This document shows, piece by piece, positions 1 through 64,000 of a stretch of 64,000 bases of DNA. The notes below the pieces were generated by a model. It was not told where the DNA came from, made no database searches, and saw nothing but the letters and a program-made list of their open reading frames with translations. Numbering within the stretch: the first letter of the stretch is position 1; every line of letters starts with the position of its first letter. Location of the stretch: the NCBI GenBank assembly GCA_009103225.1, contig RHPI01002119.1, positions 62,001 through 126,000 of the forward strand, in the 5' to 3' direction. The stretch is from Chlorokybus atmophyticus (lineage: Eukaryota > Plantae > Mesostigma and Chlorokybus algae). The translations under genes were made by a program, and so were the position numbers.

Positions 1-14
1 CGAAAGTAGTTTGC

Positions 15-1748
15 CTACCCCAAGAATGATCGCAATTGATGGATATTCTTAGGTAGAGGCCAATCCTTTACCACTTGCACTTCGCGAGGGTCAGGTTTGA
101 CACCCGCACCACTCACATTATGCCGTAAGAATGGCAATGTCTTGCAAAAGTCACACTTTGACAAATTGGCAAACAAACGATGTGTACGCGGCAAGGCAAA
201 CACCGCTTCCAAGTGCTGCTTATGCGCTTCCTTGGTTTTACTAAAGACAATGATGTCATCCAAGTAAACCATAACATACTTGCCAAGTATGCCACCAAAA
301 ATCTTATATAGTTCCTTCTGAAACACTGCGGGCGCATTAGTCAATCTAAAAGGTAACACTTTGTATTGGTAATGGCCCGAAGGTGTTCTAAATGCTGTCC
401 TGTAAACATCAGAAGGATGAATCCGGATTTTATGATACCCACTTGTCAAGTCTAACGTACTAAAGTACGCATTTCTCGACAGTATATCAAACACATCATC
501 AATCCGGGGCAACGGGTATCGATTCTTTACCGTGATTTTGTTCAAAGCACGGTAATCCACACACATGCGCAGCTTTCCATTCTTTTCAGCACAATCAAAA
601 CTGGGCGCGAAAAAGGGTGAAGAACTCGGTTCAATCAATCCCTTTTCCAATAACTCTTTGATTTGAGTTTCCATTTCTCCCCTCTTTCGGAGGCTCAGCC
701 TATATATAGGCCGAAACGGAGGTTTTTTATTAGGAACGAGTGGTATTGTGTGTCCGACACCTTGATCAGGAGGTAAGCCTGGCAACTCATCTGAGAACAC
801 ATCTTGATATTTCTCAATGATGTATGCAACACCTTCTGTATTTCCTGGCACAAAGTCGTCCGACGGCGTCCAGTGTACCAGAAAGGCCGGTGTGTTTTCG
901 CGCAACGCACGTTTCACTTGCAGTGCAGTGAGTAGCGCTGGGTCGGGCTGCTTGTGGTCCAAGCTATGTGACCCGTTCACAGACAATGTTACACGCTTAC
1001 GACCTTTCTTTACTGCGTACAAGCGTGCGCCAGTATCCAACGTCATTTTGACATTCTCCTGCCATTCCTGACCTAATACCACATCAACACCTGATATGTC
1101 GATGGATACCACTATGAAAGTAAGAGTGGCATGATAATTACCAATCTTTATTTTCATTTTTATTTCCCCTTTCACTGGCAACGCACCCCCCGCACCGGTA
1201 GCTGAAAATGCAGAGGGTTTACACGCTATCTTGTTGCGCACAACCCATTGTTCCTCAACGAAATTGTGTGTTGCACCAGTGTCAATCAAAAACGAACTGT
1301 TTACCCCTTGCATTGTGCCACTAAATGTCCACAACAGAGGTACTACCCGTCCTTGAAATGTAGCAAAGAGTCCGTGACTAATGCGAGGGTTGAGTAAAAT
1401 TGCTGACAATCGCACTGTCCATGTTTCACGCTTGCTAAATTGCTTCGACACAGTTCCCCCTCGAGTGTATTTCAACCATGGGCCATGATATTTAGGCACC
1501 ATCACTACCACACTTAAGGTTCTGTGCTTACTTTGCAACTTGGTCAAAGTGTGCAACACATCGGTAAGCATGTTAAACTCCACATGTACCAACACACAAG
1601 CATTCTCTTCCACCTTTTTAACATCAAAAGGTGGCAACCTGTTATGTGCTTGCCATGCATGTGTCATTACATGCACTTGGGACAGCTTATTACACCAGTT
1701 TGCCACTAGTACAAGCAACTGGTTATCAACCACTTCTACATCAGTCAC
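15..1748 (-). pseudogene. Gypsy pol fragment (extra N-terminal domain, protease, reverse transcriptase), ending at a premature TAG
   Basis: DTG protease and YLDD RT motifs are present. The TAG at 15-17 interrupts the conserved FLGLANY motif, and the SP..SP region is eroded (SSSPFFAPSFDCAEK). Confidence 0.9.
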
Positions 1749-1757
1749 GGCGTAATC

Positions 1758-3281
1758 CTACTCAACTTTCTTGGCCTTGCCCTTCCCCTTAGTTGGGCAG
1801 TTCTTTGCGATGTGGCCAGGCTGATGACAGACGTAACAGGTGCGAGCAGCAGCAGGCATGGCACCACCAGCAGGTGCGCTTCTGGTAGAAGCACCAAATG
1901 CCTTCGCCTTTTTTGCCAGGTGTGCACTCGGATGAAAGAAACGCTTTCCTCCCACCCCTGGCGGCTTGGCCAAAACTGCCACATGTGACTTGTCCTGCAC
2001 CGTCGTGTCATCATTGTACAGGTACACGCTCAGCTTCTGCAGCTTAGCCAAGTCCTCTGGAACCCAAGGAAGTCCCGTTGCCATCACGGTGTTGTACTGC
2101 AGCTGATCACGCACACGCGCATCCAAGCCGCGCTTTTACAACTCAAACTGCTCGGCCTTGTCCATGGGCATGAGGCCGCTGTTTGCACGACCCACCAATG
2201 CCTGAAACTCCTGCAGATAGGTTGAGGCCGCCCGACCATTCTAGCGCAACTTGCTGAGTTTGTTGCGAGCCTGAGTAGCCGGGTCCATGCCACCATAGCG
2301 TTCCATCATGAATTGAAAAAGTGCCTCCACTGTCTTGGCAGCACCATCTTCTGTTTGCCTCGCCCATTCGGCGAGAGCATCAGATGGCATGAGCAACTCA
2401 GCAACAGCAATGTGCTCATTAACCGGGCGCTTGAGTGCCGTCAAGTAGTGCTCGACAGTGACCGCCCAGTCGTGAATGCTGACGTTGCCCTTAGGCTTGA
2501 ACTTCTCAGGCTTGTTCAGAGCTGTCACCGGCAGACCTGCTGATGCCCCAGCTGGCGAAGTAGCACCTGCCACCTGTTGGCGCAGCGCCACCAACTCAGC
2601 CTGCATGGCATCGAGGCGTGCCGTCTGCACTCGGCTCGTCAACTTGTCTTCCAAGTTAAGTCCCAAGTACCAGAACACATCCTTGCAACGCTGTGAGGTT
2701 TCCACTCCCAAGTTGGCCAAAGCCTCAAACGCCATTCGCTTGCCTTGGTAAGGGAGAGGCTTATCATATACGGTCATGATAGCTGCCACCTTTGGATCAC
2801 CTTCACCTCGCACGAGTGGCGGGATGTTGTTCGTCAGCTCATGTTTGAGCATGCGGATCACCACCTCCTTGCTTGCACGAGGGAGTGTGGCAAAGTCTGT
2901 CTTATAGCCATTACGAACCGTCTGCGCCCATGCATCCCATGTTTCTTGACGAAGCTGAGGGTGGACAGCAAGTAGAGCTTTACGCAGTGAGGCATACTTC
3001 TCAATGGCCCCGCCAATGACACTTTGTGTGTCCACTGCAGCTAGTCCACTTTGAGCAGACTGGTTGGGAGAAGCTTCGCTGTCTTGCTTAGCTCCTTCCT
3101 TCTCACTGTCAGTAAGCTTATAACTTTCACTCGTGTCAGAGTAGTTTACTTCCTCTTCACTCAATGGCTCATATGATGTGGACTTCTCCACATCATCCCC
3201 TCCTTGGTCAGACGTCTGCCCAAGAATACAAGCCGTTAATAGTAGAAGTGTGCAAGTGCACAAAACACCCAAGTTATGCAC
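1758..3281 (-). pseudogene. Gypsy gag with two internal stops and a C-terminal CCHC zinc knuckle
   Basis: ORFs 2241-3281 and 1758-2126 share a frame. Reading through gives KLSKLR*NGRAASTYLQEFQALV...FEL*KRGLDARVRDQL, a retrotransposon-gag LxQxG...YxxEF pattern. There is no ATG at the ORF start. Confidence 0.85.
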
Positions 3282-4060
3282 TGCAAAAGTGTTAAAATCT
3301 ATAGATTTTGTTTTATCAAGTTTGAAGTGTTTAACGTGGAGTATTCAGCTCAAACACCTTTCAACTAGACACTCACGTTGAAACAAACCGCACGCGAATC
3401 CATGTGGCGGTTCACAAGTTACAACTTGTCAAAGTTTTCACTTTGTACAACTAAGCTCAACCCACAATTGTAATTGACACACAGGGTGCCAAAATCTCGT
3501 TGAATCAACCCTACAGGCTGATATCAGCAAGTTGTGAGTTGTGAGCTTGATATCGGCCGCACAGAGTGACTCTGGCGGCCTCACCGCACTGACTGGCGGT
3601 AACGGCAGCCGATGTTGCCACCGGACTGCCTCACAAGGGTTGGTTTTGTGAATACAAATTCACACCCTTCACACTACCACGAATCCACGTGGTGGCAAGC
3701 ATACAAGCACAAGCACAAGCACAGTAATGTTGTCACATTATATCACATTATAATATGATGTGCTGGGCATGCAACGCTTGGGGGGGCTGCCTGAGTGGCC
3801 GCCTCCCCTTCACGCAAGCTAACAAGCCTGGCTAGGCAAGGCAGGGCTAGGCAAGCAAACTAGGCTAAGCTAGGCTAAGCACCAGCAGCAATTAGAACTA
3901 CTATAACAACAACAACAACAACAACAACAACTAGCTAACAACCACCACTACCCACCTTAGTGGGTAGCGGCTAGTTGCCGCCGCCGCTGCAGTCGCTGCC
4001 GCCTGCCGCCGCAGTCGCTGCCGCCTGCCGCCGCCCCTCCCACAAGCCCCTCGCCGCCCG

Positions 4061-4073
4061 CGCTCCGATACCA
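4061..4073 (-). promoter_or_regulatory. Primer-binding site complementary to the tRNA-iMet 3' end
   Basis: The minus strand reads ...GTTGCA-T-TGGTATCGGAGCG. The canonical PBS is TGGTATCAGAGC and directly follows an LTR-terminal CA. Confidence 0.65.
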
Positions 4074-4074
4074 A

Positions 4075-4453
4075 TGCAACGAGGAGGGGTGCTCCCTCCT
4101 CCCTTTAATCCCCTACACCAACACCACCACCAGCCACGACGCCCACGCCGCCGCCGCCAAGGGCAACTGCCGAAGCAGAAGATCCCCTGGCTATGGCAGT
4201 CGCTGCGTTAGTAGCGCCGTCATGCGGCTGGTATCGACATGAGAGACTCATGTCTCATGTCGATATCAGTGTTACAGATAAGTAACACTACATTAAGGCC
4301 TTAACATAAGTTAACGGCCCTAATATGGCTTAATAGGCTGTATAATCCCGTTGGGACCCTTACTTAATCCTAAATAAGGGCGGGGAACCTCTATGGAGGT
4401 AGCACACCGTTATAGTAACCCCGCCTTCACGGGAAAAACACAGCCCTAATACA
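4075..4453 (-). repeat. Putative 5' LTR of the Gypsy element
   Basis: The minus strand begins TGTATTAG and ends GTTGCA just before the PBS. It contains TGTAA and an 8-bp hairpin (4081-4101) next to the PBS. The partner LTR is outside the window, so the outer boundary is unverified. Confidence 0.4.
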
Positions 4454-5301
4454 CCCCCCCTTGATTTTCCGCGGGGGGGGGGTTTGTACAGGGGGGTTGT
4501 ATTCGCACAAATACGGTACTACAAGGGGGAATGCGGTATGACTGCGACTCGCAATTGGAACGACAATCACTATGTCGTCTAACTACATTTGATGCACGCA
4601 ATTTGCACGGGCCACAGTCCGTGGCATTAGCAGTGAAGCTGTACCAGATGTGCTTCGCGCGCCAAGCCTACACTGTACCTCAATTTGTCAGAAACATGCT
4701 ACCACTTTACGAGGTAGCTTTTGTCCCTCAGCGCGCCAGGAACGCGTATTGCACGTCATGATTGAATGCAGACGCCGATCCGTTGCCGATAAAGAGGCGC
4801 GTTGTGGCGTGGAAACAAAGCAAGTATGCGCGCCAAGTAGGGCTGGTTAGTAGCCAGTGGCTACGCTGGCAGCCCCACGCGGGACCTGCGTCAGGACCTG
4901 CGTATCGCGCCGTAAATTGGCGCGCATATAGCGACCTGCCATTTTACGTACACAATGATACGACCATCCCGGCACGGAGGCAAAACGCCACACGGGCGAC
5001 CTTTCCCAGTGCTCAATTCTTTACTCTCGCGATGGTACTGCGCCTAGTGCTGTGTCAGCGCGCTTGCGTGTGCATGCATCAAAACTTTGTGTTCATCAAC
5101 TTGTGTTGTGTTTGGGCTGGGTTGGCGTTTGGGCCAAAAGGCAGCAAGCCAGCCATGTCAACTTGATCTGCTGCTGGGACCGTGGTGCTGCGGCTGGGGA
5201 CGGGTTGTCGTTGGCATGTGTGAGTGTCTTGGTGTGTAGGAGTCAGTGTGCGTGTGTGTGGTGCCAAGGCGAAGCAGGCCACGAGCAGCTTGATCTGATT
5301 G

Positions 5302-6406
5302 ATGATGACGATGGCGCCGCCTGTGCTTGTTCGGCAAGGCAGGGTTGGGGCTGCTGCTGCAGCTGCTGCTGCCGCCGCCGCTGTCCCTGGGGGAGGAGGA
5401 GCAGGAGGCCCAGCGGGTGGTGGTGGTGTGGTGAGCTTGGGGTTGGGGCTGGGGCTACCTGGTGGTGTAGTCGGGCGTGCCGCCGCCGTTCATGCTGCGG
5501 AGGAGCTCAGGGCGCAGCTGCTGGTGCGTAGCCTGCTAGCCAGCGCCGCCGGTGGAGGCGAGCTGGAGCTCCCGCGCAAACTCGACGAGCTGTTCTTCCA
5601 CGTCCGCCGCCTGCACGCCCTCGGCCACGTCCACACCCCGGACTATCGCATTGCCTCCCGCGCTCTTTACCTGCTCATGTCCTCCTCCTCTCCCCACTCC
5701 CCGGCGGCCGCCCCAGCCGGGCCCCCGCCCTCCTCCCCAGAACCCTCCCCCACACCCCCAGACAAGGCGCCGCCCGCCTCCCCCACCCAGTCCACTGCCC
5801 TCAAGCGTCCCCTCTCCCCAGACGACGCAAGCCACTCTGAGCAGCAGCTATCTCCATGTCAACGACAGCAACAACTGCAACAACAACAACAACAGCAACA
5901 GCAGCTACCACAACAGCAACAGCAGCAACCACAGCAACAGCAGGCATTGCTACAGCAAGAGCAAGTTGCTCAGCAGGTTGGTGGCGGCGGCGGCGGCGGC
6001 GGAGGAGGATGTGGACGCCAGCGCTTGCTGCTTGAGCTGGGAGACAGGCTGCTCATGATCACGCACGACCTGGACTCCACTATTGGTAAGTTGGTTGCAC
6101 ATGTTGTGCACTCTGTGCTAGCCACTGTTTCTACATTGACAAGTACAATGTGTGTACACAGGGGAGCTCAAAGCAGTAGTGTCTGCAAAGGCAGTGAAGC
6201 GAGGGCTTCCACCCGCAGCTCACTTGGCTCTTCGCATAAGCGAGGCTGCTGGAGACGACGGTCTCGCCATCATGGATGATGATGACACCCTTCGTGAGCT
6301 CGCCCTCCCCCGAGACTCCCGCATTGGCCTCATTCACGAAGACGTGTATGAGGCTTACAGGAAAAACCTCGCTGCGGGCTCCCCGGCTCGCCGCACCACT
6401 CCTTAA
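5302..6406 (+). CDS. Unknown protein with polyA/G/P/Q tracts and a probable C-terminal ubiquitin-like fold; join(5302..6085,6162..6406)
   Basis: A GT-AG intron at 6086-6161 joins the two ORFs in frame (TIG|ELK). The C-terminal STIGELKAVV...DDDDTLRELAL resembles Ubl patterns. Confidence 0.6.
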
Positions 6407-7330
6407 GCAGGTGTGTGTCTGTGTGAGTGGGCTGTTGAGGCTTGCCTTGCTTGTTTCACCTGGACTCATGGTCGGTTACGTTATACTCGTTGCAGGCGAG
6501 TCAGCCCAGCTTGTAGTATAGTATACCAGTAGACTACCAAGGAAACTGCTAATCATAGCTCACCCGCAAGTATGGTGAAACTTGAGCGTACAACACGCTG
6601 TATGGTGCTTCAAGACCATCTTTTCAGTCACCCGTGAAGCACCATCCTCATATTAGGTACCACAATGGTCTTCATGTTGGCATTTGCTCAGTCATGGACT
6701 TGACTCCATGTGTGGCTGGTGCTGACAGTGCTTCCTGTGTGACAGGTGTGACTGCTGGCGCTATGCATAGCTCAGTGCTACTGACTCACAGAGTCTGTAG
6801 CACTGCGCTATATCTGCCTGCACTGTGGTCTGCTCATTCTGCCAGGACTGCCGTCTATTAGTTCTCCTGGCCCACTTTTGATCACGTATAGGGTGGTTTA
6901 TACCTATATGACAGCTGCTTACCTGTTTGGGGTTAGGTTGATTACAGGGTGGGCTGGCAACCATTACCTCTACTATTGACAGTGACATATATACATGCAG
7001 TTGATTACCATGGGCGGACAAGGTGCAAATATGCGGCTTGAAGGTTGCCAGTTGTTTTGTATTTGATGCATGGAGACTGTTGATGCATGTCCGCAAACCA
7101 CTACGCTTTCAGATGTTTGTGCATATTAGTGCTCACATGCAGCATGGACACAACGTAAAGTGTGAGCAGTATGCCAGAAGTTATCCCGCAACTACTTGTT
7201 CAGGGAAGGTAGAAAACTGCCTGCTGGTGATACCGCATCACACAGCACCCATAGCCATGCAACATTGTGCGATTTCCAACTGACTATATTCACTACCTGT
7301 GCAACATGGTTACACTGTTCCCTTCCACGC

Positions 7331-7605
7331 GGTGTCTATCATTTGTGCACAATACCAAGTTGATTCAAAAGCAAACGGCATAACACATAACATCCTGAAA
7401 TCATGACGCAACCAGCAACATCATAATGGTGTCTATCATTTGTGCACAATACCAAGTTGATTCAAAAGCAGATGGCATCACACACAACGCAACCAGCAAC
7501 ATCATAATGGTGTCTATCATTTGTGCACAATACCAAGTTGATTCAAAAGCAGATGGCATCACACACAACATCCTGAAATCATGACGCAACCAGCAACATC
7601 ACAAT
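7331..7605. repeat. Tandem triplication (97, 81 and 97 bp units) overlapping the p31comet stop codon
   Basis: The unit ggtgtctatcatttgtgcacaataccaagttgattcaaaagc... starts at 7331, 7428 and 7509. The middle unit carries a 16-bp deletion. Confidence 0.95.
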
Positions 7606-9157
7606 GGCAAGCTGGTGGCTTGAAGTCCTTTAACAACAAAGCGGCACTGGTACCTGGCCAAACGACCCCACATCTCAATGCCAATGCATATCCAACAACC
7701 AAACCGATACGGTGAAGAGCTTTGTCTCAAAGATCCCTTGCAGAACAGACGTTGACATTGCCCCAACTCACCAGATGTAGTCGGTTGCAGTGACGGGCGG
7801 CTGCTGCGCGAGCGCTCGGAAAAGTTGAGGGTCCTGTAACGATGCTCGTATCTTCCACGCAGATGACTCCGTAGGGGACCTCAAGTCTATGTACACAGGT
7901 TCCATCTGCAGGAAAGGGGCTAAGTACAGCTCAGCAGTACAGCTCGCAGTGTGGTGCAAGGCGAAAAGTGTGACGCATCCACACGTTCTTGCAGCAACAC
8001 ACAAGAGGCATACAATGAGGGCATACCTTCCGGCACACGAGGTTGAACCCTCGTTTGGGCAGAAAGTTCTGAGGAGGCTCCTCGCACGCAGGCATCTCCA
8101 GCATCAGAAACAGCTTCATGCCCCCTGCATAATGTATTTGAAGTCTCTCCGTGCTTGCCGAGTCCTTGTGCTGCCCAAGTAGCATGCAATGTTGCCATGA
8201 GAGTGCACCTTTACTGGTAGATACAGGTGAAGTGGCCACACCTTCACTGACCAATGCTCGAACAAACTGCGTGCCCACAACGGTGACCTGAGAGCTTGTC
8301 ACAAGATGTGTCAACCCAACATAACTCTCTCTTGGTCACCTTCTTGGCTGAGTCAACGAGTTTCTTGTGCGCGCGGGCAGCATCAGCGAAGTCAAGCTTG
8401 GGAGCGTTGCTGTCAGAGGTTGGGCCTAGCTTGAGGTGGTAAGCAGCACGGGGGCGGAGGGGGGAGGGGCCGAGCAGCAGCAGCACGGCGTTGACTCCCG
8501 AGTGTGCAAACAGTCGCGGGTCGAGGCTCTCGAGCATCGCGTCGAGGCCGGCCATGAACTTCGCTACCTTCCGACCCGCTATGCGCTGCCGCCTCTGCCG
8601 CACCCGCGCCTTTGCCTCCTCACGCCTTTGCTCCCGCAACTGTGCCCGCCTATTCACATCTACCTGAACACGCGCGCGTATATATAACAACGCGAACACG
8701 GTTGCACACTTCACCATCGTTCCTTTAACATGTGTGGATATTGACAACACACAAGCTGCATGCAAGACGAGTCACAATGTGTCACTCAAGCGTACTACTG
8801 TGTCGGGGGTGTGGCCACTGTCGTTGTCTTCGTCATGGGTGTAAGCGGCGTCGGCGTCAGCATCGCTGCCAGCATTGCCGTTACCGTTGCGCTCGACACC
8901 AATGAAAAGCTTCGACACGGCATGAGGGTTGCCCGCCTCGGCCTGCCCAGCAATCTTCTTCATGTCTTCATATACACTGTCAAGAATGCAAGTCACATGA
9001 AGCCACTTTGCGATGGTACTAACGCCCTACACCTTATAGACAATCAGTTGTACCCTGGCATTTGGGAGGTCATAAAGAGCACGTATTTGATCAGCTCTTG
9101 CACGATGTGCACGCACGACTCTGGTGTTCGGCCGGGGAGCGGCACGCTCACTTCCAT
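7599..9157 (-). CDS. MAD2L1BP: p31comet / MAD2L1-binding protein (HORMA-like), multi-exon
   Basis: Spliced translation: MEVSVPLPGRTPESCVHIVQELIKYVLFMTSQMPGVYEDM...VNAVLLLLGPSPLRPRAAYHL...MKLFLMLEMP...NFLPKRGF...DYIWYQCRFVVKGL. This matches remembered p31comet blocks (QxP..YE, LILLG, FLPKRxF, DYIWxQ). Confidence 0.85.
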
Positions 9158-9937
9158 ATTGTGTGGCAAGCACTACAACGACGTCTGTTTCTCTTGTCCA
9201 CGCTCTAAGTGTGCTCTCAGTCCATACAAGGCAGCTTGTCCTCTGTGAGAGTGCTGCTAATTCATGCAACGGCCAGCTGCCTTGACTCCAGCATCACCAA
9301 CGCCTGCACATTGCATATTTCATGTACTCAGTCAAGCGTGCAGCTGATTAAGCTTTAGCACGTGTAAAGCGCTTGTTTCAGGCTGACTGTCCGTTAGGAT
9401 TGCGTGTTTTGAGGTGAGGCATGCTTGGCAAGGGTGAGGCAGCGCATGCTTGTTGCTGGAAGAGGGTGTGACTAAGGCATATGCCACAACAAGCAAGCAG
9501 AAGCTGACATGCGCATTGCATGCCACAACGCGGCGAGAAGACAACACTTTACAATGATGATGATAGACTGCAAGCACAAGCGCTGGCATGCTTACACCCT
9601 CACGTGGAGAGTGGCCACTGCTGCTCCAGTCTGGCGATGCTGCGAATCTAATGCACCAGCAACGCCTTCCTAAAATGCAACAATGCCGACTGCAACAAGT
9701 ACCAGCGCTTGTCAATCGCCATCGCCACCGCCACCGCCGCCGCCGCCCACCACGCCCATAAGCACAATCATACCGCCGCTTCAGGCAAAGATTGTACGAC
9801 GTAACAAGGAAGGAAGCTTTGTCGGAATGGGAAGACATGCTATATGGAAGTCAGAATAAGGGCTTCCGTTGGCGGCATTGTCGTTGCGGTTGTTGGCGGA
9901 GGTGGCGGCGGCGTTGGCGGCGGGGAAGGAGGCGGGA

Positions 9938-11316
9938 ATGGCGGGGGTGGAGGATGAGGGGCCAGCGTCTTCTGGCAAGGTGATCCCGGCGTCGCGGAGG
10001 CCGGACGGGACGTGGCGGAAGGAGATCCGGGTGCGGGCGGGCTACGTCCCTCAGGACGAGGTGGCGGTGTACAAGAACAGGAGGGTCGCCGCCGCCGCCG
10101 CTGTCGCAGGGAGCCCTGTTCCCGGCCTGGCTGAGGAAGACGTCTTCAATCGCCCCGCCAGCAAATCCGCTCAGAAGAACCAGAAGCGGAAAGAGAAGCG
10201 CCACCAGCAGCAACCACAACCAACCTCCTCTTCAGCAGGCGCCCAAAGAGATCAGGTGTGCATGCGTGTGCGTACGTGTGTGCAATAACGCACATGTTGA
10301 TCCGCTTCATGCATGCATACACGCGGCGAAGCATGTATGTAGTGACTATGGGGAGGGTAACAAATGGGTGTTTTTATTACTCCAACGTAGCAGTTGACAT
10401 GCATTGGCGCACGAACGTGTGCACAACACCAATACCACACCAATAGTAACACCAGTAGTAACATGGGTCCAACTGCGAAAGTGTTAATGCAGCATGCAAT
10501 GTGGCCAGTACAACTTGTTGCTTCATGCCATCTGTACGTTGCTTTGCACAAACTTATTCTTGCAAAGCTGCTGCGTGAACACAACTAGAGCATGAATGGT
10601 GCGGTAGGAGATTGCCAAAACGATGGTATATGATACATAGAACCCATCAACAACCACGTCCAACTTGCAATATGCCTCAGCGTGGTTGTAAGCTGAGAAG
10701 GAGCTCATGCACACTCCCAGCCAGTGCCTGTACTATTGGTGATAACCAACCAAGCGACTTATGCTCTGCAGTAGGCTCAGCTTTGCTTCACAACTGTTGT
10801 ATCTGAAAACATAAATGCTTGCATCAATGCTTGTATCAATGCACGCGCATATACAGGACCGGTTAGCTGCGCCAGCGGATGCGGCGACAACAAGCAGCAG
10901 AAGCCACAGCCAGTCTGCAGAGCAGCAAGCGGCGCCTTCTGTTGACGCTGTCACCAAACAGCTATCTCAAACCAATATAAAACATGCAAACAACAACAGC
11001 CACGCCACCAACTCAACAAGTGACCCTGCGCACGATGCTGATACCGACCCCAAGATGCAGTTGGAAAAAGGCATACGTAACGTCAAGAAAAAGGTCGGTC
11101 AAGAGTGTGCATCGAACAATGGAACATCAACGATATTGTTGTTTGAGTTGGCTGACTGTGCTTTGGGGTGTGCAGATACGCCAGTGCGAAGAGTTGCGAG
11201 ACAAACTGGGTGTTGGGGCGAAGATGACCACGGAGCAGGAGAGCAAGCTGCGGAAGCTTCCAGAGTTGCAGAAAGAGCTGGCGGACTTGGAAGCGCGGCT
11301 CCAAGCGCTTTCGTGA
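9938..11316 (+). CDS. PYM1: Partner of Y14 and Mago (PYM1/WIBG), 3 exons
   Basis: Contains the Mago-binding motif [27 protein letters not shown], the [13 protein letters not shown] segment and a C-terminal coiled coil (KKKIRQCEEL...EQESKL). Confidence 0.93.
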
Positions 11317-12861
11317 TAGTGGTACAGCAGGTTGCGATGCATGTTGTCATTGTAATGCCTTGCTTTTTTCCTCTGTTTATGTGCGGCATCAGCCCCAAAG
11401 ATCCACTTTTCATGCTCTCAAGCGCGTCAGTGATCATTCATAGCCCTATCAGGCGACGTTGTAGTCAACGACCAGACTGAGGCTGTGAGCAGATGCGACA
11501 GCACATGAGCTGTTCACACTTAGGTTCGGTTGCTGGAGGGTAGGTGGCGCTCATGGGTTAGCTTTTGCTTGTATATGCACACAAAGTGGAGTACATGCTC
11601 AGCTCTAATCCCCTCGCGGGTTATTTGAAGTAATTTTGGTCTGTTGTTCTGATCCGCCGCTGTGCCCCGCTGTGCTAGCATAGAAGAAAGGGAGTTGGTT
11701 GCCTACCTAGGACACCTGCATCCTGTTATGGTATACCTTGAATACAAGTCTGCAACCAGGCTGCAGATATTTGCCCTATGGTATACCTTAACTATCAGTG
11801 TGCAATTAGGTGGCAAATGTTTAGCCTAAGGTAAACCCAAAGTGTCCGATGTGTGTGACATGCAGAGTGTTTGGAAGGGCAATCTGCATCACACGATACG
11901 TAACAACATTACAAGGTACTGCATGTGCAATGAGAACATGCACTTGGCCAGCAGGCAAGAAGGGCTGTCTGCATCACACAGGGGGCCCAGTCAGTTGTCG
12001 TCGTCGTCTTTGTCTTGACCAGCTCCTGAAGCCCAGCCTAACCACCACGCCTCTGCTGTGAAGGTGGTGACCACTACCCTTGCCCTTGCTCTGCCTCTTG
12101 TCGTATGATCAATGTGGTCCTGGTTTAGCGGTAGCTAGCGCTTCTCTGGGCCCCCCTAAAATATGTGTAACTAGTGCCTTGTGCTTGTTGTTGTTGTTAT
12201 GCTGGCTTACCATTGCACATTTTTGCACTCTTAAGCTGTATACAGTACATTAACATTACAAGGTACTGTGAAACCATAACAAACAGAACAAGACAAACGT
12301 CCACTCGGCCAGCAGCATGTTTGCTCTTATACTACATTGTTTATACGTTGTTGTGGTCGTTGTTGCAGTTCTATCTTTGCTATTGCTGGGTACCAAGCGC
12401 ACAAGTTTATTGCATTTGTTGGATTTGTATCGACTTGAGTACAAACGAAAGCCAGGATCACAGCAAGGGCGAGACATCATGGCAGTAAACACATGCACAA
12501 AGGGAGGCAGCGGCAGCAAACAACGATATGCCAGACAAGATTCCCAGCAATCAGTGTTCAAACTTTGCATGCTACTTGCTTCACTACTGTGGCTCCTTTG
12601 GAACCCTTGAGTTTGCTTTACCGCAACTCTACTGCTGGTTATGTTGTCCCTTTGCTAGTGCCAATTACCAATGCATCATGGCAACGCCACGGCGCGCAGA
12701 TGCGTATCGCAATGTCTTCCGGACTTGACACGCAATGTCAAGTACGTACTCAATATATGTCCTCATCTAGTCAATGGTTAAGAAGTTTGTGCAGAAAGAC
12801 GAAATGTAACACACGTCTCCCTGCCGATTGCACAGACACATTGCAGTGCTGTGTGCACAGC

Positions 12862-14439
12862 TCAACCCTCCACCAACTTTGTTCGGTACCTGCAAGAAGG
12901 GAAACATATAGTCATACCATGTAATGCACATTGCCAGGGAATGGTGGCAAACGTAACATACCCAAACGGTGAACTCTTGATGCTCAATAACTCAATATCA
13001 ATCTGCAGAAATAATAGCGTCAGTTGCGCTGGGTTGCCCAACTTGCACAGGACACAGAAAAGTTCACAGCAGCCCTTACATCAAGTGTCGCATCGGGCGG
13101 CAGCTCCTGAAACCCCCTCGTGCCGTAGCCCAGCTCTGGTGGGACTATCAGCCTCCTCTGTTGGGTGACAAAACAATATATAGCCCTACTCTCGGTCAGC
13201 GCTCAGTCACAGTACATGTTGGTGCTCACCTGTCCACCGACTCGCATGCCTTCAACACCTGCACACAACAACGGGTGTAAGAGATACAGACTTGCGCAAA
13301 GTATGAAACAGAAACGGAGGGATCAGTTGCCTGTAGTGGTCCTACCTAAGTCTAGCCCCTTGAGGACAAGGCCGTTCTCGGAGGTGCCCACGTCAAATCC
13401 CAGCAGCTGTCGTCGCAAGCTAGTGACTACATGCAAGGTATGCAACGCACACAACTGGCTGGTTGATACGTATTGACACTTGATGAGGCAAGCTCTTTAC
13501 CGTTCCACCTGTGACGCCCATTCCCTGCCGGCTCGTAGCAAAAGTGACCCCCTTCCATTTGCACACGTAATGCACCTGCGTTGCGACAACTGTGTTTCCA
13601 GCATTGAGAGTTGGACAATACACTGTTATAGCTTGCTGTGCAACCCGTTACAAGCCCTTACCGCGACTCGCGCGCCTTTTTGAGCTTCAGGGCCGCTTCC
13701 CACTTTTGTATCATAGTACCTGGGCAAGAATCGTTAATCTGTACACACTGTGTGTGTCTATATAGCACGACGCAGCTTGAAGTAACACAAATGCACTCAC
13801 TTGAGTCCATTTGGCATTGTCTTGAACTCTGACTCCGACACCTTGCGCTTCTTTCCAAGCTGACAACAAACTTTCCAATCACAATAAAGCGCAACACAAG
13901 TCGTTGCGTCTGCGTTGTGATACTCGTGTTGATTGCAAGCTGTGGGTCATTACTGCTTGCCTCTTTCTGAAAACCAGGCAGCGCTTGAGCCTGACCACCA
14001 AGCGCCAGCGCAGACAAGGCTGAGCAGGAACACTGTTCATGCTGGTGTGAAAGAGAAGCCAAAAATGACAAGAGCAGCAGCAAGACGTAACGCTCATACC
14101 TGGTGCTAATACAGCTGCTGCAAGCACTGCCCTCCGCCCTGCAGCTTCTTCCATGCTACTGTGCGGGACATCCGCTGGCTGGCTGCCCGGCCCAGGCAAC
14201 AACTCTCCCCTCCCATCGCCATGCACACACCTCACAGCCCGGCTGACAGACCTCCCAACCGTATTGGCTGTATGCAAAAACGAAGAGCGAATGTCTTAAA
14301 GCATGCAAGCTGGCAAGCTAGCAAGCAAGCAGCCAGTAAGCAAGGCAGCAAGCAGGCATGTCAGCACAGCTTGCTCACAATGTGCGCGTCGTGCAGAAGG
14401 CAGAGTCAAAGACAGCGCTGTTGCTGCACAGAGCGCCAT
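12862..14439 (-). CDS. FKBP16-4: Thylakoid-lumen FKBP-type PPIase, FKBP16-4 homolog; many short exons
   Basis: Spliced: transit peptide (MALCAAT...VRC), twin-Arg signal (GRRAVLAAA...AQA), then ESEFKTMPNGLKYYDTKVGSG...VHYVCKWKGVTFATSRQGMGVTGG...GFDVG...[29 protein letters not shown]...IDIELLSIKSSPFGYRTKLVEG*. Confidence 0.92.
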
Positions 14440-14649
14440 GGCTGGCTCTCACACCCCTGCTCCTCGGCCGTCGCCGCCGCCGGCAACACGCACAGCTATG
14501 CCCAAAACTTTGCCCAATTTGACGTGAGGGGCATGCGCTGCAGCACTGTCGGCAGTTGCCGCGTCGACACTTGCCTGAGGGTCTACTGTTGCAGTTGTCG
14601 GTGAATGACGTGCTTGTTGTCGGCGTGGGCGGCGGCGGTGGTGAGCGGG

Positions 14650-16459
14650 ATGGAGGTCCCAATCAAGTGGGCCGGGAAGGAGCTGGTGGCCGTCGTGGAA
14701 GGCGACGGCGACGGCGACCTGCTCGTAAGCGACCTCAAGAAGGCCATCGCTATCGCTACGGGCGTCAGCCCAGATCGCCAGAAGGTACAGTACAGCTAGC
14801 AGGATGTTGATGGTGATAGAAAGGATAGAAAGGATGTTGCCTGTAACTGAGTCTTGCTTACGACTTGAAGTCCGCACGTTTACACAACTGTAGTCTGCAC
14901 CATCTGTCTCTGCGTCACCTACATGCGTCACCTACATGGGAGTTGTTACAGCATGATCAACAGCGTGTAGTGTGGTATTGCACCTAAGTAATCTGCTGGG
15001 CCCATGCTATAGTTAGTTCCATCCACATGTCATCCAGCATTGTCCATACACTTACTGGCTGAACTGACAGTGCGTCGTTGATGGTTGCCTTCAGTGCTCA
15101 ACTTCACAGCTGAGCACACTATCTGTTGTGTGGCTGTATGTCTTACACTATGAACAGTAAGACAGCCACAATACACAACAGGCACAGTGTGCCTGTGATC
15201 TACTGTGCCAGTAACCATGTCGTACTGCAATTGTATTGTCTTGTAAACGTTGCACTCAACATGATCATGTTGTCATGTCATCCAGCTGTTGAATGCAAAG
15301 CTCGCTGCTGGCGGTAAGCCCGCCCCCGACGACGCTCTGTTGTCGGACTTGGCGCCGTTCAAGCCCGGCGGCAAGGTAAGCGTGCTCGGGACGGCCGGAG
15401 GAGGCGAGGACGCCGCGCTGGTGGAGACGCCCCCCGACGACGCGCCGCAGGTCATTGATGACTTCGATATTGACGTCGATCAGGACGCAGCTGCAGCCAT
15501 CGCCAAACTAAGGCAGAACGAAGCCAAGCTCACCAAGAGGATTGAGTCTCTCAAGGTAGAGGGAGCTCTTGTGTGTTATTTCGCTACTCGTGTGGTCGCT
15601 AAATGACGGGAGCGACCTGATCTTGCAGTCTCATTACCGCACGCACTTGCAAACACTCATGCACACAGGCGCACAAGCACGCGTGCGCGTGCGTGTTTGA
15701 ATAAGATGCACACATTGTGCACACTTCTGAGGGCCAAGAGCCATCCACATCCAACACACGCATGGGTTTGTGCGAGTGCACATCCTTCTGACATTTGCCA
15801 GTGCTGCTGCAGCTGAAGGAGTTGAATCCGCCGCGCCCGGGCAGGAAGCTGCTTGTGCTCGACATCGACTACACACTGTTTGACCACCGCTCACCCGCAG
15901 AGCGCGCCATCGAACTTCAAAGACCATGTAAGCACACATGTGTTGTTAACGGTCAACAACATGACAGACTCTTCTTACCACAGACTTGCACGAGTTTTTG
16001 GCGCAAAGCTACCAACATTATGATATCATCATCTGGTCTGCGACGAGCATGCGTTGGATCGAGCTGAAGATGGGCGAGCTCGGCGTGTTGTCTCACCCTC
16101 TTTACCGCGTGGTCACGCTGCTGGACCACTCGGCGATGATCACGGTGCACTCGGACCAGTACGGCGTGTTCGACTGCAAACCGTTGCAAGTCATATGGGC
16201 CAAGTTTCCTGATATCTATCACGCGGGCAACACGATCATGTTCGATGACCTCCGGCGCAACTTCATCATGAACCCGCAGAATGGTCTCAAGATAAGGCCT
16301 TTTCGGCACGCCCACCTCGCGCGTGCGACGGATAACGAGTTGTTTTATCTGGCACAGTACCTACAGGACATAGCCTCAATGGACAGCATTGCTCAACTTG
16401 ACCACAGCCGATGGGAGCAGCGGATACGGCGGGACAAGTCCACGCAGCCAGGATCTTAA
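14650..16459 (+). CDS. UBLCP1: Ubiquitin-like domain-containing CTD phosphatase 1
   Basis: N-terminal Ubl (IKWAGKE...LKKAIAIATGVSPDRQK) followed by a HAD/FCP1 phosphatase domain (KLLVLDIDYTLFDH, IWSATSMRWI, NTIMFDDLRRNFIMNPQNGLKIRPF). Confidence 0.95.
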
Positions 16460-16922
16460 ATGGGATTGAGAACGATTCATTTGCTGCTGCAAGATTGTAG
16501 TATAATGTGCCTGGACAGCATGACATACCATAACTCCAGGGCGTAGTCAGTTGACATGATCTCTCAGAGTTTGCTTTACCGCAACTCTTGTGTTGTGCTG
16601 ATGGCGCAGAATGTACAGTGGATTGATTGCTTGTGTGCCTGCTGCTGCGCAAAGTAGTGCAATAGCAAATCCGCAAAAGCAGGTTGTTCTTTTTTGAACT
16701 TCGAAAGCAAGTTGTTCACTAAACCAACAACAAAGAATGTACAACAGTTGCAAACTTGTGAGCAATTGTTCTGCTAGCAACATTGCAATAGAAGAACGAA
16801 TACCACCAATGGTCAACACCACCACGACACTCTCTGCTAATAGCCACATATCTCTATAGTTGAGTTCTCTCACCTCGCAACAATCAAAGCCATCAATGCA
16901 CTCAACTCCACTCGTAAGCGCA

Positions 16923-18692
16923 CTATTTCCTTGCCAGCGACACCTCGCGCCCGTAACTGCGGTAGTCTTCCAGCAACCGCCTGTTGGCATTCTCCCTCAA
17001 TGACTCCAAGATCCTGGACGTCACCTGCGTGTGTAACAACAGCTTTGGGGTCAGAACCCTGTGATGCGAGTTACAACATAAACAAAATGGCTGCAAAGGC
17101 CCGATGCGATCAAATGAAGAGGAATGTGATTTTGGTATACAATACCCAATCATCGATGTCGCAGCGCCATGAATAAACAAATCTTTGCACGCATGCTTTT
17201 AGCGCTACTACTGCACTGACCTAAACTGTGTCCTCCAACAATGTGTGCACTGACCAGTATGTATCACTCTTACCGCTCTGCCAGCAGCTTCAACCAGCGG
17301 CCTGGGCGTCAACCACAGCGCCGCGGGTGTCATGAACGACACGTCCAGCGTCATGCTGCCCAACAGATGTGTCACACTCCTCGAGTCTGTCTCAGCAGCA
17401 ACCTGTGTAAGACAGATATCATCATGTAAGTGTGAGTAAATATGTACGTTCTGTACTAAGATGAAATGAGTATCAGCACCTGCCCGTGGACATCGAGATC
17501 GAAATCGGCGTCGCGCATCGCTTGCTCGAAGCCTTTGAGAGTGCAGTTGAGAGACTGCAGCCTCACCACAGGGGATGTGGAGGACTCGCCCTGCTGCTGC
17601 TGCTCCTCCTCCACCCATATCCTCATATCAACCTGACAACACCCTCATTTGCCACTCATGCAGCATACTTCCAAGGGATAATGCTAGTATGGTATCTACC
17701 ATTGTATGATGTTGAATGCAGTACGGTGAAAGTGTTCACAGCTAAATGGTGTGCTTGCGGGCGCACACGCGCGTGTCCGTCTGTGTGTGCGTGTATGTGC
17801 GTGTACACTTGTGTGCGCGCTCGTGTATACGAGTGCTTGTGCATGTATGAGTGCGTGTGCGCGCGCACGAGCGCTTGTACTGTGCTGTTCAGTTACAAAA
17901 ATTCTCAACTGGTATCCAATCAGCAGGAAAACAAACACTCAACACAATCAATAAATCAATAGTAAGATCCTCAAAGACTACACGTGCTGCTTGCTCTCAT
18001 CACGTAACTGAGCAAAACCGCTCGCAAGTCTCTAACGAACTTTTTGTACTGGTTGGCAGGATTGAATGCAGTTGAATGTTTTTACGATTCCCAAGAATGT
18101 TTCGCTAGTGGCGAGATGACCATTGCAGAAACAGCAAGGAATATATTTCTTTTGGGTGGGGTCATGAGTTGTGTGCGTGTGTGTGAATAGCAGCAGTACC
18201 TCCGGTCGAACTTTGAAGAAGAAGAACTCCTGTTCCAGCATTGTGACCCTCCACACGTCATTACCTATCCTGGCGGACCTGCTACGGTCCGGAAACAGCG
18301 CATAGAACAGCCTGTCTGGGGCCCTGAGGTAGGTAGTGATGGGGACCTGGGAACCCAAAGCATCAGAGCAAGTTGTGTACCCAAAGTTGTTGACTCAGTC
18401 AGTTGATGGATAATATTAGTCTGTTGTTTTTTTTTTATCTGTTGCTTACGGGCTCTCTTAGGACTGGGATGTCCGTTGTAACTCCGGTCCTTATTCGGAT
18501 CCGATCTGAGGAATCTCCGGCCTGCGACCTAACGCCGCCGCCGCCGCCGCCCAGGCCGGCGGCCCCGCAGCAGACCCCTCGCCCCCCCTTGCGCCGCCGC
18601 TGCTGCTGCCGCCGCTGCGACGGTGACGTGGAACACAGCGTCACAGACGTCGACAGCGGCGAGGAGCAGCAAGCCGCCGCCGCCGCCGCCAT
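16923..18692 (-). CDS. DUF1997-family protein with a plastid transit peptide, multi-exon
   Basis: Spliced: PITTYLRAPDRLFYALFPD...FFFFKVRPEV|VDMRIW...VRLQSLNCTLKG...FDLDVHGQ|...LDVSFMTPAALWLTPRPLVEAAG|...ILESLRENANRRLLEDYRSY. This fits the cyanobacterial/plastid DUF1997 pattern as I remember it. Confidence 0.7.
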
Positions 18693-18944
18693 GACGCCGC
18701 AGATGTACACGTAGACCGCCACGTCGGCGGCCTCATCCCCCTGGTCCGAGGTTTAATGGTGAACGGCAATTAACCAACTGTTGAAACAGATATGTTGTTA
18801 CCGTTATACAAGATACCCGTCAACTAGACAGTAACGGCAAATGTAGCCATTTTTGCAACCTGTCGTTTAATGTAGCAGATTGACAGCATGCAAGTGTAGA
18901 GGAAAAAATATTCTCTCGCTGCGGCGGCGGCGGTGGCGGCGGCG

Positions 18945-20359
18945 ATGGCGGTGAAGCGGTGGTTCAGGAAGCTTCTCGTGAAGGCTGGTCTGACTCGCAT
19001 CCGTGCTAGCGTGCTCCTTGTGGGCCTGGACAACGGCGGCAAGTCCACCATTGTCGCCAGGATCCGTCCCGCCGCCCCTGCCAAGGCCCCCGTCACCACC
19101 ACCAACATGCTGGACGGCGGCGGCGGCGGTGGTGATGTCAATGGCCATGTCGTTCCTTCCGTTCCTCCCACCGTGGCGCCCACCGTGGGCTTCGCCGTGG
19201 AGAAGTTTGCGCTGGGAAAGTTCCGCCTCACCGTCATGGACATGTCAGGACAGCAGATGTACCTACAGCTGTGGCAATGCTACTACGCTGATGTCCAGGT
19301 ACAGATAACTTTGTGCTTCACCACCATGTTGATGATGCTGGTAATGCTGGACGTCCTAAATTGTCCCAACAGCCAATGCTGCCGTAGTTTTTATTGCGTG
19401 GACTATCAGTTGTTTGTTGTTCCTGATGGACGGACTTCAAGATCGAACAACACAACCAGCACCATCGCTGAAATTGTCGTCGTTGTTGTCGTTGTTGGTG
19501 GTGGTGGTGTCGTTGTCATTGTCATTGTCAGCAGTGTCATGGTGCAGTGTGTTCAGCACCTGTGGCATATCAATGGATGCGTCCATGCTTAATCAGTTCC
19601 TGGTGATGCTGATCATTGTCAATGCAACCAGCAACGGGACGTGCGAAGCTGTCATGGTCACGCAACATCAGCCAAAGGCGTTATTTCACTTTTATCCATT
19701 CATGGGTTCAGCTGTTGGTTTTACTCCATTGTTCTACAGGCTGTGATATTTGTTGTGGATGCAACGGACAAGTCAAGATTCTTTGAAGCAAAGGCACTGC
19801 TGCATTCAGTGATCTCCCATCCAGGTGGGTTGTTCAATTTGACAATGTGGAGTACTGCACATGAATGCACTGGGTAGCGGTTGATAGGAATGCAGGCAAG
19901 TAGAAATCAATATTTTTCTATGCGCGTGCAGATGTTGGCGGCATCCCGCTTCTGGTCATTGCAAACAAAATGGACCTGGTGCACGCTACTCCTGCTGCGC
20001 AGGTGAAAGCAGTCCTCATGCATGTGCATGTTCGCAGCCGTATGTGTTTGCCATATTGGCATCAGGCAAGAGCCCACGGTTGCTCATGCATGCCTTGAAC
20101 AACTTTGTGCTACAGGTGCAAGAAGCCCTTGAGTTGCACAAGATTACCGACCGCGAGTGGCATCTAAGGTGAGTTGCAGGTTCTGATGTTCTATCTCTGA
20201 GTCTCAGGTGAAGGTGGTAGTTGTCGATGACATCAATGTGGTGCATGCATGGCCTGACTGAGAGGACACTTGTGTGTTGTGTGCAGTGCTGCGAGCGCGC
20301 TCACCGGCCAGGGCTTGGAAGAGGGGTTGCAGTGGGTGTTGAAACGCATCCGTTTGTAG
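18945..20359 (+). CDS. ARL6: ARF-like small GTPase of the ARL6/BBS3 type, 5 exons
   Basis: G1 GLDNGGKS, G2 APTVGF, G3 DMSGQ (the ARL6 signature), IFVVDATD, G4 ANKMD and G5 SALTGQGLEEGLQW. Confidence 0.8.
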
Positions 20360-22249
20360 GCGGCAATGGTGATGGTAGCGGCGGCAACAACTACTATGCA
20401 TGCTGCCCCTATCTCCTGTGAGTAGACATTTCGTTGCCAACACACACAACTTCCTACAATGTCAATCCCTAGTTGACCTGCTGAAGTTGGTGGGTTTGCC
20501 CTGGCAGTGCCAATAAGGAAGAGAGAGGGACTACAAGGATGAGCAATCAGCAGGGGTGTGCGGGGCACGAAGGGTATGTTACTCACCTATAGCACCAGTG
20601 TCTCGGTAAGAGATACTGATTTTTGTGTTCTGCTTGTGTTTCATGTGTATCTATCTGTTTGTGCATCCAGGCTGCATATGAGGTTGGGTGCTGACACATT
20701 GGTTGCAGTATAGCGCAATGTAAACCCAGGCTGATGCGCTCCAAGCTTTTTCCCAACTCGCTGATCTGGTGTGTGTCTGCACTTGACGTGCACATCTTGC
20801 CGTCAGCTTGCTGCTTAGCCTGGCAAAAACACTACCGACCACGTTGTTGCAATACCCAGGTACACTTCTAGATGATGGACTCAAGACTTCTTTCATTATC
20901 ACATGGGAGCAGCTGCGGCTGAGAGATGCCTTCTGGCAACGACTGCACATCTGTTCATGTATGATTGTGTCAACATGTGATTGTGACAGTATGAGTGGGC
21001 AACCCGCACGCTTTGCGCTGTGTATGTCAACGTGCTTATGTTGGACACTTGTGTAGACCATATGGGCACTGTTGTGCCTCAACAGAAGAGTTCAAGCAAG
21101 TTCAAGGCTACTTGTAACACTGAAGGTGATTTGTTTGTGTATACTGTAGCTGAATTGAACACAGACAACACTTGCTCTGAATAACCGTGTGTAGGCCAGG
21201 ACCATGATAGCATTCACAGCAAGTCTCATGCATGGCCATCAGCCATCAGTTGGCGCTTGTTCCCTTCAGATGGCGCTTGTTGTCACTGCTGTGAGCCGCA
21301 ATTGAGTGGTTGTGACTTGCATGTGCGTGTTGGTGTAATGTTTATGCCAATTGACTTGCAGATTGAAATACACCCAAGGCAACAAACATGATGATGTGTG
21401 GCAGGCATGCCCAAGCTACAACCCTTTCACCTTTGCCGAAACACTTCACCACGATGGGCGCGCCCACACCCGCGGACATGCGAATGCACCCACGCGCTCA
21501 TGCGACATCAACTTGCATGCAGACATGCAGCGCGAGTACCGTACACAAAGCAATCCAACAGCTCTCTGTTAGTGTACGTCAAGAATGGACAAACACAAGC
21601 GCAGCCTACGTGTCCATACCCTACACGACAGCAGCCCTGCATGCGCTAGTCTTACTGTTGCGTGTGAACTTGCTGTTGGCTGCCCATGCAGTATGACTCA
21701 GTGTTGCCTATGCGTAGGCACTGACCTGGCAATCAGCATGCAACGTATTTGTCATCGCATGCAACCAAGCAGGGACACACCACACCACAACGCAACACAG
21801 ACAGCAAGCCAATGTCAATGCAGGTCATGACGCACAACTACAATATGCCGTATGCCTGATTGATTGTGCAACAGGGTTGGCGGGAGAGGTCCTGAATAGC
21901 AAGTGGAACCAACCTGCATGTGCCCATGCGTGCGCTGATATAGGCATTCTCATGTCACCTTCAATATGTTGTCTGTTGGAACAAATTGCTATGCTGCTCA
22001 TGTACAGTAAACTGAACTTCGTGTGTCCTTGTGGTTGGTTGTCAGCAATGTGTGGCATGATGTTTCCGCACTCCGCACTCACAGCTTAAACTGCACTGAC
22101 TCGGCATCAACAATGGAGATCAATAATGCAGCTCTGAAAGTTGCTCTCAACCTCTTCCCCTAGCTTTGAAACTCCCGCATGCAAATTCTTCACAACATAG
22201 CTTGTAGTGGATTCCTTGTTTGGCTGTTTGTGTTGAGCCGTCAATCGAC

Positions 22250-24430
22250 GACGATTTATTACACGGGCACAAACAGCATGGGTCCAAGAATCATCAACAT
22301 ACCACTACTAGGTATAGGTACAGTAAATCTGCCTGCTACACCAAGCCAGATAAAGTCATGCCCGCCACATCGCCTAACCCCGTATCGCGAGCTGGCCTAG
22401 CGTCTCGTGATGGGGCTGCCCGCACAGCACCCGCCGCCAAAGCCAAGATAGCGGATGCCTTAGAACGCTGCAGGACAACGAAAACATGCTGGCGAAACTG
22501 CGCGACCAACCGCTGGATGAAGTGACTCTCCAACTCGCGTGCGTCAGCCACTCGTCGAGCGCACAAGGACAGCAGCTCGACAACCAGTGCTCCTAGCCAT
22601 AAGTCTCAATGGCTAAGGGGATGAAGGTTTCGGAATCGGCGTGGTCGTGGTACTTGGCCTTCTTCTCGCGCTCCGCTGCCATTACCCCCGCACCCGGACG
22701 TGGCTGGCAGGCCGTAACTGTCACGTCCAACAACATGCGAATGTCGCTGCCTGACTCGCAAGCCACAATGTCCATATGCCTCCCCTGCTGCTCGTGCTCC
22801 AATAGTGGCCATCCACCTGTCACCTCACATCTCACGATGCAACCCGCCTCCCATAAGATCATAGCGAAAGTGTCGCGAAGAGCGTCGTGAGTAGCTATGC
22901 AATGCCCGTCCCGCATGCACATAGACAAGTGAGCATCCCTCGCACCCAGCAGCCGATGACAACAGGCGCAGATCGGAATGTGCGCCAGCAGAGGGTGTGG
23001 TAAGGCCAAGAGGTGATGCACTGCAGTGCAATACTGAGAAGCGGACATGCGCAGTCGTCCCGAACAGGGATTGCCAAACAACCAAGCACCTGCACCAATG
23101 CCCGCTGCCGACTGCAGCCGGTGCACGTTGCCGTGGCTGCTGGCTAAGATGAACGACGCTCGTGTACTAGCGTCGATGTATGAAGTCAGGTTCTGCTGAA
23201 GATGTCTACTTTGTGAGGTCGTCAACGCCGCAAACGCTGTCTGCTAAAAATGAAGCGGTGGTAATAAGGATGTAGCGAGGCGAAGGTCGCGATGGATAGA
23301 CAAGTCTCCCACAGTAACACATCGTCAATAGCAGCCCTTAAACGGTCGTCATCACGCACAACCGCCAAGCGACCGACGCATCACATTAGCCACCAACCTC
23401 AGCCTCTGATGAACGCCGCCGGTGCAACAGCAGCTGCACGCCGAAGTCCCACACCGCCCAAGGTCATGGGCAACGATACCTGAAGCGGTGCACTCTCGAA
23501 CACATCGAGCTGGGCTGGCGCGTGCATCAACGTCAAGAAAGCGTTGCAGATATTGGTTAAAATTTGGGCAACTAAGCACTGAAAGCCTCAATGAGAGCCA
23601 CCGTGCGCATCAGGTACGAGGGGCGTGCGGCAACACAACGTGTCAAAACCAATGAGGCCACCTGTGTGTCACGCATGCGGAGCAGCGCTGAAACGACAGC
23701 TGTCGCGTCGGATAATGTGTGCTGACAAATTTCCACAACTGAAGATGGTGACCCTACACGTTCGCCCATTGGATGAAAGCCATCAGACTCCTCGCGCACT
23801 GTCGATGGGCACACGCTCGGAATCGCCGACTCATTAAAAAGCACTGACTTGTCCCACCGCACCATCAGACCAATAGCAGTCAGTGCAGCGCACACAGCCT
23901 TCGCCGTTTTAGCCACGTTAGATGCGGGCCCCATTCAAAAGCTGTCATCCGCATACATCGGCATCGCTATAGTGGGGAAGCAAGTGATGGTCCGAGTCAC
24001 AACATCAGTGTGTACGAGCGCATACAACAACCTTGCCAGTAGACTCCCCTATCAAGTGCCAGTGCACGAAGCAATGCGCTCAAGACCTGTCCCCTTACAA
24101 TGAAATACTGTCGTTGGGGAACTGTAGCACTGCCTCAGGAATTGGATGAGATGCGCAAATGGATTCTTACGCAGCAGCTCGAACATAGCCGTCCGGTCAA
24201 CCGTGTTAGATGCATTAACAACGTCAAGTTGAATGACCACATGATCTGGATGCGCTCGCGGATAGGTGCGAACGCTTTAGGCCACGATCTTAGAGCCACC
24301 CTTGGTTGCCACGCCAAACTGCCATGACTCAAAGTGGGTTCAAGCCACATCACGAAGCAGCAGCAGACAACGAACGCCCCGCCCGTCTCTGCAAGTGTCA
24401 CCGATGGCAATGCCATGCGCCCAGCACTGT
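22250..24430 (-). mobile_element. 5'-truncated, decayed CRE-like non-LTR retrotransposon (RT plus restriction-like endonuclease)
   Basis: RT remnants (IAIGD, WQFGVATKGG, HVVIQLDVVNA, MYADD) are followed by GAGAWL, a zinc motif (CMRDGHCIATHDALRD), RHMDI...LLDVTV, EREKKAKY, FIPLAIETYG and LQRS. Many stops and frameshifts; ends are approximate. Confidence 0.85.
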
Positions 24431-24543
24431 GACCATCCAGGAATGACTGATGATCCGTCAATCACAAGCTAGCGTAGCGTAGCGTCGTTGTAGAGTCGTT
24501 CGCACCACAAGCATCGTCGTCGGTGTCGGCGGCGGTGTGATCC

Positions 24544-26765
24544 ATGTGCAAGCGGCTGCTGGTCCTGTCCGCCGCCGCTGTGCTGAGGGGTACGAAGAGC
24601 GCGGCGGCAGGGTGCAGGAGGGTGTCGTCGTTGTCGTCGTGGCCGTGGCCGCGGTCGGCTGTGGCGTTAGCGGCGGCAGCAGCAGGAGTGTCCGTGCCCG
24701 TGGGCTTGGCTGCTGGGGTGATGGGCAGGAGCTCAGCCCTGGCAGAGGGGCGAGCGGAGGACGGCATTGCTGACAATCATGCTGCCATTGTGGTAATTCA
24801 GCCTCTTGCTATTGTTGCCATCGTGGTGTTGTTGAGTTGTGTGAATATTTCTTTGGTTTGTGCTTTTTTTGGGTTGCATGTGTGTGTAGCGCTGGCGTGC
24901 ATGCGTGAGGCTGCAATTGCCGGATGCTGCCGTCGCATGCCACTCTTTTGCAATACTCCCATGCAGCCAAGAGTAGCGCATGCAACAGTGCCTTACACCT
25001 GGCCCGACAGCAGGGTGAGGCGTTTGGTTTGTTCCTCCCTTCTTTGGCTTTCCTATTGGTTTCTTGGAGGCTTCTGTGTTGAGCGTATGCAATACAGACA
25101 AGCGCACAGACTTTCTTGCTTGGCTTGCTGAACGCGTCCACGCACACATGCATGCACACATCCACACACGCGCGCGCACACACCAATTTGTGGAATCGCC
25201 TGCAGCGTGAGTTCATGGTGGACATGACTTGCGACAGCTGCGTGTCCGCCGTCAAGGCCGCCTTAGAACCCATCCCAGGTGCGCAGAACACACACAACCT
25301 ACAACTTCAACGTGTTGTACACAGCAACACACTCTGTATCTATCTTCTCTTGTTGCATCGAACGCAGGCGTGAGCAGCGTGGATGTGGACTTGAGCGCGC
25401 AGACCGTGCGAGTCACAGGCACCTCCACTCTGCCTCGACTTGTTGATGCCGTATCGTCCACGGGCCGCGTCGCCCAACTCATCGGCATTGGATCCTCCTC
25501 CCCACAAGGTCCAAAACTATGTCAGTGTTTGTGCATTCGCATGCACTCATAGATTACATTGTGATGTGCGCGCGCATGTCACTGCTACATGCATGTGCGT
25601 GTGTGTGCGTGGGCGTATGTGTGAGCGCACGCGCGTGCATGCACCCGCACCCACGCGTGTGTATGCATGAGCGCACACGCGTGCGCGTGTGACCATGCAT
25701 GCGTATGCGTTTGTGCATGCATGCGTATGCGTTTGTGGGTACACACGTGTGCATGCGCACGCGTTCCTTCTGGCATGGTGCACAGATGTCACAACCGATG
25801 CAGACACTCTACTACACATGCAAGCATTTGCATCGTTTGCATGCATTGCACTACATCCTGTGCTTGTGTCTCAACCACATACTTACTCAACTCACTCATT
25901 CACACCACATGCCTCTCAACAGACTTCCCTGGCGTGTCGGCCGCTGTTGCCGAGTTCAAGGGTCCCTCCCTCTTCGGCGTGGCGCGCATGACTCAGCTCG
26001 CGGGCGACCTCGCGCACGTGGAGATCACGCTCGACGGGCTGCAACCCAACCGCAGGCACGCCGTCGCACTGCACGAGTACGGCGACCTCACGCAAGGCCC
26101 GAGCAGCACGGGAAGACGATACAACCCAACAGGTGAGGTGTGTGTGTTGTCGTGTGCATAGAAAGGGTAGAGGGTAGCAACTCATTTGTCAAATCAGGAG
26201 CTGCTTATGGGAGTTTGGAAGGTGAGTCGCGGAGAGCGGGTGATTGGGGAGACTTGGTTGCAGATGAGACAGGCCGAGCGCATCGTGTACACATCGACAG
26301 ACACCTGCAGGTCCTACGACTGTGACATGCACACGGTGTGCGTGCGTGCGTTCGCGCTTGCATGTGTGTACGGGACTTATGACTCTCCAGGTCCCACTGG
26401 TGTCACCTACACATAGTGTGCATGTGCGTGTGCATGCGAGACCTTCGCGCACACACCTTCAGGTTCTTGTGCTGCGACACATACAGTGTGTGCGCATGTG
26501 CGTGCATGCGCGTGTGTGCATGAAACACAACAGCCTCATCATCAGATATATGCAGGTGTGGGACGTGATTGGGAGGGCCGTGGTGGTGTACGGCATAGCC
26601 GACAGCGCGGACTGCGAGGAGCGCGGCGAGCGTGTGGCAGCGGCAGTCGTGGCGCGCTCCTCCGGCATTGGCGGCAACCCCAAGAAGTTGTGCTCATGTG
26701 ATGGCACAACCATTTGGGACGCCGGACCTGACCGCGTCACACCAACACAGTATTCCAACATGTAG
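24544..26765 (+). CDS. CCS: Copper chaperone for Cu/Zn superoxide dismutase with an N-terminal targeting peptide
   Basis: HMA domain (EFMVDMTCDSCVSAVK), SOD-like domain (AAVAEFKG...GVARM, LHEYGDLTQG, VWDVIGRAVVV) and C-terminal CXC (KKLCSCDGTTIW). Confidence 0.95.
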
Positions 26766-28184
26766 TGGACTTGTTGTGACGCGCGCGCATAGTGCCTGAT
26801 TGATTGGTGGTAACGAGTGCACGCGTCCTGTACAGAGCATTGGCTTGTATTGATTACGGTGATCAAAGTGTGGGGTGGTTACCAAACGTGACGCTGGCAT
26901 GCATGGTGCTGGCGCTTCGTGGCTTGTGGCATATAGGTCACGTTGTCTGTTGTTGTATTGGAAGGTACACTGGCATGTAATTTGGCTGCATTGATGTCGA
27001 TTACAAGTGCGCACCGCACACTCATGCTAGTCATTGCCGGGGGCAACCATGAACAGCACTCAACAAGCAACACCCCTACAACACAGTATTCACTTGTTAT
27101 TGACATGCGCTACAATCACAACCCTATGCGGGCGATCACGGTACGTTTCACGGCAGGCGCCATTCTTTGTTGGTCACTACCACCACCGCGGCATTTCTAG
27201 CCTCCTCGCGAGCGTCGTGACTGAGGTCGTCACGTTCGCCGATCACCAGTGGAAATATGGCGTCATGGCTGCGGAAGCCCCACATCGCTTGCAACTTGCA
27301 TGTTCGGCGGGCAGCACGCCACACGTCACTGACTTTTACATTCACTACCTCCTCAGTGACAGTGACAAACTTGGTGGTGAGCCTTTGTACCACACCGCTT
27401 GTGGTAGAACCACACTGATGTCTGCTTCGAAAAGAGCATCCGCGAGAAGGATCTCGTTCATTGATTGAAGCCATTCATCACGTTCCGTGCTAGTCTTGAG
27501 CTGCAGACTCTCAAAGTGCCAACGACTTGCCGAGATCGAACTCGTCCATGGTCTCCAGCCCAATGCGTGTGGCTAGCTCGGCAGGTATGTACCGCTGCGG
27601 GTATGCCATGACTTTTGGCTTGAACCTCTCCTCCTTTTCTTCGGCTTGAATGCGAGCAAGGGTATCGGCAGTTGTTTTGAGCTCATTCAGAATAGTGGCC
27701 GATTTAACCGTGCATTTGTCCAACTCTTCTGCTCAACCTGGGAACCAGACAGGCCCTGCCAGCAACAAACGCATGTTTTTGGTTGGATGTAGCAGTAAGC
27801 ACATTTACGCATGTTGAAGGCCACAGCTGCCTTCCATTTGTGTATGTGTTATGCATAAGGAACGCACGACCAGGTACTTCACAATGTGACGTTCACACCC
27901 TTCATCAAGCAACTCAGCCTTACTGGAGGTGTTCCTGACATGCTCAGCAGCGCTGCTATACTGCACCATCGGCCCATGAAAGCTAGGTCTGTTGTGCTTG
28001 CTCGCCGCCGGCTGGCTTGCGGCGCGCTGACGTGGCTGCAGCTCAGCTGCACCACCACGCACTAGTTGGGCGACGGCAGCTGCACAACCCCACCCCTAGT
28101 CGACGACGAGGAGGAGGACACCAACACCATCGCCACCCTCCGCATCTTGCGTATCTCCCCCCCCCGCTGCCGACTGCAGCCGGT

Positions 28185-28304
28185 NNNNNNNNNNNNNNNN
28201 NNNNNNNNNNNNNNNNNNNNNNNNNNNNNNNNNNNNNNNNNNNNNNNNNNNNNNNNNNNNNNNNNNNNNNNNNNNNNNNNNNNNNNNNNNNNNNNNNNNN
28301 NNNN
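28185..28304. other. Assembly gap (120 N)
   Basis: Run of N flanked by poly-C. Confidence 1.
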
Positions 28305-28893
28305 CCCCCCCCCCCCCCCCCCGCCCCCCCCTCCTCTGCTTATACCACCGATGACGACGACGACGACACGTTGCTGACACTGCATTGCCAGACTTCAGCC
28401 AGGCATCAGCAAGTTTTGGTGACCAAAGTGTTGCAGTTACGATGCTGGCGCGCGTGGCGCTGTTCATCACTTGTGGCATAACAAGTTGGTTGTATGATAA
28501 GCAGCAATTTTGTGACGTAGACTGCCAGCGTATCTGTTGTGCAATGACTGCATTGACAGGTGAATGCCCCTGTAACCAGTCAATGCGCGCACGCTTGTGC
28601 AAAGCCAGCAAGCCCAGTATCAACACCACTGCAAACTGCACCACCACTGCGCAACACGTGAGCACGCCCCCCGTGTCACGTCTGCAATGTTGGCTCTTGA
28701 CTTACACACTTGCTATGGTGTGCACACAACCTGAGAGTCATGCGCACACATGCACAAGCGTGCCAGATTTCTGCACTATCACTACCACTGGTGCTGTTCG
28801 ACTTTAACAGGTGCTGTACAATGTGGCAACGTTCACATCTTACTATACAACGCTCCATGCACATGTTTTTGTGTCAACGTGCTGGTCAACACA

Positions 28894-30445
28894 TCAATTC
28901 ATGGCGTAGCGAACTCCCGCATCCCACGTGCGTGCCTGGTCTGCCCATCGCGTGGCCTGAAGAAAGTCTTCAAAGGTGAGGAGACCTTCAAACTCGCTGC
29001 GGCACCGCGCCACATCGGCTTTGTACCCCTCATCACGGTAGAAGCGCACGATGTGGTAGAGCTCTCTCTTGATCAGCCACACCAACCACGCGGGAACTTG
29101 TTTGTGTGTCACAGGGTAGCCCTGCGCTCGAGAGAAGGCTTCACATATCTGTTGGATTGACAACTCGTCGCCAGCAAGCTCAAAGGCCTGGTTGATGTAC
29201 TTGTTGTCCTTGCGGGCGAGCACCATCGCAGCCACGCGACCCATGTCACGCACGGACACGAGTTGGAGCTTTGTGTCGAGTGGGAGAGCGAAAGGGAACG
29301 AGCCTTTCAATATAGATGGGCGTGTGTACTTCTTCCAGAACTCTTCCATGAATAGAGCGGCTCTGAGCATGGTGCTGGGTACGCCGTGGTCACGCAGCGC
29401 CGCCTCCACGGCGCCCTTCTGATCGATCTGAGCCACGCCGGAGTTCCTACCCACGCCACCCGCGCTGTTGTACACGAGGTGCTCCACGCCCGCATCGCGC
29501 CCAGCCCTCGCGAGCCTCAACCCCCTCTCAACCTCTGCGCACGCGCAAGAGGAGTGAGCATGTTCATTGCCAGACGTGAGAGAGCATTGCACTCGTACAA
29601 TCGTGCGCATACACGCACATACTGACACGCACATGCGCGCACCAGCACAGAGACAGACACAGAGACACACGCACGCACGCACACCAGCACAAAGACAGAC
29701 ACAGAGACACAAGCATGCGCACGTGTGAACACAGGCGCGCGCGCGCACACGCACTTGATCACACACACTCACATCCGCAAACGCGCACGCGCACGCACAT
29801 GCACACACCTAGTGGCTCCGGAAGGCCTGAATCTTTTGTGACGCCATGCACGTACACCTTGCGCGCTCCCTGCAGCGCCACCTTGAGGCTGCTCTCGTCG
29901 TCCAGGTCCGCCTCCACGAGGCGACAGCCCATGCGAGCCAGCGCCTGAGGCTGGGGTTTGGAGGCGTCCCTCGTCATTATGGACAGCCGACCTGTTGACA
30001 CACACAAACGATGCATGGAGTAAGAAAGGAGTACTAATTCATCAGCAGTGAATCAACCTCTTCTCTCACTTGGTTCAACGTTGGCGGACAGGAAGCCCTG
30101 CACGGCGGAGAAGCCTGTGCCGCCTGTGACCCCAATCAGCAGGATGGGGTCATTGCTGGGCGGGGAGCCTGTGCTAGCGGACACCCTCATGACGAGTTTG
30201 CGCAACAGAATCCTGTTCCGAAGCGAACACCCTGAACCGCATTGAGCATCACTGCTGTCAGACAAGCTCATACACAGCTCAAAAAGAAAGCATGCTTTGA
30301 GCAACAACCATGTGCACAACAACAGACCTGACGACGGCCGGCGAGGTTGTGCTCTCCGCCTTAGGGACACAGAGACTTCCTCACCACTCCTGCAGGAAGA
30401 CAATGCCGCAACCGAGGCTGGAGCTAGCAGCGACGACGGCGCCAT
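28894..30445 (-). CDS. NmrA-like (atypical SDR) NAD(P)-binding protein with a probable plastid transit peptide
   Basis: Rossmann motif ILLIGVTGGTG, then TRD, EADLDDESSLKVALQGA, HLVYNS, TMLRAALFMEEF, VSVRDMGRVAA and FELAGDELS. Confidence 0.85.
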
Positions 30446-30630
30446 GCCCTCCTCCTAACCCCTCGCCGCCGCCGCCACCGCCAAGCTGACGTGGCCACCA
30501 AACTACTGTCTGCCCAGTCAGCAAGTTCACACATTTCTCTCATTTGCTGGAAAACTTCCTTCAGTGCACAGTCAGCATTGACCTTCCGACGTCGTACAAC
30601 ACGACTAGAGTACCGATCAACCTGCGCAGC

Positions 30631-30639
30631 AAACCCTAA
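30631..30639 (+). promoter_or_regulatory. Telo-box (AAACCCTAA) upstream of RPS4
   Basis: Exact motif in the NmrA/RPS4 intergenic promoter. Telo-boxes are typical of plant ribosomal-protein promoters. Confidence 0.5.
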
Positions 30640-30783
30640 TGCTGGAGACTGAGAAGTCGTGATTGGCTGCAACTAGCCGGGCATTGTGCAGGCGGTTTGT
30701 GGCAGAAAGTTTAGGCTGTAGAATCGCCTGCAGGGGCATAGGGGTCCGCCTGGCCGCCCGTGTTGGGTCTCTTTGGCCGCTGC

Positions 30784-30792
30784 TTAGGGTTT
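30784..30792 (-). promoter_or_regulatory. Second telo-box (TTAGGGTTT on +) in the RPS4 5' region
   Basis: Exact motif about 90 bp upstream of the RPS4 ATG. Confidence 0.5.
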
Positions 30793-30879
30793 GGCGGCGG
30801 CGGCAGCGGCGGCGGCGGGGACGCGCACCCCGGAGGACGGCCTTGGCGGCTGTGTTGGTGGCTTCGGCCTCCCGTCAAG

Positions 30880-32388
30880 ATGGTGAGTGGATGCTGGATG
30901 TGGAATGCCGTCTGCCGGATGCTGGATGGCAATTGCTAGCGTTTGATGTTGAGTCTGGGGTTGATGAGGGTTTTGGTAGTTGTGTGTGAGGGGTTTATTT
31001 GCGGTGGTGTGAGACGAAGGAGTGTGATTGTGGTCGTGATATAGAATTGGATGTGGTTGTGTTCAGGTGCGTGGACCCAAGAAGCACATGAAGCGCTTGA
31101 ATGCGCCCAGGCATTGGATGCTTGACAAGCTGGGCGGCATTTTTGCGCCTAAGCCCTCCCCTGGGCCGCACAAGCAGCGCGAGTGCCTGCCGCTCGTGCT
31201 GATCCTCCGCAACCGCCTTAAGTACGCGCTCACAAACAAGGAGGTGACTTCCATTGTGATGAACCGCCTCATCTCCGTGGATGGCAAAGTCCGCACTGAC
31301 AGGAACTACCCCTCCGGTTTCATGGGTACGTTGGCGTCTTTGGCTTAATATTTGGAATAGTTGATCAGTGGTTGGTTGTACACTGTCACTGCAGGTCGAC
31401 ATCTGCATGCAAACGCCGCGATTGCACGTTGCTATGGTTTGCCTTACTTGAACATGCTGACCACTACATCAGCTGGCGCATTGCATGATAGCAGGCATGG
31501 AGAAATCTCATTCCAGCGTTTACATAGTCTTCTTTTTTCGCTAGAGGGGTACTTGTTCTAGGGCATGTTTGAGTACGCAACGTTTGCAGCACTCGTGGAA
31601 GTGTTTTTTTTTACATGTTCTATAGTGCGCGACAACTATGCACATGCACGTGCACCTAGCCTGAAACTGTTTTCTTTTGTAGACGTTGTGGAGATCGCCA
31701 AGACAGATGAGCACTTCAGGCTGCTGTATGACGCCAAGGGCCGGTTTGTTGTTCACCGCATCACAGCTGAGGAGGCCAAGGTACGCATGTGCTGCATTAT
31801 CACGGCAGTTTGCATGGCTTATGTTCTCCTGTGCATGAATGTACAGTTAGGCAAGCTGGCGATCAGTTGCTGCTGATTATTCTCTGACTGCGTAGTACAC
31901 CAGCACTCCACCACAAGAAGTATGGCTTGCGCATGACGTTGTTGTTGGACCCTTTGCAGTACAAGCTGTGCAAGGTGAAGCGCATGGAGATTGGTGCCAA
32001 GGGCATTCCCTATGTTGCTCTGTCCGATGGTCGCACAGTGCGCTACCCCGATCCCCTGATCAAGGTCAATGACACCGTCAAGTTTGACCTGGAGAACAAC
32101 AAGATCACAGATTTCATCAAGTTCGATGTGGGCAATGTGGCATTTGTGACCGGCGGGCACAACAGGGGACGAATCGGCATTGTGCAACATCGTGAGAAGC
32201 ACAAGGGCAGCTTTGAGATCATCCATATCAAGGATGCCGCTGGACACCAGTTCGCCACCCGCATTGGCAACGTGTTCATTGTTGGCAAGGGATCCAAGCC
32301 CTGGATCACGCTGCCCAAGGGCAAGGGTATCTGGTTGAGCATTGTGGAGGAGATGAAGAAGCGCGCAGCGGCCAAGACTGCTGCCTAA
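30880..32388 (+). CDS. RPS4: Cytosolic 40S ribosomal protein eS4; 4 exons, the first contributing only the ATG
   Basis: ATG|gtgagt (30880-82), intron, then [24 protein letters not shown]...HKQRECLPL...YPSGFM|DVV...RFVVHRI|YKLCKV...RYPDPLIK...GIWLSIVEE. Confidence 0.98.
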
Positions 32389-33099
32389 GCTCCCAATTGA
32401 TTGTGCATCATTGCTTTTGCCCGCAAGTGCTGCAGGCTTGTTTACTTACCACAGACGCTGTGGCACGCGAGAGTAGTGTCTATTGCTATATCAATATCTG
32501 CTCTGTTCAGCTTGCTGCTGTTGTTTGGTGCATTGATGTCTGGTATACTTCAGGAAGTCGCACCCTGCATTGTAGCTCCCAAGTGGTTGCCAGCCAGATG
32601 CTGGTCTTGTAGCCAGCTGCAGAGCAGGTAGTGACTTGGGGGTGTCATGAGTGAATGTGCTGCGTTTGTGAGTCCTTGTGTATACGCCACAAACAGTTGT
32701 GAAAGGTAGAACTGGTGATGGCATTCGCCGGTCATTGTCCTCGTTTTGGTAGGGTAGGTCATACGATGTGATGAGTAAAACTGTGGGCATAATGTTTTGG
32801 CAGCGCAGCACCCAGCAAGCCAAGTGAAAAGAAGGTGATTGAGCAGAAAAAAACGATGGATGAATATATTACAAGGGTGCCCATTGGCGGCTGTGGTGTA
32901 TATAAGGGGTATGGTACGGCGGCAGCATGCATGGTGTGGACAATGTGAATGGCATGCATCAGCACAAGCATACGCACGCTTTACACATCAAATTTAACCA
33001 CCGGGCTAATTCTATGGCTGCTTGCTACGCTATACCAATGCTAGCCCGCCCCGTTACATGTGTAGTTTCCAGCGTTAACCTACTCAAACAATCACACAG

Positions 33100-36000
33100 T
33101 GGGCTGTACACGAGCAACGTCCTCAAGTGCTACATGCTGTCTGTCGTGTAGACGCAAGGAGGGTTGCATGCACTGTAGTTGCAGCTAGAGCCATAATGGC
33201 TGTGGCCTGCGCGCGCTGGAACGTGACATATATGCTTGCGAAAAGCAGTCACAAAGCGTGATAGATGCCGCGTCTCCAACTAATGAGCATCCAACACTAG
33301 GTGCGCACAAGTGGCCAACAAGTCCATTGGGCGACCCATCCAATCGTGCATCTCGATCACCAACGAGATCGGCATGTCTGTCGGGATATGGTCCGGGTAC
33401 TTGGAGCGCTTGTCGCGCTCCGCACTCTGTGCAGCTGATCTCGCTAGGTAGTGGCTGCCGGTGATGGTGGCGTCGAGCAGCATGCGCAAGTCTCGACCCC
33501 GCTCCAAGGCAATGATGTCTATACGACATCCCTGTGCTCACCCTCTCGAACAGGCAATACCCCTGGCTGCTCGCAACGGACGGTGTAGCTCGCCTCCCAC
33601 ATAATGCCAGCAACAGCGTCGCGCACATCGTCGTGTGTCACAATGCAATGGCCGTGGCGCATACAAGATGTCATATGCTCGTCTCGGGCACTGGTGAGCT
33701 GATAACCATATGAACAAAGCTGCATGTGTGCCAGGAGTGGGTGTGGCCAACCAAGCAGGTGACGCATGGCTGTGCGGAACTACGAGTATAAAAAGCGATG
33801 ATCCGAGCGCGCAGAAACCGCCGTCAACCAAGCACTTGCGCCTCCTCTCGATGCCGACTGCAAGCGAGCAGCGTCCGCGATAGAGTTCAATGCCAACTCT
33901 GTCTATAGCTGAGCGCGAGCCGTGGTGTCGATGGCTGTGGTGAGGTCCTGCTGCAGAGGCAGGCTCTGTGACGTCGTAAAAGCACCCTGGTAAAAGGACT
34001 CCGGTGCGAAGTGTGGTGTCAGCTAAGCAGCCACATCACGCAATGCTCGCTGGAAGGGGAGAGTGGTAAAAGGGTTGAAAGCAGTGACGATGGCAACAGT
34101 AAGGTCGGAGTCGTGCGTAGACCCCACTGATGCAAAGCAACGAACGAGCACAGACGCCGCCATCGCCCAACTGCCAACGAATGCTGCAGGCGCCACCTCG
34201 GCCGTGGTGCGCAGGCCAACGCCGCCCACGTCAATGAGGAAAGCTAGCTGCTGACGTACGCGTGAGCTCAGTGCCTCCGAAATGTCCGCAATATGATGTG
34301 GGCAAAACAGTCTAGCAGAGCTCTATCGAAGGCTGACAGCTGCTTGCGAAAAGCTGCTGAAGGGGCCATAGTCCGCATGAGGTAGACTGGAAAGGCAGCA
34401 ATGCAGCGTGTCAGTAGCAAAGTGGCAATTTGCGGATCACGCATGTGCTGCAGTACGCGCAACACCGCCATTGCGTGCTCTAAGCAATAAATGTAGGCAG
34501 CAGCCACAGTAGCCGATCCCAAAGGCACCCGCAGCGCCGTGAAGTTTCTCATGCTCGTGCGTACCTCCACCGGAGAGACATCAGAAACTTCTGAACGGTA
34601 GAAGGCGCACGACTTGTTCCAATGCACCTGCAAGCGCACTGGCTCGCGCGCAGCGCGCATATTCGCAGCTGCCGCCGCTACGTCCTCAGCCGAGCCAATC
34701 AAAATTGTGTCATCCGTGTACATGGGAGACAAATGGTGGCATAGTGGGCAATGACATCACTAACCACACGGGTATGCACAAGCGCGTACAGTAGAACGCG
34801 GCTAAAAGATTACCTTGCCGGGTGCATGTTGGGAAAAGGATGCACTTAATGTAGTTGTCTCCGCTGTACATTAGCAGCGAAAGCGAGCTGTAGAAGCATT
34901 GTAAGAAAGGAATGAGAGGGGCGAAAAGGCCAGCCCGCAACTCCTGAAACATGGCTGCGCAATTGACGGAGTTGAAGGCGTTGGCGATGTCGAGCTGCAG
35001 CACCACATGCTCAGGGTGGGTGTCTAACACCGCGCATATGCCATGCGCCACTATCTCAGCTCCGCCGCGTGTGGCAATTTCATACTGCCATGGCTTAAAG
35101 TGTTTCGCAGCAGTGTTGCGCATCAGCGACAAGAGTGCCCGTGCTGTTCGACGCTGCAAGATGTCCCCGATCACGATCGGGCGCACGCCACTAGGCTTCT
35201 CCAGAGCGATCAATGTGCAGACGGACAAAGCACTCGCCACACGGCCTAGGACACACCCCCCCGCTAGCACGGCGCATATGCGATGCAGGGGCAACAACGC
35301 CAAACTTCGGCGGTGGCCACACTTGAAGTGTGGCCACCGCCGCCATCTGGGTCAAATTGGTGCAGATGATCGTACGACCAACCACTAGGGCCCCCTGCAC
35401 TCCGCCGCGGTGCTGTGGCCAAGGATGTGCGGAATGTGGTCACATCAAACTCAAGCTGCACCGCTGGTGCAAAGTCTGCCACCCACTCAGGTATTGAAGA
35501 AGATGGCACAGGATGCAAACGACGCAGCTCCGATGATGTTGCTGCGGATGGTGGTGCTGGTGCCGCTGGCGTTAAAGCTGCACACGCACACTGCAACTCA
35601 TCAACCTGCCCCAAACGCTCAGCTCGATGCAGAGTGGCCGCCGTCGGGTCATCTCCAACTGCAATGGCTGCCTGTGTACACACTTTGTCGCACACAATTC
35701 CTTGCGCTCATGCAACAACTGCTCCCACTCCCCCAGCAAGAAATGCCACAGCAATCGTATTGCCTGCCGGTGGGCGCCAGCACGACACAAAGGAGACAGC
35801 ACTAGCCTCGGCAACAGCCATAAGACCCACCTAGCAATGTCATCACCATCCACACCAATACGCGAGAAGCACAGAGCAATAGCATGGGCGAAGTCTGCTC
35901 TGTCCGCATAAGGGTTAAAGGACATGAAGTTCAACTCAAGTTGAGACCATCTGGTTCCCGTTTGGTTGGCATGTCTAGGCTCAAGATCCAAGCCCGGGAT

Positions 36001-36600
36001 GACTCGGGCATACTGGCAGTGAGGGCTGGCAAGCTGCCACCATCATGCGTTGTTGACGAAGGTGCTTGCTGACGCCGAGCTTTATGGCCTCAGCATGCGC
36101 GCACATGCAAAGGCAGTCCTCGAGCAGTGAAGCGGACGCCACAATGCTCGCAAGGTTAATCACAAAGCTGAGGACCTGAGGCATGACGCCCTGCAGGCAG
36201 TAGCGATGAGGCCGGTGCAAGCAACGATGGTAGTGGTGTCGTTGTTGTTGGTGGTGTCGTTGCCGTCTCCGTTGCCGTTGTCGCTACTGTTGCACGTGCA
36301 GGCAGTGGTGGTGATGATGTTGTTGCAGCTGCAATTGATGGCGAAGCTGATGTCGTTGCCGGTGTTGGTACACGCGCCAGCAGCGATGGTGGTGGTGTCG
36401 TTGTTGTTGTTAGTGGGTTCGTTGCTGTCTCCGTACCCGTTGCCGCTTCTGGTGCACATGCAAGCAATGGTGGTAATGATGTTGCTGCCGTTGCAGCTGC
36501 AGTCAGTGGCGGAGCTGATATCGTTGCCGGTGTCGGTGCAGGTAGTGATGGTGTGGATGCTCATGGCGATGCAGATGGGAGCAGCAAGGACGATGCCAAT
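33100..36600 (-). mobile_element. Near full-length, decayed CRE-like non-LTR retrotransposon (N-terminal Zn finger, RT, RLE)
   Basis: PCEHCGVRFTARGLPLHVRAC finger near 36090-36155; APRRSAGGPSGW; RPIVIGD, WQYEIATRGG, VVLQLDIANAFN, GTRQG, MYTDD; C-terminal CMRHGHCIVTHDDVRD, LLDATI and ERDKRSKY. Ends are approximate. Confidence 0.88.
36226..36546 (-). repeat. Two tandem codon-multiple units (159 and 162 bp) encoding a Thr/Pro/Ala-rich stretch at the CRE 5' end
   Basis: The unit start gatggt(a/g)gtggtgtcgttgttgttg recurs at 36226 and 36385, and gatgg again at 36547. Confidence 0.75.
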
Positions 36601-38021
36601 GGTGATGGGAACAAAAAAGGGGATGTGTATGCACTCATGCGAGGTGAAGAGGATGGTGTGACAAAGGCAATAGAAGATAGTGACAATGATGGTAAAGGGA
36701 GCGGTGTATGCAATGCAGTGTCATGACTAGGGGACACAAACCGCAATGCACGATTAATGCGTGCACGACCACCACGCAGACCAGGCCTACTAGCAGCAGG
36801 TGAAGGTTGCGTGCTCCTCTGCCCATTGCTCCCTCCTCCTTTCCTTCCTCCAATACCTCCACGGCCTTCTCCTCGGTTGAGCTGGGTGTAGTAGCCAGGG
36901 TAGGCACGAGCGGCGCTGCCCAGTATACGACCATCTGGAGTTGCAGCAGCATCCACCATGTCAAAACTGGCGGCTCACAAGGGCATGGGGAACAGCGTCA
37001 CGCCACGCCGGGCAGCCTGAGAAGCCGCCCTTCGCATACAGCGCCCTCAGCAACGGCCACCACCGCCGCCGCCGCCGCTAAGCCCAGCACAATACATATC
37101 ATGTCTTACTGCTTGCCTAGAAGGGATGTTGGCCCCAAAGCCTATCCCTGGTGCTGTAGCAGGCATCTACATAGCTCATTGCTGAAAACAGGTGACATGC
37201 CTGTCACCTAGTTTGCAAGCCCTAAACAATACATTACTACAGGGGTACAAGAGAGGTTATGGCAACATCATCACATAGCATAACCGCAGAGATTTCGGCC
37301 ATATGGTCACCTGTCTCCTGCGAAGAATAAGGTAGATGAAAATGTCCAAGCAAGGGAGGCCACATCCGCTAACACAGTCGGTGCAGCTGCGAATGTGGAT
37401 CACAAGAGCACATGTGGCAATAGCATTTGGCTGGAAAAAGTAAACCGATAAACGCTGATGGAATTTTGGTGGGTGAAGCGCACCAAAGTTAGGGGCGAAG
37501 TGACTGTATATGGGCTAATGATGATTGCGTAGGGCTGCTGCATCGCGAGGCTTTGGTTGTTATGAAAATAACGTATAGCATATGTCCGGATTGACTGTTG
37601 ACTCGAAGAAGAGCACATATATATGCTTGCATTGTGCACACTCATTCGGTAAGCCACACTTGCACCGGCCGAAACAACGGAAACGGTTGTTGTTGTTGTT
37701 GTTGACATTAGCATCATTAGCGCACTTTGCCTGCTAAGATTGCGGCGGTAAAATTGTCAATGTTCATTGTAGGGGCGTTGAAAGTCACGGCCAATTATGC
37801 TACACGAGCGAATACAAGAACAGAAGCATTGCATGAGTCAAGCGGAGCTTACGATGCATGTATGAGCACAATCACTGTCTGCACCTGGCCGGTGTGCTAT
37901 GGCAACCGCGAATGAACTTTGCATGCATGCAGTCTAATTACCCAAAGTGCATATGGGCTGTGTCATACGCCAATACTTTCCCACGAAAGCAGGCCATGTT
38001 TAATGAGGAGTGATGTCACAC

Positions 38022-38130
38022 TTATCTCACATGAGCAGGGAGTTGGCAACTTCTTGCTCATGTAAGATAATATACCACAAGTACATGACCATTAAGCTAT
38101 GGCAGCAAAAATAGCTGCCATAGCTTAATG
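38022..38130. repeat. Twin inverted repeats: a 23-bp stem (38022-38070) and a perfect 17-bp stem (38090-38130)
   Basis: ttatctcacatgagcagggagtt-ggc-aacttcttgctcatgtaagataa and cattaagctatggcagc-aaaaata-gctgccatagcttaatg. Confidence 0.95.
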
Positions 38131-38871
38131 CGGTAGCCGCGTGCTTTGCATGATTACATAGCTTATATAATCACATGATGGGGCATTCATTGCTAATTCC
38201 ATCTCCGAAATTTTACGTTTACCAACCTCAGTCCTAAGTGAAACCCCAACATTGCATAACACACGTGAACAATAACTGAAAATTACAACCAATCAACCTC
38301 TTGCACATTAAAAAACAAGCTTCATATTTGTGCTGCCCATTTGCAACATGGTAAGTTGTGTAAGATTGCTAAAAATTGTCGCTAGTTGCGCGCCGACGCA
38401 AACAGATGCTCCTAATGTTTTATTGCGTGATGATTTATTCAATCAAGTCGAGTTGTGACAATATATACGTACAAAAATTGAGTGTTGTGAATGGTGTTTA
38501 AATAGTTTAAATTATGCTTGTGCTTATGTTTATAAGAACATGCATGAGGAGGATCAACCTCCAAGGATTGTGCATATTATTCAATTAACATTGCAAATGA
38601 TTAAAATGATCCGCACACAAGCTTGCCGAACACTTGGTCCACAGTTGCTAATGCGCTGGCCCCTGCTGTTATAGCGCCGGATGACTTATCGTCTTTTCGA
38701 GGCATACATCGCCTTATTAAAACTCATGACACCCATGAGTGGCCCTTCCGTAGGGCCGGGAGGCTCCCATGACCATCATCAAATGCACACATGCTGCTGA
38801 ACGATGCAGAGGCTTTTGAATATACATGTTACATGCTTTTGCATAGTATCACATGGGCCCTGTAGCCCGTT

Positions 38872-40151
38872 TGTCACACGGCCAAGTTTAGTCATGTAAT
38901 AGTCTATTAATCAATTAAACATTTCGTACCTGTATAGTCTAATTGTATATGTATTGTATAGGTGTATAGGTTAACTTTACTTGTGAATGAATCCAACTGA
39001 ACTTGCCTGGTCCATCCATGTGAATTCATGGTTGAATGGTAGTGGTTCGACTCTATCTCATTAGTATGGGACTTTGAGTTAGATTAAATGAGTCGCTATA
39101 CTAGGTAGTGCAGAAGCGAATAGTAAAAGTGTTATACTTAGCTAAATAGGTGCCTGGTGAAGTAGCGACAATAGGCTAGTTACTACTTGGGCTTAGTTAG
39201 TAGTATGCCGCCGTGAATATATGATTTGATAAGTCACCAATTGTATTTCGTGAAGTAGAGTATGATGTACGTGAATCCAAGTACCTAGCAACATTCGCAA
39301 AAATGTCGCAAGCTGTCTTAAGTAATACGCGAATTGTATTTCATAAATAACAAGATGACTTAAGTGAATTGAGGTATCAAGAGATATTAAGAATATCGCG
39401 AATTCTCCCAAGTGCGAATGTCGTAATTAGTAGCTCGCAAGAATGTGTAAGGCATTGACAAGCAATCTTTACTATGCATGCTACAGGTGAGCTATACATC
39501 TTTTCATCACCGCAAGAGGATTATAGGGTGACGAAAAGACAGCCAAGTGATGAGAAGACACTTGTGAGAAAAAGGGTGTACTTAATGAGGGGAATAAGTG
39601 AATTATTGAAGTTGAGCTAATTGGAAAATTGGGTTCAACGCGACATTCGCGAAGTACAGTAGGGTAAGTTGCTAAAAACGCCTAAGGCATTAAGCGCACG
39701 TGCCGCGAGCACACGCAATTGTGTGCGACGCCGCGACCCATCATATGAAGTGGAATTTACTCCGAAACCCATTGGTGAGTAAAATTCGCCACTCACTTGT
39801 GATCCAAGTGTGAGCTACAAGGATGCCTATGAACTAAGCAAATAGTTGTGAATCAACTATGTTTATATAAGCTATAAATATGGGTATATCTCTTGTTTTC
39901 TACTACCGGGTGCCTTACCGCTATCTCTAAGTACTTAATTAAACTATATAGTGCAGTACCGTGTGAACTAATTAACATGATCTGATTATCAAAAGGTAGC
40001 AAGTATATGTGAATCACTCTAGTGAACTTAAGGGCACTAAGTGTTGGTAGCTTTTAAGCGTGAGTAAATGAACAAAGGAATCAAGTGATTCGTACAAGTT
40101 AATTCATATCAGTTCAAGGTCTATACAGTTTGAACCAAGTCAAGTGTGAAG
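38872..40151 (+). repeat. 5' LTR (approximate)
   Basis: Colinear similarity to 44338-45899. Ends GTGTGAAG, against the expected inverse of TGTCACAC. Confidence 0.7.
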
Positions 40152-41978
40152 CCACCTGGTATCAACGTGAGTTGTGCTAAGTAGTGAGGAACAGATGATT
40201 GACTTGAACCCTTGATTGGTAAGTTAAGGGCCACTTGTTACACCGTTCTAGAACTGGCACAAAACGTTTATGCCAGTACTGGCACTTGCTTATCTGGTTT
40301 ACACCCGAGTCCGATCGAAACTATCACAAAACGGCTTTTGCCAATACCGGTCAGTAATTGATACATACTGGTAAGTGGCTTAAGTGGTATATGCCATTAC
40401 TGGCAAGCCTGATACTGCGTGCCAGCACTGATATAAGATTATAATAAGGCATGCTGGACACAGTGCCAGAACTGGCACTGAAACCTACGTGCCAATGCTG
40501 GCACGGGCGATAGAGGTGCTGAGAATAGAGGTGACAATGCTGGCATATTGTCCATGCTCACGTATGTGCAAATACATGCTTGCACATGCAGGCACAAAGA
40601 TACAATTACAGAATAGTTATCAATTTCTCGCATGTGTTGAAATTCAACAAAACTAACAACAAACCACTCTAACACCAGCACAAACTCTGCTCAGTGTCGC
40701 GCTCCGAACTCACGAAGCTTGCAGACCCTGCCTAAGGACTTGGTGCGCCCCTTGCGCGCAAGCTCTAAAAACAACATAAGAGCCAACATCGGCAACAACA
40801 GCATGCTCGGCTCAACTATCAGCTCATTAGTTAACAATGATTCCAAGCGGCTGGTGCGAGTGCTGCCATGCCAGGAGGTTGAGTCATAGTACAGGAACCT
40901 GCTGCCAAGCGTTGTAGCATTACACACAACAGATGATGGCTTGTTGATGACGACAGCTCGCTTGCTGAGACCTATTCAGAGTGTGCTAAAGATGAGCAAG
41001 CAAACAGCGACGAGAGAGGTTTTTGTTAGTGCTCCTACCCAATGCAACAAACTTCCTAGCCGTGGCCAAGTTTGCAAAACCCACACAATTCACACCTTGC
41101 GCTTAGCCACTCGGCAGTTACACAATGAAGTGTCACATAGCTGAAGATAGTGTAAGCAAATGGCAAACAAGTGAACACTGCAGCAAAATAACATATAATA
41201 TTGCCAACCATTACATTTAAAGAAAAATGTAATTTAGACCAGCGACAACTGGTAACTTGCTTCTTTCAACAATTTGCACCACAGACTCATCAACAGTGCC
41301 AGACGTGAACCAATTCCTACCATTACAGAACAACATCGAACTGGTTACCAAAGTAGTCAATAGCAAGACATGTTTGGGGGGCACATTGCGCTCACTAGAC
41401 TCACATGTATGCAACAATGCAAAACAGAACCAAACTTACCATGCTGCAAACCATTAACGCAACCAACGAGAGTGCGATGCCCAGCTGAGCCTGTTCCACC
41501 ATAGCTGCGGCTAAGATTGCGCGGTTAGCAATTGGTGAGCCAACCGTTGAGCAGCAGAAGCACAAAACTGCTTGTATGTCAGCCGAGCTGCGCTAACTTA
41601 CGGTTATGGAGCTGTCTGCCTGTTTAAACCTCTTTAACCTTTGCCCGTTAACTGTGAGGTGACTTGAATAACATTGCCCTGACAAGCACTGACGGTTACA
41701 AGGGGCCACAAACAAAGCGGAACATAGCAGCCCATGAAAACGACAACCAAGAGGGTATCTCAATGTATAAAGTAGCTGTCTGCTTTCCAGATGTTCATGC
41801 ATTTCATGGCCAACAACCATGTTTTATCTCATGCGGAAACTTTACAGTTGCCAGGCATGCTGTCAGCATCTACAACAACTTATGCCACTAAAGCACCACC
41901 ACATCTACTTTACAGCTGCTGAGCAAGTTGATGAATTGAGCCCTTGCAGCAGGCACGCAAACGCACACACGCGCACAA

Positions 41979-42250
<272 letters not shown>

Positions 42251-42659
42251 GCCTGCCTTTTGGCGAGCTGTTTGACGCAAGGTGTCCGGCCGAGCTTGAC
42301 AAAAACAGGTTGTTTGAGTGGGCTACAGAGCGTCGGCAGCAACAGGCAGCATGCAGTAAGCTGCATGCTTGCGTCAAGCTGCTCGGCCGAGCAGCTTCAT
42401 GCAGTCAGCCACTACGTTGCTGCCTGTTTAAACGACATGGTCATTAATACCTTTGCGCCCGCCCACCCCACCCCGCCCCGCCAACCCGGCCTCGTCCACT
42501 GCTGAAACCTACGGCCACGACTCTTAATGCCCTAGCGATAAGCACTGTTAGTGTCTCGCTTACGGTAAGGATAGTAAGTCAGACTCAGTACTTTTTGGAT
42601 AAGCATTGAGTTAGTACTTATCCGACTCTTGAAACCGGATTGACCTCGGGTCTTGAAGA

Positions 42660-44165
42660 CCGCGGTCGAGAGGATCTAATACCTTGTGGGTTTTGTGCCA
42701 ATCTTAATATCCAAAAAACACTTGAACAAGTAAGTAGAACCCACTTCAAGTCGTGACCACAATCTGTGACCGAGAATGAATGCCGATGTTGAAAAGTATG
42801 TGAACTTATGTGACTCATGCCAAAGGAAGTAGCCTATAAAATGAGACCAAGTGCTTGGTTACCATCACTCCCTATTCCTAATACTTAGAGAATGTTTCTG
42901 TAGACTTTGTCACCGATTTCCCGAAGTCAAATACACACGAAGACCAACCTGACAAATAGTGGACACATAACTTTCCCTGCATCATGCATTTCTTGAAGCA
43001 ATTAGCAGTACGGAAACGAGGGCAACTTCGCGGGGCAGCCAAATAAGCTTGGTTGTGGTATCATTAAAAACTGGGTTAGTGGTTTATATATCATTATCTA
43101 ATCTTTCACCGCGCCATTTTTCAAGCCCGAACCTTACTTTGACACCCTATCTAGGACCTTAAATGTCCTCAAACTGACTTGTGGTCTTCATGTGTAAAAG
43201 CAATGAAGGGATGGTAGTCTTTGTGGGTAGGTTTAATAAGATGGTTCGTATTGAAGCCATTTCAAAGATTGTCGGTGCAATTGATCTCACTTGAATTTTC
43301 TTTATAAAGGTATGTGGGATGCATGGTTGGCCTTAACAGAAAGTATCCGCAGGGTAATAAGATTTACTAGTGCGTTTTAAGTTGGCAACAACCGAGCAAT
43401 TATATGAAGGCGAATTATGACTTGTCAACGGCCTAACACTTAAAAAACTAACCAATGAGCAAGCAGATAGGATGAACCAAATCAAAAAACATACAATAAG
43501 ACAATATGTAATAGGTACCCAAATTGATTTAGATAGAGATTTATTATTAATAGAATTTGCTATTACCAACTCGGGGCAAGAAAGCACCAACTTCACTTAA
43601 ATTAAAGTCCTATCCCGTGCAAATGGTAACTAGGACTATAGGAAGAGTGAACCCTGAAGCGGCCACCATTACTCAAGAAAGACAAAGGATTATGGCAATG
43701 GCAAAAAGGGCTTTGGCGGAAGCCCCCAATAGGGCAAAATACCACGCCGATAAAAAATGGCGAGAATTACAGTTGCAACCTGCACAAGTGTTGTTAAATG
43801 CAAAGCAAATAAGGTTGCAACAAAAAGGGTCTCTGGAACTCACCCTCCAATGGCAAAGCCCAGTCAAAGTAGTAAAGCATATAGGGACTGTAGCTTATCG
43901 GTCAAATTTGCCACGATCTATGAAGATACATAGTGTATTGAATGTCACGCTTTAGAACAGTACCGCTAGGATGGGAGGGTGCAACCACCGCCCCCGCCGA
44001 AAGTTGATGAGGACTTGAGTGCATACTATGAGCACTGCATAGTATGAGGTAGAGGCGATTTTTGCTAGTCACCAAACTACGAAACAAAAGTCTCCAGACT
44101 ACCTCATACGTTGGAAGGGGTATGGTTCTGAGCACGATATGTGGGTTTTCAAAGGTCAACTTTAA
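42660..44165 (+). pseudogene. Gypsy integrase and chromodomain remnants
   Basis: NLNIQKTLEQVSR...DVEKYVNLCDSCQRK, ENVSVDFVTDFP, QWQSPVKVVKHIGTVAYRSNLPRSMKIHSVLNV, and the chromodomain YEVEAIFASH...YLIRWKGYGSEHDMW. Many stops and frameshifts. Confidence 0.88.
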
Positions 44166-44337
44166 TGCCCGATAATATTTAATAAAGTTCCAAAAAAGAA
44201 CGATAATGTAAATCACATAACCTTCCAACCGTCCCGGAGCCGTTTACTTGAAGTAAATGAATCCATGCTTGTTGTAGACTGATCATCTATGTTGACAGGT
44301 ATGGAAGGCGAGACGCTTTAAAATCAGAAGGGAAGAT

Positions 44338-45899
44338 TGTCACGCGGCCAAGTTTAATCCAATGATAGTCTATTGATCAATTGGATATTGAGTTACATGT
44401 ACATTATATAATTGTATAGGTGTATGTGTGAACTAAACTTGTGAATTATTCCAATTGATATTGCATGATCCGTCTATGTGAATTAATGGATGACTGATGG
44501 TGGTGTGTGTGTCTGTGCAGTTGTGGGAGGCTATGTAGCTCACCCTTAGCGTGCATGCGTGGGATGTGCTACCCAATACCTTATGCATTCCGCAGATGTC
44601 GTAACTTACAACATTAGTACTTAAGACAATTTGCGACAATTTTGTGAATGTCTGTAGGTACTCCCATTCACCCAAAGCATTCTTTCAATTGGATACACAT
44701 GGTACTTGAGACAATTCGCGACAATATCGCGAATGTCGCCAGATACCTCAATTTACTTGAATCATACTTAGAGTTGCGAAATATATTTTGCGACTCATCA
44801 GTTCGTATATTCACGGCGCCATACTACCAACTAGGCCTAAGTAGTATTTTGCATATTGTCGCTAATGTACTACGTACATATTTAGCTAACTATTTAGCTA
44901 TTTAGCTAGCTATAATACGTCAAGTATAGCTAGCTATAATACGTTTTTGCTAATGCACTACCTAGTATCGTAGTGCCGCAAAACCTCTTCGTTAACGAAA
45001 TAACTCTACCCGAGTTCTTAACAAAAATGTTAGTATACGATCGGCGGCCATTGTTATAGTGGTATTGCACTAGAATGCATAATTACGCGGGGTTTTAGTA
45101 AAGATTCTACTGACTTTTTAGCCGCCGCTGGAATGAAGATATTGCGGCATTACGGTACAACAACTCATATAAACCACCTCAAAGTCTCATATCAATGAAC
45201 TAGAGATCTAACCACATTGGGATTTTATGTGATCCCAAAGACGTCTAAGTGATGAGAAGGCACTTGTGAGTAAGAATGTACTTACTGAGGGGAATAAGTG
45301 AATTGGCGAATATGGGCTGATTGGAAATTTAGACTTACCGCAACATTCGCAAAGTTCGCTAGGGTACGTTACGAAAAACGCCCAAGGCATTGGGTGCGCT
45401 TTGCTGCGACCCATAGCAATAGGGTGAATTTACCAAGACCCCCCCATCAATGGGTAAAATCCGCCACTTCCTTGTCACCTAAGTGTGAGCTACCAGAATG
45501 CCTATCAACTAAGCAAATAGTTGTGAGCTAAGTAGTTGGATATAACCCTCAAGTATGGGCCCCCATAGTATATATCCATTTTCTGCTACCGTGCCTCACC
45601 GCTATCTCCAAATACTTAGTCATAACTATGGTAAACAAACAGCTGATGAGCTATATGGTAAACTACCGTGTGAAGTAATTGTCGTGAGCTAATTATTCAA
45701 AGGTAGTGAATTATGAAACGAATCACTACAAGCGAATGCAATAGTATTAAATGCTGGTAGGATTAAAGGGTGAGTAAACGATTTAATGAATCCTATAAAC
45801 CAATATCTAAGTGCCGATGATTTGATTTTTGTATTAATTCACCAAATATTAAACACAATAGTTCAAGGTTTTAGATAGTAAACTAAGTCAAGTGTGACG
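44338..45899 (+). repeat. 3' LTR (approximate)
   Basis: Starts TGTCACGC right after the PPT, ends GTGTGACG, and is homologous to 38872-40151. Confidence 0.72.
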
Positions 45900-48113
45900 C
45901 CATTAGACATCAACGTGGGTTGTTCTCGTACCAGCCTCGCACTTCAGCAGCTGAAGGAAACAACGACATATGTCAATCATGGCAAAAAGTTAAGAAGTGA
46001 TACTACCTTGTAGTACATACTCTTACCACATTCATGCGCACATGTTTACTCGCAAGCACGCTGGCTACCTTCTAACAGGTTATCATCTTGTGCCTTGCTG
46101 CCTAAAATGACAGCACACTGCCACAAGAAGAAGGCGTTGTCAAGATAGCAAGGCCCACTTTGCAAACGACCAAGCTTATTGTACCTGCCAGCTCGTGAAG
46201 CAGGCAACATCCAACGTAATGCATGCAATTGCTTTCACCAAAACCGCTACCGCACCGCTGCCGCTGCCGCTGCCGCCGCCACCGCCATGCCGCCAATTAC
46301 ATATGGCAAGCCGTGACAGGCGAGTCGCGGCGCTTTTTTGAAACTCGCGGGCAATGGTAATGGCAGGGCGGTGGGGGTAAATGGCCGCTATGTCCGGCAC
46401 CGGGGGTGGCGCTGCGCCTTGCGTGAAGGACGCTAAGCTGCGGAGATAAGGCCGAAGATTAGCGGCGTGGTGGTGCACTGCCTCTGACGCAGCGGCAGTG
46501 CACTGCATCAGAGCTGCGCGCCAACAGCAGCAGCGTCCGCCTCGGCTTCAAGATAGCAGCACGAAAGCTCCCCAACAGGTGGAGCAGGAGCCGCTCAAGG
46601 ATGGGTTAACAAGCTTCTGTAACGCGGCCGTCGTCATCGGCGTGATTGCTGTGGTTTGTGGTGGATGCGCTGGTCGCAGTTGCATAGCAGCATCTTCCAT
46701 CACGCTTATAACGTGTCGGATGTGTGCGTGCTGTGTGTCGGTGGAATAAAGTCGATCCCGCGATGGCTAAGAGCGCATCGCTACGGAGTTGCATGAGATC
46801 CAAGTTCGCACGATTTTGAAGTTGCAAATTATGAACAAAGTAATTGATTGAAACTTTATTGTAACCAAGGTTGAAACTCGCCGCACAAGAGCGCGATTGT
46901 CGCAAGCCCTTGATGCGGACCTCGATCGTAAGGTTGATGGCGTAAGGGGAGATTTGCTTTGCAAGGAACTTCTTCCACCGGCGTCACTGTAAGCGATGGT
47001 AGATCCACCTTTTCAAAGAGACATGTCTATTCATTACATAATAATTTGTTGTTTTGTTTGTACATTACGATAGTTAAACCTGTATCGTATTCGTATATTT
47101 GTATCTGTATTATATTGTTGCACGATATCGTGCCATGCGACTTGCTAAAACACAAACGAAGAGACATGTTTAGTTGTTACATAATGATTCATCATTTTGC
47201 TTGTGCGTTACGGTAGTTCAGACCTGTATCGTATCATTATACTTGTACTTCAACTATATTGTTGCGCAAGTTTCATGACAAGTCGCATGACACACAAACA
47301 AAGAAAACAATTGTGTTATGTGAAAGGGTGCTTGTTTGGTTGTGCATGTTCCGCGGTATTATACACCTTCATGAGTACACTTCATGAGTACGCAAATGTA
47401 CGATAACGGAACCAGCAGCAGAGAGATAATTGCGTATGTACAATGGCGGTTGCGTGCTTGTAATCGGCTCATCCCCCCTCCCCCCCCTTCCAAGTCTAAA
47501 ACATATTATTGCAATTGCTGCTAAAAGTCTTGTGTTCAATACAAGTGCGCTAGCTCATGCAATGTTGCTAAGCGCGCGCACTAGATATAGCTATCTGCAT
47601 TGGGTGTAATAACTTTATCCAGCATTAATGCCATTTGTGTCGGCAATGTGAATAAACGTGTGGCGAAGGGTGCGCGCCTTGCGCATGCATGCATGCATGC
47701 ATGCGATGTCTCTGCATCATCTCTCGTACGCACAAGACAATACTTGGAAACAGCTAGCAAATGCTAATCTAACCACCGTTCTACTAAAGCACAAGCTAAC
47801 TTGTATATCTACCCCGTGATGATTGTGAATCCTTGTTGTAGTGTATACCAATGCAGAGGGGTGATGGTCGTGCATGCCATCCTCTGCTGGCAACAATTTG
47901 GCTGTGGCTAGGAGAGTTTCGCAAAGAACGCCTTTATAGCGGTTGACAGCGTGACGGCAATGCCGCAAGGGTAGGTCATCTACGAAGGTAGGTCATCCTG
48001 GTCTTGTCCTACCTGCTTTGCCATAGGCTTTGGCTAGATGTTCACCACTGTTCTTGATGGCCGGCACCTCGTTCTTGAAACCGTAGCGCTTTTAAGCAGA
48101 CACAGTAGAAGCA

Positions 48114-48960
48114 AATAAGTCGCATCCCAGTGTTGACGGCGGCGCGCACAACCCTTTGCAGCTGCCGTCCACGTCGACGATAGCGGATGCGGTTTCTTTG
48201 ATGTGCGCGCATGTGCGTGCGTGCATGCATGCATGCTTGCATGCCTGCCTGCCCACGTGCATGCATGCATGTGTGCGTGAATGTGTACATGTATGCACGC
48301 ACTTCCGAGCAAACACGCACATGCAACGTCGCTCATCCGCATTTGTACTCGTGCATAAGAGCACCTGTGCGCATATGCGCATGAGTGCGTGAATGTCTGG
48401 GCTACTACCACTGAACAATCATGCGACCACAGTGTCACCTTCCGCACAGCTAGCTCCGCTTGCTCGGCAGTGCTGCAGAGCAAAGGAACGCACGCGCGCA
48501 TGCATGCGCACACGAATATGCACATACAGTGTCTGCGCAGCAAGATACAAAAATTAAACATAAGAACATTTACAGGAGCATGCTTTGGTGCTCAACACAG
48601 CTTTCACAAGGGCCGTGCTCAATCACATGGAGAGCGAACAACCTCAAGCAATGTTGACAACACGGACTGAGTGTGTAGGATCATTAGCCCCAATCAGCAC
48701 TACGCACTTTCATTTTCGCTGTTGTTGTTGTCATCGCTGTTGCTGTTGACGCCGCCGCTGCGGGGCTGAAGCCGCGCAATGTGCGCCATGTGGCCTGAGC
48801 AGCAGCGCTTCGGCGCTGCTGCTCAGGCCACATGAAGGATGAGGAGGGAATGAACAACGATGACGACGACAAGGGCAGGGATGCCAGCGTCGCCGCCCTG
48901 CTGCTGAGCAACCCGCACAGCGACCAATGCAGCTCCCGCCGGCAGTCGCTCGTCCACCCA
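48114..48960 (-). pseudogene. Inverted, decayed partial duplicate of the UQCC1 5' region (exon 1, intron 1, start of exon 2)
   Basis: The minus strand aligns with ~61486-62490: gtcgctgtgcgggt(t/c)gctca, gctggcatcc(c/t)tgcc, caggccacatgg, intronic gtgaaagctgt.ttgagca.c.aagcatgc, tgtgcggaaggtg.cac.gtggtcgcatg, gtagcccagacat, tatgcacgagtaca; KKPHPLSS vs EKPRPLSS. Frameshifted. Confidence 0.85.
48787..48834 (+). ncRNA. Candidate small-RNA hairpin: perfect 22-bp stem closed by a c(UUCG)g tetraloop
   Basis: catgtggcctgagcagcagcgc-ttcg-gcgctgctgctcaggccacatg. The structure is certain; transcription and processing are untested. Confidence 0.3.
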
Positions 48961-50454
48961 CATCTGCTCCTCAAGTGGAGCGTTTTGTTTAGAAGTGCAA
49001 TGAAATCAGCCAATAGTGCTGTTGTACAGAGCTCTTCGCGCTGCGATACCAGGGCGCCAAGCGCCGGCAGGGTGGTGATTGTGAGTCGCGGCGGGGGGTT
49101 TGATGGCTGCTTGGGGGGGATAGGTCAGGGCCATGCTGTGCTCGGCGTCAGGGGTGGCGCCACGTTGTACACAGCCCCAATCTTGCGGGATGTTGCTTCA
49201 AGTTCAGCGGCGCGTCGGCGCAGTGCCACCAGTGCGCTGCAGACGGCGTCCGGCCCAGCCCTAGCCCGAGCAGCTGCACAATATCACGCCAGCAAAGGCC
49301 AGCACAAGGAGCTGTCAAGAAGTGAGTTTGAAAATTTAAAGAAAAACGTTGCCCTAATCCTCAACGCTACTATGGTAAGTGGTAGGTTAATTTATTTGCA
49401 TCGGTACATGTTGATGATATTGATACTAGCATGGTTCGTATGCGGTGTTCGCTACGAGCCGCCCTGACAGTAATACACATGTACACACATAACGCTCAGG
49501 CAACAAGAGCGGAACTTTTAGATGATGCTCGTGCAATCAGGATGGAGTTATTGGATGATGCTTGAGCAATGCGAACATACTTGTTACAGGCCATGCATAG
49601 GGTATGAGTCATATTTGCAAGAATGCAAGCAAGCATGCAGTCCGTGTTCACAGCAGCCAACAGTAACTGTGCAATGCATACCTTGCGTCTCGACGTTGAC
49701 ATTCTACAAGGTTTTCTCGGAGGGCAAGAGTTGCCATCCGAGTGCTAATCCGATGTTGTAGGGTTAAGCAAATTAGCATTGGTTATGTGTTATTGATTAT
49801 TGGTAGCATTGTACTAACACGTGGTGATTGCGGCGCTCTTGTAGTGTTGCATGGTAAAGGCGATTTGCCTCGCACACATATGCAAGCACACCAAGCGCAA
49901 GCAAATGCTCGAAGATGCATATGCAAAGACCACAATGGACAGAGAACCAAGAAAGTCTACATGCACCATGTGTCGCCAAGCAGTTCTTGTATAGATTACT
50001 TCAAAGCTTCAACAGTATTGAACAATGTCTCCTGGGGTGACGAATCTACTAAGCTAACCGCACATGCTTGTATCAGGTAAACAAAGCAGCTTTAACACAC
50101 CCTCAACATCATGCAATATCAAACATGAGCTGGCATGATTCTTGCACCTTGTGTCCCGCACCAACATCATTGAATGCCTAACAGTTGCCAAGCCATTTTC
50201 CTGCGGGCATGTCACGCGGCACTAACTGTTTCAACAACTATACATCGCACACCATGGCTAGTTTTAACTGATTGTATGTCACATTGTGTAGTCGCACCGC
50301 ACATGCTGGCGCCATGTTAGCCGCCACAGCGTGACAACCACATGTACTAACAGCTTGCAGCAATTTGCTAAACTGTCCAGCACAAACAACAACCACAACA
50401 TGCTTAGGATACCGTAGCGTACGCTCCCCATATGTCCCCCTGGTATAAACACAA

Positions 50455-52781
50455 CTACTTCCTTGAGATGTCTTTGCCAAAAAGTGATGCAATGGCCTTG
50501 GCAGGGTTGTCCTCGCGCACAAGAGACTCCCCAACCAGCACCTGTGCAAGCTATTCATTAAAACAACGTGCATGCGCAATGACTAGTGCAACAGTCAAAT
50601 GGCGCACTCACCGCACCAACCCCAGCCCTTTGCACAACAGCGATGTCGTCAGGCGTAAACAACCCCGACTCGCCCACAACCTGCACGAGAAAAAAGTAAC
50701 AAGTAACAATTACAGCACCCCAATATCACGCAAACCCCAAAGTGCGCGCATGCATCCACCCTGATCACGCATACCAAAATGTTCTTCTCCCTCACAAGCT
50801 CCCCGCGCTGGCCGGCTAGCAACTCAGCGGTGTTGTAGATGTCAACCTTGAAAGTGCCCAAGTCCCGATTGTTGATGCCCATGAGAGTGACGCCTTCCAG
50901 CACCAGCACCCTGTCTGCCTCTTCCGCAGTGTGAACCTGCACAAACCCACAACAACATGTATGAGTCACCTTCACGAACCAACATCTGTGATCAGCTGCC
51001 ACTACTCGCGCGCTCACCTCCACCAGTGCGGCCATGCCGAGGGCATTGGCCACCTTCAGGAGGTACTTAAGGTCATAGTCACTGAGGACAGCCGCGATGA
51101 GGAGAATGCAATCGGCGCCCTTCACCCTTGCGAGGAAGATCTGGTACGGCTCCACGATGAAGTCTTTGCACAGCAGCGGACACTGCCAAGACAGAACACA
51201 TCTTGCAGTTGGAAATGGAAATGGAATCTTCCGCTTTCGATGCACAACTGTCATTTGCATTGATGCTCACCTGCACACCACTTTCCCTAATCTCCTTCAG
51301 GTACTCAAAGTCGCCCTGCGAGTTGCAACATGCTGAGGATACGTTGTGCAAATGTTGTCCCACTGCTTGTGTGCAATAGTTCAACACGACTGACGTGCTG
51401 CTCACCTGAAAATACTTGCTATCCGTCAACACGCTGATGCACGCGGCGCCACCTTCCTCATATTCTTTGGCTATCTCAACCTGGCAGGCAGTTGCATGCT
51501 TGACATATGTGCTGAACTTCAACTGCACGCGAAGCGCGTACAAACACGAAACAGCATACACCGTACCGGGTTGAAGTCCTCGCGGATAACGCCTCTGCTG
51601 GGTGAGGCCTTCTTGACTTCTGCAATGAGTGCGGGTGCGTCGGTCTCGGTGGCACGCGCCCTGAGTGCAGCCACGAAATCACGCGCGGGTTCAGCGCCTT
51701 TCACCGCTGATACCAGCGTCTGGAATGGCACCTTCTCTTTCCTCTGCAAACACGATGCAAGCGTTGCATCAGCACTTATAAGACAGCGACAACTATGCCA
51801 TGGCTGGCATGCGGTGAAACAGTGGCCATGGCATTGCATGCTTCAACAGCAGGCAATGCTGCATCCATGCGCAATCCTCATTGCATTGTCCCTCATGCTG
51901 AATACGACAGCATGAGTCAACTGCGCTCAGCGTGCCCTAACGAAAGAACGCACTCGTTGGTGTCAGATGCCTCCGATAAACAACCACAGCAACTCAACGT
52001 ATCGACCATCATAGACTGTGTTGTCAAGTCCCAATGCAATACCCATACACGAACACAAAAACACACATGCAAAGGCACACATGCAAAGGCACAAACACAC
52101 GCGAGCCCACACATGCATGCACCCACATGCACCTGTACAAATGCATACGCACACACGCATGCACAAACACACAAAATAAACAAGTGCGGACCTGGCCGAT
52201 CTCAACGTCCTTCCACCAGACGATCTCCTCGAGGATGTTCTGTGGCTTGGCCTCCTCACCGAGCCCATCGACCCGGAAAGAGAAGTTGGGTCCGCAGCTC
52301 AGCACGTTGGCATTTGCTCCGGACGCCCCCACAGGCGGCCGCCGCCTCACCGTCACCTGCGTCTGACCTCCGTGGCTGCTGCTGGACGGCGCCTCAGCCT
52401 GAAAACCCTCAAACAGTCAATCAATCAGTAGACGAGAAGCAGTGAACTCATGCATGTGATGTGAGGAGCAATCAGCATTCTTGCCTCCTCCGGGTCGGTT
52501 AGGGTTTCGCTGTCGATGGCGGTGCAGCGGACGGTGAAGGATGAGGACGAGGAGGCGGGGGAGGATGAGGAGGCCATGGACAATGAGGGTGAGAAGAAGG
52601 AGGAGGAAGACAAGGAAGAGGAGAAAGACGATGTCAAGGCTTTCAAAAGTGGCCTAGCTGCCGACGGCCTTGACGTCAGCCTTGCGGAGGCGAGCGGCCA
52701 GGCCAGAGTCGCCGTCGCCGTCGTCACTGCGATCGGCGACGCCAACACTGTCGCGGTGGTCGTAGCCGATAACAACGCCAT
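50455..52781 (-). CDS. IGPS: Plastid indole-3-glycerol-phosphate synthase (TrpC), multi-exon
   Basis: Ser/Thr-rich transit peptide ending FTVRC, then [80 protein letters not shown] and VLVGESLV. Confidence 0.96.
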
Positions 52782-53133
52782 CGCTTCTGCTACAACCCAC
52801 TCACCGCCGACGCAATGCCGCCACAACAAACCTCCCTGTCCCCGACACTGCCAATGACGACTTCGACAACGTCGCCGCCGCTGACGAAAGACTGAGGTGT
52901 TACTGGCGTAACAAAATGCAGCTGCTTGTCTATAGCGTTTAACAAACTGCAAGCGGCGCTTTCGATCAGAATCAAGATCAAGTCGATAACATGATCAGCG
53001 TCCAGATCGCTCAGTCCTGTTTGAGATATTGCGCCTCACGTGCCTGACCATGTCCCTGGCGTCGTCCTCGGCATCGTTCTCGTCGTGGCCGGCGGCGGCG
53101 GCATAGGCTGGCCGCCGCGAGAGGCGTGGTGTG

Positions 53134-56100
53134 ATGGAGGGTTTGGGAGAGGGAGAAGGAGGGGAGGATGGCGGCGAGGATAACGGAAGCATCGATGAGG
53201 AGGTGGACAGGCAGCTGGCGGCGATCCAGGATGATGAGGACAGTGGGGATGAGGACGAATGGGAGACAGCTGCAGGTAAGTGCTGCGCGGAGAACCGCGA
53301 AGAATCACATCTACATTAACATCCAAATCACTCGTGATTGTCGTGTGTACTCGTGATGGTTGTGTTTGTGGCAAGCTGATACTTGTGTATATGGCAAGTA
53401 TTAGCTTGCCATACACACAAATGTGGGATGGTTGTGTGTATGTCCAATATAAGCTTGCCATACACAGTATATAGGCGAGATATGTTGTGTCGCTCCTTAC
53501 ACCACGTTGTGAGTAATGGCTTGCCATATACACAATAAGGCTAGCCAGCCGTGTTTGCTGCCAGAATGGTACCTCCAGGAAGTCAACAGTCATAACTACG
53601 ATAAAGTTAGTCAGTTGTAACGATGTTACGAACCCCCATGAATGAACAACTGGTGGTATGCTGGAACCACCATGCACAACCCACGCAAACAGGTGTGTGT
53701 TCATGCGCACGCACGCAAACATGCAAACACCCATGAAGCCAAACAAGGCACACACAGGCATCTTCACACTCGCACGCTCGCGCACGCATACACACGCGCA
53801 CGCGCACGCGCGCACATGCGAACAACGCAATGCAACATGACAACGCACGCATCATCACACGCACACATATTCACACACAAAGTGAGTGACGCGTCTCTTT
53901 CCTCAGCGTGTACGCCTGTGTCTCTCAACGCCTCGGAGGACGACCAGGATGAGGAGGAGGAGGACAAGGAGGTGCGCAAGGCCCTTGCTGCCCTCACCGA
54001 GCGCATGGCCGTCACAGACCGCCGACTGCACTCCGCCGCCGCCGTCAACCTCAACACTAACGACACATCACACCAGCACACTGACGATGTAAGCTTCAAC
54101 TTCACACTCACATTGACCAACACAACAATCGAAGCGCTGAGGACCATACGTTGTTCAGACTGCTTCCACGACGACATGGCGAGCCGCCCTGTTGGAAAGC
54201 AGCGCCGTCGTCGCCAACATCGCACCACCGAAAGCCATCGACTCAGCAACTTGTCGCGAGGACGGTGGTGATGCGGACGACGATGATGATGATGATGATG
54301 ATGATGATGTGAGGAGTCCCGGTGCAAAGTCTCTCTGGCACGACCGCACGTCTTGGTTCACCGCTCTTTTGCACAACGATGCTGCTCGTGAGGCCGCGCG
54401 ACTTCATCGCGAGTGCGCCCGCGCGCGCGAGGTCGCCGACAGTGAGATGAAGATCGCAGAAGTGGCCGCGCAGATCGAGGAGGAGAGGGCGAGGGGGACG
54501 GAGGAGAAGTGGAGGGAGGCGAGGGAGAACTATGAGGAGGCGAGGAGGTATGCGTGTGCGTGTGCATGTGGGTGGGTGCGGGGTTGGNNNNNNNNNNNNN
54601 NNNNNNNNNNNNNNNNNNNNNNNNNNNNNNNNNNNNNNNNNNNNNNNNNNNNNNNNNNNNNNNNNNNNNNNNNNNNNNNNNNNNNNNNNNNNNNNNNNNN
54701 NNNNNNNNNNNNNNNNNNNNNNNNNNNNNNNNNNNNNNNNNNNNNNNNNNNNNNNNNNNNNNNNNNNNNNNNNNNNNNNNNNNNNNNNNNNNNNNNNNNN
54801 NNNNNNNNNNNNNNNNNNNNNNNNNNNNNNNNNNNNNNNNNNNNNNNNNNNNNNNNNNNNNNNNNNNNNNNNNNNNNNNNNNNNNNNNNNNNNNNNNNNN
54901 NNNNNNNNNNNNNNNNNNNNNNNNNNNNNNNNNNNNNNNNNNNNNNNNNNNNNNNNNNNNNNNNNNNNNNNNNNNNNNNNNNNNNNNNNNNNNNNNNNNN
55001 NNNNNNNNNNNNNNNGGCCGCGGGGAGGGGGGGTTGTTGAGTGGGTGGGGTGGTTAAGTCTGTTGTATGTTGTTAGGCGGATTGATGAGGCGGCGGAGGC
55101 TGAGCGGGCGTGGCTTGTGGCGAAGGCTGAGGAGGCTCGACGAGAGCAAGAGGAGGCCATGCGCAACAAGCGACTCGCAGAAGTGAGATGTGGCAATGTG
55201 CACTTTGTTTGTACCTGCGTCCTGCATATGACGCTCTTTTATGTCCCAGAAGGCTGACGCAGACCACACGCACACGCACATGACACACCATATAACTTGA
55301 ACTTGTGCGCAGATACGTGTCATGATGGCGGCACGCACAATGCAACGCCTCTTCCGCTCCAAGCTTCTAACACACCAACTCCACCAACAACTCCACGCCC
55401 ACGCCCACGCCCGCGAGCGCGCCATCACCCTCATCCAGTCCCACGCTCGCCGCCTCCTCGCCCGCCACCGCGCGTCCACACTCGTGCAATCCCGCACCCG
55501 CACGCGCAATGAAGCCCTGCACGCGTTGGTCGATGCGTCCAACGACGGCGGCAAGAGGGAGGTGCATGAAGCGGCAAGGGAAGCGCATAGAAGAGGGGTT
55601 GGCGTGGAGGAGATTGCGGAAGCGTGGGCGGCGCTGGAGAGGAGAATACACACGTGCAAGCTCCAGATGATGGTCAGTGAGGATACAACCTCTTGTTGGG
55701 TAGATATGATGATAGATGAGTTGATATGCTCATAAGGTACCCACATTACACCCGCGCGCACGCGTGCACACTCTCACACTCTCCCTGCAGAGGTTGCCCG
55801 GTGATGAGATACGGAGCGAGGTTGTTCACTTGTGCTCCGAGGCCGTCAAGATGGAGATCATCACGCAACAACAGGCGTCCCAACACGTGTCGCTCACAGA
55901 CCAACGGGACGCAGAGGCAACTTCAGCTCTGCTCGCAGCCACCACAACAGGTGTGATGAGTGACACCATGAGTTGTGTGTGGTGTGTGTTTGTCTCATAC
56001 GTGTGCACCATCACAGGTGATCGGGCGCAGTACGATGCGTGCGTGGCGCGTGCGCGCGTGTTGGGGTTGGCCGGCGGGGAGGGGTGGTTGCGCGCGGAGA

Positions 56101-59100
56101 GGGCGTGGAGGGAGCGACGGGAGGCGTGTGCACGCAAGCTGAGGGGTGCAGTTGATAGAGAAGGAGTCGAGCGGGTGTGCAGAGAAGCAAGAGCAATCGG
56201 TCTGAATGAGGTATGTAAAGTGCGTGTGTGTGCGCGTGTGTGTGTATGCGCGAGCGTGTGTATGAGCCTGTTTGTACACGTGAGCATGTGCACGCATGTG
56301 TGCATGTACGTGTGCATGTGTGTGCGCACATGCAAGCCTGTACATTGTCTGTGACTGGTTATACATGACACACGTTCGTCGATAGGGTGTAATTTGGTGT
56401 GTTTGTTGCAGGAGGCTGATGTAGCAGAGAGGTCTTTGCGCGAGCGTGAGGCCGCTATATCCGCACGCAAGGCTGCACTCGAAGCCGCGACATCCACTTT
56501 AATTGCTGCTTCCAAGCACGGGACCCTCGTTGATTTCAACCTCGCATGCGATGAGGCACTCAAACACGGGTTGGATAAGCCACTGCTAGAGTCTGCAAAG
56601 CTTGTTATCGAGGAGCGGAGGGCACGGATATCGCACCTGCTTACTAGAGCAAGCACCAGCGGGGATGCCGCTCGTTTCGGCGATATTGCAGCCAGTGCCG
56701 AGGCGCTTGGCGTGGATATCACTGATGCGAGGGCGATACACATGCGGCTCGCAAGGATAACGGAATTGCGAGGGAAGAAGACTCTTAGCGTGGTGTATCA
56801 GCGGGACAGCCGTGGGTGGCCGTGTAGGTATCTCCAAAGCGCTGGAAATATTGACGCAGTTGTGAGTATCACTGTCCGGGAGGGAGATATCAGTGCAATG
56901 TCGTTTGTATCACAGCCAGCAGAGTATGCGCAAGCGCTGATGCGACAGCTGTCGCAGTGGCAGGCTTCTGCGTCAAATGCAGCGGGCCCGCGCATTGCTG
57001 GGGATACTAGTAGTGAAGCAACTGTTGTTAGCAGTAGGGATAGAATAGCATCTAGCCTGAACTCTGTACATAGCTCCGATATTGGCTCTGGCTTGATATC
57101 CGCAGCACGACAGCTGGGGACAGACACAAAAGGCAGCGGGAAGGTACGTGGGCAAGCATGCAAGCAGACACACATGTTGTCACACAGCCACATCATCAGC
57201 AACAAATTGTACGTCTTCAACAGGCGTTGACACGCGCTATGATTGAGCTCAACTCTCCTGGCATCCCCTCAAACAAGGTGTGGTGCTGCCTGTTGTCCAT
57301 GTAACTGTTGGGTTAACATGTGGCACAACAAACCGACATGTTCTTCGTGTAGGTGGAGAGGCTGGATCTGGGTTTGGAGAACCTCTCATCTCTCGTTGAG
57401 TTGCGCGCGTGCCCGCGTTTGCGTGTGCTTCACGCCAACGTGAACGCGCTTCACACCCTCGCGGGCCTGGCCGAGGCGTGTCCACTTCTCGAAGAATTGG
57501 AGCTCAAAGACAACATCTTTCGCACACTCTCATTACAATGTGCCCTCAAGCACCTGACCAAACTGGTTCTAGACTCGAACCGGATTGAGACTATGGACTT
57601 GTCTGCCTGCGAGAGGCTGACACATCTATCACTGGACGGGAACGACATCACCCGGCTGTCGCCGACATCGCTCCCGCCCTCACTAAAGAGTCTCTCTATC
57701 GCGGCCAATAAGCTCGGACCCGTGCTTGACACCAACAACATCCCTCACTTGCCCAGTCTAGAGCGTGCAAACCTCTCACGCAACGCTTTGGAGAAGGTTG
57801 AAGTCGATATCCTCGTGCATCGGTGGCCTCTGCTGCAGTCTCTCACCCTCTCAGGCAACCGTATATCAGCCTTATCATCGATATCCACGCCAATGCTGAG
57901 AGAACTCTGGTTAAACGGTAACCGACTTTCATCACTACCAAAGGGCCTATTCTTCCTTCCTCGGTTAGAGAGACTGCATCTCCAAGACAACGAGATAACC
58001 GAGTTGCGGGAGCTAACCGGGTTGGTCTCTTTGCGCTCTCTGGACTTGTCTTTTAACCGCGTAGCGGACCTTAACCAGCTTCGCCTCCACCTCGCACCCT
58101 GTTGTCGTTTAGTCTCTGCCAGCTTTACTGATAACCCAGTGACTGGAGTAACCGACTACCGAACCGTGGTTATATCAGCCTGCCCTGCGCTAACTGAGCT
58201 GGATAACGAGCCTGTGAAAAAGGAGTTGAAGACACAACTTGAAGCCAAGGCCCTCGCACGCCAGCTGGCAGCTGCATGTGCACATGTGGATACAATTCTT
58301 GGTGTTGCGAGTGAGGGCGAGTACCCTGCAAGTACTTACAAGCAGTTGTTGTTGAAGACCACATCGAGTAGTGGTGATATGGTCTTCAAGCAGCACAGAG
58401 ACTTTACGCCCGTACTGCATCAGAGCGTATTCGAGCTCAACCCAACATATGTTCAGCGCCAGCTGGCGCAGCGAACACGGGCGGCGTCAACCATACAAGA
58501 GTGTTGGCGTCAAGTACGCACACGTACAAGGGGAGGAGGAGCCCAACTCTGCCCCACACCCACAATTGCACCAGTATCTTCTCCACCACCACCACCACCA
58601 CCACAACAACACCATCACGAACAACAACAACAACAACAACAACATAAACATGATGCTGCTACTTTGATACAATCACGTTGGCGTGGGCATACAGCTAGGC
58701 GGGCTTACACCCACACCTTCCTCATCCAACACAAGGCTGCTGTGAAGGTGCAGGCGGTGTTCAGAGGCGTGCGCATGCGCAGACGCATGGTGGCAGCGAT
58801 GGCGGCCGCCCGATACACAGATGACGATGACTTTGACTATGACACTATGGAGGACGAGCGTGTCGTCATCAGCACTCTGCCTGCTCCCGCCGCCGCTCCT
58901 GCTGCTATTGTTGTTCATACACCCAACCTGCCTGTTGTTAGTGCAAAGATAACGAGTATGAGGCCAGAGATCAGTTTTAATCAGATCGAAGTTAGAGCTC
59001 CCCCTCAAGCTTCAAAGAAGGATGGTCAAAGAGAGTTGGAGAAGCCTGCTGAGAAGCCACTGACTGTGCAGGTGTGCTTAGTTGGGCTTGTTTGCAAGAA

Positions 59101-60157
59101 CTTGGTCACAGAAGTCAGTCAGAGTGTTGTGTTTGACACGCACGCACACACCCACGCGCACACAGACCGTGCTCATGTTTCTGTGCTGTTCCAGGTTGAT
59201 ACTGAGGGATCCGTGTCAAGTGCAAGAAGCGTGCGTGTGTTGGAGAAGAAACAGCGTGAGGTGACTGAAGTCGCCAATGAGTGGTAAGTTGTGTGACAAC
59301 GCTGTTGAGTTGAAGACCAATGTAAGATATGTTGTAATGTGGCAATGTTTCATCATACAGGGGTTTCAAGGACCCGCGCACAGCAGAGCTGTTGCTTCGC
59401 GCCAAGCAACGCTTGACCGCCGGCAAGCAGCGTCTCAAAGGAGGAGGCAAAGAGGTTCATCACTCTCAACGCCGGCGCAGTGAGGACTCGATGCGCCGGC
59501 TGAAAGCTGGGGACGTTGACGGCGTCTCAACATCAACAACAACACCGTCTTCAACGAGGCCACCTCGAGCACCACTCCCACTCGCACCGCACTCGCCAGC
59601 ACTATCCGCTGCCTCCATGCCAGCAGGTGTGTGAGTGTAGCTGTGGGTGTGCGAGTGCGTGTGTGTGTGTGCACGCAGCTGGCGTGACAGGCATTGCCTT
59701 TGCAGATGGAGAGGGTGAGGATGCGCGCAGCCAATGGGGTGCGGGTTCAGACGCCGGAAGCACATGCTACAGCGATCGTGGAGGTGTACGCGACTTTACT
59801 TCCAAAGCAGCCAACAACATAAAGGTATTTCCCCCCCTCCCCCCCTCCCCCCCCCCAAACACCNNNNNNNNNNNNNNNNNNNNNNNNNNNNNNNNNNNNN
59901 NNNNNNNNNNNNNNNNNNNNNNNNNNNNNNNNNNNNNNNNNNNNNNNNNNNNNNNNNNNNNNNNNNNNNNNNNNNNNNNNNNNNNNNNNNNNNNNNNNNN
60001 NNNNNNNNNNNNNNNNNNNNNNNNNNNNNNNNNNNNNNNNNNNNNNNNNNNNNNNNNNNNNNNNNNNNNNNNNNNNNNNNNNNNNNNNNNNNNNNNNNNN
60101 NNNNNNNNNNNNNNNNNNNNNNNNNNNNNNNNNNNNNNNNNNNNNNNNNNNNNNNNN

Positions 60158-60209
<52 letters not shown>

Positions 60210-60545
60210 CTCGCTCTCGCTCTCGCTCTCGCTCGTGTTCGTGTTCGTGTCGCTCTCTGATGCACGTGTCGACGTGACTCACATGTTGCTTCAATGCAGA
60301 AGCCAGTGCGGAGGTCTTTATCCGAGAGCGAACGCCGGCCCATTCTCCCACCATTGATAAACAACTTTGTGTCCCTCCCTCCCGTTGCACCCTCTTTCCT
60401 CCACAAGCAGCCACTTGCGCAAAGTGTGAGTGGCCTGACCGTCCCGTTGCCGGATATAAGTAGCCATTTCGACGCGAACGTGCATAGAAGCGTGCATAAA
60501 AGCCTTGCGCTAGATAGTGGAAAAGTGAGGACTAGAAAAGGTTGA
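53134..60545 (+). CDS. LRRIQ1: Large leucine-rich-repeat and IQ-motif protein, LRRIQ1-like (internal exon structure partly hidden by gaps)
   Basis: Acidic N-terminus (IDEEVDRQLAAI), coiled coil, IQ motifs (ITLIQSHARRLLAR, ATLIQSRWRGHTAR, AVKVQAVFRGVRMR), a long LRR exon with LRRcap (FTDNPV...YRTVVISACPALTELDNEPV), and a spliced C-terminal EWGFKDPRTAELLLRAKQRL motif. Confidence 0.65.
54588..55015. other. Assembly gap (428 N) within an LRRIQ1-like intron
   Basis: Run of N. Confidence 1.
59864..60157. other. Assembly gap (294 N) followed by a (CT)n/(CTCGCT)n tract to about 60230
   Basis: Run of N and adjacent simple repeat. Confidence 1.
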
Positions 60546-61494
60546 TTGTTTATTATGGCTTGGTTAATGTGTAGTGTGAGTCACACTGTGTGACACTCAT
60601 AACAACATGGGAGAATCTGATCAAATGTGCCGCAGTGTGGCTTTTGCAATACGATAGCGTATGGTTGCTAAAAGAATGTTGATATAATGTACATTGCTTT
60701 GAGTGCAATGTTATGTAGTAACGGATTGTTATCATGCGGCATGCTTTTGATTCGAGCGATGGGATGTGGTTGTTGTAAATGCAATGTCTCCATGGCGATT
60801 GATATCATATGGTGTACGATTGAAACTGTCATGTATATCAACACATTTATGACTGCAGACTGCTGAGTGTACAACAACCAATGGATGATATGTAAAACTA
60901 GTTTATGCGCCGTATCAGTCACCTTACTTCATAATTACATAATGGCATGACGTCGTGTTTAGTCTCATTGCACAAATGAGAGAATTATGCACACTCATAT
61001 CCATATTAATGATGATGCAGTAAAACACCCTAAGTGTTGATGTAAAGCTATTGCCATGCACTCCTACGCCTTCAGTGTGCAAAGCCGGTTGCTTCAAAGG
61101 TTCAATGACCGCACTTCAAACTCAATGCTGCTTTGAGTTTATTGATATCAACCATTACTCTTCTTTGTTTCGTTCTTTCTTCCTTTCGTTTCATCTTCTT
61201 CCTTTACAGTTTTCCTTGCTCTTCTCTCTCTTTCTTTCTTTCTCTCCTGACAAGTCATTTGCTGAATGTTGACTGGTGTCAATGTGTATTTGATAAACTG
61301 GCTGCCATCAGCCACTGATCATCACCCGTCCCAGCCACACCCAGCAGTGGCACGATGAGAGCGTTCATGACTCACGAGCCGTGTGTGTCCTGCCAATCTC
61401 TCGCTCGCTGCATTGCGCAGTGGACACGTCAGCTAGGCTCTGCGTCCAAGGCCTCAAGCGGCGACGGCGGCGGCGGGTGGACAAGCTAGCGAGC

Positions 61495-63629
61495 ATGCTG
61501 CTGAGGGCGGGCGCTGCGCGTGTCGCTGTGCGGGTCGCTCAACAGGGCAGGACGGTGGCGCTGGCATCCTTGCCTGTGTCGTCATCGTCGTCGTCCACGG
61601 ACTGCTCCTCATCCTTTGGCTGCGATGCCCATGGCCAGGCCACATGGAGCACATGGCGCTGCTACGCCACCGCGGCGACGGCGGCGGCATCAACAGCAAC
61701 AGCAACAGCGACAACGACCACGACAGCGGTGTTGAATGTATGTATGCTGCCAGGGTTCACCGCTTCTGAAACACAGTTTTCGTGACAACCGCTGCTTAGG
61801 GTAGTTTCCAACGACCTCACAAGCTCGTTGAACTTGAACACCCGTGGTGAAAGCTGTTTTGAGCAGCCAAGCATGCATGCTGCTGCTTTATACTTTTTCG
61901 TCTGTATGCATGCGTGCAAGCATCTCCCAGGCCTAGCCGCTTTTCCGCAGCAGTGTGCGGAAGGTGCCACGGTGGTCGCATGCACTTTCAGTAGCCCAGA
62001 CATGCACACTTTATTGTGTGAAAAGCCTGCACGCATGCGCGCACATCTGCTCGTATGCACGAGTACACAAGCATGCACGTACGAATTGGCATGCGCATGT
62101 AGACACGCACACGCATGCGCACAAAAACGCGCGCAAGCTCATGCAGACACGCACACGAGCACGCATGCTCATAATCAAGTACATGCACAGGCACGTATGC
62201 TCACATGCATGCATGCATGTGTAGTGTGCGTGCTCATGCGCAGATGCACGCGCGCACGAGCACGCACACTTGCTCACACTCGCACGCAAAAGCGCATCGC
62301 TATGCGCCCTCACATCCCCACACTCACCCCTTCCCACACATCCACACGCAGCCTTCAGAGCTCTTCCGCGAGAAGCCACGTCCACTTTCTTCCGTCACTA
62401 CCACCGGCGCCGACCCCGCGGGCGAGGCGAAGGGTTGGCGTCGCGCGCTGCTGACGGCGTTGGGAGTCTACTCCCTCGAGTCGCGACTCATCCGAGGAAC
62501 CGAAAGACTCTACGCAGCTGTCGTTACACAGGCAGAGAACAATGCACTCTACCAAGGCATGGACTCTGCATGCGTGCGCGCGCGCGCGCGCGTGCGTGCG
62601 TGCGCGTGCGTGCGTGTGTGCAAGCGTGTGCGTGTTAGTGTTGTACATGTGTTATTCAATTGTGGCTTTGTGTGCGTGCAGCATTGGATCTGGACAAGGA
62701 TTTTCGTGCCGTGCATGCGATGCTGTCGTTGCACCTGTGGCTGCTTCACGAGCGGTTGCGTCGTGAGGCTGCAGACTCAGACAACCACGCTGGCGCCTCC
62801 AAGCTGAGACAGATATTGCACGATCGATTCTGCACGGACGTCGAGCTTCGCGTCCACGCCGCCGGGGTGAGGGAGGAAGAGGAGTGAAGTACTTGTTGTT
62901 GTTGTTGTTGTTGTGTCGGATGAGGTTGGTTAATGTTGTGTACCTTTTGTCAAGTAGGTGAGGGTGAGGGTCGGGAAGTGGCTGAATGAGCTGGAGCAGA
63001 GGTTTTATGGCTACACGTACGCGTTCACGCAAGGGCTCAACGGCAAGGAAGATCTCGGCCTCGCCTTGTGGAGGTAAGGATGTCGTTGATGTTGCTGTCG
63101 TGGTCGTTGTTGATGATGATGATCACGCAGCTATGTTGAAACATATACAAACATCTCACCGCGCGCAGGAATGTGCTGAGGTCAGATGAGTCTCTGCCGG
63201 CAGACACCATTCCTGAAGATCGCAAGGCATATGTACAGGTGAGTATCATGGATTGAGGCATACCTGTGTCAATTGCCGCAGTCTATGCGCCACACTTGCA
63301 AGCTGGACCCACGCATGAGTTGAGAGTTGGGGTGTGCCGGTTATCCTTTCTAGTGTCGCAACGTTGTTGACATCAGTTGTCACTGTATCTGTAATAACGT
63401 GTGCCATGCAGGCTTTGGTGCGATATGTCAAGCGCGAAGCTGCATCTCTTGCCATGACTGGTAAGCACACGTTTCATTGTGGGTGTCTGCATGCATGCGG
63501 TATCAATTGCACCATACAGATGTGCGAAGCATGCTGTATGCTGAGCTCTGATGCAGATGTGCAAACGTTTTTTGTGCAGACATAAAGGATGTTTTGGCCG
63601 GCAACGTCAGGTTTGATGCGTACAAGTAG
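61495..63629 (+). CDS. UQCC1: Ubiquinol-cytochrome c reductase chaperone (UQCC1/CBP3) with a mitochondrial presequence, 7 exons
   Basis: Arg/Ala/Ser-rich presequence; LGVYSLESRLIRGTERLY; DFRAVHAMLSLHLWLLHERLR; DRFCTDVELRV; WLNELEQRFYG...LALWRN; LVRYVKRE; GNVRF. Confidence 0.88.
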
Positions 63630-64000
63630 CTGAAGTTGACATCTCAAAGTCAAATGGTTGTCCTTGTCATGTAGGGTTAGACTAGGCGATTGCCACACTT
63701 GCGTGGTGCTGTACAGACATTGATGTTAATGCATTGCTATCGGTGTTGTTGCTAGCTCTGTGTGCTGGCATTGTTGTCGTATTGCGCAAGTTTGCCTCTA
63801 AGCACATGCGCTTGTGTATGTCGTGTGTATGTGCGCAGTCTTTGGTTGGGCTTGCTGTCCAGCCGCAGACGGTATTGATGTTTGCCAAGTACCATACCAT
63901 AGCTTGGTGTAGGCGGGAACAACCAAGGTCTTTGGATTAAGCAAAAGCATACAAGGTATGCAAGTTAGGGCAAAACAGTGCCACAACTTTCGACTAGATA

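Follow-up and report, generated by a model that had tools for sequence, protein, structure and literature searches.

A perfect 22-bp hairpin lying within a decayed, inverted fragment of a UQCC1-like gene of Chlorokybus is best read as a scar left when DNA synthesis briefly switched template within one strand (snap-back), in a non-functional, neutrally decaying piece of DNA; we put the probability of this reading at roughly 0.78. The hairpin lies in a 64-kb stretch of DNA, referred to below as the window. Coordinates of the features that bear on its origin, and of those that surround it, are collected in Table 1.

The earlier note on this DNA had described a perfect 22-bp stem at 48787-48834, capped on the + strand by a UUCG loop, and both parts of that description proved exact. 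All 22 pairs are Watson-Crick, the arms being adjacent reverse complements on either side of a 4-nt spacer whose sequence is TTCG on + and CGAA on -. The resulting 48-nt palindrome is the longest perfect short-loop hairpin within the window. When folded as RNA, it reached -57 kcal/mol on the + strand (z -6.95) and -56.6 kcal/mol on the minus strand (z -9.19), and in neither case did any of 200 shuffles reach such an energy; as DNA, it reached about -32 kcal/mol with a z value of about -11, and no shuffle equalled it. The 12-mer GCGC-TTCG-GCGC at its centre folds as DNA with -4.1 kcal/mol. A special role for the UUCG loop was considered and rejected: the motif is present on one strand only, and, by our estimate, about one in six random tetraloops would count as "special" on one strand or the other. 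Since the loop can be accounted for as the spacer within the site at which the switch may have nucleated (see below), no further meaning was attached to it.

Table 1. Window coordinates of the hairpin, the gene fragment that holds it, the parent gene and other features
Feature	Position	Strand	Remarks
Left arm of hairpin	48787-48808		Outer 11-12 nt continuous with left flank, antisense-homologous to parent exon 1
Loop of hairpin	48809-48812		4 nt: TTCG on +, CGAA on -
Right arm of hairpin	48813-48834		48817-48834 (18 nt), putative templated insertion copied from left arm
Mini-hairpin GCGC-TTCG-GCGC	48805-48816		Centred on the 4-nt loop; putative nucleating site
Decayed inverted partial UQCC1-like copy	48344-48945	-	Exon 1 and ~330 bp of intron 1
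Parent exon 1 (putative)	61495-61737	+	81 codons, low-complexity N-terminal extension
Parent counterpart of hairpin core	61617-61635	+	19 nt
Parent exon with Ubiq_cyt_C_chap domain	62660-62884	+	PF03981, E 2.3e-08, 34.7 bits, cut-off 21.5
ORF, 211 aa	48832-49467	+	Starts in right arm
ORF, 109 aa	48684-49013	-	Runs through hairpin
IGPS (indole-3-glycerol-phosphate synthase), multi-exon	50400-52420	-	PF00218 on two exon pieces
LRR/IQ protein	57353-59284		
Reverse transcriptase remnant (RVT_1)	34710-35300	-	
Tf2-1-type integrase SH3 domain	43557-43952	+	
Perfect hairpin	38090-38130		17-bp stem, 7-nt loop
Perfect hairpin	35308-35342		17-bp stem, 1-nt loop; abuts reverse transcriptase remnant
Perfect hairpin	4232-4265		13-bp stem, 8-nt loop

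The fragment that holds the hairpin is ~600 bp long and shows inverted homology to 61.5-62.1 kb of the window. The gene found there, referred to as the parent, is UQCC1/Cbp3-like, since one of its exons matches PF03981 above the cut-off. Boundaries of the parent exons were deduced from the open reading frame and the donor site (GTATGT at 61738, directly after exon 1), and the exons were searched singly, never joined into one spliced protein. Identity between the fragment and the parent is about 73-79% (79% in one part of the exon and 73% in the other, with 73% in the intron). The start codon of the fragment has been lost through a 12-nt deletion, a 2-nt deletion shifts the frame by -2, a search for further exons of a second UQCC1 copy found none, and the copy contains no PF03981 domain. 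Given the deleted start codon, the frameshift, the equal divergence of exon and intron, and the lack of later exons, the fragment is, judging by its sequence, dead as a UQCC1 exon, and the decay that had been claimed for the DNA around the hairpin thus stands. In being partial, in the loss of its start codon, in its frameshift and missing later exons, and in the equal decay of exon and intron, it resembles processed or partial pseudogene fragments. Unlike processed pseudogenes, it includes intron sequence, and it adjoins a stretch rich in retroelement remnants. Because intron sequence is included, the fragment is a segmental, DNA-level copy and not a retrocopy. A search for terminal inverted or tandem repeats, as expected of transposon cargo, found none.

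The gene content of the window, which includes exons of IGPS and an LRR/IQ protein, fits a green alga. The IGPS gene is on the same strand as the fragment, and its 3' end is ~1.5 kb upstream. Left of the hairpin, at 38-48 kb, there is an AT-richer (lower-GC) stretch that adjoins the fragment and carries retroelement remnants. Two tandem units of ~143 bp, 78-80% identical, are located within the AT-rich spacer at 47016-47265, and microsatellites of the (GCAT)n, (GTGC)n and GC-dinucleotide types are found at 47674-47713, 48203-48301, 62190-62229 and 62566-62642. Runs of N, which are scaffold gaps, occupy positions 28185-28304, 54588-55015 and 59864-60157. Two long open reading frames, of 211 and 109 aa, overlap the fragment on opposite strands. 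Neither has a Pfam domain, nor relatives detectable by a word-index protein search; they were not accepted as genes and are probably chance open reading frames in GC-rich, repeat-biased sequence.

The comparison with the parent is most informative at the hairpin itself. Positions 48786-48797 (+ strand, 12 nt) are the exact reverse complement of parent positions 61636-61647, and a second conserved block, 48835-48846, is the reverse complement of parent positions 61605-61616. The two blocks are separated by 19 nt in the parent and by 37 nt in the copy. The 18-nt surplus of the copy coincides exactly with 48817-48834, i.e., with the right arm minus its innermost GCGC. This length arithmetic, like the palindrome itself and the dead state of the copy, is read directly from the letters. 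The homologous flank resumes at the expected position right after the palindrome, and the point of return shows no microhomology. Of the 37 nt in the copy, the 19 presumed to be ancestral (48798-48816) agree with the 19 nt of the parent at 8 of 19 positions in an ungapped comparison, which is below the agreement of the flanks. This poorer match suggests that either the segment has also changed in other ways, for instance by CAG/CTG slippage, or a single switch is too simple a description of the event.

Several claims of the earlier note can be judged from the same comparison. It had pointed to a 12-nt arm end held in common with the parent at 61636-61647, and the exact antisense match is indeed present. 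However, as the fragment is itself an inverted copy, the match is, on the alignment, shared by descent; it is trivial for such a copy, and not an independent signal. The absence of a hairpin from the parent was likewise borne out: the corresponding site is unstructured, with no significant hairpin (fold z values of +0.6 and +0.8, and -0.5 for the wider region). The note's further claim, that the stem arose after duplication, agrees with our results in two respects, the parent having no hairpin and the arms appearing younger than the copy. The flanks differ from the parent at ~24% of positions, which corresponds to ~0.29 substitutions per site after correction. Were the arms as old as the duplication, five to six of the 22 pairs would be expected to be broken, and, by our calculation, the probability of finding none broken is ~0.002-0.005. 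With no broken pairs, the palindrome would clearly be younger than the copy, unless selection or self-correction keeps the arms perfect. The comparison thus supports gain of the hairpin in the lineage of the copy after duplication.

The following series of events would account for these observations. The fragment would already have held the self-complementary sequence GCGC-TTCG-GCGC, immediately inside the block that descends from the parent. The nascent + strand, ending in the second GCGC, would have folded onto the first GCGC, extended itself by 18 nt templated from its own upstream sequence, and then gone back to the original template. In a single event, a 4-bp mini-hairpin would thereby have become a perfect 22-bp palindrome, whose perfection would be due to youth and not to maintenance, with no function needed. 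One snap-back switch can explain the whole palindrome because the 18-nt surplus is the part of one arm that lies outside the mini-hairpin. These inserted 18 nt are not a foreign element, since they form a perfect reverse complement to the sequence right beside them. The order of the steps and the strand on which the switch took place are what we infer; neutrality of the hairpin is assumed. A recent template switch without function had been offered in the earlier note as the alternative to its small-RNA reading, and it is this alternative that fits best, the additional 18 nt being the templated part of one arm.

Template switching is known to make whole perfect hairpins in one event (PMC10710096). 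The case described here resembles short template-switch mutations and quasi-palindrome correction (the four-point model of Loytynoja and Goldman, Ripley-type snap-back; PMC10710096) in that a perfect inverted copy of adjacent sequence is present in one lineage, the change in length equals the copied stretch, nucleation would have occurred at a short pre-existing inverted repeat, and the full hairpin would have been made in one step. It differs from known cases in that the ancestral state comes from an intragenomic paralogue that is ~25% diverged, and not from orthologues or polymorphism, in that the inner 19 nt match the parent poorly, and in that the host is an early-diverging streptophyte alga. 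Short of a dedicated literature search, we know of no report of such template-switch events in early-diverging streptophyte algae.

The exact resumption of the homologous flank also bears on the possibility that the palindrome is an assembly or library artefact, absent from the DNA of the organism. The window belongs to a draft assembly whose scaffold is interrupted here by three N gaps, and the loop together with an arm and a junction had 0 matches in a metagenome scan, both of which leave some room for such an artefact. Yet a return to the homologous flank exactly after 22 bp requires two switches, which library fold-back and long-read artefacts do not give, and a palindrome of 48 nt is shorter than one read. 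Moreover, the published Chlorokybus assembly, from which we infer that the window derives, was made from Illumina/BGISEQ short reads at ~775x, with no long reads or whole-genome amplification (PMC7027972). We therefore regard an artefact as unlikely.

The snap-back reading gains from what is seen elsewhere in the window. Perfect hairpins of at least 13 bp with a loop of at most 12 nt occur four times (22, 17, 17 and 13 bp), and their sequences are unrelated. None of 40 first-order Markov simulations of the window produced a hairpin of at least 13 bp. No sequence shared with the 22-bp palindrome was found elsewhere in the window, and the other three palindromes have no paralogues within the window by which they could be polarised. 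This excess of perfect palindromes, again a direct reading, points to a mutational process and not to selection, since the palindromes are unrelated in sequence.

The same observations weigh against the view that the palindrome is old, with 18 nt lost from the parent, or that selection or repeated self-correction has kept it perfect because it acts as an element in DNA or RNA, such as a dyad bound by protein, a signal for a 3' end or for termination beyond IGPS, or a block to translation. Two sequences alone cannot fix the polarity of an indel, palindromes are prone to deletion, and, on the minus strand, the switch also made an in-frame ATG located 43 codons upstream of a retained GT donor. 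But perfect arms amid flanks that are ~25% diverged argue for youth, the copy has lost its original start codon and is frameshifted, and no coding partner is found downstream on the minus strand. In addition, nothing else in the window has the sequence of the palindrome, and the other perfect palindromes are unrelated to it in context as well as in sequence. An old or selected palindrome is, in our judgement, quite unlikely.

We consider it very unlikely that the hairpin is a nascent hairpin-RNA or miRNA-like locus, in which a transcript would fold, an algal-type Dicer would cut the 22-bp stem, and the 5' arm of the + strand would guide Argonaute to UQCC1 exon 1 by seed-type pairing. The RNA stem is very stable, perfect and, at 22 bp, of Dicer size, and the 5' arm of the + strand begins with 11-12 nt that pair without a mismatch to parent positions 61636-61647. 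Chlorokybus encodes algal-type DCL and AGO (PMC7994812); according to the same paper, knowledge of small RNAs in streptophyte algae is almost non-existent. For Chlamydomonas, PMC4817775 cites work according to which seed pairing alone can be enough to repress a target, and states that DCL3 cuts hairpins in UTRs, introns and exons. In primates, some template-switch hairpins turned into miRNA genes (PMC10710096).

Against this reading, no gene model or homologue that would point to transcription was found on either strand at the site, and the nearest gene, IGPS, ends ~1.5 kb away. Over its full length, the arm agrees with the parent at 15 of its 22 nt (seven mismatches), which is no closer than to random sites, five others in the window being matched equally well; the contiguous 5' 11-12 nt are inherited, not gained. 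Perfect palindromes are, as described above, generally in excess within the window. The base rate at which such hairpins become miRNA loci is ~1%: in primate genes, 0.9% of suitable template-switch hairpins are annotated miRNAs (PMC10710096).

The form of the foldback argues in the same direction. It is only 48 nt long, its loop is 4 nt and no lower stem adjoins it, and a precursor of usual size, with the duplex inside a longer stem, was not found; the only further pairing is between distant repeats on the + strand. There, remnants of coding repeats, GTT-rich at 48714-48740 and GAC/AAC-rich at 48852-48880, can pair as RNA. These repeats, 50-70 nt on each side of the hairpin, can extend the fold in favor of the small-RNA reading, embedding the perfect stem in a branched structure of ~165 nt with a z value of -6.5; such a fold is not seen in the parent region (z -0.5). 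No Rfam family was matched at threshold. At permissive E-values, only sub-threshold look-alikes of animal miRNAs were obtained, mostly on the (GCAT)n repeat, the best at 26.2 bits against a gathering score of 76; those on microsatellites were rejected as spurious.

According to the inverted-duplication model for the origin of plant MIR genes, reportedly put forward by Allen et al. in 2004, the founder gene supplies both foldback arms, which retain extended complementarity to it. The Chlorokybus hairpin is similar in that a duplicated piece of a coding gene carries a foldback partly complementary to its founder. In contrast to the model, only the outer 12 of the 22 nt of each arm are gene-derived, and the second arm derives from the first by local copying. 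Known plant or Chlamydomonas precursors are also far longer than this foldback. If the fragment were transcribed, the hairpin might be a proto-miRNA caught at birth, its 5' arm holding an inherited 11-12-nt seed match to the mRNA of the parent, which, on the sequence evidence, we consider highly improbable. Such a proto-miRNA, if real, would unite two proposed routes, duplication of a gene fragment and template switching, and would do so in one of the earliest-diverging streptophyte algae. The hairpin would bear on the origin of new regulatory RNAs only if small RNAs came from the site.

The 22-bp hairpin is thus probably an ordinary mutational scar, left by a recent template-switch insertion and functionless, and it is one more instance of a mutation type already described. 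It is of modest interest unless small RNAs or conservation are shown. Its value is that of a clean, polarised example, with the parent gene, also present in the window, as the outgroup, of how one 18-nt templated insertion at a 4-bp mini-hairpin can yield a perfect 22-bp hairpin. Taken with the other palindromes of the window, it suggests that Chlorokybus shows the results of template switching unusually clearly.
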